Below, piece after piece: positions 1 to 64,000 of a DNA stretch of 64,000 bases. A model generated the notes under the pieces. It was not told the origin of the DNA. It saw nothing but the letters and a program-made list of their open reading frames with translations, and ran no database searches. How positions within the stretch are numbered: the first letter of the stretch is position 1; the number at the start of each line of letters is the position of its first letter. The stretch comes from a virus. Location of the stretch: IMG/VR virus record IMGVR_UViG_3300045391_004889, positions 43,986 through 107,985 of that record; one strand, 5' to 3'. A program made the translations under genes and the position numbers.

Positions 1-1
1 C

Positions 2-421
2 GTGGTTGCGGCGGACACCGGTCGCGTGCTGATGCTGCAACGAGCGCTCACCCCTGGTGACCCGGCTGCTGGCACGTGGGAGTTCCCAGGCGGCTGCCTG
101 GATCTCGGTGAGACCCCGCTCATGGCAGCTGAACGCGAGTGGCAGGAGGAGACCGGCTGCACGTTGCCGCGAGGCAAGGTCACCGGCACCTGGGTATCCG
201 ACAACGGCGTGTACCAGGGCTTCACCTACGTGGTTCCGTCAGAGTCCAGCGTGGAGATCTTCGGTGGCCGCGACGCGGTCAGCAACCCGGATGACCCGGA
301 TGGTGACAGCATCGAGGCGTTGGCGTGGTGGGAACCAGACCAGCTGATGGACTGCCCGGCCATGCGGCCGGAGCTGGCACGTGACCTCGACTCCTGGCTG
401 GGGTTGATCTCACAGCGATGA
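2..421 (+). CDS. NUDIX hydrolase domain; 3' end of an ORF cut by the window edge (possibly a head-morphogenesis/portal-associated fusion)
   Basis: Nudix box GGCLDLGETPLMAAEREWQEETG; open to the left edge; directly upstream of the head genes. Confidence 0.8.
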   Translation: MVAADTGRVLMLQRALTPGDPAAGTWEFPGGCLDLGETPLMAAEREWQEETGCTLPRGKVTGTWVSDNGVYQGFTYVVPSESSVEIFGGRDAVSNPDDPDGDSIEALAWWEPDQLMDCPAMRPELARDLDSWLGLISQR

Positions 422-621
422 GCGACACGGCAACCCTGCTGCAGAAGCTGGCCGACGCGTTGAACGAGTGCGCGGAGGCCGGCCTCCGCATCAAGCTCAA
501 GCACAACGCGGTGTACACGCGAGAGGGGTACGTGCTCCCGGTGGACGATGACCGCTGGGTGGCACGTACCCTGCTGTACACCGAGCTTACCCCAACCGAC
601 GACCACGACGACGAGGACTGA
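418..621 (+). CDS. hypothetical protein
   Basis: ATGA overlap with upstream ORF, coding-like codon usage. Confidence 0.65.
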   Translation: MSDTATLLQKLADALNECAEAGLRIKLKHNAVYTREGYVLPVDDDRWVARTLLYTELTPTDDHDDED

Positions 622-634
622 CCGAGGAGCTGTA

Positions 635-3463
635 GTGGCTGCGACCCTGACTCCAAGTGGTGAGCTGACCTACCTCAGCTTCCCGATCACCAAGTTCGAA
701 GAGACCCCCGACGGCAACCTGTACGTCTACGGCAAGGCCACCGACGGCAGCGTGGATAGCGACGAGCAGATCGTCGACACCGACTTCAGCAGCAAGGCCA
801 TCGCGGACTGGCTGTCTTCCGGCGCCAACGTGCGGGTCCAGCACAACGCGCAGCGCGACCCCGCCGGCGTCGGCGTGGAGGTCAACACCGGCGGTGACGG
901 TGCCACCTGGGTGAAGTCCCTCGTGGTCGAGCCGACCGCGAAGACCCTGGTGCGCCACAAGGCCCTGCGAGCCTACAGCGTCGGCATCGCGCGGCCGAAG
1001 ATCGTGCGTGACAACGTCGCACGTGGTGGCCGCATCGTCGACGGTGAGATCGTCGAGATCAGCCTGGTGGACCGCCCGGCCAACAAGAACTGCGGCATCG
1101 AACTCGTCAAGGCGGACAAGGACGGCAACGCGGAGTTCACCGGCAAGGTGTTCGGTGACGGAGACGTGCTGACCAAGGCCGTCAAGGACGAGGAGACCGT
1201 GACCATCCCGGCATCCAGCACCTTCAGCCCGAGGGACCTGATGATGCTGCTCAAGCACCGTGAAGTCGCCGAGAAGCGTCTCGCCGAGGGTGTTGAGGTC
1301 GTGACACGCGCCGACGGCAGCCCACTCACCGTGGACAAGCGTCAGATGGACCCGTCCGTCGGTGGTGGTGTGGATCGCGATAAGATCCCCGCCAAGGACT
1401 TCGCCGGTCGCGACCGCTCCTTCCCGATCGTCACCCCCGGCGACGTCAGCGACGCCGCCAGCTCCATCGGTCGCGCTGGTTCCGACAACTACTCCAGCGA
1501 CAAGCTGAAGCGGAACATCATCCGCATCGCTCGCCGCAAGGGCAGCGCCTTCGTGGCTGAGCTCCCGGAGTCGTGGAAGAAGGAGCTCGGGATGAAGAGT
1601 GACGCGGAGCCGGACGAGGTGAAGGCGAACTCCGGGATGGCCGACGAGGACGAGCAGACGCCCGTCACGAAGGACGCTGACGCGGACGTCGACACCGAGG
1701 ACGACGGCGACGACAAGGCGGACGACGACGCGAAGAAGGGCGAGGCCATGGAGGCCAAGCCTGACACCACCAAGGGCATGAAGGACTGCAAGGGTTGCGG
1801 CGCCGCGTACGACGGGGACTCCAAGCTTCGTCGCTGCGCCAAGTGCAACGCCAAGCTCCCGATGGCCAAGGGTGACGCGGCGGAGACCACGAAGGCGAAG
1901 AAGACCAAGGTCGTCTGCCCCGGCTGTGGCGCAAACATCAACGCCAAGCACGGCTTCTGCCCCGAGTGCGGCAAGAAGATCCCCGGCTCCGCCAAGCCGG
2001 CCAACAAGAACCACAAGTTCACGTGCCTCGGCTGCGACCGCTTCCCCCTGGACAAGGGTGAGCGGTTCTGCCCAGGTTGCGGCAAGGAGAACCCGGGCTA
2101 CCTGGAGGCTGCTGATCGGCAGCTGAAGGTGGCCAAGGGTGCGCCTGTCCCGGGTGCCGGCGTGGTCGGTCCGGCCGCCGCTGACATCGAGCCGGTCCCA
2201 GCTCACCGTGAGCCGGACGGCGCCGCCATCGAGGCCCTGGAGAGTGACGCAGGCATGGAAACCGTTCCCGACAGCACCGTGCAGTTGAAGGCCGCCACGC
2301 GGCTCAAGTCGGTCGGCGTGACCAACGAGATGGGCGCGCTCCACGACTTGCTGTGCCCCGCCTTCAACCCGGCTGAGGCCGCCAAGGCTCACCCGATCAC
2401 CACGCTTCACACCCTGGACGCGGGTGTCTGGCAGGCCAAGGCTTCCGACGCCGTCTTCAGCGGCACGATCGAGGAGGCCGGCGCAGCCGCTCAGCTCTGG
2501 CAGGCCGCGGAGACCATCAAGAGCAGCCAGCTCGACCTGCTCAACGAGCTCCGTGACGAGGCGCACAAGTCCTTCCAGGACGCCAACCCGGGTCCCGGTT
2601 CCTTCCCGTCACCGACGGAGCTCAGCCCCGTCCGCTTCCGTCGTCCGCTGCTGACGGATGGTCGCGAGACCCCGTCACCTGGCCACGACGGTCCGAACAT
2701 GGCAGCTGTGCCCACCTCGGACATCCAGGCGGCGCAGTTCACCCGTGGTCACCTGGACTCTGGCCACGCGGCTGACAGTCCGAGCAACAAGGGCACGGCC
2801 ATCCTGCCGGCCCCGGTTCCCACCGGCGCGCCGCAGCGTACCTACTACCGCAACACGAACCGCGACTCCGCACGCAGCGCCATGGCGGCCATGCACGACC
2901 ACATCGCGCAGACCTTCCCGGACCTGTGCAGCATGAGCGCGGACGCGGGGATGGCCAACGGCTCTCGTCCGGTCCCGTCTGCGGTGGGTGCGGCCAAGTC
3001 CGAGGACGCCGTCGTGGAGCCGGTCGTCGAGACGCAGGCCGTCGAGGAGCCGAAGGTCAAGAAGGCGAAGAAGGCGAAGGCGATCGAGAAGGCCGCCACC
3101 GTCGTCGACGCTGACGTGATCAAGAGCGCGGTTCTCGAGGCCACGCGCGACCTCGCCGCCCAGGTGGAGCAGATCACCAAGTCGCTCGCCGAGGCGCAGC
3201 AGCAGAACAAGGTCCTGGCCGACGCGGTGGACGCGCTCGGCAACCTGCCGGACCCGAACGTCGCCGCCTTCCGAGGTGTCGGCTTCGAGACGGCCACCAA
3301 GTCTTCGGCAGCTCCGGTGGGGCTGCCGTCCGTCGCCGAAACCGCGGAGCGGCAGCAGGCGGCACTCATGCGAGCCCTGCAGGAGCAGGCTCGTACCAGT
3401 CCCAACCCGAGCGAGCGGGAAGCCGCTTGGGCGAAGCTCTACCAGATGAACGGGCTCGCCTGA
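635..3463 (+). CDS. prohead protease / scaffold fusion with zinc ribbons
   Basis: GAGGAG RBS then GTG 635; N-terminal HK97-type protease pattern (VYGKA..D.D.Q, AYSVG, EISLVDRPAN); three double CxxC ribbons; C-terminal coiled coil; precedes the capsid gene. Confidence 0.8.
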   Translation: MAATLTPSGELTYLSFPITKFEETPDGNLYVYGKATDGSVDSDEQIVDTDFSSKAIADWLSSGANVRVQHNAQRDPAGVGVEVNTGGDGATWVKSLVVEPTAKTLVRHKALRAYSVGIARPKIVRDNVARGGRIVDGEIVEISLVDRPANKNCGIELVKADKDGNAEFTGKVFGDGDVLTKAVKDEETVTIPASSTFSPRDLMMLLKHREVAEKRLAEGVEVVTRADGSPLTVDKRQMDPSVGGGVDRDKIPAKDFAGRDRSFPIVTPGDVSDAASSIGRAGSDNYSSDKLKRNIIRIARRKGSAFVAELPESWKKELGMKSDAEPDEVKANSGMADEDEQTPVTKDADADVDTEDDGDDKADDDAKKGEAMEAKPDTTKGMKDCKGCGAAYDGDSKLRRCAKCNAKLPMAKGDAAETTKAKKTKVVCPGCGANINAKHGFCPECGKKIPGSAKPANKNHKFTCLGCDRFPLDKGERFCPGCGKENPGYLEAADRQLKVAKGAPVPGAGVVGPAAADIEPVPAHREPDGAAIEALESDAGMETVPDSTVQLKAATRLKSVGVTNEMGALHDLLCPAFNPAEAAKAHPITTLHTLDAGVWQAKASDAVFSGTIEEAGAAAQLWQAAETIKSSQLDLLNELRDEAHKSFQDANPGPGSFPSPTELSPVRFRRPLLTDGRETPSPGHDGPNMAAVPTSDIQAAQFTRGHLDSGHAADSPSNKGTAILPAPVPTGAPQRTYYRNTNRDSARSAMAAMHDHIAQTFPDLCSMSADAGMANGSRPVPSAVGAAKSEDAVVEPVVETQAVEEPKVKKAKKAKAIEKAATVVDADVIKSAVLEATRDLAAQVEQITKSLAEAQQQNKVLADAVDALGNLPDPNVAAFRGVGFETATKSSAAPVGLPSVAETAERQQAALMRALQEQARTSPNPSEREAAWAKLYQMNGLA

Positions 3464-3527
3464 GCCGTCCCGACTACCCACTCGGCACGTGAGTGCCACC
3501 CTGATCTTCCTGTGAAAGGAGGCCTCC

Positions 3528-5342
3528 GTGGCTGACATCCTCAGCATGGAGGTGCCCGCCCCCACGGTGGGCCAGGCGTCTCAGGACGCCGCGTCGGAAG
3601 CGTCTCGTTACAACCACACCGGCGACATGCTCAAGGCCAAGATGACCGACATGGTCAAGGGCGCGGGCTTCGTCGGCAACGGTAACCACGCGCTGACGGA
3701 CCCGATGCAGATCACCACCAAGGCCCACCAGGCCGCGATGGAGCTGCGCACGGAGACGCACCGCGGTTACACCAACCGCACGTCCGTCGTGAAGTCGATG
3801 AACCCCGGCTTCCTCAACCAGTTCGGCAACCTGAAGACGGCGCTCACCATGCCGTCCATCGGCGAGCAGCTCCAGCAGCTCGTCGGTCAGATGCCGGGTG
3901 GCGCGGACGCGCTCAAGAGCTTCACCGCCGGTAACCTCGGCATCGGCACGGTCAGCGGCCTGGTGCCGTTCGACCTGCTGGCACCGTCGCGACTGATCTA
4001 CCCGGTCTACACGGTCTTCCGCAACAAGCTGCCTCGTCCGGCCGGTCAGGGCACGAGCCGCATCGAGCGCGTGTTCACCGGTGTCTCCGGTTCGCAGACC
4101 GGTGGTCAGGGTGTCGTCGACATCTCGATCCCCGAGCTCGTCCAGAGCGGCGGCACCCTGGCTAGCAGCACTTGGCCGCTGAACATCCCGGGCACCGGTT
4201 CTCAGACCGAGGTCCAGCTCAACGTGCCGTACAAGTTCTTCGGCCTCACCGAGTCGCTCTCGTGGCTGGCGCAGTTCGCCGGCCAGGGCTTCGAGGACAT
4301 CTCCGCTCTCGCGAACCTCATCCTCCTGCAGGAGATGATGCTCGGCGAGGAGTACCAGATGCTCGCGGCCACGAGCCAGGCGCTCACCACGCCTGGTGCC
4401 CCGACCGCGGCGGTTCGAGCGGCCGGCTCCAACGAGACCGCGCTCAACACCACGCTCACCAACGTCGCGGTCGTCGCGAAGAACTACTACGGTGGCACCG
4501 CGGGTTCGACGAACTCCGGCAGCTTCACCGTCTCGGCCGGCCAGGTCGTGGACGTCACCATCGCGCCGGTCGCGGGTGCCCTGTCCTACGACATCTACGG
4601 CTACGACGGCAGCAGCTACTACCTGCTCGCGCAGAACGTCGGTGGTGTCAAGTACACCCTGCAGGGCAGCACGCTTCCGAGCGCGGTCAGCAAGCCGGCC
4701 ACCGACTCGGGCACCGGTTCCGCCACCCGCATGGAGGGCATCATCCCGACCCTGGCGGGTAAGTCCGCCGCGGCGGGTGTGTACCCGAACCAGTGGCAGG
4801 GTGGCTACTACAACGCCAGCGTCGGTCAGCACCTGAACTACAACGTGTTGTACACCGCGCTGCAGCAGCTGTGGGACGACAGCGGCAGCAACAACCCCGG
4901 CTCGTTCCGCGCTGACCCGGCGGAGATCGTCGGTGAGGGTGGCGACATCATGCGCCTCTCGAACGACGTCATCGCGCAGGGTTCGGCCACGAACTACCGC
5001 CTCTTCCTGGAGCAGAGCGAGGTGCCAGGCGTCCGCGTCGGTGCCGCGGTCTCCGAGTTCCAGAACCCGATCACCCGGTCGGTGCTCAAGCTCGTGGTCC
5101 ACCCGTGGCTGACGCAGGGTACCGCGATGCTGATGACCTACCAGCTCCCACAGACGTGGACGAACGTCGCCAACGCGTGGGAGATGACCATGGTGCAGGA
5201 CTACGTGTCCATCGCCTGGCCGGTCATCGACGCGACCTTCCGGTACTCGATCTTCATGTACGGCGCGCTCGTCTCGCACGCCCCGCAGTACTCCGGCCTC
5301 ATCCAGGGTCTGCAGGTCTCGGACACCACGCCGTTCAGCTAG
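3528..5342 (+). CDS. major capsid protein with internal Ig/FN3-like insertion
   Basis: AAGGAGG RBS, strongly biased codons, position after protease, followed by a strong hairpin. Confidence 0.8.
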   Translation: MADILSMEVPAPTVGQASQDAASEASRYNHTGDMLKAKMTDMVKGAGFVGNGNHALTDPMQITTKAHQAAMELRTETHRGYTNRTSVVKSMNPGFLNQFGNLKTALTMPSIGEQLQQLVGQMPGGADALKSFTAGNLGIGTVSGLVPFDLLAPSRLIYPVYTVFRNKLPRPAGQGTSRIERVFTGVSGSQTGGQGVVDISIPELVQSGGTLASSTWPLNIPGTGSQTEVQLNVPYKFFGLTESLSWLAQFAGQGFEDISALANLILLQEMMLGEEYQMLAATSQALTTPGAPTAAVRAAGSNETALNTTLTNVAVVAKNYYGGTAGSTNSGSFTVSAGQVVDVTIAPVAGALSYDIYGYDGSSYYLLAQNVGGVKYTLQGSTLPSAVSKPATDSGTGSATRMEGIIPTLAGKSAAAGVYPNQWQGGYYNASVGQHLNYNVLYTALQQLWDDSGSNNPGSFRADPAEIVGEGGDIMRLSNDVIAQGSATNYRLFLEQSEVPGVRVGAAVSEFQNPITRSVLKLVVHPWLTQGTAMLMTYQLPQTWTNVANAWEMTMVQDYVSIAWPVIDATFRYSIFMYGALVSHAPQYSGLIQGLQVSDTTPFS

Positions 5343-5350
5343 TCGAACCC

Positions 5351-5378
5351 GCGGCCCGGCACGCGAGTGCCGGGCCGC
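5351..5378 (+). terminator. hairpin after capsid gene (terminator or stabiliser)
   Basis: GCGGCCCGGCAC-GCGA-GTGCCGGGCCGC, perfect 12-bp stem with GNRA loop. Confidence 0.7.
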
Positions 5379-5399
5379 TTCACACGGAAGGCACCGCAA

Positions 5400-5720
5400 G
5401 TGGCTATCTTCGCTGCTGGCACCGCGACGACCACTTCGGTCGGCAACAGTGCCACCAAGGTTTTCGACGTCACCTCGTCCAACTGGGCTGACGGCGCGAC
5501 TCTCACCAACGTGACCGTCCTCAACACGGGAACCGTCACGGCCTTCATCGGCATCGCGGCTGTCACCGCCACGGGTCTGCGTCTGGCTCCCGGCCAGCAG
5601 CTGACCATCTACGGGTACAGCTACGTCAAGGGCAACACCGCCGGTGACATCTACGCGATCACCGCGTCGGGTACCACGACCATCGAGACCGGTCTCAGCA
5701 CGGTCAACGCGACCGTCTGA
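5400..5720 (+). CDS. small beta-rich virion (decoration-like) protein, paralog 1
   Basis: GTG after GGAAGG; NTGT...TATGLRLAPG motif. Confidence 0.65.
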   Translation: MAIFAAGTATTTSVGNSATKVFDVTSSNWADGATLTNVTVLNTGTVTAFIGIAAVTATGLRLAPGQQLTIYGYSYVKGNTAGDIYAITASGTTTIETGLSTVNATV

Positions 5721-5729
5721 GTCCACAAG

Positions 5730-5763
5730 CTGGCCGGCTGGTACCCATCGTGCCAGCCGGCCA
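5730..5763 (+). terminator. intergenic hairpin
   Basis: TGGCCGGCTGGTAC...GTGCCAGCCGGCCA. Confidence 0.55.
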
Positions 5764-5784
5764 CCCACCCGAAAGGCGTTCACC

Positions 5785-6261
5785 GTGACTGTGAGCACCG
5801 TCTCCGTCCCGTCCTCGCCCGTCGTGGTGTTCGCCCCGTCGGGTAGCGACACGACCGGCGTTCTCGTCAACACCGGCACCAGCGTGCTGTATCTGGGTCA
5901 GTCGGCGGTCACCGCGGCCACCGGCTTCCCGCTCCAGCCTGGGGCGTCGCTCCAGGTCAACTCGAACGTCAAGCTGTACGCGGTGGCGGGCACCGACGTG
6001 ATCGGTACCCCGACCTCCGCCGCAAGCGCTCCGATCTCCTCGGGTGCCACGGCAATCACCGTCGCCTCCGGCGGCGCCAGCTTCACACAGAACATGATCG
6101 TCTCGATCATCGATGGCAACAACACGGAGCTCGTTACCGTGGGTGCCGGTTCGGGGCCCACGAGCGTGGTCGTCTCCGCAACGGCTCACGCGCATGCCAG
6201 CGGCGTCGCGTTTGGTCAGTTCATCCGACACGCGGGTGGCAGCATCCAGGTCACCATGTGA
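5785..6261 (+). CDS. virion protein, paralog 2 with an extra C-terminal beta module
   Basis: GAAAGG RBS; NTGT...TAATGFPLQPG; C-terminal ..AHASG module. Confidence 0.65.
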   Translation: MTVSTVSVPSSPVVVFAPSGSDTTGVLVNTGTSVLYLGQSAVTAATGFPLQPGASLQVNSNVKLYAVAGTDVIGTPTSAASAPISSGATAITVASGGASFTQNMIVSIIDGNNTELVTVGAGSGPTSVVVSATAHAHASGVAFGQFIRHAGGSIQVTM

Positions 6262-6272
6262 GGGTGTAACTG

Positions 6273-6560
6273 ATGGCGATCGTCTCCGGGAACTTCACCC
6301 CCACCACCACCTCAACTGCCGTCGCCACGATCCCGAACGGTCCGTGCCAGGTCGTGCTCAGCAACACGAGCAGCGTCACGGTCTACTTCGCGGTCGGTAC
6401 CAACGCGGCGACCGCCGCAAACGGATTTGCCATCCCTGCGGGGGCCCCACCGGTCACCGTGGTGGCGTATCCTGGATCAGCAGGCGGACCACTCAACGTC
6501 GTCATCGCGAGCGGAACCGCGACCGGCGTCGTGAGCTGGTTCATCTCCACCACTCAGTAG
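6273..6560 (+). CDS. small virion protein, paralog 3
   Basis: NTSS...TAANGFAIPAG motif. Confidence 0.65.
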   Translation: MAIVSGNFTPTTTSTAVATIPNGPCQVVLSNTSSVTVYFAVGTNAATAANGFAIPAGAPPVTVVAYPGSAGGPLNVVIASGTATGVVSWFISTTQ

Positions 6561-6568
6561 GAGGCGCG

Positions 6569-6847
6569 ATGGCCACGAAGGTGCAGCTGCCACCCGGTTG
6601 CAAGGGCTTCGACTGCAAGGACGGCACGCGATACACGGCCGCCCGCGCAGGCGGCAGCGTGATGATGGAAGACCGACACGCGGCGGCTCTCAACAAGAGC
6701 CAGTACGCGAGCCAGGACTTCATCTCAGGCAAGGGAGCGGAGTCCTTCGGCACCAAGCGTGGTCAGCGCTGCGAACCGTGTCGTCGCACCTGGAACGCGT
6801 GGAACGCCACGTGCCCGAAGTGCGGCGCCGAGACCACCCCGGTGTAG
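6569..6847 (+). CDS. zinc-ribbon protein
   Basis: AGGAGG RBS; CEPC..CPKC. Confidence 0.65.
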   Translation: MATKVQLPPGCKGFDCKDGTRYTAARAGGSVMMEDRHAAALNKSQYASQDFISGKGAESFGTKRGQRCEPCRRTWNAWNATCPKCGAETTPV

Positions 6848-6900
6848 TTGTACGCCGAGCTCTCAGAAACTGAACCGAACAACTTGAGGAAGAGGTCGCC

Positions 6901-7584
6901 ATGACCGTTTGGGCGCGCAACGACGTGTGCGCGGTGTCCATCTCCCCCGAGCACGGAGGCTGTGGCGAGTCCCACACCCGACCCGTGGTCAAGGGCGCAC
7001 CCGTCAAGATCTGGGCACTCACGTGCCACGGCGGCTGCGAGGATCACCTGCGCGGAAACTCGCTCTGGTCTGGCACGCCGCAGGGTGTGCCGGAGACGCC
7101 CGACGAGACGGCCACCCGTCTCGACGTCGAACGACGCGGGCAGATCGAGCAGCAGGCCACCATGGCAAGCGCGCTCAACGACCTGGCCAAGCTCGGTGAC
7201 CTGCCGTCGATGATCGCGCTTTTGGCGCAGTCGATGGCCGGCAACGCCCCACAGCAGCTGACGGGTCAGACGGTTCAGCTCTGCCGCAACGGGCACCGTA
7301 ACCCGGAGGCCACCAAGTTCTGCGGGGAGTGCGGGGCGGACATGAACGACGGTGTCGGCAAGGCACCCGTCGCAGAGGTGACCCAGGGTCAGGCCGAGGC
7401 GGGCACTCAGCAGGCTGAGAACGCCTCGAAGTCCGGCATCGACCTGTCCGCCCTGGACCCTGAGACGGCCAAGCTCTCAGACCTCAAGGAGATCGCGGAG
7501 CAGGTCGGCGCCCCGACCGCTCGCTCCAAGGCGGAGCAGATCTCTCTCATCCAGCAGGCAGTGCAGCAGACCCCGGAAGCGTAA
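6901..7584 (+). CDS. zinc-ribbon protein with C-terminal HeH/Rho-N-like motif
   Basis: CRNGH..FCGECG; KLSDLKEIAEQVGAPTARSKAEQISLI. Confidence 0.65.
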   Translation: MTVWARNDVCAVSISPEHGGCGESHTRPVVKGAPVKIWALTCHGGCEDHLRGNSLWSGTPQGVPETPDETATRLDVERRGQIEQQATMASALNDLAKLGDLPSMIALLAQSMAGNAPQQLTGQTVQLCRNGHRNPEATKFCGECGADMNDGVGKAPVAEVTQGQAEAGTQQAENASKSGIDLSALDPETAKLSDLKEIAEQVGAPTARSKAEQISLIQQAVQQTPEA

Positions 7585-7601
7585 CCACCAGGACGGAGCG
7601 C

Positions 7602-7754
7602 ATGAGGCGCCGAAGCAAGTGCAGTCTGTGCTCCGGCCACGGGAAGCGTGAGCCGGTGGGGTCCTGCCGGGAGTGCAACTCGGACTTCTGTGACCGTCAC
7701 GGCACGTGGGTTGATGGCAAGTGGCTCTGCGCCAAGTGCGCCAGACGGAGGTAG
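7602..7754 (+). CDS. 50-aa Cys/His-rich (B-box-like) zinc finger, absent from the ORF track
   Basis: GGAG RBS; MRRRSKCSLC..CREC...FCDRH...LCAKC; fills the intergenic gap. Confidence 0.6.
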   Translation: MRRRSKCSLCSGHGKREPVGSCRECNSDFCDRHGTWVDGKWLCAKCARRR

Positions 7755-7763
7755 GGAGGGACA

Positions 7764-8705
7764 GTGGCGACCCCGTACGTGAACCCGGAGATGATCGTCA
7801 ACGCGCCCACGGGCATCTCGTGGTCGATCATTCCCTTCCCCAAGGCCACCACGGCGCAGCAGCTCGCGGAGCAGACGAACATCTGCTGGCGAGCGACGAC
7901 CATCGTGGACGGCTGGTGCAATCAGGCGCTGCGTTCCACCATCGACAGCGAGCAGCGCTCAGGACCCGGTGACTACCGCATCAACGTGGAGCAGTCCACG
8001 GGGAACGTGCGTTGGATCCTGAGTCGCTGGCCGGTGACGGAGATCCTGGCGGTCCAGACGGCGTCCAACGCGGTCTTCCCGCGTCAGTGGACCCAGGTGC
8101 CTCAGGGCATGTGGGACATCGAGAACCCGGCCATCGGGGTCTACGGCTCCTACGTGCCCGCAGGTTCGGGCGGTGCGGGTGGTCAGTCGATCACCCTCGC
8201 CCCCGGCTACGCCGGCTGGGGTCTCGGCCGTAACGGCTACCGCTTCGCCGCCACGTACGTCAACGGGTGGCCACACGCTGGGTTGAAGGCGGAAGTCACC
8301 GCCGGCTCCACCACGCTCACCGTGGATGACGTCACCGGGTTCGCGGGTGCCAGCGCCTTCATCTACGACGGTGAGAGCACGGAGGTCGTCAGCGTCACCT
8401 CGGTGACGGCCAACACCCCATACACGCTCCCGAACGGGGGCGGCACCGCACAGGCCGGTCCGGGCACCCTCACCCTGGCCGGCCCGGTGTCGTACAACCA
8501 CCCGAGCAACCTCATCGTGTCGTCGCTTCCTCAGGACGTCATGTGGGCCACGATCCTGGCCGCCACGACCCAGGCCCTGGACGCGGGCATCACCAGCGTC
8601 AGCATCCAGAACATCCCGGGCTCACAGACCGTGGGTGGCCACGGCATTGACGATCTCAAACTGCAGTACCGAGAGCTTCTCAACCCGTACAGGCGGGTGA
8701 TCTGA
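7764..8705 (+). CDS. head-to-tail adaptor
   Basis: gp6-like pattern (ATTIVDGWC, RWPVTEI, YVNGWP, LPQDV, ELLNPYRR); position. Confidence 0.7.
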   Translation: MATPYVNPEMIVNAPTGISWSIIPFPKATTAQQLAEQTNICWRATTIVDGWCNQALRSTIDSEQRSGPGDYRINVEQSTGNVRWILSRWPVTEILAVQTASNAVFPRQWTQVPQGMWDIENPAIGVYGSYVPAGSGGAGGQSITLAPGYAGWGLGRNGYRFAATYVNGWPHAGLKAEVTAGSTTLTVDDVTGFAGASAFIYDGESTEVVSVTSVTANTPYTLPNGGGTAQAGPGTLTLAGPVSYNHPSNLIVSSLPQDVMWATILAATTQALDAGITSVSIQNIPGSQTVGGHGIDDLKLQYRELLNPYRRVI

Positions 8706-9184
8706 TGCCGCTCAACTCCGTGCAAGAGTACGTCAAGGGACTGCTCGACGGTCTCACCATTCCCGGTGCCGGTGCCTCCCTGGAGGCGTACATCACGCCA
8801 CCCGTGGTGGAGGACATCGATCACCCGAAGGCGTACATTCTCGGTGGCCGCCTTCGCGGACGTCGACAGACCGCTCCACGTGGCCCGGGCTTCAAGTACC
8901 TGGCCTGGGTGGTGGACGTGTACATCACCTATGAGACGATCCCGGACAGCCCGACGGTTGACCAGGAGATGGCGTTGATCATCGACGCCATCATGGCCAA
9001 GACCTGGACCACGACGATGCCGCTGTTCATCACCGACTCGGTGACCGGCGTCAAGAGTCAGATCCTGGCCATCGGTGAGGACTTCGAGCTGGAGTACCCA
9101 CCGGAACGAACCCCCGCCACGTTGCGCATGCTGTACTACGCCGCGCGGCTGGGTCTGGACGTCTACGAGGCGGTGCAGGGATGA
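8705..9184 (+). CDS. neck / tail terminator-like protein
   Basis: TGATG coupling, size and position. Confidence 0.55.
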   Translation: MPLNSVQEYVKGLLDGLTIPGAGASLEAYITPPVVEDIDHPKAYILGGRLRGRRQTAPRGPGFKYLAWVVDVYITYETIPDSPTVDQEMALIIDAIMAKTWTTTMPLFITDSVTGVKSQILAIGEDFELEYPPERTPATLRMLYYAARLGLDVYEAVQG

Positions 9185-9639
9185 TCAGCATGACGCTGGA
9201 GAAGAGCGAGCTGAAGTTCCGTGATCGCTTCCGATGGAACACCGTCGCCAGACGATGGGCGGTGGAGACCGCCGAGGTCGTCACGCGAGCGGTTCGGGAC
9301 GCGGCACCCGTCGGCAAGCGTGAGGGTGAGAACCACAACGGTCAGCTGCGTGACTCCATCGATCACAAGGTCGTCGTCGGCGCGACGAGTGCCACGGTGG
9401 AGATCTACAGCCGGGTGCCGTACGTCGGCTACGTGATCCGAGGCACGTCACCTCACCCGATCCAGCCGGTCAACGCGACCAGGCTACACTGGATCAGCGG
9501 TGGCAACCACATCTATCGTTCCCTGGTCCAACACCCTGGAACGAAGGCCAACCCGTTCGCGGAGAACGCGACTCGGGGACTCGCCGCGGCGACCAATCGT
9601 CGTCTCGCCGAGGCTGTCAAGACGTCACTGGAGGTATGA
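9181..9639 (+). CDS. HK97 gp10-like tail completion protein
   Basis: APV...GQLRDSI, YV.YV..GT, HPGTKANPF. Confidence 0.7.
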   Translation: MISMTLEKSELKFRDRFRWNTVARRWAVETAEVVTRAVRDAAPVGKREGENHNGQLRDSIDHKVVVGATSATVEIYSRVPYVGYVIRGTSPHPIQPVNATRLHWISGGNHIYRSLVQHPGTKANPFAENATRGLAAATNRRLAEAVKTSLEV

Positions 9640-9640
9640 C

Positions 9641-9937
9641 GTGAGGCTGACCTACACCGGTCTGACGCCGGTGACGTTCACCGACAACCGGGTGGGCGAG
9701 AAGTTTCCAGGTGACGAGTTCAACCTCCCCGACGAAGACGTGACGCCGTTCCTGGCGCGCGCCGACGTCGCAGTGGTTGAGCCCGTCGCCCCGACGCCGG
9801 CACTCATGCCTGCGGTGCTCCCCAGCTTGAGCATCCCCGTCGTTCCCGACGTGGAGCCTGACCCCGAACCGCCGGCCGCCGACGAGGCAGCTGACGAGCC
9901 GGTGGCCGACGAGGCCACCACCGACCCAGCTAGCTAA
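9641..9937 (+). CDS. hypothetical protein, Pro/acidic C-terminus
   Basis: GGAGG RBS then GTG 9641. Confidence 0.55.
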   Translation: MRLTYTGLTPVTFTDNRVGEKFPGDEFNLPDEDVTPFLARADVAVVEPVAPTPALMPAVLPSLSIPVVPDVEPDPEPPAADEAADEPVADEATTDPAS

Positions 9938-9948
9938 GGAGGCCGTCC

Positions 9949-11385
9949 GTGGCTTACCCCACGATCACTGAGAAGTACGGGTCACTCTCCGCGACGGGCT
10001 TCGCCAAGGAAGCCGTGTTCGGGACGCCCGTCGCCGCCAACACGTTCCTCCCCATGATGAGCAACACCATGGAGGAGGACCCAGGGTGGTTCGCGCCGCA
10101 CCTGATGCAGAACGTGCGCGACCTTCAGATCTACAACCTCTACGGTGAGGCGAAGTTCCAGGGCACGATCCACGGCCCGATCTTCCCGTCCAACGCCATC
10201 GAGGTCATGGTCGCCTCCATCGGTGCCGACTCGATCGCCGGCTGGGGTGTCTACGGCACCGTGGCCACCCCCACCACGACCACGAGCACCGCGTCGATCA
10301 CGGCCGGCGCCACGACCGTCACGGTCACGAGCCCCACCGGCTTCGCGGTCGGTCAGCAGATCATCGTCGACACGACCGGTTACCCGGAGGCGCGTCTCAT
10401 CTCGGACGTCACCGGCAGCGTGATCACCGTCGCCGACGCGTTCGGCTACGCTCACGCGAGCGGCGTTACCGTCGTGACCGGCACGACCACCACGCTCAGC
10501 GCCCCGTCCCTGGTGAACGACACCACGGTCACGGTCACCTCCGCCACCGGCATCGTCATCGGTTCGATCATCCAGGTCGACGTCAACTCGGTGTCAGGTG
10601 TCAAGACGTCGGAGGTCCGCAAGGTCACCGGCGTCGCGACCAACACGCTCACCCTGGACGCGGCGCTGAACTACGCGCACGCCAGCGCCGCACAGGTCAC
10701 CCTGGTCACCAACCCGTACACCCACACGCTCAACGAGCAGAACACGCTGCCTTCGCTGACGGTGGAGAAGAACATCGGTGGCTTCCAGTCGCTGCAGTTC
10801 GCGGGGTGCCGCGCCAACAAGTTCGACCTGAAGGCGCCGGTCGGCAACACCGCGGTCGAGATGAGCATGGAGATGATCGGTCGCTCGGTGGCCGTCCTGG
10901 ACAGCCCGACGGCTGTCACGGTGGCCAACGAGATGCCGTTCGTCTTCGCGGAGGCGAACCTCAACGTCTTCGGCACGCTTCGCACCGAGGTCAGCAACAC
11001 CACGGTCTCGATCGAGAACGGGATGAAGGAGACGTACACGTACTCCAACTTCCACGGTCCCTCGTTCATCACCCCGGTGACGCTGCACACCAGCGGCAGC
11101 ATCGACGTCGTGTTCGACAGCCTCGACGACGCCACCTACGGTGACTTCGAGAAGATGGCGAACGGCACCCTCGGCGCGTACCAGTTCAAGTTGGTCCACC
11201 CCGACGGCAGCTCGGTGATCACGATCAACCAGCCGCAGGTCGTGCTCAACAAGTTCGCCAACGACCTCAAGGTCGAGGACGTGGTCATGTCCACGATGAC
11301 CTATGAGGCCAGCCGCCCGCTCTCGGGCGCCACGCAGTACACCATCCAGGCCACGGTCGCCAACGCCGTGTACCTGCCATACTAA
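9949..11385 (+). CDS. major tail tube protein with two inserted tandem beta modules
   Basis: AAGGAGG RBS; GFAKEAVFGTPV N-terminus, LPSLTVEK; upstream of chaperones and tape measure. Confidence 0.8.
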   Translation: MAYPTITEKYGSLSATGFAKEAVFGTPVAANTFLPMMSNTMEEDPGWFAPHLMQNVRDLQIYNLYGEAKFQGTIHGPIFPSNAIEVMVASIGADSIAGWGVYGTVATPTTTTSTASITAGATTVTVTSPTGFAVGQQIIVDTTGYPEARLISDVTGSVITVADAFGYAHASGVTVVTGTTTTLSAPSLVNDTTVTVTSATGIVIGSIIQVDVNSVSGVKTSEVRKVTGVATNTLTLDAALNYAHASAAQVTLVTNPYTHTLNEQNTLPSLTVEKNIGGFQSLQFAGCRANKFDLKAPVGNTAVEMSMEMIGRSVAVLDSPTAVTVANEMPFVFAEANLNVFGTLRTEVSNTTVSIENGMKETYTYSNFHGPSFITPVTLHTSGSIDVVFDSLDDATYGDFEKMANGTLGAYQFKLVHPDGSSVITINQPQVVLNKFANDLKVEDVVMSTMTYEASRPLSGATQYTIQATVANAVYLPY

Positions 11386-11403
11386 GCAAGGAATGAGGCT
11401 GCG

Positions 11404-11910
11404 ATGGGCTTCCTCTCCGCGTACAGCGCGACTCGCAGGGTGGACATCGGTGACCCCGCTCGGGGCTACTGGATCGAGCTCCGGGAGTACATCTCCCAGG
11501 GTGCCAAGACCGAGGCTGAGCGTGCCCTTCAGGGCCGCAGTCGGGTGAACGGGGGTGACGTCGTCATGGACATGGACGTTGCTCGCTACCGTCAGCTGAT
11601 GGTCACCGCCTCCATCTCCGACTGGAACCTGGACGACGACAACGGCAAGATCTGGCCGATCAACGCTCAGAGCGTCCAGCGCATCCCTGGTCCTGAGTTC
11701 GACCGGCTGTGGTCCATCGTCGATGAGCTGAACACCCCGGTGTCCAGCGAGGAGCAGCGTCAGTTTCCTGGTGGCGGCGTCGACGGCGATCAGGGCGGGA
11801 CGGCTAGGGACGGGGAGCCCGCGGTCACTGGGGACGTTCTGGCTCCGGGAGCAGCTGTGGCAGCGCCTTGGCATGAAGCTGGAGGAGCTGGAGCAGCTCC
11901 CGTGGCGTGA
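11404..11910 (+). CDS. tail assembly chaperone (gpG-like)
   Basis: Between tail tube and tape measure; ISDWNL motif. Confidence 0.75.
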   Translation: MGFLSAYSATRRVDIGDPARGYWIELREYISQGAKTEAERALQGRSRVNGGDVVMDMDVARYRQLMVTASISDWNLDDDNGKIWPINAQSVQRIPGPEFDRLWSIVDELNTPVSSEEQRQFPGGGVDGDQGGTARDGEPAVTGDVLAPGAAVAAPWHEAGGAGAAPVA

Positions 11911-12007
11911 GGTGAGTGACTACCTGACCTACCTCCAGCTGACCACCCGCGAGGAGCAGATGCAGCAGGAGCGTGCCCAGAAGGGGGTGCAGCATGGCGG
12001 GCGGTGA
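11765..12007 (+). CDS. gpT-like extension reached by a probable +1 frameshift
   Basis: +1 frame open from TTT-CCT at 11764; encodes LGMKLEELEQLPWREV, typical of gpT segments. Confidence 0.65.
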   Translation, partial: FLVAASTAIRAGRLGTGSPRSLGTFWLREQLWQRLGMKLEELEQLPWREVSDYLTYLQLTTREEQMQQERAQKGVQHGGR

Positions 12008-14858
12008 GGCGTTCACGATCCTGGCCATTCTGGAGGCGCGAGATCGCATCTCCGGGGTGATGAACCGGGTTGACGCGACTCTCGATCGGTTTGCTGGCAC
12101 CTCCGAGCGGGCGGCTGAGTCTGCTCGGGTGGCCGGTACGGCCATCGACGAGAGTCTTCTGCAGACCGCATCCGGTGCCGACGCGGCTCAAGTCGCGTCG
12201 GCTCGGTTGGAGGCGGCACGCACCCGCTTGCGCATCGCCACGATGGAGCAGGCGGGTGCGGAGCGGGAACTGCTGACGGTCCAGCGTGACATGCTCGTCA
12301 CCGGTGGCAACAACACCGCGGTCATGGAGCGACAGTCAGCTGCAGCTGCGCGTATGGCTGCCGCGGAGCGTGACGCCGCGGTGGCTTCACGTGAGCTGGC
12401 TGCGGCTGAGGCTCGACAGACGGCCGTCGGTGACGCGATGACCGGCTCCACGACGCGCGCGGGTGCCAGCACGGCGGCTGCGGGAAGTGCCGCAGCCGCC
12501 GGCAGCAGCGGCTTCAAGACGGCCACCAAGTCGATGCTCGGCATCGGCATCGCAGCCGGTGCGATCGTCTACGCGTCACTCAAGGCAGCCACCAGCTTCC
12601 AGACCCTCAGCACGCGTTTGGTCACCTCCGCGGGTGAGTCACGCAGCGCGCTCAAGGGCGTGGAGCAGGGCATGATCCAGATCTCCAACGAGACTGGCGT
12701 CATGGCCAACGACGTCGCGAAGAACATGTACGTCGTTGAGTCGGGTGGCTACCACGGTGCCGCCGGTCTCGAGGTGCTCAGGGCAGCCACCGAGGGTGCC
12801 AAGATCGAGGGCGCGGAGTTTGGCACCGTCGCCAACGCCGTCACCGACGTCTTGAACGACTACCACCTGTCCGCCAACAAGTCAGCTGACGTCACCAGCC
12901 AGCTGGTCAAGGCGGTCTCATACGGTAAGACGAACTTCCAGCTGCTGTCCAGCTCGATGGCCAACGTGCTGCCGCTGGCCGGCTCGCTCGGCATCAAGAT
13001 GAACGACGTCGTCGGCATCCTGGCCAACATGACCGCTCACGGTATGACGGCCGCGCGAGCCTCGTTCAACATCGCCAACGCCATGCGTTCCCTGTCCGCG
13101 CCCACGAACGTGATGGGCAAGGAGCTCAAGCTCTTCGGTTTGACCGCTCACGACGTCCAGGCCAGCCTCGGCACCCGTGGCCTGGCAGGCACGATGCAGT
13201 GGCTGTCTCAGGTGGCCAAGGACGGCGCGCCCAAGGTCGGGCAGACGTACAACGAGGCGCTGAAGAAGCTGATGGGTACCGCCACCGGCTTCACGACCGC
13301 TCTCATGTCCACCGGTGAGAACACCAACAAGGTCAACGAGGCGATCAAGGGCATCGGTGAGGCGTCCGCCGACGCGAACGGCAACGTGGAGGGCTTCAGC
13401 GACACGCAGAAGACCCTGGCCTTCCAGCTCGACAAGGCGAAGGCTGCCATCCACAACGCCGGTATCGCGATCGGCACCGCGTTCCTGCCTGCGATCACGA
13501 AGATCGCGACGGAAGTCGCCAAGCTCGCCGGTCCGATGGCCAACTGGATCGAACACCACAAGAAGCTGACCACGTACGTACTGGGTGCGGCAATCGCACT
13601 TGGGTTGCTGGCTGGCGCGATCATGGTGATCGGCGCGATCATCGGTGCGTTGACCAGCATGGTGGGTCTCGTCGTGCTTGCGATTGTCGCACTCGGTGCC
13701 GCGTTGATCTACGCCTACAACCACTCCGCACGGTTCCGGCAGATCGTGCAGACGGTTGGTCAGGCCCTGAAGGTGGCCTGGGATGCCACCATCAAGGCCG
13801 TCGCGGTCACCATCAACTGGTTCTCCAAGAACGTCGTTCCAGGCATCACGAAGGCCATCAGTGCCGTCTTCGCGTGGTTCAGCGGACACAGCAAGACCTT
13901 CACCGGCGCGTGGAACAGCGTGTTCGGCGCGATCCAGAGTGCTGCTCAGTGGTTCAAGACCAACGTCCTGGACTGGATCCAGGCTCGCATCAACGACCTC
14001 GTGACGTGGTTCAAGAGCCACAGCGAGGAGATCGAGCAGATCTGGCACGTGATGTGGGACGTCATCAAGACGGCGGCTCAGGTCTGGTGGGACGGCTTCA
14101 AGACCATCCTCGCGGTCGTGCTGGCCGGCTGGAAGACCACCTGGGGCATCATCAAGGACACGGTGAAGCTCGTCTGGGGTGTCATCAGCGACACGATCTC
14201 CATGGCGATGCACACCATCCTCAACATCATCGGTGTCATCCTGGACCTGATCACCGGTCACTGGGGCAAGGCGTGGAAGGACGTCAAGAAGCTCGTCAGT
14301 CAGGGCATCCACGACGTCATCAAGACGATCACGGACCTCACGAGCAACTTCGGCACGCTGCTGTATGACGCCGGTCGTAACGTGATCAAGGGTCTCGTGA
14401 GCGGCATCAAGTCCATGGTCGGCAACGTCAAGGACGCGATCGGCAGTGTCACCAGTACGATCAAGAACCACCTTCCTTGGTCTCCTGCGAAGGAAGGTCC
14501 GCTTTCTGGTGGTGGTGCGCCTGAGATCGGCGGTGCGAACATCACGAAGCTGCTCGCGAAGGGTATCCTGAGCGGCAAGGCCAACGTCAAGGCGGCCATG
14601 TCTCAGGTGACCGGTGCGGCTCTCGGTCCGACGGGTGTCGGTCCCATCGGTGCCGGGGGTGCGATCCCGGGTATGCCACTGGGTATCAACCTGCCGATCG
14701 GCGCGACACGTGGAACTGGCAATGTTCTCGTGATGCAGTTCGACTTCAAGGGTGCCCAGGTCATGGGAGAGCAGGCGATGGATCAGCTGGCGGACAAGGT
14801 GGGTCGCCGTGTGGCGACGCGCATCCTGCCAGCCGGTGGCGTCAAGATCAGGATGTGA
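11994..14858 (+). CDS. tape measure protein
   Basis: ~954 aa, Ala-rich, TP901-like core, Trp-periodic repeats, SPAKEGPLS motif. Confidence 0.9.
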   Translation: MAGGEAFTILAILEARDRISGVMNRVDATLDRFAGTSERAAESARVAGTAIDESLLQTASGADAAQVASARLEAARTRLRIATMEQAGAERELLTVQRDMLVTGGNNTAVMERQSAAAARMAAAERDAAVASRELAAAEARQTAVGDAMTGSTTRAGASTAAAGSAAAAGSSGFKTATKSMLGIGIAAGAIVYASLKAATSFQTLSTRLVTSAGESRSALKGVEQGMIQISNETGVMANDVAKNMYVVESGGYHGAAGLEVLRAATEGAKIEGAEFGTVANAVTDVLNDYHLSANKSADVTSQLVKAVSYGKTNFQLLSSSMANVLPLAGSLGIKMNDVVGILANMTAHGMTAARASFNIANAMRSLSAPTNVMGKELKLFGLTAHDVQASLGTRGLAGTMQWLSQVAKDGAPKVGQTYNEALKKLMGTATGFTTALMSTGENTNKVNEAIKGIGEASADANGNVEGFSDTQKTLAFQLDKAKAAIHNAGIAIGTAFLPAITKIATEVAKLAGPMANWIEHHKKLTTYVLGAAIALGLLAGAIMVIGAIIGALTSMVGLVVLAIVALGAALIYAYNHSARFRQIVQTVGQALKVAWDATIKAVAVTINWFSKNVVPGITKAISAVFAWFSGHSKTFTGAWNSVFGAIQSAAQWFKTNVLDWIQARINDLVTWFKSHSEEIEQIWHVMWDVIKTAAQVWWDGFKTILAVVLAGWKTTWGIIKDTVKLVWGVISDTISMAMHTILNIIGVILDLITGHWGKAWKDVKKLVSQGIHDVIKTITDLTSNFGTLLYDAGRNVIKGLVSGIKSMVGNVKDAIGSVTSTIKNHLPWSPAKEGPLSGGGAPEIGGANITKLLAKGILSGKANVKAAMSQVTGAALGPTGVGPIGAGGAIPGMPLGINLPIGATRGTGNVLVMQFDFKGAQVMGEQAMDQLADKVGRRVATRILPAGGVKIRM

Positions 14859-14861
14859 CAG

Positions 14862-16259
14862 ATGGCAATCGCGCACCCGGATCTCACGTTCACCGTCACC
14901 CCACCGGGTGGATCCACGGTGGACTACACCGACAAGCTGGCGTGGTCTGGTACCGAGAACCAGATGTCGATCACGCAGAACTTCGGCCGCCAGGGCGACA
15001 CGGGAGTGTTCGTCCTGGTGGACGAGTATGTGACGACGCCATCTGTGGTCATCCCGGTGCTCAGCCAGGTGAAGCTGACCGACAACACCGCCGGCCAGGT
15101 GCTCTTCGCCGGCGTGTGCAACGACCCGATCCTCGACGTCACGAGCCCGACTCGTAACGAGTGGAACCTGCAGTGCACCGACTACACGTTCTACATGGAC
15201 AACAAGGTGGTGCACGGCAACTTCTACGGGAAGACCACGGACCAGATCGTGGTCTCCCTGGTTGCCCAAGCCAGCTGTGGTGTCACCGCAGCCACCGTCG
15301 CAAACGGTGGCTACGTCGCTCCCGGTCCACAGATCGCCAGCTTCGAGCTGAATTACACCAGCCTCTCCTCGGCGCTTCGTAAGCTGTCTCAGCTGGCCGG
15401 CATCGTGACACCGTTCGGGTGGTACGTGGACGAGCTGCGGCAGCTCCACTTCTTTGACGCCAGCACCGCGTCATCCACGGGTGTTACCTTCACCACGACT
15501 CCCACCGCCTCAGGTGGCGGGTCACTCACCGAGGGTCACTTCGCGGTGGGCAACAACTTCGGCTACGAGTGGGACGGCACGACGGTTCACAACCGCATCC
15601 TGGTTCAGGGTGCGGATCAGACCATCGGTCACACCACAGTTCCCACCGGCACCCCCACCGACACGTGGAGGTCGAATGGGGTGCAGCACTCATGGCCGCT
15701 GCGGCACACCCCGTCCGGCAACCTTTCACTGCGGGTAGGAAGCAAGTCCACCGCGGTTGACCAGGTGGAAGCAGGCAGCACGTCCACCTCCACGTGGCAG
15801 GTTGCGCAAAACGCCAACGGTCAGTGGTTTCTCAACACGACCGGTACGGTACCTGCCAACGGCATCACCATCAAGCTGTGGTACGATTACCGGGTGCCTG
15901 TGGTGGCGCAAGCCAATGACTTCGCCTCTCAGACACTCTACGCCGGTCCGAACGGTGGCGTCTACGAGGAGTTCATCAACGACTCCTCGCTGTTCACCGT
16001 ACCGATGGCGCTCAACCGCGCACAGCGTGAGCGTCAGGAGTACGCGTTCGCCGCCGAACGCATCACCTTCACCTCCACCGAGGAGTTCCTCGGCTGGGTG
16101 CGAGCAGGCGACGCCATTACCGTGGTGAACCAGTTCATCCCGGACGCGCAGAACAACTACAGCATCGGCATCAACGACCTGTTCTTGATCATCAGCAACT
16201 CGATTACGTTCACCGTGGGTGGGTATCGCAACTTGCAGATCACCGCCATTCGAATCTAG
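14862..16259 (+). CDS. minor tail / baseplate hub protein
   Basis: Follows tape measure; WYVDELRQLHF hub-like motif. Confidence 0.65.
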   Translation: MAIAHPDLTFTVTPPGGSTVDYTDKLAWSGTENQMSITQNFGRQGDTGVFVLVDEYVTTPSVVIPVLSQVKLTDNTAGQVLFAGVCNDPILDVTSPTRNEWNLQCTDYTFYMDNKVVHGNFYGKTTDQIVVSLVAQASCGVTAATVANGGYVAPGPQIASFELNYTSLSSALRKLSQLAGIVTPFGWYVDELRQLHFFDASTASSTGVTFTTTPTASGGGSLTEGHFAVGNNFGYEWDGTTVHNRILVQGADQTIGHTTVPTGTPTDTWRSNGVQHSWPLRHTPSGNLSLRVGSKSTAVDQVEAGSTSTSTWQVAQNANGQWFLNTTGTVPANGITIKLWYDYRVPVVAQANDFASQTLYAGPNGGVYEEFINDSSLFTVPMALNRAQRERQEYAFAAERITFTSTEEFLGWVRAGDAITVVNQFIPDAQNNYSIGINDLFLIISNSITFTVGGYRNLQITAIRI

Positions 16260-16268
16260 GAGGTTGTC

Positions 16269-16478
16269 GTGCCAGGAGTGTTCCGGCCGTACAACCTGGT
16301 GGACGTGCTCGGTACGATGAACGAGCAGCTAACCGCGCCGGTTGGTGACGTGATCGACAGCTTCGGCTACTTCGCGGAGACGGATGAGGCGTTCGCGTTT
16401 GCCGACTCGATGACCACCACGGTGCAGGTCAACGCGGTGTACGACGCGGGAGTCTGGGGGTCATTCACGTGGGGCTGA
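16269..16478 (+). CDS. small tail-tip protein
   Basis: GGAGG RBS; aromatic C-terminus. Confidence 0.55.
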   Translation: MPGVFRPYNLVDVLGTMNEQLTAPVGDVIDSFGYFAETDEAFAFADSMTTTVQVNAVYDAGVWGSFTWG

Positions 16479-17017
16479 AGACGACGGCGCAAGCTGCCAT
16501 CGGAATCCACGGTCGTCTCTCCCTCACGGTGGTCAAGCCGGACGGCACCGTCCGAGATCGTCGTGAGGGTGACAACATCATGTGCACGGCCGGCCTGTCC
16601 GTGCTCGCGAGTGCCCTCGTATGGTCCGGAATCCAGGACCAGGCTGCCAACCAGGGAGTCACCCAGCCGACGTACCTCACGCCCCTCTGGGGCGCCGTGG
16701 GGTCTGGTACCGGGACAGTCGCAGCGTCCGACACCCTGCTCTTCGCGGAGCTGGGTCGCGTGATCGTCGGCGCGGGTGCGGCGTCACCCGCCACCTCGAC
16801 GATCCCGGCGCTGCTCACCTGGCTGTTCTACTTCCCCTCACCTGCCACCACCTGGGTCGTCACCGAGGCGGGTGTCTTCGCGAACGGCAGCTCCAGCGAC
16901 CTCAACGTGCAGACGGCCGGCACGTTGCTGGATCACTGGGCATTCTCGCCCAGCGTCACGGTACCGACCACTGACACCCTGATCCTGCAGGCCACCTTTA
17001 CGATCTCCGGGACGTGA
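16469..17017 (+). CDS. tail fibre-attachment / collar-like protein
   Basis: AVGSG....SDTLLFAELGR and TEAGVF motifs. Confidence 0.6.
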   Translation: MGLKTTAQAAIGIHGRLSLTVVKPDGTVRDRREGDNIMCTAGLSVLASALVWSGIQDQAANQGVTQPTYLTPLWGAVGSGTGTVAASDTLLFAELGRVIVGAGAASPATSTIPALLTWLFYFPSPATTWVVTEAGVFANGSSSDLNVQTAGTLLDHWAFSPSVTVPTTDTLILQATFTISGT

Positions 17018-17020
17018 TCA

Positions 17021-17779
17021 ATGGGGACCACCACGCCAGATTGGCTGGGCGCCGCACCCGGCTCACCCGGCCTGGCTGGCCAGGTGAACCAGTTTCTCGG
17101 TGATCACAACTCGGTGATCACGTACGGTGAGGTGCAGGCAAGCACTCAGGGCACCGGCGCCGCGGTGTATACGGGTACCGACACAAGCTACCTCGCGCAG
17201 CTGATCACCACCGCACCTGCTCAGACGAGCATCTCCTCGGTGGCGATTCAGCTCAGCACGGTGGGTGGCTCACCCGTCATCAACAACATCCCGAACCTCA
17301 CCATCAGCATCTTCGACAGCTTCAGCGGGGCACCCACCGGTGCGGCGCTTACCAGCGTGACGTTGACTGAGACCTACATCTACAGCTCGCCCTTCTGGGT
17401 GTCGGTGCCTCTCACCCTCGGTGGGCTGACCGGTGGCACCGACTACTTCATCGTGACCAGCATGGTTGGCACGTCCACCAATCTCTACGTCTGGCAACGA
17501 TCCACTCAGACGACAGGTGCGTTCACCTCCACCGATGAGGTCTCCTGGATTCCCGCCACATACGGGCTGATGTACCAGGTCAATGAGCCGGGTGGCTCGT
17601 CTACCACAGTGAAGCAGATCAACGAAGATGACGGTGCTCGTACCACGCAGTTCAGCTACGACGCTGACGATCAGCTGATCAGCCTGGTGCAATTCACCGC
17701 GACACAGGGTGGCTCAGGTTCCTTCCTGACCGCGCCCACCTTCACCTACACCAACGGTTTGATCACGGGAGTGAGCTGA
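17021..17779 (+). CDS. minor tail protein (paralog family A)
   Basis: PxW..G.P..VNQFLGDH N-terminus shared with 19813 and 21067. Confidence 0.65.
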   Translation: MGTTTPDWLGAAPGSPGLAGQVNQFLGDHNSVITYGEVQASTQGTGAAVYTGTDTSYLAQLITTAPAQTSISSVAIQLSTVGGSPVINNIPNLTISIFDSFSGAPTGAALTSVTLTETYIYSSPFWVSVPLTLGGLTGGTDYFIVTSMVGTSTNLYVWQRSTQTTGAFTSTDEVSWIPATYGLMYQVNEPGGSSTTVKQINEDDGARTTQFSYDADDQLISLVQFTATQGGSGSFLTAPTFTYTNGLITGVS

Positions 17780-19813
17780 ATGCCCTTCCTCGTCGGGTAC
17801 ATCACCCCGCAGGACTACGGTGCCGCAGGTGACGGAACCACGGATGACACCGCCGCCTTCCAAGCCGCAGCCACCGCGATCAACAACCTGGGCGGCGGCA
17901 CCCTCTTCGTCCCACCGTACTACAGCTACAAGCTGAACGGCACGATGCACCTGGGACCAAACACCACGGTCTCCGCGTACAACGCCTACATCTTCGCCGG
18001 CGCCGGTGCGGGTCAGGCGTTGATTGACAACTACCTGAATCAGACGTCGCCGACGGTGTACAACGGCAACGGCAACATCAACATCCTCGGTGGCATCTGG
18101 GACGCCAAGGGTCAGGTGTACACCACCGACTCAGCTGACACGTTCTTCTTCGCTCACGCTCGTCACATCCTTTGCAAGGACGTCACCTGGCGGAACACCC
18201 GTGGCTTCCACGCCATGGAGTACAACGCGATCGACAACGGCCAGGTGATCAACTGCCGGTTCGAGGGATACAGCACCGCAGGTGGCAGTGACCCCGGCGA
18301 GGCGTTCCAGGTTGATCTGGCGATCGCCGGCGCGGGTATGCCGGCCAACGACGGCACACTGTCTCAGAACATCACGATGGATGGTTGCTACGCGGGACCG
18401 GCCACCGACGGCTCAGGTCTCGGCGCACCCGGCGCCTTGATCGGCTCTCACTCCACGTCAGCGGGTAACACCTACCAGGGTGTGCGAGTGTTCAACTCGG
18501 TCGCCGACTCGTGTCTTCACTACGGCATCCACGTCTACAACTGGTCCAAGTGTGAGATCATCGGCAACACGATCTTGAACACCGGTGACGTCGGCATTCT
18601 CGTGGAGACGCAGAACACCGGCAACTACCAGCCGTACGCCATCAACGTGACCGGCAACAGCATCGTCGGTTCCACGAACTACGGCATCAACGTCAACGGT
18701 CAGGGTGCCTTCGCAGGCAACTTCGTGTCGGACATCGCGATCACCGGTAACACCATCCGTGACGTCACCGGTGCCACAGGCACGTCCGGCATCGGCATGT
18801 CGTTCACGCAGGGCGCCACGATCACCGGCAACACCGTGTACAACACGGTGACCAACGGCATCATGCTCAGCAACGACACCTACGTCACGGTCAACAGCAA
18901 CAACGTGCGCGGGGTGGCGACGGGCATCTCGGTCGCCGGTACCACGCAGACGCAGGTGACCGGCAACACCGTGCAGAACTGCACGTCGAACGGCATCTTC
19001 GTCGGCCAGACGGCCGGTGCGGTGAACACCTCGGACGTGTTGATCTCCGACAACGCGGTGGAGAACTGCTCGAACGCCGCGATCCGCGGCGGCACCAGCG
19101 CCACCGACATCATGGTCGTCAACAACAAGATCACTCAGGGCGCCAACGGCACGTTCGGCATCGAGCTCGTCTCCACCAACACCGGCTGGGCTGTGTGGGA
19201 CAACTGGCTGGATGGCACCTGGACCCTGGCCAACGCGCTCGCAGTGTTCAACACCACTACCAAGGTCACCGTCACCCCCGACGGTCGGTACGGGATCCGC
19301 GGCTCCAACTGGTGGGGTACCCAGCTCAACCCGACGTTGACCACGGCGACTGTTGCCAACACCGCGTCTGAGACTGTGGTCGGCACCTTCACCATTCCAG
19401 CCAACGACGCGCAGGCTGGTGGTGTCTATCGCATGGTGATGTACGGCACCGCCTCCTCGACGGGCACCCCCACCATCACGTTCCGAGTTCGCTTGGGCGG
19501 CGTCGCCGGTACGGCACTGGCTACCTTCGGTGCGATCACCACGTCCAGCGGGGCCAGCAACCAGGCTTGGCAGATGAGCACCAACCTCTTCGCCATCGCC
19601 CCCGGCTCGTCTGGCACCTACTCCGCGTTCTCCAGCTTGGCTCAGCAGATCGCCTCACCGACGGGTCTGGCCACCTCAAACACGATGACCAACGGCACGG
19701 TCACGGCCAACTCGACGACGAACCTCACCCTGGTCGTCACGGCGCAGTGGTCAGCTGCCAGCGCCTCGAACACCGTCTCCTCGACGGCCGGCCTGCTCTC
19801 CCGGGACTACTGA
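17780..19813 (+). CDS. tailspike / depolymerase, pectate-lyase-like beta-helix
   Basis: DYGAAGDGTTDDTAAFQAA start; many ITGNT..GI parallel beta-helix repeats. Confidence 0.85.
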   Translation: MPFLVGYITPQDYGAAGDGTTDDTAAFQAAATAINNLGGGTLFVPPYYSYKLNGTMHLGPNTTVSAYNAYIFAGAGAGQALIDNYLNQTSPTVYNGNGNINILGGIWDAKGQVYTTDSADTFFFAHARHILCKDVTWRNTRGFHAMEYNAIDNGQVINCRFEGYSTAGGSDPGEAFQVDLAIAGAGMPANDGTLSQNITMDGCYAGPATDGSGLGAPGALIGSHSTSAGNTYQGVRVFNSVADSCLHYGIHVYNWSKCEIIGNTILNTGDVGILVETQNTGNYQPYAINVTGNSIVGSTNYGINVNGQGAFAGNFVSDIAITGNTIRDVTGATGTSGIGMSFTQGATITGNTVYNTVTNGIMLSNDTYVTVNSNNVRGVATGISVAGTTQTQVTGNTVQNCTSNGIFVGQTAGAVNTSDVLISDNAVENCSNAAIRGGTSATDIMVVNNKITQGANGTFGIELVSTNTGWAVWDNWLDGTWTLANALAVFNTTTKVTVTPDGRYGIRGSNWWGTQLNPTLTTATVANTASETVVGTFTIPANDAQAGGVYRMVMYGTASSTGTPTITFRVRLGGVAGTALATFGAITTSSGASNQAWQMSTNLFAIAPGSSGTYSAFSSLAQQIASPTGLATSNTMTNGTVTANSTTNLTLVVTAQWSAASASNTVSSTAGLLSRDY

Positions 19814-20574
19814 TGTCGACGGCACCCACGTGGCAGGCACCCACCAGCGGGCAGCCGCCTCTCGCGAGCCACGTCAACCAGCTGCTTGGCGCGCACGCGT
19901 GTAATGTGATCTACAACGGGACGCAGACGTCTGGGCAGCTGACGTCCGGTGGCACCACCGTGTCCACCAATGGTCTGTGGCTGGCTCAATCATTCACGAC
20001 GGCAGCCGCGCAGACGACCATCGGTCACCTCAGTCTCTCACTGACGACCACGACGACCAGTGGTGCCTCGCTGGCGCCCACCACGGTGAGCATTCAAGCG
20101 AACAACGCCGGCGCCCCGTCCAACACGCCCCTGGTGTCGGTCACCATTCCCGCGGAGTACGCCAACATCGGAAGCGGTGGTGTCACCACCACTCGCATCA
20201 ACATTCCCACGTACGTCACCGGGCTCACGCCCAGCAGCACCTACTGGATCGTCGTGGCTGCGGCGGGTAACGTGAGCAACAGCTACACCGTGCATCAGTC
20301 GAACCAGGTGTCGGGTGCCTCCACGTCAACCAACGGCACGACGTGGACGGCACAGGCGTACGGCTTCACCTACGCGGTGCGAGACAACACGGTGTCGGGT
20401 GTGCCTCTGGGCACGCTCGAGGACGCTGGAGCGAGGTGGACATTTGCGTTGTATGACGCCTCACAACGTGTCACCGCCTACTATGAGTACACCGCTGGTC
20501 AGACGACGAGCGGTTACCTGTCTTCCAACCGCACGTACGTGTACAGCGGTTGGTTGCCGACCATCATCTCATAG
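19813..20574 (+). CDS. minor tail protein (paralog family A)
   Basis: TGATG coupling; similar to 17021 over its length. Confidence 0.65.
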   Translation: MSTAPTWQAPTSGQPPLASHVNQLLGAHACNVIYNGTQTSGQLTSGGTTVSTNGLWLAQSFTTAAAQTTIGHLSLSLTTTTTSGASLAPTTVSIQANNAGAPSNTPLVSVTIPAEYANIGSGGVTTTRINIPTYVTGLTPSSTYWIVVAAAGNVSNSYTVHQSNQVSGASTSTNGTTWTAQAYGFTYAVRDNTVSGVPLGTLEDAGARWTFALYDASQRVTAYYEYTAGQTTSGYLSSNRTYVYSGWLPTIIS

Positions 20575-20583
20575 GGAGAACAC

Positions 20584-21054
20584 GTGGCAACGACGCTCGA
20601 GGTGTTGACCGCGTCGCAGATTGCGATGCTGCTCAACCCACCGATGGTGAACCTGCAGAACACCAGCTTTGTTCTGGCGTCAAGCGGCAGCTACAGCGCC
20701 ATTCCTTGGACCGCACAGTTGTCCAAGAGTGGCAACATCACCTGGTCGTCGGGCACCAATCCATCGCGTATCACGGCTGTAGTTCCCGGCACTTACCTGT
20801 TGACGGGTACAGTCATCTGGCCGGGTGGACTCGCTTCAGGCGACGGTCGTGGCCAAATCCAGGTAAATGGTAGCGCGACGGACATTCGAGTCACCACCAT
20901 GCGAGGAAGTGTCGGCAACAACGGCGCTTCGGTAGCCGGTCTGCAGGTGCTCAACGCGGGTGACTATGTGGAACTCGCTGTCAACCAGTCAGTCGCTTCT
21001 ATGACGCTCATCTGCACGTTCAGCGTAAGCCTCGTCAGCCTCGCCACCTCGTAA
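20584..21054 (+). CDS. tail protein, C1q/TNF-like beta sandwich
   Basis: SRITAVVPGTYLL..LNAGDYVELAVNQ. Confidence 0.6.
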   Translation: MATTLEVLTASQIAMLLNPPMVNLQNTSFVLASSGSYSAIPWTAQLSKSGNITWSSGTNPSRITAVVPGTYLLTGTVIWPGGLASGDGRGQIQVNGSATDIRVTTMRGSVGNNGASVAGLQVLNAGDYVELAVNQSVASMTLICTFSVSLVSLATS

Positions 21055-21066
21055 CCCGGAGACGCG

Positions 21067-23379
21067 ATGCCCACCACTCCACCCTGGTCAGCCGCACAGA
21101 ACGGGCTTCCCACCGAGCTCGACAGCACCGAGCAGGCAGCGCAAGCGGGCCAGGAACTCGGCACCCACAGCATCTCGGTGCTGTATGACGGCACTCGCAT
21201 CTTGACGCCGAGTGGTGGCACCCAGCTGGACTACTACACGCCCGGCAACGTCACCGACATCAGTCAGCCATTCGTGTTGTCGGGCACCAACGTCGGTCGA
21301 GTGGTTCTGCCGATCAGCTACAGCGGTGAGGCGGCTGACCTGCACGTCACGCTGTGCCCGGACAGCGGTGGGGTGCCGCTGACCACAAATCCGATCGTCA
21401 GCGTCAACGTTCCGGCCATCGTAATTCGTAATCTCATTGCGCACCAGGGTCTCGAGAACGCCGTCGTGCCGACGCAAACTGCCACGTTCAACACGCAGTA
21501 TTGCACCAACAGCATTACCACGTTCAACTGGGCGAGTCCGTTGGGTGACGCGAATGGCGTTGCCAACAACGCAGCCGTCGTCGTGGACGGCAACTACTTC
21601 ATCTTCCTGGGCGGGTTCACCACGGTCAACGTCGCTACCGTGGCCACAGCTGAGTTTCAGGGTGGGGACGTTCTGGCTCAGCCGGTGGCGCAACCACCGC
21701 TCCCGAGTCCCGGCTACTACGTCGCGTGTGCCACGACGACCAACTCAATCGTCGCGTGTGGTGGTTACAACGGCACGAGTCCGAGTTCCGCGGTGTTCAC
21801 CGCCAGCTGGGACGTCAACACCGGTGCCATCGGCGCCTGGTCCGGCCAGGCATCCATGCCCAACACGCGGTGGGGCGCGGGCGTCACCAGCTTCAACGAC
21901 ACCGTCTACATCGTAGGTGGCACGTTCACCGGGGCGTCCGCGTCCAACTCGTTCATCTACGCGAACGTGGACAACGGGCAGATCAGCAGCTGGATCAACG
22001 GACCCGATCTGCCACAAGCTACCATGTCACCGATGCTGACGGTGTGTGCCGGCTGGTTGTTCTGCGTTGGCGGATGCACCATCGCAGCTTCGCCATTCAC
22101 CAACGTGTGGATGGCGAAGCTGCAGGATGACGGCACCATCAGCGGGTGGGTTCCAGGCCCCAGCCTGCAGACGGCAGTGTACTCGTACGCGCCGGGCTGG
22201 GACATCACCACCACCGACGACACCATCGTCATCATGGGCGGCTTCACCGGCGCGAGCAGCACCACCGACGCGGTGCAGGTTCTGCCCGTCACTGAGAACA
22301 CGGTGGGTACCTGGCGACAGTTCAGGTGGAATCCATCCAACGTGGAAACTGTGGGTGCGTTTGACAACGGCAACGGCACCTGGCAGCTCATCAACCCGGT
22401 CACCGCTGGGCAGATCTACCGTGCATCCACTCTGTCGTACACCGGGTTGCTGTCGGTGCCACTCGCAGCCGCCGGGTTGACCAACGGGGCGACGTACCAC
22501 GTCGTGATGCAGCAGCACCAGTCACAGACCGGCAGCGACTACCTGAGCGTCAACGTGTTGGACGACACGCCGCTGCCACTTCCTGCCCTGGGGCGATCCA
22601 GGCACGTGGGTAACTGGGGCAACCTCATCGGTACCGGGTGGTCGGTGCCGATCTCCGTGTACAACCAAGACGTGAGCGCGAGTGGTGACATCCGTCACAC
22701 GCTCGAGGATCTGAGCTCGACGGGTAGCGTGGTCAGCAGCAACATCGCCGGTGCGTTCTCCACTCACATCTGGGACTACCAGCATCACTTGATCGGGCGT
22801 GTCAGCTCCGTCGCTCAGCTCAACATCGCGCTCAACGCCAACCCCACGTTCACCAGTGGGGTCAGCTCGTGGACACCCACGAACTGCACCTTCGTGCAGT
22901 CCAACGCTCAGACACACGGTGGCTTCTCGTTCTCGGGACTCATGACCCCGAGCGGCAGCGGCAATGCCTTTGTCACGTCAGAGCAGATCATGCTTCCGGT
23001 CAGCAGCAACCAGGTGCTGGCCGGTGTGCGGTGGTTCACCGCCAACGGGTGGTTCTACTCACCCACCGGGTTCGGCACCCTGCTCGTGGGTGTCAACTGG
23101 TACGACAGCGGCGGCAACCTCATCTCAGGCAGCTCCACGACGAGCTCCATCGCTGCCAACACGTGGTCAAACTACGTGACGTTCTCTCTCGCGCCCAACA
23201 GCGCCTCCTTCGCTGCCATCTTCATCACCGAGGTGGCACCGGCGCCCAGCAACACGTTGTATCTGTCCAACGTGACGTTCACCCTCTCCACTGAGACCGT
23301 CGACTCCTTCGCCAGTGTCATCACGGTCGACTATGACCCGAACACCGGACTGCCAAACGGTACCACGGAGCTGACCTAG
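21067..23379 (+). CDS. tail protein with Kelch-like propeller and carbohydrate-binding module
   Basis: Repeated (I/V)xxGG..W..GP.LP motifs; NANPTF..GVSSW CBM4/9-like segment. Confidence 0.7.
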   Translation: MPTTPPWSAAQNGLPTELDSTEQAAQAGQELGTHSISVLYDGTRILTPSGGTQLDYYTPGNVTDISQPFVLSGTNVGRVVLPISYSGEAADLHVTLCPDSGGVPLTTNPIVSVNVPAIVIRNLIAHQGLENAVVPTQTATFNTQYCTNSITTFNWASPLGDANGVANNAAVVVDGNYFIFLGGFTTVNVATVATAEFQGGDVLAQPVAQPPLPSPGYYVACATTTNSIVACGGYNGTSPSSAVFTASWDVNTGAIGAWSGQASMPNTRWGAGVTSFNDTVYIVGGTFTGASASNSFIYANVDNGQISSWINGPDLPQATMSPMLTVCAGWLFCVGGCTIAASPFTNVWMAKLQDDGTISGWVPGPSLQTAVYSYAPGWDITTTDDTIVIMGGFTGASSTTDAVQVLPVTENTVGTWRQFRWNPSNVETVGAFDNGNGTWQLINPVTAGQIYRASTLSYTGLLSVPLAAAGLTNGATYHVVMQQHQSQTGSDYLSVNVLDDTPLPLPALGRSRHVGNWGNLIGTGWSVPISVYNQDVSASGDIRHTLEDLSSTGSVVSSNIAGAFSTHIWDYQHHLIGRVSSVAQLNIALNANPTFTSGVSSWTPTNCTFVQSNAQTHGGFSFSGLMTPSGSGNAFVTSEQIMLPVSSNQVLAGVRWFTANGWFYSPTGFGTLLVGVNWYDSGGNLISGSSTTSSIAANTWSNYVTFSLAPNSASFAAIFITEVAPAPSNTLYLSNVTFTLSTETVDSFASVITVDYDPNTGLPNGTTELT

Positions 23380-23403
23380 GTCACAGGATGAACGGACGAC
23401 GAC

Positions 23404-23760
23404 GTGAATCAGCAGCCACAGCCTTATGACGAGAGCGGGGTCCACACCTCCGTCAGCTACAGCGTCAAGGAGCTCTTCGAGGAGATCAAGACGTCCCTCG
23501 ACAAGCTGGACACCAAGCTGAGCAGCAAGGCCAGCCGGGACGAGCTCCAGGCGCTGGCCAGCGAGCTGCAGCACGAGGTCAACGAGCTGAACAACCGACT
23601 CGCTTCTCAGCGTGGTCGTATTGACCGGCTGGAGGCAGCCAAGGAGCTGGCGGAGAAGACGACCAACGCGGTGTCAGAGTGGAAGAAGTGGTTTCTGCCG
23701 ACGCTGCTGACCATCGCACTGGTGGTTATCGCCATCCTGCAGCTCATGAAGACGAAGTGA
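23404..23760 (+). CDS. coiled-coil membrane protein (lysis module)
   Basis: Coiled coil plus a C-terminal TM helix, upstream of endolysin. Confidence 0.6.
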   Translation: MNQQPQPYDESGVHTSVSYSVKELFEEIKTSLDKLDTKLSSKASRDELQALASELQHEVNELNNRLASQRGRIDRLEAAKELAEKTTNAVSEWKKWFLPTLLTIALVVIAILQLMKTK

Positions 23761-23966
23761 CCGGGCTCGCCCACGTCTGGGCTCAGGTCTGGCCGAACCT
23801 GCTCAGCAGCGTGATCACCTTCGCTGTCGGTTCGGTCTGGCACCTGGTGCTCGTGCGTCGAACCCTCAGGCATCATCAGAACGTCATAGAACAGCGTCTC
23901 ACTGCACAACAGCGGGCGCTGGGACTGACAGACCTGGAGGACGAGAATGACGGTCAGCGGGATTGA
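23757..23966 (+). CDS. small membrane protein, putative holin
   Basis: GTGA overlap; one TM segment; adjacent to endolysin. Confidence 0.5.
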   Translation: MTGLAHVWAQVWPNLLSSVITFAVGSVWHLVLVRRTLRHHQNVIEQRLTAQQRALGLTDLEDENDGQRD

Positions 23967-24786
23967 CGTCGCCTCCTATCAGGGGACGACCTACAACACC
24001 ACCGGGTTGAGCTTCGTGCTCGCCAAAGCCACCGAAGGCACGGGTTACGTCAACCCGAACCACGCCGGCCAGGTGCTCACCGCTCGCTCGCGTGAGCTGG
24101 TGGTTGGCCACTACCACTTCGTGCGACCGGGAAGCATGACCGCGCAGGTGGACTACTTCCTGGCTCACACCGCTCCTCACGCCGGGGACCTGCTGGCTCT
24201 CGACTGGGAAGACACGGGAGTCTCAGGTGCCGACAAGGACGCCTTCCTGAGGTACCTGGAGACCAAGACACCTCACAACCGAGTGATCCTCTACTGCAAC
24301 CGTGACTTCTGGCTCAACCGAGACCACACGTCATACTGCGCGGAGGGTCTGTGGATCGCCGACCCGAACTCCGCGGCCGGTCACCCGAACATCCAGCACT
24401 CGTGGACGATCCACCAGTACAGCGAGACCGGCGGCATCGACCACAACGTGGCGAACTTCGGCAGCACCGACGCGATGAGGTCCTGGGCGGCGAAGGGCGT
24501 GATCGCCCCGCCACCGCACCCGCATCCGACGGCCAGCTACGTGCCGTTCCCGGGTTCCGCCTGGTTCCACCTCGGTCGCAAGGACCCGATCGTCCAGGAG
24601 ATGCACAAGCGCCTCGTGGCCGAGGGCTGCAACCACTACCAGTCCAGCAGGAACCAGGACGTCATCGGCAGCGGTGACGTCGCGAGCTACGAGGCCTGGC
24701 AGCGGAAGTGTGGCTATCACGGGAAGGCTGCCACCTGGCCACCCGGCAAGACCACCTGGGACAAGCTGAAGGTTCCCCGTTCCTGA
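23947..24786 (+). CDS. endolysin, GH25 muramidase plus peptidoglycan-binding domain
   Basis: GIDVASYQ, KATEG, GHYHF, LDWE motifs; Streptomyces-type C-terminal domain. Confidence 0.9.
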   Translation: MTVSGIDVASYQGTTYNTTGLSFVLAKATEGTGYVNPNHAGQVLTARSRELVVGHYHFVRPGSMTAQVDYFLAHTAPHAGDLLALDWEDTGVSGADKDAFLRYLETKTPHNRVILYCNRDFWLNRDHTSYCAEGLWIADPNSAAGHPNIQHSWTIHQYSETGGIDHNVANFGSTDAMRSWAAKGVIAPPPHPHPTASYVPFPGSAWFHLGRKDPIVQEMHKRLVAEGCNHYQSSRNQDVIGSGDVASYEAWQRKCGYHGKAATWPPGKTTWDKLKVPRS

Positions 24787-24790
24787 GCAT

Positions 24791-24830
24791 CGAGAGACGC
24801 CCACCGGCAGACGCTGGTGGGCGTCTCTCG
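24791..24830. terminator. bidirectional terminator between convergent arms
   Basis: CGAGAGACGCCCACC...GGTGGGCGTCTCTCG. Confidence 0.75.
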
Positions 24831-24855
24831 TGCGTTCAGGACCTTCACCAGGCGA

Positions 24856-25080
24856 CTACGCGATGCGGAGCTCGACGTGCACGCTCTCCACGGGCACGTC
24901 GAGCAGACAGGCGACGCAGTCGTTGGCCATCATCTGAGCCTCACGCCAGGTCCTACCCTGGGTGAACCCCGCGAGGTTGGGAGGCAACCCCTCGATGGTG
25001 ACCGCCCACATGTCGCCGTCGTGACGTGCCCGAGCCTTGTAGCTGTGAGCGGCGGTGCCACCCTCGACCGTCTCACTCAT
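24856..25080 (-). CDS. HicB-like protein (no DNA-binding domain)
   Basis: WAVTIEGLP...FTQGRTWREAQMMANDCV. Confidence 0.7.
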   Translation of the reverse strand: MSETVEGGTAAHSYKARARHDGDMWAVTIEGLPPNLAGFTQGRTWREAQMMANDCVACLLDVPVESVHVELRIA

Positions 25081-25681
25081 CGACGGTCACCTTCTTCATC
25101 ACCACGGTTGCAGCCACGGTGTGCGTCGGGTCGGTGCCGGCCATCGGAGAGTTACCCACAGTGATCTTGGGCACGTACGGCGGGGGTGTCGTGATCTTCG
25201 GGAAGTACGACGGGTGGAAGGCGCCGGTGTCCACCTTCACGGGGTTGATCAGCCGCACCTGGGTGAGCGCGGGGAAGAGAACGGTCTCCGCCACCGGGTC
25301 CTGCTGACGGATCACGGGAACCGGCTGCGTCGCCACGTCCACCGGGTCGTCCTGATCCCGTTCCGGGAAGATGAAGTCGATGCGGTGCTTGTTCGCGTCG
25401 TTGGCCTCGACGGCCACCTGCAGCTTACGGTCCAGCTCGTCCGCGCGGTCGATCGCGTTCCACGCGGCGGTCTGCGCGCTCTCCAGTTCCGCGTGGAGCT
25501 GCTCGATCAGGCGAGCCTGCTCCACGTTCATGTTCCTGGAGTTGGCGAGGTCTCGCTCCAGGGCAGCCATGCGATCCCAAACCCGGCGCTTGCCGGTCTG
25601 CGGTCGCACTCGGCTGATGAGGCGCAACCTCCAGTTGCGCTGCGGCTTGGCCGCCGCGATGGGCACGAGCTCGGTAGTCAT
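25073..25681 (-). CDS. hypothetical coiled-coil protein
   Basis: ORF within the leftward operon. Confidence 0.6.
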   Translation of the reverse strand: MTTELVPIAAAKPQRNWRLRLISRVRPQTGKRRVWDRMAALERDLANSRNMNVEQARLIEQLHAELESAQTAAWNAIDRADELDRKLQVAVEANDANKHRIDFIFPERDQDDPVDVATQPVPVIRQQDPVAETVLFPALTQVRLINPVKVDTGAFHPSYFPKITTPPPYVPKITVGNSPMAGTDPTHTVAATVVMKKVTVDE

Positions 25682-25723
25682 CTCAAGGTCCTGTTCTTCT
25701 CAAGCGCATCGTGAAACACGTGG

Positions 25724-26080
25724 TCAACTTGCCAGGCGGGGAGCGCGACGAAGGTCACGCTTGTGGTGGCAGTTCAAGCAGAGGTAAACCGCACCTACGG
25801 AGCTTTCACAGAACGCTTCCGTGGAGCCGCAGTCCTCGCATCGCTTGTGCCACCTGCTGGCGAACTCGGTGGTGTAGCACTCACCGCAGACGAGGCACTC
25901 ACTACCGATAACCTGAGAGACGTTGAACGTCGCCTCGTGGTCGCGGCCGCAGTGACTGCATCGCTTGTGGCACCCGCAGCCGCACCCGGTCTCAGGGCAA
26001 CCGGCGTGCGAGTGGATCGCACACGCGCGACTGAGGTGTAACGGCAGCAGGTGAGCGTCCACCGGCTCTACCCCCTTCAT
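25724..26080 (-). CDS. Cys/His-rich zinc-binding protein
   Basis: Multiple CxxC; own promoter at ~26136. Confidence 0.55.
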   Translation of the reverse strand: MKGVEPVDAHLLPLHLSRACAIHSHAGCPETGCGCGCHKRCSHCGRDHEATFNVSQVIGSECLVCGECYTTEFASRWHKRCEDCGSTEAFCESSVGAVYLCLNCHHKRDLRRAPRLAS

Positions 26081-26176
26081 TCCTGGCTCTTCCTGGTCGT
26101 GGGACCAGCGTATCAGGGAGGAGGTCAGATGTAAACAAGTTGACGAAAAGTGGTTCCCGAACTTGGAAGCCCGAGG

Positions 26177-26458
26177 TCACCCGCTCACTGGTCGGCGCCC
26201 GCCCGTGCTAGGGACATACCCTTCGAACCAGTCGAGAACCTCAGGGATGCTGAGAAGCATCTTCGACCTGCCCTTGACGTTCACCTCGTGCTTCTCTGGG
26301 AACCCATTTCGGTTCCGACGAACCCACCACATGTGGACCTGCTGTCGGCGATAGCCGTCGGGACGCCACTCCCGGTAGATCTCGCTCATGACGCGGGCCA
26401 CCACGGAGTAGCCACCGAACTCGGGCGTGTTTGGCGGCAACGGATGCTTGGTCGTCAC
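26177..26458 (-). CDS. putative DNA-binding (AlpA/excisionase-like) protein
   Basis: RQQVHMWW.RR..NGFPE..LLSIPEVLDWF. Confidence 0.5.
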   Translation of the reverse strand: MTTKHPLPPNTPEFGGYSVVARVMSEIYREWRPDGYRRQQVHMWWVRRNRNGFPEKHEVNVKGRSKMLLSIPEVLDWFEGYVPSTGGRRPVSG

Positions 26459-26553
26459 GTTGTCTTCTCCCCTGCTGTGATGGTGCGAGTGTGGTGACAC
26501 GGCCGATGGCACGTGCCCTGGTGGGCACGTGCCATCGGTGGGTGCGAGCCGGC

Positions 26554-27528
26554 TCAGACCAGAGCCTGGATGCCGGCGACCAGCTTGTTCTGCAGCTTGT
26601 CGCCCTCGCCGTGCATGATGGACTCGAAGCGGGCGTTGGGCGTCCGCTGCGTCTTCAGGTGGTCCATGTACTCGGTGAAGGCGTTGTACACACCGTAGCC
26701 GGTGCCGCGGAAGGGCTCCACCGTCTCGGACGTCTGGTAGTTCGTGATGATGTCGGCGATCATGTCGTCCCGACGGGCGCGGCGCTCGGGGATGATCGAG
26801 TTCAGCATCAGCTTGACGCGGTCGTCGCTGACCTTGATGTCGGCCAGCTGCTCGGCCAGCTTCTGGAACTCAGCCTCGTAGTTGACCGAGAGCTGCAGGG
26901 CGTTCCGAGCCTCGTCCACGCGGGCCTTGACCGTGGTGGTGTGAGGGATGGACCAGGAGCTCTTGGCCGAGGCGATGGCGGCACCGTTCTGGTTGGCGCA
27001 CCACAGCCGGAACGGGATGATCCGAGCGCTGATGCTGGTGCCGTCACCGTGGCTGGTGCGGATGTACAGGTAGGTCTCGTAGCTGTCGCCGCCGAGGACC
27101 TCGAAGCCCTCGCCGAGCTTCATGACCATGAAGACCCGAGCGCCGCCGTTCTGCTGGCCGGCGACCACCCACTTGCCGGTGCCCTCCTGGACGAGCTCGT
27201 CACCGAAGGCGAAGGCGTCGTGGTTGCTGAAGACCTCGTAGCGGTTGCGAACGGTGCCGAGCTGAGCGCCGGTGTCGGTGCGGAAGACCTCACGCGACTT
27301 CGTGGACTGCTCGAACTGGTCCTCGCCGACGCGGCGCCACAGCGGGCGGGCTTCCACGCCCCAGTCGAGGCCGGCGGCCTGCAGCATGTCGGCGCTGCCG
27401 AGACCCTGCGGGGCCTCCACGTTGCCGACCATGTTGGTCTGGACCAGGGACTGCCAGGCGGGCACCCGCTTGACCTCGGTGGTCTCGTCGGTCGTCGTGT
27501 CGGTGGTCTCGATCGTGGCCACGGTCAT
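26554..27528 (-). CDS. DUF932/DUF945-family phage/plasmid protein
   Basis: AGLDW.V, RTDTG..LG.V...Y, TSHGDG, RLWCANQ, YNAFTEY.DH. Confidence 0.8.
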   Translation of the reverse strand: MTVATIETTDTTTDETTEVKRVPAWQSLVQTNMVGNVEAPQGLGSADMLQAAGLDWGVEARPLWRRVGEDQFEQSTKSREVFRTDTGAQLGTVRNRYEVFSNHDAFAFGDELVQEGTGKWVVAGQQNGGARVFMVMKLGEGFEVLGGDSYETYLYIRTSHGDGTSISARIIPFRLWCANQNGAAIASAKSSWSIPHTTTVKARVDEARNALQLSVNYEAEFQKLAEQLADIKVSDDRVKLMLNSIIPERRARRDDMIADIITNYQTSETVEPFRGTGYGVYNAFTEYMDHLKTQRTPNARFESIMHGEGDKLQNKLVAGIQALV

Positions 27529-27614
27529 CTGGATCACTCCGTTCATTCGTTCCTGATTGGCTGCTGAGACCAATGTATCACATCGTTGTGACAATGTAAA
27601 CAGCCTGGGTGAGT

Positions 27615-27689
27615 TGGCTCCCCGCCGAGGATTCGAACCTCGAACGTCACGTCCAGAGCGTGGTGTGTTGCCAGTTACACCAACGGGGA
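27615..27689 (-). tRNA. tRNA-Gln(CTG)
   Basis: Cloverleaf, anticodon loop CTCTGGA, encoded CCA. Confidence 0.9.
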
Positions 27690-27693
27690 ACGA

Positions 27694-27766
27694 GGGTGAC
27701 CGGTGGGACTTGAACCCACAACGACCGCGACCACAACGCGACGCTCTACCATTGAGCTACGGCCAC
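27694..27766 (-). tRNA. tRNA-His(GTG)
   Basis: Loop TTGTGGT, T-arm GGTTCAAGTCC. Confidence 0.9.
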
Positions 27767-27767
27767 A

Positions 27768-27841
27768 GCTCCCTCACCAGGGCTCGAACCTGGGACACCC
27801 GGATTAACAATCCGGTGCTCTGCCGACTGAGCTATAAGGGA
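27768..27841 (-). tRNA. tRNA-Asn(GTT)
   Basis: CCGGA-TTGTTAA-TCCGG. Confidence 0.9.
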
Positions 27842-27842
27842 C

Positions 27843-27918
27843 TGGCATGCCCGGCAGGACTCGAACCTGCGACCAGTCGCTTTGGAGACGACCGCTCTGG
27901 CCACTGAGCTACGGACAC
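27843..27918 (-). tRNA. tRNA-Trp(CCA)
   Basis: Loop CTCCAAA, encoded CCA. Confidence 0.9.
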
Positions 27919-27920
27919 AC

Positions 27921-28006
27921 GGCGGAAGAGACAGGATTCGAACCTGCGTGGGTGTTACCCCGCGTCATTAGCAGTGACGTGCCATCAGCCTCTCGGCCAC
28001 TCTTCC
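27921..28006 (-). tRNA. tRNA-Ser(GCT)
   Basis: Loop CTGCTAA, long variable arm. Confidence 0.9.
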
Positions 28007-28009
28007 AGG

Positions 28010-28106
28010 CAACCAGGTGATCAAGCTTCCCACGCAGGGGACGACTCCATCTGTAAGAAGTGGCTGCCACACCACCCCGATGTACGTCGCCCGATCAACC
28101 TGGCCG
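28010..28106 (-). ncRNA. unidentified structured RNA between two tRNA-Ser genes
   Basis: Terminal stem CGGCCAGG-U-UGAUC / GAUCA-CCUGGUUG plus internal helices; no T-arm. Confidence 0.5.
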
Positions 28107-28107
28107 A

Positions 28108-28193
28108 GCAGAGGGTGTAGGATTCGAACCCACGGAGCTGTCACACTCTACGGTTTTCAAGACCGCCGCCTTAGGCCACTCGGCCAACCCTCC
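28108..28193 (-). tRNA. tRNA-Ser(TGA)
   Basis: Loop CTTGAAA, long variable arm. Confidence 0.9.
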
Positions 28194-28269
28194 GTACCAC
28201 GCCCCGGATTCGAACCGGGAACATCCTGTTCCTGAGACAGGCGCCTCTACCAAGTTGGGCCAGCGCGGC
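28194..28269 (-). tRNA. tRNA-Leu(CAG), short variable loop
   Basis: CCTGT-CTCAGGA-ACAGG. Confidence 0.85.
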
Positions 28270-28284
28270 TTGTTCAGTTGTAGC

Positions 28285-28356
28285 GTGGTGCACCCAGGAT
28301 TTGAACCTGGACGGGAGTGGTTTACAGCCACGCCGACTCAACCAGCGCTGTGCACC
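28285..28356 (-). tRNA. tRNA-Tyr(GTA), atypical D-arm
   Basis: Loop CTGTAAA, good acceptor and T arms, weak D-arm, no long variable arm. Confidence 0.7.
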
Positions 28357-28360
28357 CTAG

Positions 28361-28434
28361 TGGCGGGAGCGGGATTCGAACCCGCGACCTCAGGGTTATG
28401 AGCCCCACGCGCTACCGAGCTGCGCCATCCCGCT
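28361..28434 (-). tRNA. tRNA-Met(CAT), initiator type
   Basis: A1:C72 mismatch, three G-C pairs in the anticodon stem. Confidence 0.85.
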
Positions 28435-28451
28435 ACGGTCTTACTTGTTTA

Positions 28452-28496
28452 CCTTACCCTGGATCGCCGACGAGTGCCAGCGATCCAGGGTGAGGG
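28452..28496 (-). terminator. hairpin between lipoprotein gene and tRNA cluster
   Basis: CCTTACCCTGGATCGC...GCGATCCAGGGTGAGG. Confidence 0.6.
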
Positions 28497-28498
28497 TG

Positions 28499-29086
28499 CT
28501 ACTTCTTGCCCTCGCTGAAGTCGAACGAGGGCTTGCCGACGAGGCTGACCTGGTGGGTGGTCTTGTCCCACACCGCGTTGCCGAACACGGTCTGGACGAA
28601 GCCCTCCCAGTAGTTCGCGTACGCGTTGCCCTGGGCGTCCACGCAGATCACGTAGGTGCCGTCCGAGTCACCGGTGTAGATGCCGGTCGGGTCCATCTGC
28701 TCGGTCGTGAGCACCGAACCGCTGCTCTTGTAGTTGTCGTGCACCACCTGGCTCGGGTTCGTGAGCTGGGCGGTGTGCGCGATCGGCGCGCCGATGGACG
28801 GGCAGGTCATGATCGGGTCCTGCACGCCCTGGTTGAAGAAGAACGAGGTGGTCTGGACGCCGTTTGCCTCCGCCGTCTCGACCTCCTTCAGGTTCTGCCG
28901 CACCTGGGAGTAGTTGAACCCCGGCACCGGCTGGTTCTGCACCAGTGACGTGGTGTCCTTGGCCTGCTGCTGGTTCTCCAGCTTCTGGCCGGTGGACTGC
29001 GGGTGCTTGCTACCGTTGCAGCCGCTGACCGTGAGAGCGGTGACCGCCACGAGAGCGGTGCCGCTGAGGATGAGCTTCCTGTTCAC
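28499..29086 (-). CDS. lipoprotein
   Basis: Signal peptide with lipobox LTVSGC; GTGA coupling. Confidence 0.75.
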   Translation of the reverse strand: MNRKLILSGTALVAVTALTVSGCNGSKHPQSTGQKLENQQQAKDTTSLVQNQPVPGFNYSQVRQNLKEVETAEANGVQTTSFFFNQGVQDPIMTCPSIGAPIAHTAQLTNPSQVVHDNYKSSGSVLTTEQMDPTGIYTGDSDGTYVICVDAQGNAYANYWEGFVQTVFGNAVWDKTTHQVSLVGKPSFDFSEGKK

Positions 29087-29478
29087 TTCGCACTTCCCAT
29101 CACGCAGTTCTGGTTGACCCACTGCAGCTGGTCGAACGGCAGCTGATCGCCGGTGACCTGCTCAGCGTCCTGACACACGAGGTTGGCGACGGCCTTGCGC
29201 TGCGCCACCAGCTGTGTCTTGTTGACCGGGTTGGACACGATCTGGCTGTCCAGATCGGTCACCGTACCCAGCTTCTTGGTGATCTCGTCCCGCAGCGTCT
29301 GCTGGTTGCCGTAGCTGCTGCGGTTGATGTGGTTCTGACGGTTCGTGTTGTGCTGCTTGAACCACCAGCCGGCCTGCCAGCCGCCCAGAATGAGCGCGGC
29401 GAGCATCGGAAGACCGACCACGCAGACGATCATCACCTTCGCCCAGAAGAACCGGCTCGGCTCCACGGGTGCAGACAT
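29083..29478 (-). CDS. membrane-anchored protein
   Basis: GGAAGG RBS; N-terminal TM helix. Confidence 0.7.
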   Translation of the reverse strand: MSAPVEPSRFFWAKVMIVCVVGLPMLAALILGGWQAGWWFKQHNTNRQNHINRSSYGNQQTLRDEITKKLGTVTDLDSQIVSNPVNKTQLVAQRKAVANLVCQDAEQVTGDQLPFDQLQWVNQNCVMGSAK

Positions 29479-29518
29479 TCTCTTCCTTCCGTCGCTTCCT
29501 TGATGACGTGGTACTGCG

Positions 29519-29591
29519 TCGAGATGGTGGGACTCGAACCCACGATCCCCTGCTCCCAAAGCAGGTGCCCTCGCCACTAGGCTACATCTCG
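29519..29591 (-). tRNA. tRNA-Pro(TGG)
   Basis: CCTGC-TTTGGGA-GCAGG. Confidence 0.9.
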
Positions 29592-29683
29592 TTGGTCTTG
29601 CGCTTGCTGCTGTAAACACAATACCAGACGACAGGCGGGTTGTCCTCCCTTTCGCCCCCTGCGCGAGAGGGAGGACAAGTCCA

Positions 29684-30940
29684 CTACGCCGCGGCGAGCG
29701 CCTCTTCCTGCTGCCGCTTCCACACGGGCTTCCAGTCCATCGACACGTCGATGAGCTTGTCACCCTGGTCGAGCTCCTCGCCCGTGTAGGTACCAGGGTT
29801 ACCCTCGAGGGACGCCTTGACCCACTTGAGGAGCCATCGGGCCGGCGCGACTGAGGTTCCCTTGCCCCAGAACGCGTGCAGGCTGCTGGCGTCCTTGGCA
29901 CCCTCGATCAGCCAGTCGTCGGGGAAGCCCATGATGCGAGCGACCTCGCGATGCGTGGCGAACCGCTGGTTGGGGTGCCACACCATGTACGGACCGGCAC
30001 CGTTGACGACGCGAGCCGGCTCACTCCACGCCCAGTGGCGAGGCTTGCTGAAGCCACCCGCGTCGAAGTTGCGAGCGATCAGCTGGGCGTCCCGGGTGGT
30101 GGTGCCCTTGGCGGTCGGGTACTGCCACGACTCCGGCAACTGGCCGTACGTCTCGTAGTACCGCTTGAGGACGTGTGCCTCACTCTCGCCCGGCTTCCAC
30201 TCCACCGAGGCGAGGTCCATGACGCGACGTGAGTACGCGTTCTCCGCCGGCACGTGACCGTCCACCTTGCCGCTCTCGGAGCGCAGGGACTCGCTCCACC
30301 AGGTGGGCTCCTGGAGGTACGGCTGCGCCGACCAGCTGATCGGCTGGTCCACCAGGTCGCGAAGCGCGTCACCCAGGACGGGCAGCTTGTCACCCAGCGG
30401 GTGGTGCTCCACGCCGAACGGGAACTGGGTCAGCACGAGGAAGTAGCGCTTCCGCTTGCTGACGCCGCCCACCGACCAGTTGTTCTGCAGCACGTGAGTG
30501 ACGTGGTACTTCAGCCCGGTGTGCTCGTTCATGTAGCGGCCGAGCTCCCGCATGAGTGGCAGGCCCTTGGTGTACGCCTGGGCGACCGACTCCATGCAGA
30601 CGAACTGCGGCTTGACCTTCGCCGCGTACGTCATGATGTCGCGCATGCAGTTGTTGATCTCGGAGTCCATGCCGTGCATCTTGGAGCCGGCCGTCATGGA
30701 CGAGAAGGCGCTGCAGGGTGGCGTGCCGATGACGCCGTCCGCCTCGATCGGCGTCCACTCCGCGGGCAGCGAGGCCTGGGCCTGCCACTCGTTGCCGAGG
30801 AGCTTGCGGTTGGCCTCCATCAGCGGGATGCCGAACCCCTGCTTGTTCTCCTTCTTGCCGACGAGGGTCATGCCCTCCTGCGCGGCTCCGCAGGAGAAGC
30901 CACCTGCGAAGCCGTAGACGTCGACGAACTTGATCGTCAC
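29684..30940 (-). CDS. atypical DNA cytosine-C5 methyltransferase family protein
   Basis: AGGAG RBS; motif I YGFAGG, motif IV GTPPCSAFS, motif VI ESV, REVARIMGFPDDW. Confidence 0.8.
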   Translation of the reverse strand: MTIKFVDVYGFAGGFSCGAAQEGMTLVGKKENKQGFGIPLMEANRKLLGNEWQAQASLPAEWTPIEADGVIGTPPCSAFSSMTAGSKMHGMDSEINNCMRDIMTYAAKVKPQFVCMESVAQAYTKGLPLMRELGRYMNEHTGLKYHVTHVLQNNWSVGGVSKRKRYFLVLTQFPFGVEHHPLGDKLPVLGDALRDLVDQPISWSAQPYLQEPTWWSESLRSESGKVDGHVPAENAYSRRVMDLASVEWKPGESEAHVLKRYYETYGQLPESWQYPTAKGTTTRDAQLIARNFDAGGFSKPRHWAWSEPARVVNGAGPYMVWHPNQRFATHREVARIMGFPDDWLIEGAKDASSLHAFWGKGTSVAPARWLLKWVKASLEGNPGTYTGEELDQGDKLIDVSMDWKPVWKRQQEEALAAA

Positions 30941-30948
30941 GTGCTCTC

Positions 30949-32232
30949 CTAGCTGGCGCCGAGCGCCGTGAGGAACGTACGCGCCACAGCCTTGGGCGCG
31001 TGCTTGGTGGCGAGAACGGTGCGGTTGCGCTGGGCGATCGTACGGCGCTGCGCGGTGTTGAGGGTGAGGATCTCCTCCACCGCCTCCCCGATGCCCTCCA
31101 GAACCTCGTGCCATGCCGGCTGGTTGGCCAGCTTCGACTCACCGGGCCAGGACGGCACGGACTCGAGAGCGCGACCCTCGAAGTCGTCGCTCCACATGGA
31201 GCTCACCGACACCTGCATGCAGCCGGCATCGATGGCCTCGAACTGGGAGTACTCCATGCCGTCCGAGAACTCGGAGGCGGTGAGATCCACGTGCACGTCC
31301 AGGTTGCGGCAGGCGTCGAAGCCCGACTCATAGCCACCCTTGTACTCGATCTGGGTGCCGCCAGGCGCGGTGACCTCCCAGAGGTACGGCCGGATGACGT
31401 CACCACCGGTCTCCGTACGCTCACCGGGCTTGATCACCCCGTGACGGATACCGGGAAGCGACAGCGGCTTGCCCAGCACCATCGCCTCGAAGGTCTTGTA
31501 CGTGGCGGACGCGGCGAGGCTGAGAGAGGAGGCACCCCAGAGCTGGACGCGATCCGCGGACGGCATCAGGTCGAGCGCCGCCGCCATACCGAGCGCGTGG
31601 TGACCCTTGGTGGTGATGTACCGCCCGGTGATGCCCACCACGTCGTTCGTCGCGTGACCGGCCAGCAGGTGAGAGTCCGGCTCCGTCTGCATCCGGTACG
31701 GCAGCGGCGACACCGTGAAGTCCACGTCCGGCCAGAGGTGACGGGACAGGTTGGGCGACGTCGGGGAGTGCGTCACCGCCGTGCCGAGGAAGTTCGGCCG
31801 CGTGAGGAGGTCCTTCACGTATGGCACCTCGCTCGGCGGGTAGTTGTTCCCGTGGAGCGCGAAGATGAACGGCGTCTGAGTGGCGGCGAGAACGTTGAGG
31901 TACTCCGGCGTGTCGGGGTCGAGGTAGCTCTTCCCCTTCGCCGCCTCCTTGTCCTGCATCACCGTGCGCACGTCGGTGAGAACGATGCGGTCGTACTGAT
32001 CCAGCACGTAGCCGGCGTCCCGAAGACGGCCCACCACGTCGGGTGACCGGCCCCACCAGCGGATGCCCGGTCGCATGTTGCCCTCGCCCCAGACGGAGCG
32101 TGCCTTGCCGGACCGGGTGAAGGTCACCACGTCCGCCTCGTGTCCGTTCTCACGGAAGCCGTCGCGCAGGTGATACGCCCAAGCCATCGGGCCGCAGACC
32201 CGCGGCTCCGGTTCGAAGATGGCGATCCTCAT
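30949..32232 (-). CDS. GT-B glycosyltransferase-like protein (probable DNA glycosyltransferase)
   Basis: MRIAIF..GP...L..GF...GHEADVV; GRYITTKGH; DGMEYSQFEAIDAGC. Confidence 0.7.
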   Translation of the reverse strand: MRIAIFEPEPRVCGPMAWAYHLRDGFRENGHEADVVTFTRSGKARSVWGEGNMRPGIRWWGRSPDVVGRLRDAGYVLDQYDRIVLTDVRTVMQDKEAAKGKSYLDPDTPEYLNVLAATQTPFIFALHGNNYPPSEVPYVKDLLTRPNFLGTAVTHSPTSPNLSRHLWPDVDFTVSPLPYRMQTEPDSHLLAGHATNDVVGITGRYITTKGHHALGMAAALDLMPSADRVQLWGASSLSLAASATYKTFEAMVLGKPLSLPGIRHGVIKPGERTETGGDVIRPYLWEVTAPGGTQIEYKGGYESGFDACRNLDVHVDLTASEFSDGMEYSQFEAIDAGCMQVSVSSMWSDDFEGRALESVPSWPGESKLANQPAWHEVLEGIGEAVEEILTLNTAQRRTIAQRNRTVLATKHAPKAVARTFLTALGAS

Positions 32233-32720
32233 CGCAGGTACTTCTCCTCGCACGTGGTGTCGCAGAACTGCTGGCCCTCGCTGCGACGGATGATCAGGGT
32301 GGCGTTCTGATGCGTGTCGTCGAACGCGCGGCCGCACTGCGTGCACTTGTTCGAGCCGTCGTAGCCGGTGGCCATACGCTGCTTGTTGACGTCGATCTTC
32401 TGCTGGTAGCGAACGGCCAGCTCCTCGTCGGAGCAGTTCACCGCGGTGAGCGCGTTGGCCACGAAGAAGAGCACGTCGACCATCTCACCGACGAACTTGT
32501 CACGGTTCTGCGCCCACTTCTTCTCGCGGTTCTCAGCGGTGGCCCACGGCTTCCACGGAACCTCCTGCTGAGCCTCCGCCAGCTCCAGGAAGGCGGCGTT
32601 CAGGTTCATCGTGACGTAGTCCGTCTTCGCGTTGACGTCCACCGCCATGCGCGGGTAGTCGATCTCGAACGTCTCCGCCTGGTACGCGCGCTGCGTGTGC
32701 AGCCACTCGTCGAACTTCAC
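32229..32720 (-). CDS. all-alpha NTP pyrophosphatase (dimeric dUTPase/MazG, dCTPase-like) plus zinc finger
   Basis: ELAEA..EVPWKPW; GEMVDVLFF; YQQK..VN.QR. Confidence 0.8.
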   Translation of the reverse strand: MKFDEWLHTQRAYQAETFEIDYPRMAVDVNAKTDYVTMNLNAAFLELAEAQQEVPWKPWATAENREKKWAQNRDKFVGEMVDVLFFVANALTAVNCSDEELAVRYQQKIDVNKQRMATGYDGSNKCTQCGRAFDDTHQNATLIIRRSEGQQFCDTTCEEKYLR

Positions 32721-32759
32721 TTCATCTCTCTTCCGTCGTCACATCAGTCTACTGCGGTG

Positions 32760-32799
32760 GGTGACCGTCACCCTGGATCGTACCAGAGTGACGGTCACC
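32760..32799 (-). terminator. hairpin after the ssDNA-binding gene
   Basis: GGTGACCGTCAC...GTGACGGTCACC. Confidence 0.65.
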
Positions 32800-32821
32800 A
32801 CGTCAACCCCCGTGGTGGGAG

Positions 32822-33436
32822 CTAGAAGGGCATGTCCGGCGGAGTGGCGGCGTCAGCGGGCGCCGCATCCTCCACCGGCTCGTCCTTCTTGGTCGACACC
32901 GGAGCCGGTGCCGGGGCAGGCGCCGGCTGAGGAGCCGGAGCGGGCTGAGGCTGGGGCTGAGCGACCGGCTGAGGAGCCGGAGCCGGCTGAGGCTGCGGAA
33001 CCCCACCGCCCGCCGCGGGAGCCCCGCTCGGGGTGCCGAGTGCCTTCACGTTCTTGATCTCGTTCTTCTCCTCCTCGTTCCAGAGGCGGATGCCGACCTC
33101 CACCTCGCAGCTCTTGCCGACGAGGTCCGCGGCCACCTTCTCGAGCGGCGGGTTGGTGGCGAAGTACTCGTGGTTGAGACCGAGCGCCTTCATGTGGCGG
33201 AAGAAGAACCCGAGCGCCGTGCCGCTCTCGGGGCTGATCACGAAGTCGTTGAACAGCGTCTTGCCGCTCATCGGACCCGCGTTGATGGTGAACTGGACGT
33301 TGATCTTGTCCTTGCCGGTGCCGGTCTTCTTGGCCTCGGCCTTCTTGACCGTCACCGTGTACGGACCGGCCGGGACGGCGGAGAACCCCGCGTCGTCGGC
33401 CGCCTGCTTGAGGTCGCCCCAGTTGAAGGTTGCCAC
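32822..33436 (-). CDS. DUF669-type single-strand DNA-binding protein
   Basis: VPAGPY.V.V..AE, acidic DMPF tail, next to Sak4. Confidence 0.75.
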   Translation of the reverse strand: MATFNWGDLKQAADDAGFSAVPAGPYTVTVKKAEAKKTGTGKDKINVQFTINAGPMSGKTLFNDFVISPESGTALGFFFRHMKALGLNHEYFATNPPLEKVAADLVGKSCEVEVGIRLWNEEEKNEIKNVKALGTPSGAPAAGGGVPQPQPAPAPQPVAQPQPQPAPAPQPAPAPAPAPVSTKKDEPVEDAAPADAATPPDMPF

Positions 33437-33456
33437 GTCAGACTCCGTTCAGTCGT

Positions 33457-34203
33457 TCACTTGCTGTGCGAGATGGTCGCGCCGGCGTTGGCGTCGTCAT
33501 CACCGCGAATCATGGCGAGCATCTTGGTCACGTCGGGGTTGTCCAGGTACGGACCCAGACGTCCGCCCACGCGCTCACCCGTCTCGAAGCCCGGCGTCGG
33601 TCCCACGAAGAGCCGACGTGCGGTGGAGATGCCGTCCTCCATCGTGACCAGCTGGAGGTAGGCGCAGATGTCCACGTAGTACGGCAGCGTCGTGGCCAGG
33701 GAACCCTGAACGTGAGGCTGCCAGACCCCACCGTCTCGCTGCCGAGCCATCGCGATGAAGATCACCGCGTCGAGGGGCTTGACCGGGTTCGTGGTGAGGT
33801 CCCGGAACTTGCGCACCAGGTCGGACACCTGCCGAAGCAGCGTACCCCAGTCCTGAGTCTTCATCTGGTCGGTACCGGCGATGTCATCCACCGCTCGCTG
33901 CTGGATCTCCGAGATGGAGTCCAGCACCACCGACTTGAACGGGTGCTTGCCGCTGTTGAGCCACTCGTACGCCTTGAGAACCGCGCGGTAGCTGTGCACC
34001 GGCACGATGGCGGTGTCCCACGCGTCACTCGGCTCCGGCGGCGCGTACTGCACCGGGTCCCAGTCGATCTTCTTGCTGGGGGTGAAGCGGCTGCCCATCT
34101 CCGCATCCAGGATCAGCCGTGGTGCCGGGGTGGTGTCACCCAGCCACGACTTGCCCTGCTTGCTGTGTCCGTAGACGATGGCGTTGATGCCGTAACTGGT
34201 CAA
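33457..34203 (-). CDS. Sak4-like AAA ATPase (single-strand annealing)
   Basis: YGHSKQGKS, SVVLDSISE, QDWG. Confidence 0.8.
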   Translation of the reverse strand: MTSYGINAIVYGHSKQGKSWLGDTTPAPRLILDAEMGSRFTPSKKIDWDPVQYAPPEPSDAWDTAIVPVHSYRAVLKAYEWLNSGKHPFKSVVLDSISEIQQRAVDDIAGTDQMKTQDWGTLLRQVSDLVRKFRDLTTNPVKPLDAVIFIAMARQRDGGVWQPHVQGSLATTLPYYVDICAYLQLVTMEDGISTARRLFVGPTPGFETGERVGGRLGPYLDNPDVTKMLAMIRGDDDANAGATISHSK

Positions 34204-35171
34204 CCGTCACTTCCATTCGTCGCTTCCGAGGTGAGAGACGCCCTCACCTGGTCCATCAGGCCCGTCCCATAGTACCCATACGGGTCAGCCTGCACGAAGT
34301 TGGCCTGGAGCGCCGCTTCCCAACGTGAACCGTCGTCCATCATCGGGCAGACGAGGGTGAACGGACACGCCCAGCTGCAGTAGTCACCCGGGTTCGGGTA
34401 CGCGAGAGCGCGGTGGTCACCCCCGTTCCGCAACGTCTGGTCCACGAGCTTGAGCTCACTGGCCACGGTACGAACGCGAAGCATCATGCTCTGGTGGTCG
34501 TGCGCGTTGTACGACACCTCCACCTGCTTGAAGAACGGTCCGTTGGCCTTCGGCGTGCGCTTGGAGCGAAGGATCATGTTGTACAGTCCCCCGTCCGCTC
34601 GCTGACCGGTCTCGTCAGCCTCCAGGGTGTCCAGCAGGCTGTAGAACCGCATCTGCTCGTCGATGAGAAGCAGGTGCGCCTTCGACAGCGTGCCGACGGT
34701 CTTGAAGTCGCGGAACCTGATGGCACCGTCACTGACGCGACGGACCTTCTGGTCGAGCTTCGCCATCAGGGTGACGGGCTCCCCGTCGTACAAGGTCAGC
34801 TCTCGCTGCACCACCTCCTCGGTGGCGATCACCTCGTGCTCCGAGTCGACGCCCTCGTCGTCCACCCACTGCAGGTAGCCGCTCACCATCGCCCTGGCGT
34901 AGCCGTGCTCACTGCTCAGCTGGTCCTCGTACAGCGGGTGCTCCCGCCGAGCGAGGTGATAAGCCACGTTCAACGCCGCGAGAGCGTCGAGGCCGTAGCC
35001 GTAGTGCGCCTCCAAGGCGAGGTGGACACGTGTGCCGAGCTGGGCGGAGCCCACCGGCTTCTGCCTGGTCGGGTCCACGCTGTAGCCCAGGTGGTACGCC
35101 AGGTACCAGTGCCTGCGGCACCGCTTGAACGTCCTCAGCGTGCTGTTGCTGACCTTCAGCTGCTCTGTCAC
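34200..35171 (-). CDS. PD-(D/E)XK Cas4/RecB-like exonuclease
   Basis: F.RCRR, GT.VH, KLD..DFKT, CSWACPF..VC. Confidence 0.8.
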   Translation of the reverse strand: MTEQLKVSNSTLRTFKRCRRHWYLAYHLGYSVDPTRQKPVGSAQLGTRVHLALEAHYGYGLDALAALNVAYHLARREHPLYEDQLSSEHGYARAMVSGYLQWVDDEGVDSEHEVIATEEVVQRELTLYDGEPVTLMAKLDQKVRRVSDGAIRFRDFKTVGTLSKAHLLLIDEQMRFYSLLDTLEADETGQRADGGLYNMILRSKRTPKANGPFFKQVEVSYNAHDHQSMMLRVRTVASELKLVDQTLRNGGDHRALAYPNPGDYCSWACPFTLVCPMMDDGSRWEAALQANFVQADPYGYYGTGLMDQVRASLTSEATNGSDG

Positions 35172-36934
35172 TTCACCCCCAGCAGCTTCCGCAGGGTCTG
35201 CTCGTCTCTCACGATCTCCTCCATCCGACCACGCTTCTCGGCCAGTACCTCGAGCTTATGCTCCTCGACTGTCTCCGGCGTGATCTGCTTGATGATGCGG
35301 ATCGACTCGTGCCGCTCCGAACCGATGCGATAGATGCGGTCCTGAGCCTGCAGGTTCTGCACCTCACTGAAGCTCTCCTGCATGAAGAGCATGGTATCCG
35401 CCCTGGTGAGCGTGATACCCTCCGCGCCGGCACCCAGGGTGAGCAGGATGACACGCGTGCGGCCGCCCTGGAAGGCGTCGATGGCCTCACGTCGCTCATC
35501 TGCGGACTGGGCCCCGGTGACGAGGCCGTGAGAGATCTTGGCGTCGGTGAGCTTCTTGGCGGCGAGCTCGATGAGCTGCCGCGAGACGGCAGCCACCACG
35601 AGCGGGTCCTCACCCATCTCGCCGAGCAGGTCCATCAGGTCGTCCACCTTCGCAGACGGCGTGGTGAGCCTGACCTTCCCCTCCTCGTCGATCTCCGCGT
35701 ACGCGGCGGCGAACTGCATGAGCCGCGTCAGCTGAGCGAGTGGGTTGGGTGCCACCAGAAGCTCGTTCAACCCGACGACCATCTCGTCGCGCATCTGACG
35801 ATACGCGGTCTTCTGCTTGGCGGTCATCGGGGTGTGACGGTACTGCACCGGGAGCTTGGGAGGCAGGAACGGCAGTGCCGCCTCCTTGGGCACCCGACGA
35901 ACGATCGGGTCCAGAATGCGGTACAGCTCATCCTGGGTGTGCGGGTTGATGCCCACCACCTCGGCGCCACCGAAGAAGTTCAGCGACACCTGGGCGTAGC
36001 GGTCCATGAACCGCGTCTTGGCGGGAAACCACGTCGGCTCAACCGCGTGACCGAGAGACCAGATGTCACCCACGTGGTCAGCCACCGGCGTGCCGGTCAT
36101 GTCCACGCGGAACCTGGCACCGTGAGCGATCGCCCACGCCGCCCTGGTCTGCTTCGAGCGAGGGTCCTTGAGACGGTGTGCCTCGTCCATGAGGACGGTG
36201 CGCAGTCCCATCTCGTTGAGCTCCTTCGCCGTCTTCTCGTTCTCCGTCATCTCGACGTTGCCGTATGGCGCGAGACGAGAGTGAAGCCGCAGCGCGTCCC
36301 AGTTGATCACGTACACGTCCGCCGCCGCGGTGAGCTGCTTGCGCCGCCCACCGGCGCCACCGTCGATCACCTGCACCTTGAGCTCGGGTGCCCACATGCG
36401 GAGCTCCTTGAGCCACGCCGCGAACTTGAGACTGTTGGGGCAGATGACAACCGCGGGGAACGGCTGCTCGTCGAGGTGCTGGAGCACCTGCATGAACCTG
36501 ATGGCGACACCGGTCTTGCCGAGCCCGGGTGGGTTCGCCAGGATGGCACGCTCGTTCACGAGCAGGAACTTCACGTCGACACGCTGATACGGGTAGAGCT
36601 TGAGCGCGCTGCCCGCCTCCACCGCGTCGAGCTCCGGGAAGTCCCGAAGCTCCTCGGGGAAGTCGAGCGAGTTGCGGAGGGCGAGAGCGGGAGCGATGCG
36701 CTTCTCCCTGGTCTCCCACGCCCACGTCTGGAGCTCCTCTCCGAGCTCGAGAGCGTTCCCGAAGATGCCGCGCAAGGCGATGCAGGTGGACCAGCTCAGG
36801 GGAGCCAGCCAACCTCCGTCCGACCTGCTGTAGCGTGCACCAGGAAGCTCCGTCATGAGATGGCGGTCCTGGTACGTCGTGTTCACGAAGATGTGTGTTG
36901 CGTTGCCGCTACGGGTGAGGTCGGCCTTAGGCAC
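35168..36934 (-). CDS. SNF2-family helicase
   Basis: GLGKT, DEAH, TGTP, QAQDRIYRIG. Confidence 0.9.
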   Translation of the reverse strand: MPKADLTRSGNATHIFVNTTYQDRHLMTELPGARYSRSDGGWLAPLSWSTCIALRGIFGNALELGEELQTWAWETREKRIAPALALRNSLDFPEELRDFPELDAVEAGSALKLYPYQRVDVKFLLVNERAILANPPGLGKTGVAIRFMQVLQHLDEQPFPAVVICPNSLKFAAWLKELRMWAPELKVQVIDGGAGGRRKQLTAAADVYVINWDALRLHSRLAPYGNVEMTENEKTAKELNEMGLRTVLMDEAHRLKDPRSKQTRAAWAIAHGARFRVDMTGTPVADHVGDIWSLGHAVEPTWFPAKTRFMDRYAQVSLNFFGGAEVVGINPHTQDELYRILDPIVRRVPKEAALPFLPPKLPVQYRHTPMTAKQKTAYRQMRDEMVVGLNELLVAPNPLAQLTRLMQFAAAYAEIDEEGKVRLTTPSAKVDDLMDLLGEMGEDPLVVAAVSRQLIELAAKKLTDAKISHGLVTGAQSADERREAIDAFQGGRTRVILLTLGAGAEGITLTRADTMLFMQESFSEVQNLQAQDRIYRIGSERHESIRIIKQITPETVEEHKLEVLAEKRGRMEEIVRDEQTLRKLLGVK

Positions 36935-37026
36935 TCGTCACCTCGTCCCGGGCTGAACAAGTGACAGAATGGTGCAGTGTCACTTCCTGATCCTTCCCGC
37001 TTGACCTGGTCAATCTTACCAGCCGA

Positions 37027-37506
37027 TCAGCCAGGTGTAAACAATTTCCCGATCAGGTGAGTGGGCAGTCGCTTCTCCCGAAGCAGCCACGCCAGCAGGT
37101 GGTTCGCCGCGTCATTGGCGTGGCGCATGTTCGGCTGTCGCCACCCGAGTCGCTGCAGCTTGAGGTCGCCACCAAGCTTTCGACTTGCGGATGGCATCGG
37201 CTGAAGCACCGTCACGCTGTTCCGACGGCAAGCCGACTTCACCGCGCCGATGACCTCGAGGCTGTACTCCGGCGTGCCGGTACGACCGCCACCCTGAGTG
37301 ACGATGTACCGCTCCCAGCCGAGCCAGAGGTTGTCGCGCATGAGATGGCACCACATGTTCACCATGTCGTCGATGCCGTCGAAGTCAGCCTGGCCACTGC
37401 TGAAGGACGCCATGTCCTCCAGCATCGCCCACCCCGTCATCTTGCCGGGGTCGAGCCAGATGACGATCTTCGGGTCGGGTGGCTTCATCACCTGGAGCCT
37501 GCTCAC
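37027..37506 (-). CDS. RuvC-like Holliday junction resolvase
   Basis: LDPGKMTGWA, WERY, HANDA; start uncertain. Confidence 0.7.
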   Translation of the reverse strand: MSRLQVMKPPDPKIVIWLDPGKMTGWAMLEDMASFSSGQADFDGIDDMVNMWCHLMRDNLWLGWERYIVTQGGGRTGTPEYSLEVIGAVKSACRRNSVTVLQPMPSASRKLGGDLKLQRLGWRQPNMRHANDAANHLLAWLLREKRLPTHLIGKLFTPG

Positions 37507-39272
37507 ACCTTCTGCCACCTCTCCGGGAGAATGTCCGCACCTGCCGTGAGGCGGACGCGGTAGCCGTCAAGGTCGGTCATACACTCCTCGATCACACGAG
37601 CCACCTCATCTGCCTGGTCACGTGGGACGTCAGCGATGATCTCGTCGTGCACCGGCACCAGGAGGAACTCATCCACCCCGGCTGCCTCCATCCGCGTCAC
37701 GCAGATCTTGAAGTACTCCGCCGCGTGACCCTGGATCAAGCTGTTGAGACCCTGTGTGAAAGCGCGGTCCCGATCCAGCGGGATGTGACGGCCGAGCGGC
37801 GTGACGATGTACGGCTTGTCACGCGCGATGGCCTCCTCGTAGATGCGATTCAACGTGGTCTGAAGTCCGGGATACGTCGCGTTGAAGCCGTCTGCGACAG
37901 GCTGCATCTGCTCGAACGGCACACCGGCGGTCTGCGCCATCTTCCTGGTGCCCGCGCCGTACAGTGACGAGTACACCACGTTCTTGGTCAGCTGACGACG
38001 TGGATCCTTCTTGAGGATCTCCTCGCCGTAGATGCCGCCAGCGACGCCACAGAAGAAGTCCGTGCCAAACTCATCCGCGTCGTTGAATGCCTTGATCAGG
38101 CCCTCGTCCTCGCTGAAGTGAGCACCGAGTCGAGCCTCCACCTGGTTCAGGTCACACGTGATCAGCACGTTGCCGTCACGCGAGATGAACGAGCCACGGA
38201 TCATCTTGTCGTCACGTGGCAAGTTCTGCAGGTTCGGGTCCGACATCGACATGCGACCGGTACGAGCAGCCAGGGTGTTGATGCTGGCGTGCAGGATGCC
38301 GTCAGCATCCGCCATCGCCATGAAGTTGTCGAGGTACGTGCCCTGCAGCTTGACGGCGTGACGCACCGCCAGGATGTAGCGGATCAGCTCCGCCGCCTGG
38401 GGTCCACTGGTCAGCTGGTACCGCTCCAGGTTGTCCTTGTCCATCTTCGGGGCACCCTGGTCGGTGAAGGCGTCGATCTCCACCCCGAGAGCCGTCAGCA
38501 CGCGGGAGATCTGTCCCGCACTGAGCACGCTGGTGATGCCGTACGTCGCCTTGAGCCACGCCTTCGCCTGCTCGGTGAAGGCAGACAGCCGCAGCTGCTC
38601 AGCTTGGATGTACCCCGGGTCGAGGCGCATGCCCTTCATCATCATCCTGCTGCAGATGCGGACGATCGCCATCTCGAGGTCATACACCATCGGGAAGCGA
38701 GCCTGCACGTCAGGGATGATCTTCTCGTACAGGTGACAGTTGAGCACCGGGTCGAGAGCGGCGTAGAGCCAATATGGCTCAAAGTCGATGGGGACGGTGT
38801 CCCACGTCCACTTCTGCTGCCGCATACCGTCGTCGAGAAGCTTCTGACCGGTGAGTGCCGCAGGATCCACGAGCCTCGAGGTAAGTGGCTTCAAGCCGGC
38901 CGGCCTCGTCGGGTCCTGAATACGAGCACCGATCAGAGTGTCGTGGCAACGATTCCACGGCACCTTCCAGCCGGCCTTGATCTCCATGAACTTGGCGTCG
39001 TGAGGCAGGTTGTGCCACGTGAACTCGCCCTCGTACGAGTTCAAGATCTCGAGAGCACCACCGCCCCACTGGTCCCAGGGGACACACCAACCGTGGTGCT
39101 TGTCGCCCACCTGGATGGTGCGGAGCCGGGTGTGCCAGGGTGACAAGCCACCCGACTCCGTGTCGACACCCATCGGCGTCTCTCGTCGTTCCCCCGCCCA
39201 TCGTTTCATCTCCATCAAGTCATCGATGGATTGGACGAGGTGAAGCTGCATGGTGGACAGAAGTCCGCTCAC
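37503..39272 (-). CDS. polA: family A DNA polymerase with 3'-5' exonuclease
   Basis: DTES, TGRMS..PNLQN, DLNQVEAR, K...Y..LYG, VHDE. Confidence 0.92.
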   Translation of the reverse strand: MSGLLSTMQLHLVQSIDDLMEMKRWAGERRETPMGVDTESGGLSPWHTRLRTIQVGDKHHGWCVPWDQWGGGALEILNSYEGEFTWHNLPHDAKFMEIKAGWKVPWNRCHDTLIGARIQDPTRPAGLKPLTSRLVDPAALTGQKLLDDGMRQQKWTWDTVPIDFEPYWLYAALDPVLNCHLYEKIIPDVQARFPMVYDLEMAIVRICSRMMMKGMRLDPGYIQAEQLRLSAFTEQAKAWLKATYGITSVLSAGQISRVLTALGVEIDAFTDQGAPKMDKDNLERYQLTSGPQAAELIRYILAVRHAVKLQGTYLDNFMAMADADGILHASINTLAARTGRMSMSDPNLQNLPRDDKMIRGSFISRDGNVLITCDLNQVEARLGAHFSEDEGLIKAFNDADEFGTDFFCGVAGGIYGEEILKKDPRRQLTKNVVYSSLYGAGTRKMAQTAGVPFEQMQPVADGFNATYPGLQTTLNRIYEEAIARDKPYIVTPLGRHIPLDRDRAFTQGLNSLIQGHAAEYFKICVTRMEAAGVDEFLLVPVHDEIIADVPRDQADEVARVIEECMTDLDGYRVRLTAGADILPERWQKV

Positions 39273-39319
39273 TCACGCGCCTTTCTGAGTGAATTCGATT
39301 CCTGGACGTTCCTGGTGTC

Positions 39320-39799
39320 TTATCCTATCGTACGAGGCAGATAGGTGTATCGAACGACCACGAGACCGGCATCGTGGAGCAGACTTTCCATCTCACGAGG
39401 ACGACGATAGTCGTCACCACCGGTGTCTCGGTAGACCACGCACGCGAGACCGGAGTTGCCGATCTGTTTGGCGCAGTTGAGACACGGTGACGTGGAGACG
39501 TAGATGGTGCCACCTTGGATCCGCTCGTGGTTCGCGCGAATGAGCGCGTTGGCCTCAGCGTGGATCGTCTGGCAGCGGCTGTAGTCGGGTGACGTGTCCC
39601 CGGTGATGGCTCGTTCACACCACTGGTCGCACGTCCCCTCCAGTTCCAGGCCCGAGATCGGACCGTTGTACGACGTGGAGTCGATCTTGTTATCGGTGGT
39701 GACGATGACTGCCCCAACCTGAGCACGCACGCACGGACTGCGTCGCCCGAGCAGGACAGCCACCCCCATCCACGTGTCATTCCACGTGGTGCGGATCAA
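39320..39799 (-). CDS. dCMP deaminase
   Basis: RSPC.RAQVGAVI, HAEANAL, PCLNC; TTG start overlapping the upstream stop. Confidence 0.85.
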   Translation of the reverse strand: MIRTTWNDTWMGVAVLLGRRSPCVRAQVGAVIVTTDNKIDSTSYNGPISGLELEGTCDQWCERAITGDTSPDYSRCQTIHAEANALIRANHERIQGGTIYVSTSPCLNCAKQIGNSGLACVVYRDTGGDDYRRPREMESLLHDAGLVVVRYTYLPRTIG

Positions 39800-40731
39800 C
39801 TGCACTCCTGGCACCGCCACTCCGACGACATCATCGCCTCGTTGAGCACGTACCAGCAGTTGAGACACAGCTTGAACTGTGGCTGCGCCAGTCGCGGCAC
39901 GTTGGTACGGTACCACCGTTCCGCCGTGCTGCTGGCGATCGAGCCGTCGCCCGTGGCGAGCTTGCGCGCCATCTGGGTGATCGCCTGGAAGTTCTGCCAC
40001 GGCATCATGTGCTCGGTGACGCGGTCAGTCAGCGCGGGTGGGACGCTGATGTCCACCGGCACCCCGACTCCCTGGTCCACGATGCGCTGAGCCTCGGCCA
40101 CGTCACGCTCGTAGAGGTGCTGGCTGCCGATGGCGTGGGTATATGACCCGACCTTGACGCCGAGGCACGCAGCCACCACCATCTGGAGACGGCTGAACAT
40201 CAGCCAGTCGTACGGGATGCCCAGGTAGACGTCGGAGCTCCGCATGTTGACACGCAGGTGGAGCTCACCGTCACGCAGCAGGAACTGACCACCTGTGGTG
40301 CACGGGACGTCGTGAGTGACGACCTCGTGCTCCTCGCCGTTCCAGATGGTGAAGTATGCCTGCCTGGTCTGCGGCTGGCTCTGCAGGAGGTGCACGACCT
40401 GCTGGAGCTGGCGGTACAGCCGTGGGCCGTAGGCACCCCTGAGCCTGCCTCCGTCGGCGAACTGGGAGAACCTACCCCCGGATGCCTGGTCAAGCTGCTC
40501 AAGGCTGCTGAGGCCCGCCAGCAGGTGCAGCGTCTCGGTTGCCGCGATGCGGCGGTTGAACCGTCGGGCGGTACCGGCCACGTGAGCCTGGGTGCCATCC
40601 TTGACGGTCACGGTGACGTTGAGCAGTTCCCGGGTGTCGAACCCACGTGGTGCTGACCCGGTGTCACTCTCAAGCAGGGCGGCGAGAAGCTGGACGTACG
40701 CCTCTCGCCCCGTGTCGGTCACGAGCTCCAC
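39796..40731 (-). CDS. thymidylate synthase homologue, probable dCMP hydroxymethylase or methylase
   Basis: YGPRL, DVPCT, MRSSD, GIPYD (Asp where dUMP enzymes have Asn), SQHLYE. Confidence 0.8.
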   Translation of the reverse strand: MELVTDTGREAYVQLLAALLESDTGSAPRGFDTRELLNVTVTVKDGTQAHVAGTARRFNRRIAATETLHLLAGLSSLEQLDQASGGRFSQFADGGRLRGAYGPRLYRQLQQVVHLLQSQPQTRQAYFTIWNGEEHEVVTHDVPCTTGGQFLLRDGELHLRVNMRSSDVYLGIPYDWLMFSRLQMVVAACLGVKVGSYTHAIGSQHLYERDVAEAQRIVDQGVGVPVDISVPPALTDRVTEHMMPWQNFQAITQMARKLATGDGSIASSTAERWYRTNVPRLAQPQFKLCLNCWYVLNEAMMSSEWRCQECS

Positions 40732-41687
40732 TGTGCGGCCTCCTGAATCGTCTGGGCGTATTCAGCGAGCTCACTGTGGTGGAAACGCTTCCACCACTGA
40801 GGGTGCGGGATCTTGGTGTGCTTCACCAACGCACGGTCGAGCGCCTGGCTGGCGTGGTTGCCGAGTGCCACGATGTTCAGGCTGTACGGCACCTCGTGGA
40901 GCTTGACGAGCCTCGTGCCGTCCTCGTTGGCGTTGAGGATGCCCACGCCCCGGTGCATCTTGGCCTGGACCAGCGCCCGCATGAGGTACAAGGCGGACCC
41001 TGCCTGGTCCCACGGGGTGAAGGCTCGGGGAAACTCGAGCCGCGCTCTGGGACCGTCGTTGCGTTGGTCACCCACGAGCAGCACACCTGGTGCCACGCTA
41101 CCGACGTAGCCGGGCAGCCGGTGCGGTGAACCGTCGTACGGCTCCTCGTCGTACGACATGGCCTGCGCCGCGTTCAGCATGAACGTCGTGCTGAGGTTGG
41201 ACGCGCGGTGATAGCCGTAGGTCTTGGCGTGGTTCTCGTACCAGTCGTGGACCTGAGCCACGTGATCCAACCGCAGAAAGTCCTCGCCCCGCTCCTTGAG
41301 CCGGGTTGTCACCTCCGCCGGGTCCTCCGGCTGCACCAACAGCTTGAGAGCACCCAGAGCGGAGAGCAGCATCTCGATGTGGAGCATTCCGGCGTCATCG
41401 ATGCGTCCGCCACCGCGGTACAGCTGACCGTAGATGATCTCCCCGGCGTGCCACCGGTCCATCACCACCAGGTGATGACGAGAGTGGATCATGCGGAGCA
41501 TCTTGGGCTCCTCGAGCGGGAGCTCGTACTCCTGGAAGGCATCCAGGCCGGGTTCCGGCTGTCCCTTGTGGGTGACCACCGTACGCACCAGAGCCGGGTG
41601 CGGGTGTCGGGCACCGTGTGTCGCCACGAGCTGTCGGACCAGGGTGGACTTGCCACCGCCGTCCACGCCCTCACAGATGATCAGCAA
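40719..41687 (-). CDS. dNMP kinase fused to a UDG-superfamily domain
   Basis: EGVDGGGKST, MDRWH; C-terminal LLVGDQ, IVALGNHA, PHP. Confidence 0.75.
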   Translation of the reverse strand: MLIICEGVDGGGKSTLVRQLVATHGARHPHPALVRTVVTHKGQPEPGLDAFQEYELPLEEPKMLRMIHSRHHLVVMDRWHAGEIIYGQLYRGGGRIDDAGMLHIEMLLSALGALKLLVQPEDPAEVTTRLKERGEDFLRLDHVAQVHDWYENHAKTYGYHRASNLSTTFMLNAAQAMSYDEEPYDGSPHRLPGYVGSVAPGVLLVGDQRNDGPRARLEFPRAFTPWDQAGSALYLMRALVQAKMHRGVGILNANEDGTRLVKLHEVPYSLNIVALGNHASQALDRALVKHTKIPHPQWWKRFHHSELAEYAQTIQEAAQWSS

Positions 41688-41747
41688 CCGGCACTTCCCT
41701 TCTCGCTTCAGGGGCAAACCTACCAGGTGAGACACGTCTGAGACAGA

Positions 41748-42104
41748 CTAGTCCTCGTCCTTGACCGACGTCTCAAGCCTCTCGTCGGGCTGCTGAGCCA
41801 GGCTGGTGAGCAGCCTGTCCCGGTCCTCCTGGGTCACCTCCTGGTAGGCACCAGGCAGGCCGAGCACGTCCAGGACGTGACCCAGGTAGTCGACATCCCG
41901 GCGGTGATTCGGGTGCCCGCAGCCGGGACCCGAGCACGCGTGCTGGTTGCACATCCGCCTGACCCTCGTCGCCGCCATGTGTCGTATGACGTCGGTGGCG
42001 TCGAGGTTGGACTGCCGCGCGTCAGCCTGGGTACCCGAGGTGACGACGACGCCGGTGAGCGACGCCACCTCCCCGGGACTCAGCTGGGTGGTGATGTCGC
42101 TCAC
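41748..42104 (-). CDS. hypothetical protein
   Basis: ORF with GGAG RBS. Confidence 0.55.
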   Translation of the reverse strand: MSDITTQLSPGEVASLTGVVVTSGTQADARQSNLDATDVIRHMAATRVRRMCNQHACSGPGCGHPNHRRDVDYLGHVLDVLGLPGAYQEVTQEDRDRLLTSLAQQPDERLETSVKDED

Positions 42105-42123
42105 CGGCTTCTCCGCTTCGTGA

Positions 42124-43479
42124 TCAGTTGAAGAGCTTCATGGCGGCGCTGAAGGCGTCGAACTTGGCCCTCAGCTCGTCCCGCTCCTTGGTGACCTCCG
42201 CGAGCTTGACCTCCAGCTTGCGGAGCTCCGCGTTCTCGGCGGACAGGACGTCCACCCGGCGCTGGAGTGCCTCCAGCTCCTGCTGACGCAGCGTGTTGTT
42301 GCCCAGGTCGGCCAGCAGAGCGCGGAGGTTGGCCGCGTGCTGCTCGGCGGTCAGGGTGGCGTCCGAGGGAGCGGCGCTCGCCGCCTGCTCGGTCTTCATC
42401 TCGAAAACCTGGGACACCAGGGTACTGGGTGCGGCGGCCGTGGTCGCCACCTCCTTCGGGGTGGGAGTGACGCGCTCCAGACGGTAGCGCTTGGTGTGCG
42501 CGGAGCGGGTACCCTCCACGTAGGCGACCTCACGGGTCAGCCGGTAGCCCGAGTACGGGGTGGCGGTCAGCTTCGTGATGCCGTCCTTGACCGTCGCCCG
42601 GGTGATCGTCGGGTCGCCCTTGAGCGCCAGCTCCAGGATGTCGCCGACGGTGAGGCCGAGCTCCGATGTGTCGCCCTTGATGACGTCCACGAGCAGGCGC
42701 TTGACCTCGCCGATGGTGACCTTGCGACCGTACTTCCGCGGGTCGAAGAGGGTGACGGTGCCGTCCTGGTTCACCCGGAACCCGTGGCTGCGCTCGTGAG
42801 CCGCGCGTCCCTGGTGGTTGGTCATGGGCGGCTGGCTGCACTTGGCGTCGTGCACCACCTCCGAGAAGCGGCACGGCAGCTGGAGCTTGCCGTCCACCTC
42901 GTTGCCGTCGTCCTCCTCGTCCGGCTCCTGGTCCACCGGGGTCTCGTCCTCCACCGGGGTCACGGCAGGCTCCATGAAGCCCGTCGGGATCGCCGGGGTG
43001 GGATCAGGCACCGGGACGTCGAGGACGTCCGAGGCGTTGACCTCGGGCACCGACGGGGTGCTGTCCTGGAACTCCGTCGCACCCAGGTCCGGCTCGTCGG
43101 GGAGCTTGACGTTGCGAACGTCGAGCACCGACCAGTGCTCGGCGACCCACCACACCGAGGTGGACGTGGTTCCACCGTTGCGGAGGCACACGAGGTTGCC
43201 GCTGTCCCGCATGTAGCGGTTCAGCGCCATCTTGATGCGCTCCGCCTCCTTCCGCTCCACGAGGTAGCGGTCGGTGAGGGCCGGCCAGATCCGGTTGACC
43301 AGCTCGTTGACGGAGCCCGTCCACTCGCGCCCCGGCTGCCCGTTGCGCTTGCGCTCACGGCCGTGCTTGTACCCGGCCGTGTTCCGGATCATCTCCCAGA
43401 TCATCCACGCTTCGGTGTTGATCTCCTTGCTGTCGACATCGGGGAGCTTGGGTGCCCCGACATCCATCTGAGATGCCAT
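42124..43479 (-). CDS. multidomain putative DNA-binding protein (C2H2-like motif, coiled coil)
   Basis: Own promoter, GAGG RBS; C..C..HERSH. Confidence 0.6.
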   Translation of the reverse strand: MASQMDVGAPKLPDVDSKEINTEAWMIWEMIRNTAGYKHGRERKRNGQPGREWTGSVNELVNRIWPALTDRYLVERKEAERIKMALNRYMRDSGNLVCLRNGGTTSTSVWWVAEHWSVLDVRNVKLPDEPDLGATEFQDSTPSVPEVNASDVLDVPVPDPTPAIPTGFMEPAVTPVEDETPVDQEPDEEDDGNEVDGKLQLPCRFSEVVHDAKCSQPPMTNHQGRAAHERSHGFRVNQDGTVTLFDPRKYGRKVTIGEVKRLLVDVIKGDTSELGLTVGDILELALKGDPTITRATVKDGITKLTATPYSGYRLTREVAYVEGTRSAHTKRYRLERVTPTPKEVATTAAAPSTLVSQVFEMKTEQAASAAPSDATLTAEQHAANLRALLADLGNNTLRQQELEALQRRVDVLSAENAELRKLEVKLAEVTKERDELRAKFDAFSAAMKLFN

Positions 43480-43554
43480 CTTGTCCTCTCTTCCTGGTCG
43501 TTCCTGGTGCATCGTATCAGCTGCAGACTCAAATGTCCACAAGTTCAACGAGCG

Positions 43555-43628
43555 GTGTCCCTGGTGGGAGTCGAACCCACAACCTCCGCCTTTTGAGGGC
43601 GGCGCCTCTGCCGTTGGGCCACAGGGAC
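43555..43628 (-). tRNA. tRNA-Leu(CAA), short variable loop
   Basis: CCGCC-CTCAAAA-GGCGG; GGTTCGACTCC. Confidence 0.85.
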
Positions 43629-43642
43629 GACTGAGCAGTGTA

Positions 43643-43906
43643 TCAGTTGAGCTTCTGCAGTCGGCCGTCTCGCGTGGCGGCGTCGATCTCGATCGCCACC
43701 TCGTTCATGTTGCCGAAGCCGAGGAACAACCAGTGCGTGATGGCCTGAAGAGAGCCGGAGACGAGCACCTCGGCGGTGTCACCCTGGTCCTTCGTGAGCG
43801 TGACGTTGACGATGCCACCGTGGTGTCCGAGCCTGCCGTGGATCCCGATCGTCTTGCTGAGCGGCTGCTCGTCGGTGACGTCCACGCCGGTGAGGAGCTG
43901 GTACAT
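43643..43906 (-). CDS. hypothetical protein
   Basis: Behind a hairpin promoter and AGGAA leader. Confidence 0.6.
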   Translation of the reverse strand: MYQLLTGVDVTDEQPLSKTIGIHGRLGHHGGIVNVTLTKDQGDTAEVLVSGSLQAITHWLFLGFGNMNEVAIEIDAATRDGRLQKLN

Positions 43907-43998
43907 GGCGATCTCTCTTCCTGCTTCGCTTCCTGCTTGCCTGCTGAGATCAGGTTACCAGCCTGAGGGTGCTTTGTAAACACCCTCAGGCTGGAACC

Positions 43999-44427
43999 TC
44001 AGTGAACTCCCATGCGACGGCGAAGCACGACCATCGACGCCTTGACCGCGTCCACGTCCTGGGTGAGCCACCGCACCTTGTCCCACTCGGTGTGGTGTAC
44101 CCACTCGAAGCCACCGTGCTCCCGAGGGTTCGGAGCGCCACGGGTGATGGTGCAGGCGAACACCCGCATTCGCATGCGGTCGTTGAGACGCCACTCACCG
44201 GGCACCCGCTCCAGGATGCGCACGCTGATGCCGAGCTCCTCCTTGAGCTCACGCTCCAGCGCCTGCTCGTGCCGCTCACCCGGCTCGAGCTTGCCACCGG
44301 GCAGCTCCCAGCCGTTTCGCAGGGTGATCGGGTAGGTTCGCTTGGCGGCGAGCAGCTTGCCCGCTCGCAGATCGAGGATGGCCCCGCCGGCCACCTGCTT
44401 CTGGTTGGGGGAACTCCACAAGCCCAC
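43999..44427 (-). CDS. MutT/NUDIX hydrolase
   Basis: WELPGGKLEPGE....ALERELKEELG. Confidence 0.88.
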   Translation of the reverse strand: MGLWSSPNQKQVAGGAILDLRAGKLLAAKRTYPITLRNGWELPGGKLEPGERHEQALERELKEELGISVRILERVPGEWRLNDRMRMRVFACTITRGAPNPREHGGFEWVHHTEWDKVRWLTQDVDAVKASMVVLRRRMGVH

Positions 44428-44463
44428 AGGCTTCTCCTTGTTCGGTTCGGACAGGGTGACAAC

Positions 44464-44670
44464 TCAGAACTCGTAGTCGTCCATCGTATCCTGAGCCAGC
44501 TTCACCCCCTTGGCCCAGGTGGCAGCGGTGGTGCTCAGCACCGACTTGTTGCTGCGCATGTTCACCACGTTGAGCTGCACGAGGCCGTCACGGTTGTTGA
44601 TCGTGGCGCGCAGGTGTCCCTTGGTCCAAGACAGGGACTTGTGCTCCTTGTTCTTGGTCACGACGTTCAC
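44464..44670 (-). CDS. hypothetical protein
   Basis: GAGGAGG RBS. Confidence 0.55.
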   Translation of the reverse strand: MNVVTKNKEHKSLSWTKGHLRATINNRDGLVQLNVVNMRSNKSVLSTTAATWAKGVKLAQDTMDDYEF

Positions 44671-44676
44671 CTCCTC

Positions 44677-44892
44677 TCAGATGAGCCACTTGATAAGGTC
44701 GAAGATCAGAACGAAGACGACGGCGAGGATCGCCATCACGAACGCGAAGAGGAGCAAGCAACACCCCAGTCCCGTCGTCACTGCGATCGTCGTGGCGAGT
44801 GGCCCCTCGTTTCCGGTGCCGTCCTCCATGGCGGAGGTGACTCGGTCACGGAGGGGCTTCTCGTACTTGCTGCTCACGTGTACCTCTCTCAC
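44677..44892 (-). CDS. small membrane protein
   Basis: Hydrophobic C-terminal half. Confidence 0.55.
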   Translation of the reverse strand: MREVHVSSKYEKPLRDRVTSAMEDGTGNEGPLATTIAVTTGLGCCLLLFAFVMAILAVVFVLIFDLIKWLI

Positions 44893-45383
44893 TGGAGGGC
44901 GAGGACGTCTCGCCGACGGAGCCGGCGGATGGCGACCCCACCCTCGGCCTTGCAGACGGCGCGCACCTGGCCAGACTCAGCCCGTGCCTTACCGAGCACC
45001 TTGCCGAACGGGTGGTTCAGGCCATCCGTGTTGAGCTCGACCTGGATGATCTCGTGACCGGTCTTGCTCTTGATGGACCACCAGTCGGTGATCTCGTCGG
45101 GGTCAGCCGGCGCGGGCAGCTCCAGCTGGAAGGTGCCGCGGTGCACGGTGTAGTGCGTGACGCGGTCGAGACGCAGGGTGCGGCGGTCGTGACGGAGGCG
45201 GCACATGACCACCAGGGTCAGCTCGCCGGCCTTCGTCTGACGGATGGAGTACGGCTCAACCGTGCGAACGGTCTCGTTCCCGTGCTCGTCGACGTAGGTG
45301 ACGGTGACCGGCTGCTTGCGGCTGATCGCCCTGTGGATGTTCAGCACCATCTCGAGCTCGGTCTCGTGCTTGGTCGTCCGCAT
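44889..45383 (-). CDS. stand-alone WYL-domain protein
   Basis: AI...V.V.Y....ETVRTVEPY...CRLRHDRRTLRLDRV. Confidence 0.8.
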   Translation of the reverse strand: MRTTKHETELEMVLNIHRAISRKQPVTVTYVDEHGNETVRTVEPYSIRQTKAGELTLVVMCRLRHDRRTLRLDRVTHYTVHRGTFQLELPAPADPDEITDWWSIKSKTGHEIIQVELNTDGLNHPFGKVLGKARAESGQVRAVCKAEGGVAIRRLRRRDVLALQ

Positions 45384-45421
45384 CTTCCTCGCCTCTTCCT
45401 CTTCCTGTTCCTTCCTGCTGG

Positions 45422-45712
45422 TTACAGCATACCAGTACACGAGCCGAATGTAAACAGCAAGCGTGCCCGTGCCTCACGTTCACGTTCCCGCTCACGGCGG
45501 TGGAGGATGACAGCATGCCGCACGCACGCGATGAGCGACCGGTCCAACCTGATGGCCAGGTCAGTGCGCTGGGTCCAGGTGTACCGGTCCCAGCGCTTGA
45601 GCAGCAGCTCGTCCTCCGCCTTGGTCCACTTGACCTGACGGTCCTTACCGGCGGGCAAGGTGCGACGGTTGTAGTGCCGCACCTTGCGCCAGTAGCGCTC
45701 TGATCCGGTCAC
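45422..45712 (-). CDS. hypothetical protein (Myb-like WTKAEDELL)
   Basis: ORF and motif. Confidence 0.5.
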   Translation of the reverse strand: MTGSERYWRKVRHYNRRTLPAGKDRQVKWTKAEDELLLKRWDRYTWTQRTDLAIRLDRSLIACVRHAVILHRREREREREARARLLFTFGSCTGML

Positions 45713-45715
45713 GTG

Positions 45716-46105
45716 CTACTTGTTCAGACGGAAGAACAGGAAGCGCGTGTTGCGACGGCCGAAGAGCACGGCGCCGAGACCTCGGTTCTCCACCAGCCCG
45801 AAGCCGTCGCCCTTCCACTTCTTGTTGTAGGCGTCCACCGCCGCGTCGGTCATGCCGCGGTTGCAGAGCTCCTCCCACTCCCGGTACGCCTGGGAGCGCT
45901 GACGGATCGGGACCTCCCGCCCGTTCTCCACGTTGCGGTCCGGGGTGCTGGACGACACCGGCTCGATGTTCCGGCCGGGGTGGACGTTGCCGGTGTAGCC
46001 GACGCCCTCGATGTGGACGCCCTTGTGGCTGTCGTACGTGCCGACGGTGCCCTTGTACTTGCCGCTGGTGATGCGGACCTTGTCACCGTGTCGGGCTCGT
46101 TCCAC
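45716..46105 (-). CDS. hypothetical protein with KOW/SH3-like N-terminus
   Basis: GDKVRITSGKYKGTVG. Confidence 0.55.
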   Translation of the reverse strand: MERARHGDKVRITSGKYKGTVGTYDSHKGVHIEGVGYTGNVHPGRNIEPVSSSTPDRNVENGREVPIRQRSQAYREWEELCNRGMTDAAVDAYNKKWKGDGFGLVENRGLGAVLFGRRNTRFLFFRLNK

Positions 46106-46209
46106 GACGTTCTCCGTTCTCTTCGTTCATTCCTAAGCGGTGAGCCTGGTCGGCTCCCCGCGCCGCGCCACGGGTGATGAGCACCTGCGACGCAGCGCGG
46201 CGAGCCGCG

Positions 46210-46725
46210 TCAGATCCGGTCGACGACCGTCACCGCGTTCTTGATGCCGTCGTCCACGCTCGCCGCGATGGCGAGAAGACGCTGACCGGGACCGCTGATG
46301 AGCCCGGTGCCGTTGGGGGACGTGGTCTTCGGGTTGCGGAGCTTGTCCACAACCGCGTTGGCGTCGGCGCACACGTGAACCGTGTGCCGGTCCGCCTCCA
46401 GGTCGATCGTAGGCGTACCCGCGAGGTCCTCAGGCTCCGGCGGGGAGCACCGCTGGCACGGCTCCAGCTCCTCCAGGAACTCCGACGTCAGGCTGGACAC
46501 CTGGGTCGGGACACCCGAGTTGCACTGGCTGTCGTGCTCGTGAAACACCACGCTTCGGCCGACGATGCTGAGCACGTACCGGCCGTCATCGACCTTGTAC
46601 AGCTCCATCTCCGTCCAGCGCGGGTTCCGGTCGGTCTCGGTGCTCACGTCACTGAGCATCGTGCCCTCAAACTCGAGGGTGCGGCTCGCGTCTCGGACGC
46701 GAATGGTCTGGGGTTGGTTTGTCAC
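46210..46725 (-). CDS. hypothetical protein
   Basis: Promoter plus RBS; RWTEMELY. Confidence 0.6.
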   Translation of the reverse strand: MTNQPQTIRVRDASRTLEFEGTMLSDVSTETDRNPRWTEMELYKVDDGRYVLSIVGRSVVFHEHDSQCNSGVPTQVSSLTSEFLEELEPCQRCSPPEPEDLAGTPTIDLEADRHTVHVCADANAVVDKLRNPKTTSPNGTGLISGPGQRLLAIAASVDDGIKNAVTVVDRI

Positions 46726-46789
46726 GGTTGTGCCTCTCTTCTCGTCAATTCCTGGCTCTCACGTTACCAGATGAAGATCTCCCTGTGAA

Positions 46790-47209
46790 CTAGCGCTCTT
46801 CCGCGAAGCGGCGCAGCTGCTGCAGGCTACGGTTCATGAGCTCGAGACGGCTGTAGCACCGCTTGAGCATGTGCATGTCCTCGGTGTACCCGAGGGTGCG
46901 GTAGTTGCCGAGAATCCACCGGCCACGGGCACGCCCGTTGAGGTCCAGCTTCCAGCAGACGCTGAGCAGGACGCTGCGCTCCTCGAGCGTCAGCGCGTTG
47001 TTGCCCAGCTCCTGGGGCACCGGGATGGTGACCGTCAGCATCACGTTCTTCGACGCCGGGATCATCACCTCGCCGTTGTGCTCGAAGTACACGGCCTCCG
47101 AGTTGACGACGCGCGTCTCCACGGTCAGGTCCAGTGCCTGGGCGGCGGCGCGGAAGTCGTCCGCACCCTTGATGCCGGTGCTCTCCTGCTTGTCACTCAC
47201 GGTGATCAT
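46790..47209 (-). CDS. hypothetical protein
   Basis: Promoter plus AGGAA leader. Confidence 0.6.
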   Translation of the reverse strand: MITVSDKQESTGIKGADDFRAAAQALDLTVETRVVNSEAVYFEHNGEVMIPASKNVMLTVTIPVPQELGNNALTLEERSVLLSVCWKLDLNGRARGRWILGNYRTLGYTEDMHMLKRCYSRLELMNRSLQQLRRFAEER

Positions 47210-47277
47210 CTCTCTTCCTCTTCCTGTTCCTGCCTGCTGAGTACATAGTACCAGACCAAGGCCTGGGGGTACACAGC

Positions 47278-47317
47278 TGGGTCCCGTTCGTCTTCAACGA
47301 ACGACGAACGGGACCCA
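47278..47317 (-). terminator. hairpin terminator
   Basis: TGGGTCCCGTTCGTC...GACGAACGGGACCCA. Confidence 0.6.
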
Positions 47318-47339
47318 CGTGCCGTGCTCTCCGCCACGA

Positions 47340-47564
47340 TCAGCTGGCGCGCAGCAGGTCCTTCTCGTAGAGGTAGCGGTCGGCGACCTCGACGTGGTCC
47401 GGGGTGACGGTCTCCCAACCACCGGTCATCGCGGCGTCGGCGCCCTTCGTGCCGGTGTAGCCGACGCGGGTGTGGTCGTTGAAGTACACGAAGCCGAACG
47501 GCACCTCGGTGGTCCCACGGTTGTCGTGGTTGATGACGCGAAGGTTGTTGATCTCGGTGTCCAC
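47340..47564 (-). CDS. hypothetical protein
   Basis: GGAAGG RBS, GTG start. Confidence 0.55.
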   Translation of the reverse strand: MDTEINNLRVINHDNRGTTEVPFGFVYFNDHTRVGYTGTKGADAAMTGGWETVTPDHVEVADRYLYEKDLLRAS

Positions 47565-47602
47565 GTGCTGTCCTTCCCTGGGTGTGGTCGGTTGACGGTG
47601 AC

Positions 47603-47818
47603 TCAGAAGATCACGGTGATGGCGAGCACCATCCCCGCGACCCCGATGATCCAGCCGGCGATCGTGAGGAACCCGCTGTCGACGTGGGAATCCAGATGAG
47701 CGAGCGCCGCGCCGAGCAGCATCGCGCCGAGAGCGACCGCGAGCTGCCCCCACCACGGAAGGTTGCTCACGTCGGTCTGCAGGTTCCCGTCAGCGAGGGT
47801 CACGAGCTGTGGGTTCAA
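47603..47818 (-). CDS. small 2-TM membrane protein
   Basis: AGGAGG RBS, TTG start. Confidence 0.6.
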   Translation of the reverse strand: MNPQLVTLADGNLQTDVSNLPWWGQLAVALGAMLLGAALAHLDSHVDSGFLTIAGWIIGVAGMVLAITVIF

Positions 47819-47828
47819 GGTGTTCCTC

Positions 47829-48164
47829 CTACTTGACTGTCCAGAAGGGGATGGACACGTTCGGGACGGCGCCGAAGACCTGGTTGTTCTCAACCTTGAC
47901 GATGCCGCGGATCTGACCCTCCACCTGGATGTCGTTGACACCCGCGTAGATGCCGACCCGGCGACCCACCTGCCAGTCTCGCAGCCACCTGGTGGCAGCC
48001 ACGATGACGAAGCCGGCGAGGTTCTGGCTCTGCGGCAAGTTGGTGCGCGTCACGCTGACCACATACATGATGTGCTTCGGGTCGTAGTGCTTGCCGCCCC
48101 TGGCGAACATCGGGTGCACTCGGACGTTGTGCCGAGTCACGTGAGGAATCTCCGGCCTGGCCAT
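47829..48164 (-). CDS. hypothetical protein
   Basis: Promoter plus AGGAA leader. Confidence 0.6.
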   Translation of the reverse strand: MARPEIPHVTRHNVRVHPMFARGGKHYDPKHIMYVVSVTRTNLPQSQNLAGFVIVAATRWLRDWQVGRRVGIYAGVNDIQVEGQIRGIVKVENNQVFGAVPNVSIPFWTVK

Positions 48165-48236
48165 GTCACCCTTCTTTCCTGTTCCTGTTCCTGACGAGAC
48201 CCAGGTTACCAGACCCTGGGTCTCGTGTAAACACCC

Positions 48237-48647
48237 TCAGAGTTGCGTGCGCTTCGGGTTGGCGGTGAACGTCACCGGTGCGAGCTTCTCCTGGATCTCC
48301 AGGAGCGCGGTGGCCTGGACCGACGTGACCTCGAAGTCGCAGTCCTCACACAGCGTGACCGGCGTCTTGGCCATCCCGGTGCGACCGCAACGGTTGCACC
48401 GCTCGTCGTGGCAGGCGTCCGGGTTGGCCATCTTGAGCACCTCGAGAGCGGTCTCGAGATCGTTGTCACAGTGCTCGCGGAGCACCCAGAGAGCCAGCGT
48501 CGCGAGTGGCCCGGTGACGGTGAAGTCCACGTGGGTGTCGTCGTTCTCCCGCGTCTTCACGTCGCCGGTCAGACCGGGGTAGCGGTCCAGGTAGGCACGC
48601 CGCTTCACGGAGTCGGTGCGCCAGATGACTTGAAGGCTGTGGTTCAC
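48237..48647 (-). CDS. hypothetical protein with zinc finger
   Basis: CNRC..CEDC; first gene of the leftward arm. Confidence 0.6.
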   Translation of the reverse strand: MNHSLQVIWRTDSVKRRAYLDRYPGLTGDVKTRENDDTHVDFTVTGPLATLALWVLREHCDNDLETALEVLKMANPDACHDERCNRCGRTGMAKTPVTLCEDCDFEVTSVQATALLEIQEKLAPVTFTANPKRTQL

Positions 48648-48684
48648 GTCTCTTCCTTCCCTTCCTGTTCGGTTGCTGGGCCGA

Positions 48685-48757
48685 CCTTATACCTACGTAG
48701 GCGAGAATGTACACACCCAAGCGATTGTGGACATTTGTGATCAGGTCTGGTAAGGTA
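48685..48757. promoter_or_regulatory. back-to-back sigma70-like promoters at the strand switch
   Basis: Minus strand TGTACA..TATAAG region; plus strand TGGACA-17-TAAGGT. Confidence 0.65.
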
Positions 48758-48797
48758 GGCTTCAGCAGGAACAGGAAGCGACTTCCCTGGAGGGAAC

Positions 48798-49007
48798 ATG
48801 ACACCGCGTCGTCCCAGGCACAACGAGGACCAGGTAGAGCGTGTACTCAACGAGGCCGAGGGCCACGGGTGGGACATCACCTACAAGAACGCCAAGTTCA
48901 CGTGCCGCTGCGCCTGTGGGGGACACGCGCACACGGTACGGCAGGGCAGCCACTCCTTCCGCACCGCGAAGAACCTGCGGTCGCAGCTCATGAAGTGCTG
49001 GCACTAA
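48798..49007 (+). CDS. HicA-like protein
   Basis: V..VL.EAE.HGW.I...CACG.H..TV.....R.AKNLRSQL. Confidence 0.5.
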   Translation: MTPRRPRHNEDQVERVLNEAEGHGWDITYKNAKFTCRCACGGHAHTVRQGSHSFRTAKNLRSQLMKCWH

Positions 49008-49072
49008 CTTGTGGACATCCTGGGGCAGACCTGGTAGGGTCTGCCCCAGGAAGCGTTCAGGAAGGAACGAGG

Positions 49073-49267
49073 ATGGCGAAGCACAAGCGTCGTCGCAACG
49101 ACAAGGAAGTGAAGTCGGTGGTGGCAGCCAAGGGGTGGCTCGTGCACTGGTTCGACACGGAGAAGAACGAACCCGTGATCGAGCAGTACCGCAGCGCACT
49201 GGACGCGCAGCTGCGCGTTCAGGAACTGGGTGTCATCGGCATCAGCGCACGAGTGGCGCAGAAGTGA
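49073..49267 (+). CDS. hypothetical protein
   Basis: Promoter, RBS. Confidence 0.55.
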   Translation: MAKHKRRRNDKEVKSVVAAKGWLVHWFDTEKNEPVIEQYRSALDAQLRVQELGVIGISARVAQK

Positions 49268-49452
49268 CCACCCGGGTGTACGCGACCCTCGAGATCGAGG
49301 GTGGGCGGGTGGTGCTCCGCGACGAGACCGGCGCGGAGCTGGCGGTGGTCCACGAGCGCGGTCGCACGCCGGCTGAGGCCTTCGCCTCAGACCTCGTGAC
49401 CGACCTCGTGCACAATATGCGAAGCATGGAGACGGATCCGAATGACGAGTAG
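49264..49452 (+). CDS. hypothetical protein
   Basis: GTGA coupling. Confidence 0.55.
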   Translation: MTTRVYATLEIEGGRVVLRDETGAELAVVHERGRTPAEAFASDLVTDLVHNMRSMETDPNDE

Positions 49453-49678
49453 GGACGCGGAGTTCATCAACCTGACGGACACGCCGGCCCACCCCTCCCA
49501 GGAGGAGATGGACGCGGCGATGGAGAAGGTGTCCGTGATGCTGGAGACGGAGTGGTCCGTCCGGCGTCTCGGCGCGCAGTACACCTTCCGCTCCGAGGCC
49601 GGCGGCTACCACAAGTCCCGTCGCCGGGACTTCCGAGTGGCGGTGGCTGACGCGACCGGGCTCACGGTGGTGAAGTGA
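49442..49678 (+). CDS. hypothetical protein
   Basis: Operon packing. Confidence 0.55.
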   Translation: MTSRDAEFINLTDTPAHPSQEEMDAAMEKVSVMLETEWSVRRLGAQYTFRSEAGGYHKSRRRDFRVAVADATGLTVVK

Positions 49679-49884
49679 TGGCCAACGAGGGACAGCGCGC
49701 GTGGAACGAACGCGGGCCGGGGTGGCGGGTCCACAACCACGTCAAGGGAAAGCTGACCCCCAAGCAGCGTGACGAAATCGTCGCACGCTACAGGGAGGGT
49801 GGCGAGGGCAACACCGCGGAGGAGCTCGCGGTGGAGTTCGGCGTCAGCGCAGCCACGGTTCGCGGGATGGGGACCAGGCGATGA
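49675..49884 (+). CDS. HTH DNA-binding protein
   Basis: KLT..Q..EI..RY..AEELAVEFGVSAATV. Confidence 0.7.
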   Translation: MMANEGQRAWNERGPGWRVHNHVKGKLTPKQRDEIVARYREGGEGNTAEELAVEFGVSAATVRGMGTRR

Positions 49885-50087
49885 GGTGTCCCTACTTCCT
49901 GTGCAACCGTCCGGCGAGGGAGACCACCGACGGGAGGCAGGACTTCGTGGCCACGCACCTCTACGAGGGCTACACCACGTGTCCCGGCAGCCTGTACGTC
50001 ACCAAGCCGGCCAACCGAGACCGCGAGGAGCGGCTGATGGCTGAACGTGCGGTGGCCAGCAAGTTGCCGCGTGGCCTGAACGGCTGA
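49881..50087 (+). CDS. small zinc-binding protein
   Basis: CPYFLC..H..CPGS; ATGA coupling. Confidence 0.55.
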   Translation: MRCPYFLCNRPARETTDGRQDFVATHLYEGYTTCPGSLYVTKPANRDREERLMAERAVASKLPRGLNG

Positions 50088-50168
50088 GACAAACGGGACG
50101 TCGGGTGTGTACACCTGGCGTCCCGTTTGGTATGCTGTACCCAGGAAGCGAGCAGGAAGGAGCGAGAG

Positions 50169-50315
50169 ATGCAGCGGTTCAAGAAGCGGATGCTGCGGAA
50201 CGAGTACCGCAAGGACCACCGCCGCGGCAGCGACCGCCGGGAGGTCGGCCGCACCCCGAACTGGGTCATCCAGGAGCTGCGGGAGCGCCGTCGCCGGAAC
50301 GAGGAGAACGAGTGA
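50169..50315 (+). CDS. small basic protein
   Basis: Behind a hairpin promoter, AAGGAG RBS. Confidence 0.5.
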   Translation: MQRFKKRMLRNEYRKDHRRGSDRREVGRTPNWVIQELRERRRRNEENE

Positions 50316-50569
50316 GCAAGCACGACGCGTTCTACAAGGCGCGAAGGCTGAAGCGACGGCACCACAAGCGCGGTCACACGCCGTGGTGCAGCTGCCCGGA
50401 GATGATCACCACCCTGCTTCTGCTGCTCCGTCGGCGGTTCAGCGAGCCGCAGGAGACGTGGGCGCGTAAGGTGGTCAAGCAGCTCCCGACGTCGCGTGGT
50501 CCCCAGCCTGACCTGGAGGTCCGTGACGAGCTTCAAGCGTACGTTCCTCGGCAGCGACAGGGGGACTGA
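50312..50569 (+). CDS. basic hypothetical protein
   Basis: GTGA and TGATG coupling. Confidence 0.5.
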   Translation: MSKHDAFYKARRLKRRHHKRGHTPWCSCPEMITTLLLLLRRRFSEPQETWARKVVKQLPTSRGPQPDLEVRDELQAYVPRQRQGD

Positions 50570-51960
50570 TGCTGCGGATGCGGGACCTCAGCCCGGACCA
50601 GGTGGTGGCGCTTGACCGCATCGCCGCCTGGTTCCAGGGCGTGGAGGGCAACGTCAGGCACTGTGACGACGAGCAGTGCGCGCCGTACGAGCACACCCAC
50701 GGCCAGGGAACCGACGCCCCGGTGTTCAGCATGGGTGGCGTCGCCGGGACCGGCAAGACCACCGTCATGCGGTGGCTGGAGGCCGCCCTGGCGTGCCGGG
50801 TGACGTACGGCGTGCCCACCCACAAGGCGGCCAGGGTGCTGCGCGGGAAGCTCGACGCCGGCGCTCAGGAGCGTGTCAACACCTTCCACTCCCTGGCGTA
50901 CTACCCGAACGTGCGGTACGTCTGCACCCGGACGCGGCAGCCGGTGAGGCTCGCGGTGCAGCCAGGTGGCTGTGGTCACCCGACCGACAGCGACTGCGAC
51001 TGCCCGATGCGGTTCGACCCGTGCAACGCGGGTGCCGCTCACGACTGCGTCGTGGACGAGCAGCTGCGGTGGGAAGATCGGCCGTACCTCACCGGGGCGT
51101 GTGACCTGCTGGTCCTCGACGAGTCCTCGATGGTGTCTGAGGAGGACGTGGAGAGGCTCAGGGTGTTCGGGGTGCCGCTCCTTCTGGTGGGCGACCACGG
51201 GCAGCTCCCACCCGTCAAGGCGAAGATGAACGCGTGGACGATGAACCCACACGTGTCGCTGACGGAGAACCACCGTCAGAAGAACGACACGTCGGGGATC
51301 GTGGACGTGGCGCTCGCCTTCCGGGACGGGAAGAAGCCGCCGGTGGGCTCGTACGGGGACGGGCGAACGGTCGTGGTGCCCAGGACCGGGGCAGGCGTCG
51401 GCGAGCTCCTCAGGCCGGAGAGGTACCAGGGTGAGGGTGCCCAGCGACCCGCGATCGTGTGCCCCTGGAACAAACTCCGCGCGAACATCAACAAGAACTT
51501 CCACGGCCACGGGCCGGTGCGGGCGGGTGACCAGGTGGTGGCGCTGTCCCGGTGCCTGGCACCCCTGGTACGGAACCCGCTCGGACTCAACGCGACGATG
51601 AGCTCGCTCGACCTGGGGGACACCGTCCCGGTGTTCAACGGGCAGACTGGCACCGTCACGGCGGTGCTGGCCACGCGGGCGAAGACGTGTGACCTCGTGG
51701 TGAACCTCGAGGGGGTGGGGCAGGTGCTGGTGACGAACGTGGCCAACGACCAGTTCGGCCGTCCCGCCCAGCTGGCGCTCAACGAGCGGCCGGTGGGCGC
51801 GCGGCTGTGGGACTACGCCTACGCGATCACCGCTCACAAGGCGCAGGGCTCGGAGTGGGACAACGTGCTGGTGCTGGAGGAGAACCCCCAGGACTACGCC
51901 CGGTGGATGTACACCGCGGTGACGCGGGCCAAGGACAAGCTCGTGGTGGTGAGGTACTGA
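50569..51960 (+). CDS. RecD/Dda-like SF1B helicase
   Basis: GVAGTGKT, PTHKAA, DESSMV, GDHGQLPPV, YAITAHKAQGSE, YTAVTRAK. Confidence 0.9.
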   Translation: MLRMRDLSPDQVVALDRIAAWFQGVEGNVRHCDDEQCAPYEHTHGQGTDAPVFSMGGVAGTGKTTVMRWLEAALACRVTYGVPTHKAARVLRGKLDAGAQERVNTFHSLAYYPNVRYVCTRTRQPVRLAVQPGGCGHPTDSDCDCPMRFDPCNAGAAHDCVVDEQLRWEDRPYLTGACDLLVLDESSMVSEEDVERLRVFGVPLLLVGDHGQLPPVKAKMNAWTMNPHVSLTENHRQKNDTSGIVDVALAFRDGKKPPVGSYGDGRTVVVPRTGAGVGELLRPERYQGEGAQRPAIVCPWNKLRANINKNFHGHGPVRAGDQVVALSRCLAPLVRNPLGLNATMSSLDLGDTVPVFNGQTGTVTAVLATRAKTCDLVVNLEGVGQVLVTNVANDQFGRPAQLALNERPVGARLWDYAYAITAHKAQGSEWDNVLVLEENPQDYARWMYTAVTRAKDKLVVVRY

Positions 51961-51961
51961 C

Positions 51962-52141
51962 GTGGCACCTGAGAAGAGCTACGGCAAGCGGTGCGGCTGC
52001 GGCCACACCGTCAGCGACGACTGGCTCTGCGTCAACGGTGGCCTGTACGGCCCGTGTGAGAGTGAGTTCTGCGGCGGCGCCTGCGTGTGGGTGGGCACGT
52101 GCCGGGAGAACGAGAGCTGTCTGTGTGGGGAGGACGACTGA
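51962..52141 (+). CDS. 59-aa Cys-rich protein, absent from the ORF track
   Basis: GAGG RBS, GTG; 9 Cys; TGATG coupling to the next gene. Confidence 0.5.
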   Translation: MAPEKSYGKRCGCGHTVSDDWLCVNGGLYGPCESEFCGGACVWVGTCRENESCLCGEDD

Positions 52142-52470
52142 TGGACGACGTGGAGGCGATCCGTGGACTGCTGGCGACGATTGAGGCGGAGCCGACGCTG
52201 CTGCCGGCTCTGCCTGGGGTGCGGCCGCACAACCGCGGGGAGATGCTGTACCGCCGTGTCGCTGACGAGGTGCACCCGTGTCTGAAGTGCGGGGAGCGCG
52301 CCACCGCCGCCTTCCTGGTGAAGCAGAGCCTGGACGGGACGTGGCGCGCCCTGGACGTCTGCTCGGGGTGCGCGGTGCTGGTCGTGGCGGTGATCCACGG
52401 CCTCGAGAACGCGTTCGTGGAGCACCACGAGGGTGACGAGGACGAGGGTGACGACGAAGGTGGCTGGTGA
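52141..52470 (+). CDS. zinc-binding hypothetical protein
   Basis: CLKC..CSGC. Confidence 0.55.
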   Translation: MDDVEAIRGLLATIEAEPTLLPALPGVRPHNRGEMLYRRVADEVHPCLKCGERATAAFLVKQSLDGTWRALDVCSGCAVLVVAVIHGLENAFVEHHEGDEDEGDDEGGW

Positions 52471-52548
52471 GGGTGTTTACAAACGAGGGGGCGACTGGTA
52501 GGTTGGTACCAGCAAGACCAGGAAGGAACCGGAAGAGAGAAGGACGAG

Positions 52549-53406
52549 ATGGGGCAGTACGAGCACTACGGCCGGAAGTACGTCGTCACCGGGGAGACCC
52601 GGGAGGTGGACGGCAAGCTGCTCTGGCAGATCAAGGCCGCCCGAGACGTCCGAGGGGCGCACTGCATCCGCACCCGTGAGGGAAGCCTCGGCGGCTGGCT
52701 GCAGTACCCGGGCCACGACCACGAGAGCCAGCGCAACCGCGGCTTCGGGGTGAGCCTGGACCAGGAAGACGAGTCGTGGGTGGAGGACCGCGCGACCGTG
52801 ATGGACCGCGCCCGGGTGTTCGGAGACGCGCGCGTCAACGGTCGCGTGATCGTACGAGGCTCCGCGTCGGTCTACGAGCGCGCCTCGGTGGGCGGCAACG
52901 CCACTCTCACCGACAACGTCCAGGTGTCGGGAGACGCCTACCTGTATGGTGACCTGCACCTCAGCGACGCGGTGGAGGTGCGAGACAACGCCTGCGTCGA
53001 GGGAAGCGCCAAGCTGTCCGGCAGCGTCACCCTCCGCGGACACACCATGGTCGCGTACGGCGCGCAGCTCAGCGGCGGCAACTTCCACCACGGCAGCATC
53101 CGTCGGAGGGCGCGCGTCGAGAAGTCGGACCACGTCATCGTCGTGGACGGCCTCTTCCCGGACCCGGTGACGATCTACCGGGCGGACGCCGTGGGCAACC
53201 ACTACGTCACCGCCGGGTGCCAGACCTTCCAGCTGGACTGGGACCTGGCCGAGATCGCGGCGGAGCACTCGTGGGAGCTGCCGCGCTTCTGGCGGAGCTT
53301 CCGCCAGGTGATGCTGAAGGCGGTCAAGGAGTGGGAGCCGGTGGAGCCCACCGAGACGGCGAAGGCCCTCGCGGAGATGGCCGGCGACACCGACGCCGAC
53401 GACTGA
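52549..53406 (+). CDS. left-handed beta-helix (hexapeptide repeat) protein
   Basis: IKAARD..G.LGGW; ARVFGDARV / AEVRDNA-type repeats. Confidence 0.75.
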   Translation: MGQYEHYGRKYVVTGETREVDGKLLWQIKAARDVRGAHCIRTREGSLGGWLQYPGHDHESQRNRGFGVSLDQEDESWVEDRATVMDRARVFGDARVNGRVIVRGSASVYERASVGGNATLTDNVQVSGDAYLYGDLHLSDAVEVRDNACVEGSAKLSGSVTLRGHTMVAYGAQLSGGNFHHGSIRRRARVEKSDHVIVVDGLFPDPVTIYRADAVGNHYVTAGCQTFQLDWDLAEIAAEHSWELPRFWRSFRQVMLKAVKEWEPVEPTETAKALAEMAGDTDADD

Positions 53407-53462
53407 TCAGACTGGTCAGGGATGGACCCCTGATCACTCATAAGATACTATTGAACACACGG

Positions 53463-53498
53463 AGGCACCACCTGAGGTCGTCCTCAGGTGGTGCTTTC
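53463..53498 (+). terminator. intrinsic terminator
   Basis: AGGCACCACCTGAGG-TCGT-CCTCAGGTGGTGCTTT. Confidence 0.7.
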
Positions 53499-53527
53499 GT
53501 TATCTCTTCTCACTGATAAGGGGCTCA

Positions 53528-53860
53528 GTGGACACTGCTCAGATCATTCCCAACGCGATGCCGTGGCTGATGGCAGAACTCGACAACACCCTGCCGGGTG
53601 CCAAGAACGCGGAGAAGAACGCGCTCGACAACTGGAAGCGGTGGCAGGTGCCCATCGTCGCGTGGTTCCTGGTGCCCGGTACGATGCGTGCCATGCCGAT
53701 GATCATCGGTCTGGGGCACGAGAAGGTGCTGGTGCCGGTGAGTGAGTGTCCGGAGTTCGCGCGGATCGTGAACACGCTCGAAGCGGAAGAGCAGAACCAG
53801 CCGGAGTTCACCTTGATCAACATCCGGAACATCTTGCGGGAGATCCGCGACAAGATGTGA
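53528..53860 (+). CDS. hypothetical protein
   Basis: AAGGGG RBS; followed by a hairpin at 53858-53900. Confidence 0.55.
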   Translation: MDTAQIIPNAMPWLMAELDNTLPGAKNAEKNALDNWKRWQVPIVAWFLVPGTMRAMPMIIGLGHEKVLVPVSECPEFARIVNTLEAEEQNQPEFTLINIRNILREIRDKM

Positions 53861-53972
53861 GAACGAGGACGCGGCGTGGGGCCGCGTCCCTCGTTTCTCG
53901 TCACCGCAGCCGATGCGAGACGGTCCTCGGCAAGATATACCCTGTGGCTGTACATCCACGAAAGGACTGTTG

Positions 53973-55007
53973 GTGGCACCCGATATCGGTGATTCTACCG
54001 CATCGCGGGGGGCAGCGACCAGCGCACCCGCACATCGCGACGACGAGTGGTCCTTCATCCCACTCAAGCGAGCCACAGAGAATGCCCCTCGGAAGGCCAG
54101 GGTCTCGCTCCCGGAGCACCTGGTGGGAAGCCCCGAGGAGGAGCGAGAGCACAGCTTGATCTACTGGTCTGGGGTCTCCATGACCTGGTCGGATGCCCAC
54201 GAGTGCCTGGCTCAGGGCCTCGACGTCGGTCTCCTGGCTGGGCAGTCCGGCCTGGTCATCTTGGACTGCGACGTGAAGAGGTACGACGCGGAGACCGGCT
54301 TCGTGACCGTGGGCAACACCGCGCGGCTGGAGGAGCTCAAGCCGGCGGTGACCAAGCGCGGGGTGGATGACCTCCGGCGCGAGGTGGAACGGCTGGGCCA
54401 CACGATGAAGGAGCTCACCACCTTCACCGTGCAGACGAAGTCGGGTGGCTTCCACCTGATGTACCGGCAGAACCCGCGCTTCCCCCTGGAGACCAAGCAT
54501 CACCGGGACGAGTGGCGGGTGGATGTCATCGCCGGGCAGAACAACTGGGTGGCGACCGCGCCCACCGAGGGCTACCGCGTCGTCAAGGACGTGCCGGTGA
54601 TCGAGCTGCCGGACTGGCTGGCGCAGTGGATGCAGCGCCTGGAGGACCACCTCCTCCCCCTGGGCCGTCGCAGGCGACAGAAGATCGACAAGCTCCGCGT
54701 CCAGGTGAAGTATCAGTCCCAGCTTCCCGGACGTGAGAACGAGGGCTACCTCGCGCGGTGGGTTGACCTGGAGCTGGAGGCGGTGAGGCTCGGTAACCTG
54801 CACGGTGGCTGGAACGACGCCATCTACCAGGCGACGCTCAACCTCATGGAGGGTGGGTGGGAGTTTGATCACGTGGTTGAGGCCGTCCTGGAGGCGGCAG
54901 CACCGACCGACGACCTGGAGCGCCGCAAGGCGCTCGACACCATGGACTCAGCACGTCGGAAGCACATCCGCAACGTGAGGATGAGCGTGGGAGGGGTGGG
55001 CGCGTGA
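53973..55007 (+). CDS. bifunctional DNA primase/polymerase (prim-pol)
   Basis: [29 protein letters not shown]. Confidence 0.8.
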
Positions 55008-56761
55008 GTGACATCTTCGACGAGGACGACTCAGAGCTGAGTCTGGATGACCTGCCTGAACCGAGCCTCACGGCCATCAACCTGGCGTCGCGGCCACGGG
55101 GACGGTGGGACGCGCCGACTGAGGCGCAGGCCGCGGTGGGGGAGGGTGGGGGCGGGGACGAGAACGTGGAACCGCGTCACCTGGTCTACGACATGCTCAC
55201 CCCGTACACCTGCGACCAGGCTGGCATGGCGGAGCTCGCGGTGGACCTGTTCGGGGACGTGCTTACGTGGCTGCCGGACACCCAGCGCTTCAAGGTGTAT
55301 CGTACGGAGCTCGGCACGTGGGTGGACGACGGGAAGGCTCACGAGGAGGTGTGGCGCCGCACCCGGGAGCTGTCCAAGCAGGTCAACGACGCGGTGGAGA
55401 CGGCGGTGCAGCAGAGCGACGCCTGGGCAACCATCGTCACCCGAGACGGCAACCGGGACGAGATGGCGGAGGCGCGTCGGCAGGTCGCCTCCATGCGCGC
55501 CTGGTACGGCGTGTTCAAGAACAGCGGCCTGCACGGGGTGGTGAGAGCGGTGTCGCCGATCTGCACGCAGGCGGCGCCGCTCGACTTCAACCGGGACCCA
55601 TACCTGCTGAACTTCCCGAACGGCACGTATGACGTGCGAACGGGGGAGCTGCGGCCGCACCGGCAGGAGGACCGGCTCTCTCACCGCGTCAGCGTCCCGC
55701 TCAACCAGGCGCTGGCGGAGATACCGCTGGAGACGGCGGCGCCGCGCTTCCACGAGCTCATCCACCGTATGTGTGCCGCCCCCGGTGAGGTCACGGAGGA
55801 GAGGCACGCCGAGCGGATGGCCGCTCTCACGCGCTGGCTGGGTTACCAGCTCCACGGCGCGAACCCGGAGAAGAAGATGGGTGTCATCGAGGGTGCCACC
55901 GACATCGGCAAGAACCAGGTCCTGGAGATCGTCGGGCAGGCGATGGGGAACGAGTTGTCGTGGCTCGGTGGACGTCCCACCCTGCTGATCAAGATGCGTG
56001 GGGACCGTCACGACGCCGAGGAGTCCCGGCTCGCCGGGATGCGCATGGTGGTGGTCAACGAGCTGACGGAGGCGCAGCACCTCGACGAGGGCCAGATCCT
56101 CCGCTTCGTGAACCCGGAGGGCACCACCGTCTCCCTGCGCCGCATGAAGCAAGACCTCATGGACGTGCAGGTGACGTGGAAGCTGAACGTCTCCACCAAC
56201 GAGCTGCCGAAGGCGAGGCTCACCCCGCAGATCAGCAACCGCCTCGCGCTGTACAAGGTGAGCTCGGTGCCGGTGCCCAAGGACAAGCAGTGGGACATCA
56301 AGGGCCACATCCTGACGCACGAGCTGGAGGCGGTGACGGCGTTCCTGGTCGCGTGGTGGCGGGAGTGGTACGTCGCGTGGCGAGAGCCACAGTCGGCGAC
56401 GGGGCTCGTCATCACGCGGGAGATGCGGGAGGCGCTCACCGGCTATGAGAACGAGAACCGTGACCTGTACGAGGTGTTCCTCGAGGAGCAGTGCGAGTTC
56501 GACCCTCAGGCCGTTCTCAGTGGGCCTGGGCCGATCTGGGAGGCGTACCAGGCCTGGCACCTGCGGATGCAGCCCGACAGCGACCTGCGGTACGTCAAGG
56601 GCCGCAACAAGTTCTACGCCATGCTGGAGAAGCTCGACGGGGTGGAGATCATCCGGGAGACGGACGCCAAGGGAAAGACCCGAACGCGGGGTCTTCGGGG
56701 GATCCGGATCAGGCGGGAAGACCAAGGCGGGTTCGCCGACATGATGATGCGGGCTCACTGA
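55004..56761 (+). CDS. D5/P4-family SF3 helicase
   Basis: [42 protein letters not shown]. Confidence 0.85.
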
Positions 56762-56789
56762 GGCCGTATGACGTGGTGAGAGTGTGGTC

Positions 56790-57025
56790 TTAGGGGGGAA
56801 GACCGGGGAGAGCGGAGGGGAAGACCGCGGAGGACCAGACGGAAGACCAGAGAAGTTGATCATGGATCTACCTGGTAGATGCTAGTCTGCTTGGTCTTTT
56901 GGTCTTTTAGGAGTCCTTACTCATTATTCTCTTCTCTCTTCTCTCTTACCTAGGTAGTAGCAGTATGCATATTAGCTGCAGTCGTAGTAGGCACAAAAGA
57001 CCAAGAGGACCAGAAGACCAAGGCA
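56790..57025. repeat. candidate replication origin with AAGACC/GGTCTT iterons
   Basis: ~10 (A/G)GACC units in both orientations around an AT-rich core, directly after the primase-helicase genes. Confidence 0.55.
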
Positions 57026-57035
57026 GGAGGCAGAC

Positions 57036-57287
57036 GTGGCGAGGCGGAAGGGCAGCGTGACCTCAGCGGAGCACCGGGCCAAGATCGCCGAGGCGCAGAG
57101 GGAGCGGCACGCGAGGATGGACAAGGCGGACCGGGAGTGCCCCCTGTGCGGGCAGACGTGCCGTGGGGAGCAGGGTCTGGTGGTGCACCTCGGGATGAGT
57201 CACGAGGGTGAGCTCTTCGAGGAAGATGAGGAGGGTGGGGAGGAAACAGCCCCAGGGCGTGATGAGTGCCTGTCTCACTGGGGCTGA
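57036..57287 (+). CDS. NUMOD3-like motif plus C2H2 zinc-finger protein
   Basis: RKGSVTSAEHRAKIAEA; CPLC..H....H. Confidence 0.6.
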   Translation: MARRKGSVTSAEHRAKIAEAQRERHARMDKADRECPLCGQTCRGEQGLVVHLGMSHEGELFEEDEEGGEETAPGRDECLSHWG

Positions 57288-57438
57288 GGGGGAGGGAAGG
57301 AGTAACTACCTGAGGGGCGTTCAACCTGCCCGAGGCAGCCACGAGTGACCAGTGTTGCACGCGTAGGCCTGAATAAGTTACTGACCAGTAACCTAGCGTC
57401 TTTGCTAGGATGCACTCATGGGAGAGAGGTGCACGTCA

Positions 57439-57864
57439 ATGGTGACGAGAGAGGACGTCGAGCGGGCCGCCTGGGCCGCCTCAGGCTGGTCCGTGGAGCA
57501 GCCGGTCGTCGACGAGCTGATGGCGGCGGTCGACGCGTACGCGACGGCACACTGCGGCGGGGACTTGGCGACGGCGGACCTCGTCGAGGTGCCCGTCGGG
57601 GCGGTGACGGAGCCGGTGCTGCTCGCGCTGGAGGACCTGGAGCCGGTGCCGCCGGTGGTCAAGGAGCCAGCGACTGTGGCGCCGCTGTCCGTGGCCCTGG
57701 ACGCGAAGTCCTGCACCCGGTGTGGCGAGGTGAAGCCGCTGGACGCCTTCGGCCGGGACAAGACGACGAGGTCCGGATACAAGGCGCGGTGCAAGGCGTG
57801 CCTGGCGGCGGTCAAGAAGGAGTGGAAGGCGCGGCAGGCCCAGGCCCCAGGGGATGCCCCGTGA
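57439..57864 (+). CDS. zinc-finger protein
   Basis: CTRCGEVKPLDAF....CKAC. Confidence 0.65.
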   Translation: MVTREDVERAAWAASGWSVEQPVVDELMAAVDAYATAHCGGDLATADLVEVPVGAVTEPVLLALEDLEPVPPVVKEPATVAPLSVALDAKSCTRCGEVKPLDAFGRDKTTRSGYKARCKACLAAVKKEWKARQAQAPGDAP

Positions 57865-57879
57865 TCCTGAAAGTGTGCG

Positions 57880-58284
57880 GTGAACGTGACGGTGAGTGCG
57901 GGAAGTCCGCGCGGAATCACGTTGAGAGTCACGTTTCCCGGTGACGACGTGTCGGTCGGGAGACGAAAAGCGAGGCGACGTCGGTGTCGCCGGGAGACGG
58001 AAAGTGAGGCGACGAGCGTGAGCTCGGAAGTTGGCGTGGAATCACAGGGCGAGCCGGGCTTCACGCTCGGGGAGCTGGCCGCCGAGCTGGGTGTGCCGGC
58101 GCTGGAGCTGGTGGGCGCGATGGTCGAGGCGGGTCTGGTGACGGTGGAGTCGTACGCGGATGCGCTGCGGCCAGCTGACGGCGGCGATGGCGTGCTCCTG
58201 GTGCGGGCGAGCCAGGCGGACGTGGTGGCTTGGGCGCGACGGTGGGTGCAGCCGTGCGTGGCTGCGAGCGAGCCTGGTGAGTGA
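57880..58284 (+). CDS. hypothetical protein, start uncertain
   Basis: Coding-like 3' half (TLGELAAELGV). Confidence 0.4.
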   Translation: MNVTVSAGSPRGITLRVTFPGDDVSVGRRKARRRRCRRETESEATSVSSEVGVESQGEPGFTLGELAAELGVPALELVGAMVEAGLVTVESYADALRPADGGDGVLLVRASQADVVAWARRWVQPCVAASEPGE

Positions 58285-58369
58285 GCGGCGTGTGGTGTGT
58301 GCGTGCACGGCGCGCGCAAAAATTTTTGAGTGACCTCTGCCGGCCAGTGGCTGGCTGAGGGCCGGCCGG

Positions 58370-58462
58370 TGGACATTTGGGACAAACGGGACATCTGGGA
58401 GGCGTGGAGGACAGTGGCGACAAGGGGGACACAAGGGTCATGGGCGGACAAATCGGACATCA
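58370..58462. repeat. cluster of (G)GACA short repeats in non-coding DNA
   Basis: 8 GACA cores within ~90 bp. Confidence 0.5.
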
Positions 58463-58646
58463 GGGGCATAGCGGGTCCAGGTGGGTCGAAGTGGAGGTGG
58501 CTCGGTTTTCGGGCAGGCCAGGTCCTGGCGTTCCCTGTACCTGTCCAGGGTACCAGAGCCGGCGTGATATGTAAACAGCAAAACACGTCGAGTTTGATGT
58601 GGACAAGTACAGGCCGGCGTGGTATGCTGGACACAGCAGGACAGCA

Positions 58647-58686
58647 GGGATAACCGGGCCGGCCCAGCGGGGGCCGGCGGAAACCC
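58647..58686 (+). ncRNA. structured RNA motif, copy 1
   Basis: GGGATAACCG-hairpin-CGGAAACCC; ORF-less unit between two promoters. Confidence 0.5.
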
Positions 58687-58776
58687 AGGTCCCGCGGGTG
58701 TGGACAAGCACGTACGCAGCTGGTAAGGTTGTACCAGACAGCACGGAACAGGAACAGGAACAGGAAGGAAACGAAC

Positions 58777-59046
58777 GTGGACGTCACCCTGGAGCTGGAC
58801 GTGATGGGCGCGGACGAGGGTCCGTGGGAGCGCGAGGGCCTGGAGGACCTGGGCACGGTGATGGTCGAGCTCGTGGAACCGAGCGGGCCGGCGGGCGGCA
58901 ACCCCGTGGCCAGGGTCAGCGGCCCCAAGGCGGCCGTGGTGGTCTGGCTGCTGGTCGAGTACGTGGCGCAGGACGACTCCGCGCTGGACGAGGCGATGGG
59001 CCTGCTGCGGCCGGTGGAGGACGGCGGCGCCCGCGTCGCCGGCTAA
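58777..59046 (+). CDS. early cassette gene, acidic hypothetical
   Basis: Own promoter and leader. Confidence 0.65.
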   Translation: MDVTLELDVMGADEGPWEREGLEDLGTVMVELVEPSGPAGGNPVARVSGPKAAVVVWLLVEYVAQDDSALDEAMGLLRPVEDGGARVAG

Positions 59047-59134
59047 AAATCTTGTGGCGGGGTGTGGACACACACCCCGCCACGGGGTAGGATGGTACCA
59101 TCAGGAAGTGCACAGGAACAGGAAGCGAGTGATC

Positions 59135-59395
59135 ATGTCGTACTACGCGCTCGAGGTGGATCTTCCCGTCGAGGACGAGGCCGCGCACGCCGGCCTGCTC
59201 GGCCACAAGCACACGCCGGCCGGCGACGTGGAGGTCGAGGCCACCAGCGCCCAGCTCGGGGAGGTCTGCACGTTCCGCATCCTGGGTGAGATGCCGGCCA
59301 TCCTCACGTTCCTGGCCGGCCTGTGGGAGTCCTACGAGGAGGCGCTGGACGAGCTCGGCAGGGCGCGTGCGGAGGACCGCCTGCAGCTGGCGTGA
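59135..59395 (+). CDS. early cassette gene, hypothetical
   Basis: Own promoter and leader. Confidence 0.65.
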   Translation: MSYYALEVDLPVEDEAAHAGLLGHKHTPAGDVEVEATSAQLGEVCTFRILGEMPAILTFLAGLWESYEEALDELGRARAEDRLQLA

Positions 59396-59487
59396 AAGAT
59401 CTTGGCCGGCGGTGTGGACAAACACCGCCGGCCAGGGTAGGATGGTACCATCAGGAAGTGCAGGAAACCAGGAAGCGAGTGTGGATC

Positions 59488-59664
59488 ATGCAGACGTACA
59501 TCGTCACCGCCAAGGACATCAAGCCCAGCATGCGGCACACCCTGGTGAGCACCACGGTCCAGGCACGCAGCTCCTGGGAGGCCGAGCAGACCGGGTGGAC
59601 GGTCCTGGGCACGCGCCCCGGCACCTGGGTGGTGGAGATCGTCTCCGTCGAGCTCGCCGCCTGA
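59488..59664 (+). CDS. early cassette gene, hypothetical
   Basis: Own promoter and leader. Confidence 0.65.
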   Translation: MQTYIVTAKDIKPSMRHTLVSTTVQARSSWEAEQTGWTVLGTRPGTWVVEIVSVELAA

Positions 59665-59752
59665 AAGATCTTGTGGGTGGGTGTGGACAACCGCACCCAC
59701 CCAGGGTATGATGGTACCATCAGGAAGTGCAGGACAGGAAGGAACAGGAATC

Positions 59753-59929
59753 ATGTCCACCATCGTGCCCGTCTCCGCGCTCTACACCCGTCTCGTCGCC
59801 GCCACGGCCGCCCAGGTGGCAGCGTGTCGCAACTGTCGCACGCTCCCCACCGGCCAGCACTGTCTCTCGCACACGTGCCTCGACTGTGGCCGCCTCGCGC
59901 ACCCGCACAGCCAGCCCTGCCAGCGCTAG
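59753..59929 (+). CDS. early cassette gene, Cys/His-rich
   Basis: CRNC..HC..HTCLDC..H. Confidence 0.6.
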   Translation: MSTIVPVSALYTRLVAATAAQVAACRNCRTLPTGQHCLSHTCLDCGRLAHPHSQPCQR

Positions 59930-60058
59930 CAGGCAGGCAGCCGCCGGCCTCTCACGAGGCCGGCCGGCGACGAGAGTGTCCACGTAAACATGTGGACATT
60001 GTCACCGCCGCAGGGTATGATGGTACCAACAGCAGGACAGGAAGAGAGAAGGAAGACC

Positions 60059-60367
60059 ATGGACCTCGCCACCGCCATCCGCCTCGTCGTCGAGGACGTC
60101 CGTCAGAGCTACCCGCAGATGTCCGAGCCGGCCGCCATCGAGCACGCCAGGGACAGCGTGGGCGTGGCCGAGCTGAACTGGGACGAGCCCAACGCCGCCG
60201 CGTGGCAGCTGGTGCTGGAGGCCCACGTGGGCGAGCTGGTGCTGAGCGTGGCCGGCCTGGTGGACGCCACCCTCGACGAGTCGGACGTGTGGGTGTCCAC
60301 CGACGGGGCACACGCCACCATCGACGGCATGCCGGCGCTGCAGTGGCTGGACGCCGTCTTCTGCTAG
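60059..60367 (+). CDS. early cassette gene, acidic hypothetical
   Basis: Own promoter and leader. Confidence 0.65.
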   Translation: MDLATAIRLVVEDVRQSYPQMSEPAAIEHARDSVGVAELNWDEPNAAAWQLVLEAHVGELVLSVAGLVDATLDESDVWVSTDGAHATIDGMPALQWLDAVFC

Positions 60368-60460
60368 GACGTCTGGTCAGGCTCGTCCGCGATTGTTGTG
60401 GACAATCGCGGGCGGGCCTGGTAAGATGGTACCAACAGCGGGACAGGAAGGAACCAGGAA

Positions 60461-60706
60461 ATGGAACGCAAGATCACGCTCATGCAGCACACGCCGAACA
60501 ACCCCACGCAGGTGGAGGGCGGCGAGCTCGTCAAGCTGATCGGCGAGAAGCTGGGCGAGAACTGGGGTGCCGTCAAGCTCGGCAGGGCGTGGTGCTTCAT
60601 GAAGGACGGCCAGCCGGCCGGCCAGTCCACGCGCACCTTCTGGAGGGCGGTTGCGGACGTGATGAAGCTGGAGTCGCTCAGCCGCGCCGTCCCGACGAAG
60701 AAGTGA
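60461..60706 (+). CDS. early cassette gene, hypothetical
   Basis: Own promoter and leader. Confidence 0.65.
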   Translation: MERKITLMQHTPNNPTQVEGGELVKLIGEKLGENWGAVKLGRAWCFMKDGQPAGQSTRTFWRAVADVMKLESLSRAVPTKK

Positions 60707-60824
60707 TCGTCTAGCCAGGCTCGCCCACACCTGGAAACTCGTCACATTGGGTGTGGACAAGTGTGGGTGGGCCTGGTAAGATGGTAACATCAAGCAGGAA
60801 CAAGGAACAGGAAGAAGGAAGATC

Positions 60825-61916
60825 ATGAACCTCGGAAACCTGAAGGCCGGCAAGACCACCACCGTCGAGGGCCTGGACATCACCAAGGGTGACGGCCACT
60901 ACGACCTCGGGTACAGCGGCGAGGCGTGGACGCTGACCTACGACAAGGACGAGAAGGCCTGGGTGCTCGCCCGCGGCAACGGACACACGATCACGTTCAA
61001 GGACGCCACCGCGAAGACCATCGTCTTCACCGTCCTGGACACCATCAAGGCCATCCTCGCCGCCGACGAGCAGGCGGAGGCCGAGGAGGCGGAGAAGCCG
61101 GCGGAGACGGACGAGGAGAAGGCCGCCCGCAAGCGGGAGGGCATCCTGGACAAGATCGCCGCCGCGATGAAGATCGCGCAGGACCCGTCGTCCAGTGACG
61201 AGCAGGCGGAGGCGGCCCTGGCTGCCGTCGCTCGCCTCATGGACCGCCACTCGGTGTCCGAGGAGGAGCTGCGACGCCGGAAGGCGACCGAGGCCGGCCT
61301 CGAGCACGGCGACGAGGAGATCGTCGACTGGACCTACCCGATCAACGTCCAGGGTGGTCACGCTCCCCACCGCGTCGCCGCCTTCGCCAGCGTCGTCACC
61401 GCCATGGGTGCCCGGTGCTTCTACCTCCACCACAAGGTGAAGGGTGCCGGCTACAAGGCGGACACGATGGTCCTCCGCGTCTTCGCCCAGCAGTCGATCA
61501 TCGACAACCTGAAGGCGTTCCTGCCGGTGGTCGAGCTGCAGATGGAGCGCCTCGGGGACGAGGTGTCCCGGAAGAAGTCGCGGGAGGCGAGGGAGGCCGG
61601 CGGTCACCACTCGGGCCCGGGATGCCACGCCCGGCGGGGGTTCATGCGGGGCTTCGGCGCCGGCATCGCGTTCCGTATCACCGAGGGACGTGAGGAGATG
61701 GAGACGGAGGACGGCACGGGCTCCACGGCCCTCGTGCTCCGCGACAGGGCCACGGTGCTGGACCAATACATGGCCGAGAACCACGGCAACCTGAAGAGCA
61801 CCAAGGCGCAGAAGTACGACGACGCCGCCTACCGGCAGGGCCACGCCGCCGGCGTCGCCTTCGCCTCGCCCCAGGTCGCCACGGAGCCGGCGGCCAAGGT
61901 CCTGCAGGACGCCTGA
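60825..61916 (+). CDS. DUF2786-domain protein
   Basis: ILDKIAAAMKIAQDP.....AEAALAAVARLMDRH; C-terminal AAYRQGHAAG. Confidence 0.75.
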   Translation: MNLGNLKAGKTTTVEGLDITKGDGHYDLGYSGEAWTLTYDKDEKAWVLARGNGHTITFKDATAKTIVFTVLDTIKAILAADEQAEAEEAEKPAETDEEKAARKREGILDKIAAAMKIAQDPSSSDEQAEAALAAVARLMDRHSVSEEELRRRKATEAGLEHGDEEIVDWTYPINVQGGHAPHRVAAFASVVTAMGARCFYLHHKVKGAGYKADTMVLRVFAQQSIIDNLKAFLPVVELQMERLGDEVSRKKSREAREAGGHHSGPGCHARRGFMRGFGAGIAFRITEGREEMETEDGTGSTALVLRDRATVLDQYMAENHGNLKSTKAQKYDDAAYRQGHAAGVAFASPQVATEPAAKVLQDA

Positions 61917-61995
61917 GAACGATCACCGCCCGGGTGTGGACAACGCACCCGGGCGGTGGTATGCTGTACCCAGGAACAGGAACTGAGGAGGAAGC

Positions 61996-62130
61996 ATGGA
62001 CGAGAACGAGTGCCAGCTCTGTGGCGAGGGCAACGACGAGCTTGATCCACTCGGCATGTTCCGCCGGGACGGCGAGACGATCATCGCGCACGGGCAGTGC
62101 GGCGTGGACGAGGGTCTCGAGCTCGCCTGA
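61996..62130 (+). CDS. 44-aa early cassette gene, absent from the ORF track
   Basis: GAGGAGG RBS; CQLC..H..C; ends at the module junction. Confidence 0.6.
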   Translation: MDENECQLCGEGNDELDPLGMFRRDGETIIAHGQCGVDEGLELA

Positions 62131-62197
62131 AAGATCTTACTGCCGGGTGTGGACAACCGCACCCGGCAGCTGGTAAGATGGTACCATCAGCCAGGGA

Positions 62198-62235
62198 GGG
62201 ATAACCGCCACCGGCGCATCGCCGGACGGAAACCC
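62198..62235 (+). ncRNA. structured RNA motif, copy 2 (5' leader)
   Basis: GGGATAACCG-hairpin-CGGAAACCC. Confidence 0.5.
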
Positions 62236-62282
62236 GGAAGCTGATCACCGCAGGAACAGGAAGCGAACTGAGGAGCAAGATC

Positions 62283-62504
62283 ATGGCTGTCACCATCGCA
62301 CGCGTGGAGAAGGACTTCGTCGAGGGCGAGACGGTTCGCCACCTGGGCACTCAGCGCCTGGCCATCGTCGTCGGGGAGCGGGTGCTCACCGAGCGGGTGA
62401 TCGGCCGGCTCGGAATGACCACGCACCGCCTGGACGTGAAGATGCACGGGGACACCCGGGTGCGCACCTTCCACGCGAACCTGTTCGAGCCGCTCGCCGG
62501 CTAG
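62283..62504 (+). CDS. early cassette gene, SH3-like
   Basis: FVEGETVRH..IVVG. Confidence 0.6.
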   Translation: MAVTIARVEKDFVEGETVRHLGTQRLAIVVGERVLTERVIGRLGMTTHRLDVKMHGDTRVRTFHANLFEPLAG

Positions 62505-62589
62505 AAGATCTTGCCGGCGGGTGTGGACAACACACCCGCCGGCTGGTAAGGTAGTACCAAGCAGGAAACAGGAAGAGAGAAGGAAGACC

Positions 62590-63150
62590 ATGATCGTCCG
62601 CAGCCGCACCCGCAACGTCCTCGTGAACACGCTCATCGTGGCCCTCACGGCCGCCTCGTTCGTCGCCGGCCTCGACATGTACCACGCCATCAAGAGCCTG
62701 CACCACAGCGCCCCCGTGGCCGCCACGGCGCCGGCCAAGCCGGCCCTCAAGACCGCCGGCTACAACGACGGGTGGATCGACGGCCAGGCGGACCTGGCGG
62801 ACGAGCTCGGCGCCTCGCGTGTACCCAACAACACCGAGTACGCCGCGTGGCTGAAGGCCAACCAGAAGGACGCCTCGTGCCACCTCGCCTGGGACGGCCA
62901 GGTGCGCCCCGTGTACGAGGTCGTCTGCGTCAAGGCCGGCCGCACCCTGCCGGTCGGCTGCACCAGCAGCAAGGTCGCTCAGGCTGACGTGGAGGCCTGC
63001 CTCGCACTGGACTACCGGAACGCTCAGACCGTCAAGAACGCGGACGGCTCGGTGATCTCGAGCCCCGACGGGACGGCTCTCATCGCCGAGTGCCTGAGCC
63101 AGTACAGCGGCCAGGAGCTCCACAACTGCCTGAACCAGCCGGTTCTCTGA
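62590..63150 (+). CDS. early cassette gene, secreted or membrane-anchored Cys-containing protein
   Basis: N-terminal signal/TM segment, 6 Cys. Confidence 0.65.
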   Translation: MIVRSRTRNVLVNTLIVALTAASFVAGLDMYHAIKSLHHSAPVAATAPAKPALKTAGYNDGWIDGQADLADELGASRVPNNTEYAAWLKANQKDASCHLAWDGQVRPVYEVVCVKAGRTLPVGCTSSKVAQADVEACLALDYRNAQTVKNADGSVISSPDGTALIAECLSQYSGQELHNCLNQPVL

Positions 63151-63245
63151 AAGATCTTGGCCGAGGATGTGGACATCTGCGCCCTCGGCTGGTAAGCTTG
63201 ACCTCAGCAGCAAGGAACCAGGAACCAAGGAAGCGAGTGATCAAC

Positions 63246-63404
63246 GTGGGTACCTACCTCGTCATCAACAAGGACGGCTCGGTTCGGGGCACGGCCACAA
63301 TGCTGGACTCCATGGCCAAGCGACTCGAGGACCAGGGCTGCCACCTGATCCCCCAGGCCGAGGTCCCCTCGGTCAAGATCACCTTCGGCCGCTCGACCCG
63401 CTAA
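63246..63404 (+). CDS. early cassette gene, hypothetical
   Basis: Own promoter and leader. Confidence 0.55.
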   Translation: MGTYLVINKDGSVRGTATMLDSMAKRLEDQGCHLIPQAEVPSVKITFGRSTR

Positions 63405-63492
63405 GAATCTTGGCCCCGGGTGTGGACAAACACCCGGGGCCAAGGTAAGGTAGTACTACCAAGCAGGAACAGGAACAGGAAGAAGGAAGATC

Positions 63493-63888
63493 ATGACCAT
63501 CGACATCTTCGCGAAGGCCCAGGAGCGGATCGACTCCGAGGCTGAGGCCGCCCGCCGCGTTCTCAAGGACAGCCAGGTCGCCATGATCAAGTGCATGGAG
63601 GGTGGCTACGCCCTTCAGACCAGCAGCGTCGAGTCGATCTTCCTGCAGGAGCACCTCGTGCGGGCGTGGAACCAGGTGCAGGCCCTCAGCCTTACCTCCA
63701 CCGACAAGGAGGAGCTGAAGGCCCGCCTCAGCACCTGGGTGGAGGACGCTACGGAGCAGGTGATGGCCCCGGGTAGGAGCCAGAGCACCTCGTTCGTCCG
63801 TACCGAGCAGATGGCACAGGAGACGGAGGCACTCAAGAGCACGGCACGCTCGGTCTCCTACATCGTCAGGATGCTCGCCTCGGCCTGA
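63493..63888 (+). CDS. early cassette gene, helical hypothetical
   Basis: Own promoter and leader. Confidence 0.65.
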   Translation: MTIDIFAKAQERIDSEAEAARRVLKDSQVAMIKCMEGGYALQTSSVESIFLQEHLVRAWNQVQALSLTSTDKEELKARLSTWVEDATEQVMAPGRSQSTSFVRTEQMAQETEALKSTARSVSYIVRMLASA

Positions 63889-63896
63889 TGGCAGGC

Positions 63897-63978
63897 AGGC
63901 TCGGCTCCACTCGCAGGGCGAGGGAGCCGAGCCACTCGGTTGAGCACGCGTGGTGGGTGGAGGCCCACCACGCTTTTG
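63897..63978 (+). terminator. tandem hairpins closing the cassette array
   Basis: GGCTCGGCTCC..GGAGCCGAGCC and GCGTGGTGGG..CCCACCACGC-TTTT. Confidence 0.7.
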
Positions 63979-64000
63979 CTAGGTGACTGAGTGCACCGCG

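Follow-up and report, generated by a model that had tools for sequence, protein, structure and literature searches.

Near the right end of the 64,000-nucleotide stretch of phage DNA analysed here (the window), about 5.4 kb are occupied by short genes that are joined to one another by promoter motifs overlapping hairpins. This locus raises the question of what the joints do: whether they start, end or process transcripts, whether they serve as sites of recombination, and to which known class of elements they belong.

The phage and its cassette array

The window is part of a complete genome of 108 kb (65% GC), obtained as a circular assembly with a 69-bp end repeat. The nearest relatives of its PolA (~42%) are found in Arthrobacter, Microbacterium and Gordonia phages, and its tail genes are of the siphovirus type. 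The host is a high-GC bacterium, probably an actinobacterium, and the phage is probably lytic and siphovirus-like, the array being its hyperplastic and probably early region. Searches of the genome found neither a phage RNA polymerase nor a sigma region 2; a sigma-70 region-4-like helix-turn-helix protein is encoded. The complete genome encodes no tyrosine or serine recombinase (PF00589, PF00239), the same searches being positive in control genomes. A cluster of GGACA repeats lies directly upstream of the array.

A search of the window for the motif TGTGGACA-N(14-22)-GGTAnnnT gave 15 matches, all with a spacing of N15/16, where 0.03 would be expected; 13 of them, all on the + strand, lie at 58598-63451. 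A generic sigma-70 scan called nine of these 13 array promoters as TGGACA-17/18-TAnnnT (0.3 expected). As a consensus match, the array thus carries a reiterated promoter of the sigma-70-like early type, and the promoter reading proposed in an earlier note on this DNA holds at that level. The note had also counted 13 units, which is correct for the promoters; the ORFs number only 12 (44-363 aa, one per unit), since the first unit (58598) has a structured leader of ~70 nt alone. Two of the 12 ORFs, G and J, match described families, neither of known function.

The order of parts in a joint is stop codon, AAGATCTT palindrome, GC hairpin, extended -10 (T/G-G-G-TAnnnT, often then GGTACC) and a purine-rich CAGGAA leader that includes the ribosome-binding site. 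The -35 box (TGTGGACA) forms the loop or the loop-proximal stem, and the 3' arm of the hairpin is the 17-bp spacer of the promoter. Tracts of the AAGATCTT type occur in 7/11 joints of the array; five are exact, and these five are the only exact copies in the 108-kb genome. A hairpin is present wherever a co-directional ORF ends immediately upstream, and the head promoters at 58598 and 58699 have none.

Anatomy of the joints

The array, whose features all lie on the + strand, is bounded on the left by a canonical U-tract terminator that closes the upstream operon (58296-58328). Promoter 1 (58598-58628; TGTGGACA-15-GGTATGCT) has neither a hairpin nor an ORF and, to judge from its sequence, putatively drives a structured leader RNA element (copy 1, 58648-58685) composed of GGAUAACC, a variable hairpin and GGAAACC. 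In 7 contigs this element follows the first promoter immediately; it has no match in Rfam. Promoter 2 (58699-58729), which has no enclosing hairpin, is followed by ORF U (58777-59046; 89 aa, GTG start), present in this genome only among the 8 contigs compared. At the U/C joint (59044-59093), the stop and AAAATCTT precede a 13-bp stem with a GACA loop and the -10 TAGGAT (dG -36.2, z -8.4). ORF C (59135-59395; 86 aa) ends in the C/M joint (59393-59443), where TGA-AAGATCTT leads into a 13-bp stem, a GGACAA loop and again the -10 TAGGAT (z -8.8). The joint behind ORF M (59488-59664; 58 aa) has the tract and a 13-bp stem with one U.G (M/V, 59662-59712), and differs from the orthologous joint of the relative G002 by a C.G to G.C swap.

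ORF V (59753-59929; 58 aa, Cys-rich), again found in this genome only among the 8 contigs, is followed by the V/F joint (59927-60021; dG -53, z -6.3), which has no tract and two hairpins: a separate one after the stop and then a TGTCCACG/TGTGGACA hairpin whose 3' arm contains the -35. Between ORF F (60059-60367; 102 aa) and ORF N (60461-60706; 81 aa), the F/N joint (60365-60427; z -7.0) consists of a 19-21-bp stem with the -35 at the loop, again without a tract. The N/G joint (60704-60782; dG -41.4, z -5.1) has a 17-bp outer stem around a branched loop that contains the -35, the large branched loop structure spanning 60714-60777. ORF G (60825-61916; 363 aa; DUF2786, phrog_421) is the sole cassette with a Pfam match. 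Its joint with A (61914-61965; z -8.1) has a 13-17-bp stem and a degenerate tract.

ORF A (61996-62130; 44 aa), with a zinc-ribbon-like CxxC...C pattern, is present in 8/8 contigs. The A/K joint (62128-62179) combines the tract, a 13-bp stem with one U.G and an 18-bp spacer, and is followed by a 103-nt K leader that contains copy 2 of the leader RNA element (62199-62234), which the K leaders of G002 and L251 lack. Behind ORF K (62283-62504; 73 aa), the K/D joint (62502-62552), with TAG-AAGATCTT and a 13-bp stem, obtains the top covariance-model score, 68.6 bits. ORF D (62590-63150; 186 aa) has a hydrophobic N-terminal segment and is Cys-rich; the D/B joint (63148-63198) has the tract and the weakest stem of the array (z -3.2), and its orthologues in G002 and L251 show compensated changes. 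ORF B (63246-63404; 52 aa from GTG 63246, with an alternative in-frame GTG at 63237) is joined to ORF J (63493-63888; 131 aa; phrog_36273) by TAA-GAATCTT, a 15-17-bp stem and a GGACAA loop (63402-63451; z -8.5). The stems that the earlier note had placed at 59054, 59403, 60378 and 63410 are thus found as it described them. After the last ORF come a tail-less hairpin with no promoter within it (63898-63933) and a canonical terminator with an 11-bp stem and TTTT (63948-63977), which forms the right boundary and lies in the 69-bp end repeat.

Folding strand and cassette exchange

All 11 ORF-ORF joints of the array fold into stable structures (dG -20 to -53 kcal/mol, z -3.2 to -8.8), with the -35 in or at the loop in nine, the exceptions being N/G and V/F. 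The same joint grammar occurs in seven related contigs (two phage genomes and five metagenome fragments), all relatives being metagenomic contigs; over the 8 contigs, a stem of at least 10 bp encloses the -35 in 50 of 56 ORF-ORF joints and the tract is present in 41. The proposal that stem sequences vary while pairing is kept was borne out: 95.1% and 100% of cells were paired and 9/13 and 7/13 pairs had changes in both arms, a result reached by 0/500 shuffles and to be compared with ~45% pairing in slid controls. A covariance model of the junction, the construction of which the earlier note had suggested, gave an alignment with 95.4% of cells paired and 11/13 pairs changed on both sides. Left arms scored a median of 12.5 against their own right arm and 6.5 against the arms of other joints, and the symmetry axis of the stem drifts by ~3 nt relative to the -35.

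The stem imperfections had been described as G.U-compatible, and counting confirmed it: among the 47 unique stems collected from the 8 contigs by a Watson-Crick-only inverted-repeat finder, 35 mismatches are G.T and 2 are A.C (p 1e-8), or 21 and 2 outside the -35 box. This excess of G.T over A.C mismatches implies that the + strand of the joints folds as a single strand. The covariance model scores 33-69 bits on the + strand vs at most 24 on the reverse strand. The folded single strand is most likely RNA, the G.T/A.C asymmetry itself fitting single-stranded DNA of the + strand equally well.

Cassette order was compared using families defined by blastp at 29-91% identity between short proteins. 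This genome reads U-C-M-V-F-N-G-A-K-D-B-J, G002 reads C-M-F-I-G-A-K-T-I-D-B-J, L251 reads G-A-L-K-D-B-J and G001 reads E-A-Q-B-C-H-R-S-D-F-O-G-P-L. Relatives therefore differ within the array by insertion or deletion of single cassettes and by reordering, whereas G000 and G001 are collinear outside it, the pattern of a hyperplastic region of small, mostly family-less genes in an otherwise collinear genome. Four indels could be mapped, and their crossovers fall in three different conserved blocks and never inside a stem: the AAGATCTT tract for the T-I indel, the CAGGAACAGGAA leader (the CAGGAA leader block) for the L indel and the -10/+1 block for the I and V indels. The comparison of relatives that had been proposed beforehand thus reveals variable cassette presence and order with breakpoints inside the joints, as expected if cassettes are gained, lost and shuffled through the homology that the joints provide. 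The lack of an integrase or resolvase, together with crossovers in several blocks, points to homologous, PeSL-like shuffling and not to an integron.

Termination, rival readings and known systems

No joint hairpin is followed by a U-tract, the 3' flank being GGTAnnnT. On the + strand, only the two flanking hairpins (58296-58328 and 63948-63977) pass as canonical intrinsic terminators; the sole match in a joint, at the hairpin 59054-59083, lies on the minus strand. The placing of canonical terminators at the array ends and after the last tail-less hairpin suggests that a hairpin without a tail is leaky on its own. With purified mycobacterial RNA polymerase, hairpins devoid of a U-tract cause no termination, even in the presence of NusA and NusG (PMC3993855). 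The joint hairpins are putative terminators, a role predicted from their structure.

We consider it fairly probable that each joint is a compact composite element of self-expressing cassettes, similar to PeSL. The host RNA polymerase with its primary sigma factor would start at each joint, and the hairpin would form in the RNA of the upstream gene, where it would attenuate or terminate read-through ~7-9 nt beyond the stem, a position within the next -10. A polymerase bound to the overlapping promoter may act as a roadblock that helps termination and offsets the absent U-tract, and the 3' end of the message may likewise be protected by the hairpin. General recombination would use the three conserved blocks as short homologies, moving whole cassettes.

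It is rather unlikely, if worth serious attention, that the hairpins do not terminate and that long transcripts, for example from promoter 1, are merely processed or stabilized by them. This would agree with the absence of U-tracts at the joints of an array bounded by canonical terminators, with the U-tract requirement of mycobacterial RNA polymerase (PMC3993855) and with the conserved structured RNA right behind the first promoter in 7 contigs, which by analogy could be a put- or nut-like antitermination site. Judging from sequence, RNase III could cleave in the stems, or RNase E could cut the single-stranded AAGAU/CUU tract (at the slash), so that each single-gene message would retain a hairpin protecting its 5' or 3' end; mycobacterial RNase E cuts immediately upstream of cytidines (PMC10641625), and the only C of the tract lies between A and U residues. 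However, every cassette keeps a near-consensus promoter, which would be superfluous if one long transcript were enough. The argument for antitermination is the position of the leader element, an element without Rfam match, and that for the RNases is a resemblance of sequence.

Termination and antitermination might also be combined, which we regard as a distinctly unlikely arrangement: the array would be a two-tier transcription device for a high-GC host, in which a polymerase parked on the strong overlapping promoter would replace the U-tract, and a polymerase from promoter 1, after transcribing the GGAUAACC-hairpin-GGAAACC element, would become resistant, like at HK022 put or lambda nut, and transcribe the array to its end. 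Such a device would allow single-gene and full-length expression from one region, with joints that double as recombination linkers.

The repressor of phage phiC31 binds conserved inverted repeats and thereby switches off early promoters. By this model, the repeats would act as double-stranded DNA operators or cruciforms through which a phage or host regulator shuts the early promoters. Their overlap with the -35 and spacer is an ideal operator position, TGT-GG-ACA is a partial palindrome, and both the region-4-like helix-turn-helix protein and the upstream GGACA cluster would suit such a scheme. We nonetheless hold it to be very improbable: arm sequences vary between joints and pairing alone is conserved, the symmetry axis shifts by ~3 nt, duplex DNA would not select G.T over A.C mismatches, and the array-head promoters have no repeat. 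An integron-like system, as the earlier note had called the array, with the hairpins as attC-like folded single-stranded sites at which a dedicated recombinase would cut out and insert circular cassettes, is hardly credible, because its superficial resemblance (one gene per cassette, a variable stem sequence with a constant structure folding on one strand) is outweighed by the lack of an IntI-type tyrosine recombinase adjoining the array, or of any tyrosine or serine recombinase in the complete genome, by a promoter in each cassette, by crossovers of the four mapped indels in three blocks instead of one core site, and by near-perfect stems without the conserved extrahelical bases of attC.

The PeSL-like composite element that we favour has described counterparts. 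The array is a compact variant of the PeSL or promoter-coupled-terminator type in a new phage lineage; the novelty suggested in the earlier note, which knew of no such system in actinophages, was overstated. PeSLs, named for their promoter-early stem-loop, are gene cassettes of T4-type phages (Arbiol et al. 2010, PMC2839356; Comeau et al. 2014, PMC4122927). As in the array, a unit made up of a sigma-70-type early promoter, a GC stem-loop and an A/T-rich patch is repeated between small genes without known function in a hyperplastic region, a stable stem-loop sits in the same intergenic motif (11/11 joints here), and relatives differ where cassettes have been inserted, deleted or replaced, the crossovers lying within the motif. 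In PeSLs, however, the stem-loop lies beside the promoter and its sequence is fairly conserved (GGGG...CCCC), whereas array stems enclose the -35, provide the spacer with their 3' arm and covary freely, and the A/T patch ahead of them is the fixed AAGATCTT palindrome. Terminator activity and mini-circles have been demonstrated for PeSLs (PMC2839356, PMC4122927), whereas the array is known from its sequence. Descent from PeSL was rejected: the siphovirus-like phage (65% GC) is unrelated to the T4-like myoviruses, as its tail genes and PolA indicate, and its motifs have no sequence relationship to those of PeSLs.

Promoter-coupled terminators use the DNA of the stem-loop as the -35, and their termination is made more efficient by the coupled promoter (Fletcher et al. 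2026, bioRxiv 10.64898/2026.08.19.745784). Acinetobacter, E. coli and Bacillus are among the bacteria in which they were described, whereas phages, Actinobacteria, Streptomyces and Mycobacterium go unmentioned in the preprint. The array shares with them a terminator (predicted in our case) that overlaps the next promoter between tandem genes, stem-loop DNA doubling as -35 (50/56 joints, in the loop or proximal stem), a predicted termination site ~10 bp upstream of the next start (by geometry only in the array) and a promoter-bound polymerase that could strengthen a weak terminator. The T-tract that they have between stem and -10 is missing from the array, and they are scattered chromosomal sites, whereas the array is a reiterated, recombining phage family.

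The Streptomyces phage phiC31 offers a further comparison. A 1995 study by Ingham and colleagues, which PMC3993855 cites, reportedly described an early region that has several early promoters, inverted repeats of conserved sequence and Rho-independent terminators lacking a poly-U tail. The phiC31 repeats are said to be conserved in sequence and bound by repressor, and its early promoters not to be sigma-70-like. Comparison with the phages of the INPHARED collection gave no match at the sequence or protein level. Common to both phages are reiterated promoters and tail-less hairpins, reportedly terminators in phiC31, between small early genes.

Promoters, hairpins and tract of the joints

The array is built on a promoter grammar, TGTGGACA-N(14-22)-GGTAnnnT, with 15 matches in the window where 0.03 would be expected; 13 of them are + strand copies between 58598 and 63451. 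Nine of the 13 are also called, independently, by a neutral sigma-70 scan as TGGACA-17/18-TAnnnT (0.3 expected), with a TG preceding the -10 in five. The earlier note had described 13 one-ORF units: the grammar and the 13 promoters hold, but only 12 ORFs (44-363 aa) follow them, the first promoter having none. We called cassettes from the ORFs, and 18-bp spacers and variant -10 boxes occur among the joints, that is, the stop-to-promoter linkers between successive ORFs. No ORF ends upstream of the first two promoters of the array, and neither has a hairpin.

All 11 ORF-ORF joints form strong hairpins (dG -20 to -53 kcal/mol, z -3.2 to -8.8), at most one in 200 shuffles being as stable. The -35 box is the loop or the innermost stem in nine joints, the spacer being filled by the 3' arm. 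The N|G joint holds it in a branched loop within a 17-bp outer stem, and V|F has one hairpin immediately after the stop and a second with the -35 box as its 3' arm. Over eight contigs, window included, we counted 56 ORF-ORF joints; a stem of at least 10 bp encloses the -35 in 50 of these and the tract (AAGATCTT) is present in 41.

Stem sequences change while pairing is kept, as the earlier note had claimed: in two same-register subsets (alignments A2 and A4), 95.1% and 100% of cells are paired and both sides have changed in 9/13 and 7/13 pairs, a covariation reached by none of 500 shuffles, slid controls being ~45% paired. The median pairing score of a left arm is 12.5 with the right arm of its own joint and 6.5 with the arms of other joints, and compensated swaps separate orthologous hairpins (e.g. 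GTGGCTGGG/CCCAGCCA vs GTGGGTGGG/CCCACCCA). Pair counts were taken from A2, A4 and a covariance-model alignment; the MAFFT alignments A1 and A3 were excluded, their columns being out of register because the hairpin axis drifts against the fixed -35/-10 frame. The covariance model that had been proposed for the junction, now built from one subset, gives the nine canonical joints of the window 33-69 bits on the + strand and no more than 24 bits on the opposite strand, and also recovers joints of two related genomes, G001 and G002. In its alignment, which is biased toward the model, 95.4% of cells form pairs and both sides have changed in 11/13 pairs. The offset of the axis from the -35 varies by ~3 nt, and conservation applies to having a stable hairpin of some kind rather than to any fixed 3D motif; an Rfam scan of window 58000-64000 returned no credible family.

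Mismatches were tallied with an inverted-repeat finder that scores Watson-Crick pairs only and treats G.T and A.C alike. Among 47 unique stems there are 35 G.T vs 2 A.C mismatches (p 1e-8), or 21 vs 2 outside the fixed -35 box. This asymmetry implies that the + strand has been selected for single-strand folding and upholds the claim that stem imperfections are G.U-compatible on the sense strand. Taken with the position of the hairpins right after stop codons, it makes RNA the simplest reading of the folding molecule, + strand ssDNA being equally compatible with the asymmetry.

The tract had been said to follow the stop codon in all but a few units: it does so directly (TGA/TAG/TAA-AAGATCTT) in seven of the 11 window joints, and the genome has no exact copy beyond the five in the array. 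It is located ~50-58 bp upstream of the predicted start, the place expected for the distal part of a sigma-70 UP element. Its last bases, AUCUU, often lengthen the stem by pairing with A/G-G-G-U just ahead of the -10. Candidate roles would include, besides the UP-like position and stem extension, that of a crossover site, the tract being one of those mapped below, and that of an RNase E target, since its single C in an A/U context would suit the mycobacterial enzyme (PMC10641625).

Possible function of the joint hairpins

We consider it probable, if well short of certain, that the joint is a composite of promoter, RNA hairpin and recombination linker. Termination is the weak point of this reading: no joint hairpin is followed by a U-tract, canonical U-tract terminators bound the array (58296-58328 and 63948-63977), the second of them coming after a tail-less hairpin behind the last gene, and a hairpin without a U-tract does not halt purified mycobacterial polymerase (PMC3993855). 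Terminator-like hairpins and missing U-tracts can be reconciled in either of two ways. Attenuation at the joint hairpin may be aided by polymerase bound to the overlapping promoter: promoter-coupled terminators are widespread in bacteria, stem-loop DNA can act as a -35, and inactivation of the coupled promoter increases read-through (2026 preprint, bioRxiv 10.64898/2026.08.19.745784). Alternatively, the hairpins would not terminate at all and would serve mainly as 3'-end protectors or processing sites on longer transcripts; the missing U-tracts, the canonical terminators at the array ends and the polymerase result all speak for this variant, which we nevertheless judge unlikely. We give little credence to the joint repeats being DNA operators, the mismatch asymmetry pointing to a fold of the single strand.

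The ~50 natural covarying terminator-like hairpins, merged with the -35 and spacer of the next promoter and devoid of U-tracts, form a test bed for the disputed ability of actinobacterial polymerases to stop at tail-less hairpins and for the recent proposal that promoter-bound polymerase strengthens a coupled terminator. If active, the 80-90-bp joint would also offer high-GC synthetic biology a compact part that combines insulator, promoter and ribosome-binding site.

Relatives and cassette turnover

The window covers bases 43986-107985 of an IMG/VR virus record. The record (107,985 bp, 65% GC over the whole genome) carries the same 69 bp at both ends, which indicates a circular assembly, and encodes a tail tube, tape measure, family-A DNA polymerase, primase-helicase, SNF2 helicase and other phage functions. 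The polymerase shares only ~42% identity with its counterparts in Arthrobacter, Microbacterium and Gordonia phages. Together with the GC content, this suggests an uncultured phage whose high-GC host is probably an actinobacterium. Neither a nucleotide-level comparison of the array with 50,697 deposited phage genomes, in near and in distant mode, nor tblastn of the 363-aa cassette protein against deposited phages gave a match, so there is no cultured relative for comparison. Pattern scans of IMG/VR yielded the complete G001 (107,550 bp) and the 45.8-kb fragment G002, the three-part pattern finding these two and no further relatives and the loose pattern AAGATCTT-N-TGTGGACA only chance single matches among the matches listed. 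A metagenome scan added at least five short contigs with the same grammar, chosen by motif counts, and further metagenomic relatives probably exist.

With families defined by blastp clustering of the proteins, the cassette order is U-C-M-V-F-N-G-A-K-D-B-J in the window, C-M-F-I-G-A-K-T-I-D-B-J in G002, G-A-L-K-D-B-J in contig L251, E-A-Q-B-C-H-R-S-D-F-O-G-P-L in G001, A-H-I-B-C-N-D-F in L225, E-A-H-B-C in L232 and E-A-H-I in L275. These fall into two synteny groups. Contigs within a group differ by single-cassette indels; between groups, six shared families are reordered (C-F-G-A-D-B vs A-B-C-D-F-G), a change that takes two or three moves at the minimum. A genome-wide tblastx comparison of G000 with G001 shows collinearity everywhere except in the array. 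Presence, absence and order thus all vary among relatives, with breakpoints inside the joints, as the earlier note had anticipated.

All mapped crossovers lie within joints, at differing conserved blocks. The T-I indel has its crossover at the AAGATCTT tract, K|D of L251 matching K|T of G002 up to the tract only and I|D of G002 from the tract on; the L cassette indel has it in the CAGGAACAGGAA leader; and the I (L225 vs L232) and V (window vs G002) cassettes in the -10/+1 block GGTAnnnTGGTACCA. Such a pattern is what general homologous recombination among the repeated linkers should produce, in line with the proposal made for the promoter-early stem-loop (PeSL) cassettes of T4-type phages (PMC2839356). 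Site-specific exchange at integron-like hairpins, for which we see little probability, is disfavoured because crossovers are spread over tract, leader and -10/+1 block and the complete genome holds no integrase or resolvase; nor does it hold a phage-type RNA polymerase or sigma region 2.

The array works like PeSL cassettes and bacterial promoter-coupled terminators and by descent is a member of neither, differing in its -35-in-hairpin geometry, freely covarying stems, lack of U-tract, fixed palindromic tract and phage lineage. No account of a comparable array in actinobacterial phages came up in a non-exhaustive literature search. The novelty asserted in the earlier note is nevertheless overstated, as both of these kinds of element have been described before. 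The PeSL idea of self-expressing, transcriptionally insulated cassettes recombining at regulatory linkers is hereby extended, with crossovers mapped, from T4-like phages of Gram-negatives to an unrelated, uncultured lineage of high-GC hosts.

Related promoters and neighbouring elements

Promoters of this type are also found outside the array. Some have no hairpin, some are preceded by a separate one a few bases away, and some are merged, the hairpin enclosing the -35. Pattern and covariance-model scans found a merged joint at genome 31940 (minus strand). Another, at window 43954-43997 (minus strand), consists of TGA, a 14-bp hairpin around a TTTACA -35, a TAACCT -10 and a CAGGAA leader; its TTTACA indicates that the promoter-in-hairpin design is independent of the TGGACA box. 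Joint 31940, in which a hairpin containing the stop codon precedes the merged one, belongs to a second mini-array of three promoters (32179, 31940 and 31575) ahead of small genes (genome 31500-32300, minus strand, outside the window). Promoter 49010 (window 49010-49060) has a 12-bp inverted repeat (CCTGGGGCAGAC...GTCTGCCCCAGG) flanking its -10, not its -35, and its start site is predicted within the 3' arm, so this repeat looks like a DNA operator and not an RNA hairpin. A tRNA-like 3' end (GGTTCGACTCCCAC; window 43511-43600, minus strand) directly upstream of the promoter copy 43511-43540 suggests that array-type promoters also restart transcription past the tRNA region.

A sigma-70 region-4-type helix-turn-helix (28.4 bits) is present in a 146-158-aa ORF outside the window (genome 28080-28208), and a weaker match in a 77-aa ORF (window 49750-49863) behind the 48726/49010 promoters; either product might bind -35-like boxes. 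Between the primase-helicase genes and the array, and immediately upstream of the latter, window 58371-58459 contains seven GGACA repeats (spacing 9, 9, 20, 18, 19 and 9 bp), the only such cluster in the genome, whose iteron-like look suggests an origin or a regulator-binding array. The cluster is longer in G002, and its position is occupied in G001 by ATGGCCAT-like repeats. A single protein for the cluster and the -35 boxes is less likely, as G001 retains TGTGGACA promoters with its ATGGCCAT-like upstream repeat.

A conserved, structured RNA element (GG-AUAA-CC, a covarying hairpin, GG-AAA-CC) is found at window 58648-58685 and 62199-62234 and in contigs L024, L025, L225, L232, L177 and L275; in seven contigs it immediately follows the array's first promoter. 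The second copy in this genome is within the 103-nt leader of cassette K and is missing from the K leaders of G002 and L251. The element has no match in Rfam; it might act as a small RNA, bind a protein or signal antitermination in the manner of put/nut. Finally, cassette A (window 61996-62130), a 44-aa CxxC...C mini-protein, is the sole cassette found in all eight contigs (47-91% identity), and may be the only one with an indispensable function.

Follow-up and report, generated by a model that had tools for sequence, protein, structure and literature searches.

In the genome of an uncultured actinophage-like virus, two early promoters are each followed directly by a hairpin that, judged by comparison with its relatives, is a conserved structured RNA element and probably a new type of leader RNA on which a protein docks. 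Two exact copies of the motif GGGAUAACCG...CGGAAACCC are found across the entire virus record of 107,985 bp (108 kb), and both are located in the window analysed here, a stretch of 64,000 nucleotides of that record. The pattern GGGATAACCG-N(5-35)-CGGAAACCC has exact matches at 58647-58686 and 62198-62235 on the plus strand and none further in the window; dinucleotide shuffles gave an expectation of 0.00, and none of 100 shuffles contained any match. The hairpin observation is therefore real, and the two copies lie where the preliminary description had placed them. The features of both loci are listed in Table 1.

Table 1. Hairpin copies and surrounding features, with positions in the window
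Feature	Position	Strand	Description
Seven direct GGACA boxes, iteron- or operator-like	58371..58459	+	upstream of promoter P1; context, outside the RNA (L001 1225-1313)
Promoter P1 (predicted)	58600..58628	+	TGGACA-N17-TATGCT, TG upstream; -10 at 58623-58628; predicted start near A58635 (from spacing)
Hairpin copy 1	58639..58692	+	pattern match, folding, orthologues with covarying stems
Promoter P2 (predicted)	58700..58729	+	GTGGACA-N-TGGTAAGGT; 7 nt 3' of copy 1
First early gene	58777-59046		comes after promoter P2
Promoter P12 (predicted)	62150..62179	+	TGGACA-N18-TAAGAT; -10 at 62174-62179; predicted start near A62186
Hairpin copy 2	62186..62245	+	pattern match, folding, model R1; core 62198-62235
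73-aa gene	62283..62504	+	no Pfam or PHROG function; copy 2 in its 5' UTR

Architecture of the hairpin

Both copies form a single long hairpin of about 55-60 nt with stems P1 to P4, in which GGG/CCC follows inward of the outer stem and is separated by the internal loop AUAA/AAA from CCG/CGG and the GC-rich apical stem. In copy 1, stem P1 consists of GGAC/GUCC (58639-42 with 58689-92) and stem P2 of GGG/CCC (58647-49 with 58684-86), and the upper part comprises stem P3 (CC/GG), a GG bulge, stem P4 with 8 bp and the loop AGCGG. Stem P1 of copy 2, AUCAGC/GCUGAU (62186-91 with 62240-45), begins at the predicted +1, and its stem P4, CCGGCG/CGCCGG, is accompanied by a CCA bulge and an A bulge. The outer stems of the two copies thus differ and yet pair, as had been proposed. 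Model R1 scores copy 1 with 70 bits and copy 2 with 51 bits (E 2.6e-9). The folding z-scores of the copies are modest (-1.5 to -2.5), and the case for a real structure hence rests on covariation in relatives. Since G-U pairs are nearly absent from the hairpin, their asymmetry is uninformative, and the reverse complement folds equally well; the strand is therefore assigned solely from the direction of the promoters.

A coding role can be excluded for copy 1, because the lengths of its orthologues are 37, 39 or 40 nt and thus 1-3 nt apart, and because the overlapping ORFs are unconserved. The 71 nt that separate the -10 of promoter P1 from the -35 of promoter P2 at 58700 are taken up by copy 1.

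Conservation and covariation in related phages

The hairpin is present in at least four other related uncultured phage lineages, always flanked by the first and the second of the tandem early promoters. The same order of promoter P1, hairpin and promoter P2 is found in L085, L106/L216, L121/L125 and L305, and the interval between the two promoters is devoid of an ORF in all five lineages. Six sequences, the two copies described here and those of the related lineages, were compared. In this set, 89.7% of the cells are paired and five pairs are changed on both sides; over five covariation measures, 0-5 of 500 shuffles matched the observed values, and structures slid by 1-3 columns performed far worse than the actual one. 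For instance, stem P2 changes from GGG/CCC to AGG/CCU in L305, replacing a G-C by an A-U pair, five different P1 stems occur and the P4 stems differ as well. While every stem varies, 15 loop-adjacent positions and a bulged G are constant in the six sequences: no change is seen in the AUAA/AAA loop, in the G-C pairs that flank it, in the CC/GG pairs or in the bulged G, and G-AUAA-CC and GG-AAA-C are kept in each phage sequence. The conserved A-rich internal loop that had been suggested from the two copies is thereby borne out, with stems covarying in four other lineages.

Outside these lineages, an Rfam search, which had been recommended, returned tRNAs only at the gathering threshold and no match over either copy at E values up to 10. 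Among cultured phages, neither the region at the DNA level nor the protein of the neighbouring 363-aa gene had a match. Each related genome gave one match to model R1 and the genome described here two, with no further matches; together with a relaxed pattern the model yielded no additional members, and it detected no host copy in 121 actinobacterial genomes. In the metagenome pattern scan, members are counted as at least the given number, among the matches listed. The product of the 363-aa gene, a DUF2786 protein, has 25 metagenomic homologues; an alignment of 26 sequences of this protein led to two related viral contigs only, and a search with the protein alone or with an alignment of two sequences retrieved no related locus.

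Promoters and genes around the two copies

Both copies are located directly 3' of a predicted sigma-70-type promoter of the design TGGACA-N17/18-TAnGnT, in agreement with the preliminary description. In all six sequences, the stem starts 0-5 nt from the predicted transcription start, as deduced from promoter spacing. Stem P1 is made from the conserved initial transcribed AUCAG. Promoter P1 is the first of the rightward early array. This array consists of at least 12 one-gene cassettes, each of which has its own promoter and ends in a strong GC-rich hairpin; these cassette hairpins have no U-tract on the plus strand, and none was called as a terminator. Clusters of GGACA boxes of the kind found upstream of promoter P1 are also present in L085, and L106, L121 and L305 carry other repeats at that place.

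No terminator was found between copy 1 and promoter P2, and no promoter between copy 2 and the 73-aa gene. Copy 2 ends 37 nt 5' of the ATG of this gene and leaves its Shine-Dalgarno sequence GAGGAG uncovered. The idea that the hairpin forms an RNA-only cassette holds in so far as copy 1 lies between two promoters without an ORF in five lineages; however, it does not hold for copy 2, which is a 5' UTR element, nor is it matched by a terminator before promoter P2, so that a cis-acting leader module is the simpler reading for both copies. No Pfam or PHROG function was found for the genes behind the hairpin. The 73-aa protein was considered as the partner of the hairpin and rejected, because no copy of its gene was found in G004, a complete relative that carries the hairpin; a host factor remains a candidate. 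In L085, the orthologue of the 73-aa gene has a leader without the hairpin. The host is probably actinobacterial, as suggested by an endolysin wall-binding domain that is 47% identical to Streptomyces phage lysins, and likewise by the matches of PolA.

Likeness to helix 97 of 23S rRNA

In an unbiased scan of metagenomes and genomes, 23S rRNA was among the matches listed for the phage-derived pattern. The invariant core of the hairpin corresponds to the lower stem, the internal loop and the first upper pairs of helix 97 (H97; E. coli 2735-2769): according to the Rfam LSU model, the 10-mer and the 9-mer pair in 23S rRNA over 3 bp, followed by the 4-nt loop strand AUAA and then by an upper stem. 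The phage hairpin shares with H97 the G-rich lower stem of 3 bp, the 4-nt AUAA 5' strand, the A-rich 3' strand and an upper stem starting with two C-G/G-C pairs, and its core has the same 10 + 9 nt as natural H97 of the AAA type, e.g. that of Methylobacterium and Hyphomicrobiales. The 5' strand of actinobacterial H97 is identical to that of the phage hairpin as well; the difference is confined to the 3' strand, which reads GAAG-CCU in actinobacteria and AAA-CCC in the phage, that is, minus one G, with A for G and C for U. The phage-type 3' strand was found in 0 of 301 Actinomycetota genomes and the GAAG type in 10 of 41. The phage hairpin does not carry the GAAG loop strand of its likely host, and the copy of the host helix is therefore inexact. 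Viral contigs were also scanned for hairpins whose 3' strand is that of actinobacterial H97, and nothing convincing emerged. H97 was the best match of model R1 in three of three actinobacterial 23S fragments, but with about 14 bits and an E value of about 0.2. Furthermore, the conserved 11-nt apical loop of H97, which contacts H42, is absent from the phage hairpin, which instead has a variable GC stem of 6-8 bp with a 3-5-nt loop, possesses an extra outer stem and sits in an mRNA leader rather than in rRNA. The label UAA/GAN for the H97 loop is to be read as a remark on its sequence signature only.

In the ribosome, H97 is bound by the N-terminal domain of the ribosomal protein uL6 (PMC4199504, PMC9638911). 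No extraribosomal role is known for uL6, and in a review (PMC10931766) it figures solely among the genes of the spc operon. Since A-rich internal loops are common among RNAs, the likeness may reflect a shared module without a shared partner.

Possible functions of the hairpin

We favour, tentatively and at somewhat less than an even chance, the view that the hairpin is a phage-specific leader module which acts in cis at the 5' terminus and offers its loop to a protein, uL6 being the top candidate. Early transcripts would carry this module of about 55-60 nt at their 5' end, which it may shield because this end is base-paired. The invariant loop would serve as the docking site, and the most likely ligand would be the host protein uL6, bound through its N-terminal domain. 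Binding would set the transcripts of promoter P1, and here also of promoter P12, apart from those of neighbours lacking the module, in that they would be more stable or differently expressed. The module seems to be portable, as the phage would have gained the second copy in a leader that has no hairpin in its closest relative. That the hairpin is a viral mimic of H97, which either docks free uL6 on the first early transcript or titrates uL6 as a released small RNA, is a more far-reaching proposal and rather unlikely.

Several other roles can be envisaged. HK022 put sites are also found just downstream of early promoters, and the hairpin may be a put-like processive antiterminator that binds RNA polymerase as a nascent RNA, allowing transcripts from promoters P1 and P12 to pass the cassette-end hairpins at which others stop. 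This is conceivable, albeit not likely: the hairpin directly follows the first early promoter, ahead of at least 12 hairpin-ended cassettes, the tandem promoters P1 and P2 would yield two classes of transcripts, a second copy is found at a later promoter, and the invariant loop and bulge may touch the polymerase. However, a single extended hairpin is seen in all six sequences instead of the two adjacent stem-loops of put, and read-through would be unneeded because each cassette has its own promoter. Moreover, the cassette hairpins, none of which was called as a terminator, lack the U-tract on the plus strand that mycobacterial polymerase requires (PMC3993855). If transcripts from promoter P1 instead comprised little more than the hairpin, with a 3' end set by processing or by the hairpin itself, the product could be a stand-alone small RNA and a trans-acting decoy to which a host protein would bind, be it uL6 or another H97-binding factor. 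The promoter P1 unit has no ORF in any of the five lineages, and the 3' arm of the hairpin adjoins the next -35, as do the terminal hairpins of other cassettes; in the Streptomyces phage phiC31, hairpins without a U-tail are said to act as terminators. We nevertheless consider this unlikely, given that no terminator signal was found 3' of the hairpin, that copy 2 must be read through to express the 73-aa gene as there is no promoter in between, and that a single RNA titrating an abundant ribosomal protein poses a problem of stoichiometry.

No specific ligand would be needed if the hairpin simply stabilised the 5' end or were processed by an enzyme of the RNase III type, since a paired 5' end and the helix length would suffice. 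The predicted 5' end has 0-5 unpaired nucleotides, stem P1 is built from the initial transcribed bases, and the total helix length of about 17-22 bp is similar to that of RNase III substrates and known 5' stabilisers. This explanation is quite improbable, as it leaves the constancy of the loop-adjacent positions and of the bulged G amid varying stems unexplained. An element acting at the DNA level is very unlikely, whether as the operator of a DNA-binding protein that forms dimers or as a hairpin in single-stranded DNA that signals priming or an origin beside the iteron-like repeats. The arms do form an imperfect inverted repeat that folds equally well on the opposite strand, with the repeats directly upstream; however, an operator needs no covarying self-complementary spacer, and a role in the transcript is suggested by the fixed register of +0 to +5 in six of six cases, among them copy 2 with the repeats 3.5 kb away. 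The preliminary description had also raised an RNA anti-CRISPR, i.e. a mimic of a solitary type I-E repeat, based on the resemblance of GGGAUAACCG to GGGGAUAAACCG, with which the E. coli I-E repeat ends. Such a mimic is extremely unlikely and was rejected: the likeness is limited to one 10-mer without a full-length repeat match, a Cas6e-type hairpin is missing 5' of this 10-mer, where the sequence is variable and paired to the 3' flank, the host is probably an actinobacterium, no array of the unit was detected in 185,579 species genomes, and H97 is the better match on both strands and in structure.

The cis-acting structured RNAs of phage early leaders, such as nut and put, have been instructive on the control of transcription, and to our knowledge almost none have been described for actinophages. 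The element described here is readily testable, as it is compact, supported by covariation, portable and equipped with a fixed 5'-end register and an invariant loop. If the likeness to H97 were functional, a phage would read or hijack a ribosome-assembly protein via RNA mimicry; an H97 mimic bound by uL6 would couple early phage expression to host ribosome assembly, or disturb this assembly, and would be the first rRNA-helix mimic encoded by a phage as well as the first role or ligand of uL6 outside the ribosome. A put-like function, if confirmed, would mean that RNA-only antitermination also occurs in phages of high-GC Gram-positive hosts, for which the nature of terminators is debated.

Comparison with known RNA systems

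RNA anti-CRISPRs are likewise small, structured, phage-encoded RNAs near early promoters, from which the hairpin differs by the lack of a full-length repeat likeness, a Cas6 hairpin and a matching host array. The put sites of HK022 are structured RNAs right after phage early promoters as well, occur in two copies per genome, possess conserved unpaired bases and need no phage protein, which we count among the likenesses. However, put has a different sequence and two stem-loops rather than one, and in the phage described here each gene has its own promoter and the terminators are only putative. The autoregulatory leaders of ribosomal proteins (L1, L10, L20, S8, S15 and others) are also hairpins in an mRNA 5' leader that echo an rRNA stem and internal loop; they lie before the gene or operon of their own protein, whereas the phage hairpin precedes phage genes without an assigned function and would serve a regulatory purpose unlike autoregulation. 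We know of no uL6 leader of this autoregulatory type, and none was detected among the 121 actinobacterial genomes. Finally, 5'-terminal stabilisers such as the ompA leader or the early RNA stabiliser of phage SP82 are portable hairpins a few nucleotides from the 5' end, as is predicted for the phage module; however, they do not need a particular loop sequence, whereas the internal loop of the phage hairpin is invariant.

A repeated RNA hairpin and its relatives

The pattern GGGATAACCG-N-CGGAAACCC occurs at two sites only, in the window as in the whole genome, and had no match in 100 shuffles, which bears out the repetition reported in the preliminary description. On folding, each copy forms one long hairpin, whose outer stems differ yet pair, and both copies lie just downstream of a promoter; these two claims of that description also held. 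The folding z-scores of the hairpin are only -1.5 to -2.5, and folding energy by itself is therefore little proof. Nearly no G-U pairs are present, so that the strand of the hairpin is assigned from promoter direction alone.

Features of the hairpin and of the early region (stems P1 to P4 and promoters P1 and P2 are different things)
Feature	Position in window	Position in relatives	Remarks
Iteron-like direct repeats	58371-58459	L085 ~9270-9110 (minus strand); L305 6030-6150	upstream of first early promoter
Promoter P1, first of array	-10 58623-28		copy 1 downstream
Hairpin copy 1	58639-58692		+ strand; predicted onset +5
Motif in copy 1	58647-58686
Promoter P2	-35 at 58700		7 nt past copy 1
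Inter-cassette hairpins	59054-59083, 59404-59433, 59673-59702, 62139-62169, others		-35 box GTGGACA in loop or 3' arm
Palindrome AAGATCTT	59396, 59665, 62131, 62505, 63151	equivalent site in L085 and L305	directly after stop codon
Protein P0001	60825-61916		363-aa DUF2786
44-aa protein, CxxC...HxxxC	61996-62130	L085 6220-6085 (minus); L305 6663 onward; L121 after promoter P2	zinc-ribbon-like
Twelfth promoter	-10 62174-79		copy 2 downstream
Hairpin copy 2	62186-62245		+ strand; predicted onset +1
Motif in copy 2	62198-62235
Second structured leader		L305 6340-6412; L106, L216, L121, L125	after promoter P2
Outer stem P1			copy 1 GGAC/GUCC; copy 2 AUCAGC/GCUGAU; then small loop
Stem P2			GGG/CCC, both copies
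Internal loop			AUAA/AAA, between stems P2 and P3
Stem P3			CC(G)/(C)GG
Apical part			bulge, then GC-rich stem P4, 3-5-nt loop

A pattern scan of viral contigs yielded L085 (IMGVR_UViG_3300017937_000001) as the sole true relative, a metagenome scan added at least two further lineages among the matches listed (L106/L216 and L121/L125), and a protein-guided search identified L305 (IMGVR_UViG_3300048904_000313), a complete 107.5-kb genome. In all four related lineages, the order is repeats, promoter P1, hairpin, promoter P2 and first gene, the same place as here, and the first gene differs from lineage to lineage. The comparison set consists of six sequences from five lineages. Stem P1 has five distinct sequences and pairs in each, stem P2 is AGG/CCU in L305, a two-sided change, and GGG/CCC in all others, and stem P4 varies by lineage, being GCCGCCAC/GUGGCGGC in L085 and containing a central A-A mismatch in L121. 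In the alignment, 89.7% of cells are paired and two-sided changes affect 5 pairs; the observed values were reached by 0 to 5 of 500 shuffles across five measures, and pairing falls to 31-54% when the structures are shifted by 1-3 columns. The loop AUAA/AAA, the adjoining G-C pairs, the CC/GG pairs and one bulged G are invariant. The core is 37, 39 or 40 nt long, and because these lengths differ by 1-3 nt, the hairpin is non-coding. The proposal of a conserved structured RNA is thus upheld by covarying stems around a constant loop.

The covariance model of the hairpin, R1, matches twice in this genome, once per related record and nowhere else. The Rfam search called for in the preliminary description found no known family in Rfam 15, either at gathering scores or at E values up to 10, and the hairpin was found neither in cultured phages nor in any of 121 actinobacterial genomes. 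It is a structured RNA element that is genuinely new and belongs to a small clade of uncultured actinophage-like viruses; the idea of an RNA anti-CRISPR is rejected.

Virus and probable host

The window, the final 64 kb of a 107,985-bp record with terminal repeats, has a G+C content of 65%. The DNA polymerase matches those of Arthrobacter, Micrococcus, Microbacterium and Gordonia phages at ~42% identity, and the C-terminal wall-binding part of the GH25 endolysin shares 47% identity with Streptomyces phage endolysins; Streptomyces (83) and Arthrobacter phages (34) make up the majority of the 195 endolysin matches. No cultured phage has relatives of the remaining structural genes. Together with the promoter type (TGGACA-N17-TAnGnT with an upstream TG), the polymerase and endolysin matches indicate that the host is very probably an actinobacterium. 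The exact sequence of P0001 is present on six contigs, the longest of which, 216 kb, is about twice the genome length, suggesting concatemeric assembly or repeated sampling of the phage.

Organization of the early region

From 58.6 kb to its end, the window is an array of one-gene cassettes with a promoter apiece, and 13 of its 15 promoter matches fall inside this array. A 73-aa gene carries copy 2 in its 5' UTR, with 37 nt separating the end of the hairpin from the ATG. The leader of the L085 orthologue of this gene lacks the hairpin, which implies that copy 2 was gained in this phage and that the element is portable.

The inter-cassette hairpins covary between phages. Their + strand has no U-tracts, and only on the minus strand was one of them (59083-59054) predicted to be a terminator. 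The palindrome AAGATCTT, with five copies against 0.17 expected, stands just ahead of the hairpin holding the next promoter's -35 box and may serve as the site bound by a dimeric regulator or form a piece of the cassette boundary. The iteron-like repeats, which could be operators or an origin, contain seven GGACA boxes in this phage and L085, the core common to the promoters' -35 boxes, and ATGGCCA(C/T)AT-type units instead in L106, L121 and L305. The 44-aa protein, a candidate early regulator, is found in all lineages with enough early region (this phage, L085, L121 and L305), always near the hairpin; its gene ends just before the copy 2 promoter here, and in L121 no other gene stands between it and the hairpin upstream. 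A second conserved leader, comprising a hairpin CAGG...CCUG, CCCCAGUAUA, a covarying GC hairpin and UACAG, occurs in three lineages and is not present in the promoter P2 leader of this window.

Possible functions of the hairpin

A covarying hairpin with an invariant loop is fixed at the first nucleotides of early transcripts, whose starts are predicted, being set 6-8 nt past the -10 box. It would act in cis at the 5' terminus, where the base-paired end may protect the RNA and the internal loop may dock a protein. The layout would also fit a put-like antiterminator, as the module stands at the first of many cassettes, each with a terminal hairpin; however, these cassette-end hairpins lack U-tracts, which the mycobacterial polymerase requires (PMC3993855). 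No U-tract terminator was found after either copy. Copy 1, unlike copy 2, could be released as a small RNA. A role at the DNA level is unlikely, given that the register to the predicted start sites is fixed and that it is the self-complementary interior that covaries.

As to the protein docked by such a cis-acting module, a phage-encoded partner is less likely, since no counterpart of the 73-aa gene that follows copy 2 was found in a complete relative carrying the hairpin and no recognisable RNA-binding domain is encoded by any neighbouring gene. The best candidate would be the ribosomal protein uL6, because the core of the hairpin resembles that of 23S rRNA helix 97 (H97).

Likeness to 23S rRNA helix 97

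H97 is bound by the N-terminal domain of uL6 and contacts H42 through its apical loop, with bL36 lying between the two helices (PMC4199504, PMC9638911, PMC11077053). A recent review treats uL6 only as an spc operon gene and gives no extraribosomal role (PMC10931766).

A blind scan of metagenomes and species genomes with the phage pattern hit 23S rRNA genes at at least eight loci. The Rfam LSU model draws this region as a hairpin whose lower stem has 3 bp and whose upper stem has 5 bp, with a 4x4 internal loop (AUAA opposite GAAg) separating the two and 11 nt in the apical loop. It corresponds to H97 (E. coli positions 2735-2769). In some bacteria, among them Methylobacterium and a Hyphomicrobiales MAG, the 3' loop strand is missing its G; their H97, GGG-AUAA-CCGCU ... 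AGCGG-AAA-CCC, matches the phage core exactly over 10 + 9 nt and pairs in the same way. The natural internal loop has at least two forms, AUAA/GAAG in Actinomycetota and AUAA/AAA in Methylobacterium, Hyphomicrobiales and others (loci L108, L135, L218, L282 and L256 compared with L302, L303 and L383), which implies that the helix on the uL6 side tolerates loss of the loop G. In Nocardia and Amycolatopsis, H97 reads GGG-AUAA-CCGCU ... AGCGG-GAAG-CCU; the phage shares its 5' strand (over 11 nt for copy 2), but the 3' strand differs. The phage-type 3' strand was found in none of 301 Actinomycetota genomes, and the GAAG type in 10 of 41. On three actinobacterial 23S fragments, R1 ranked H97 top in each, but with only ~14 bits (E ~0.2); AAA-type H97 scored 24-30 bits at loci pre-selected by the pattern itself. 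The H97 apical loop is not copied in the phage hairpin. The likeness is real and structural, yet inexact with respect to the helix of the likely host, because R1 reaches only that low score there and the 3' strand differs. Mimicry of H97 is a new and testable lead.
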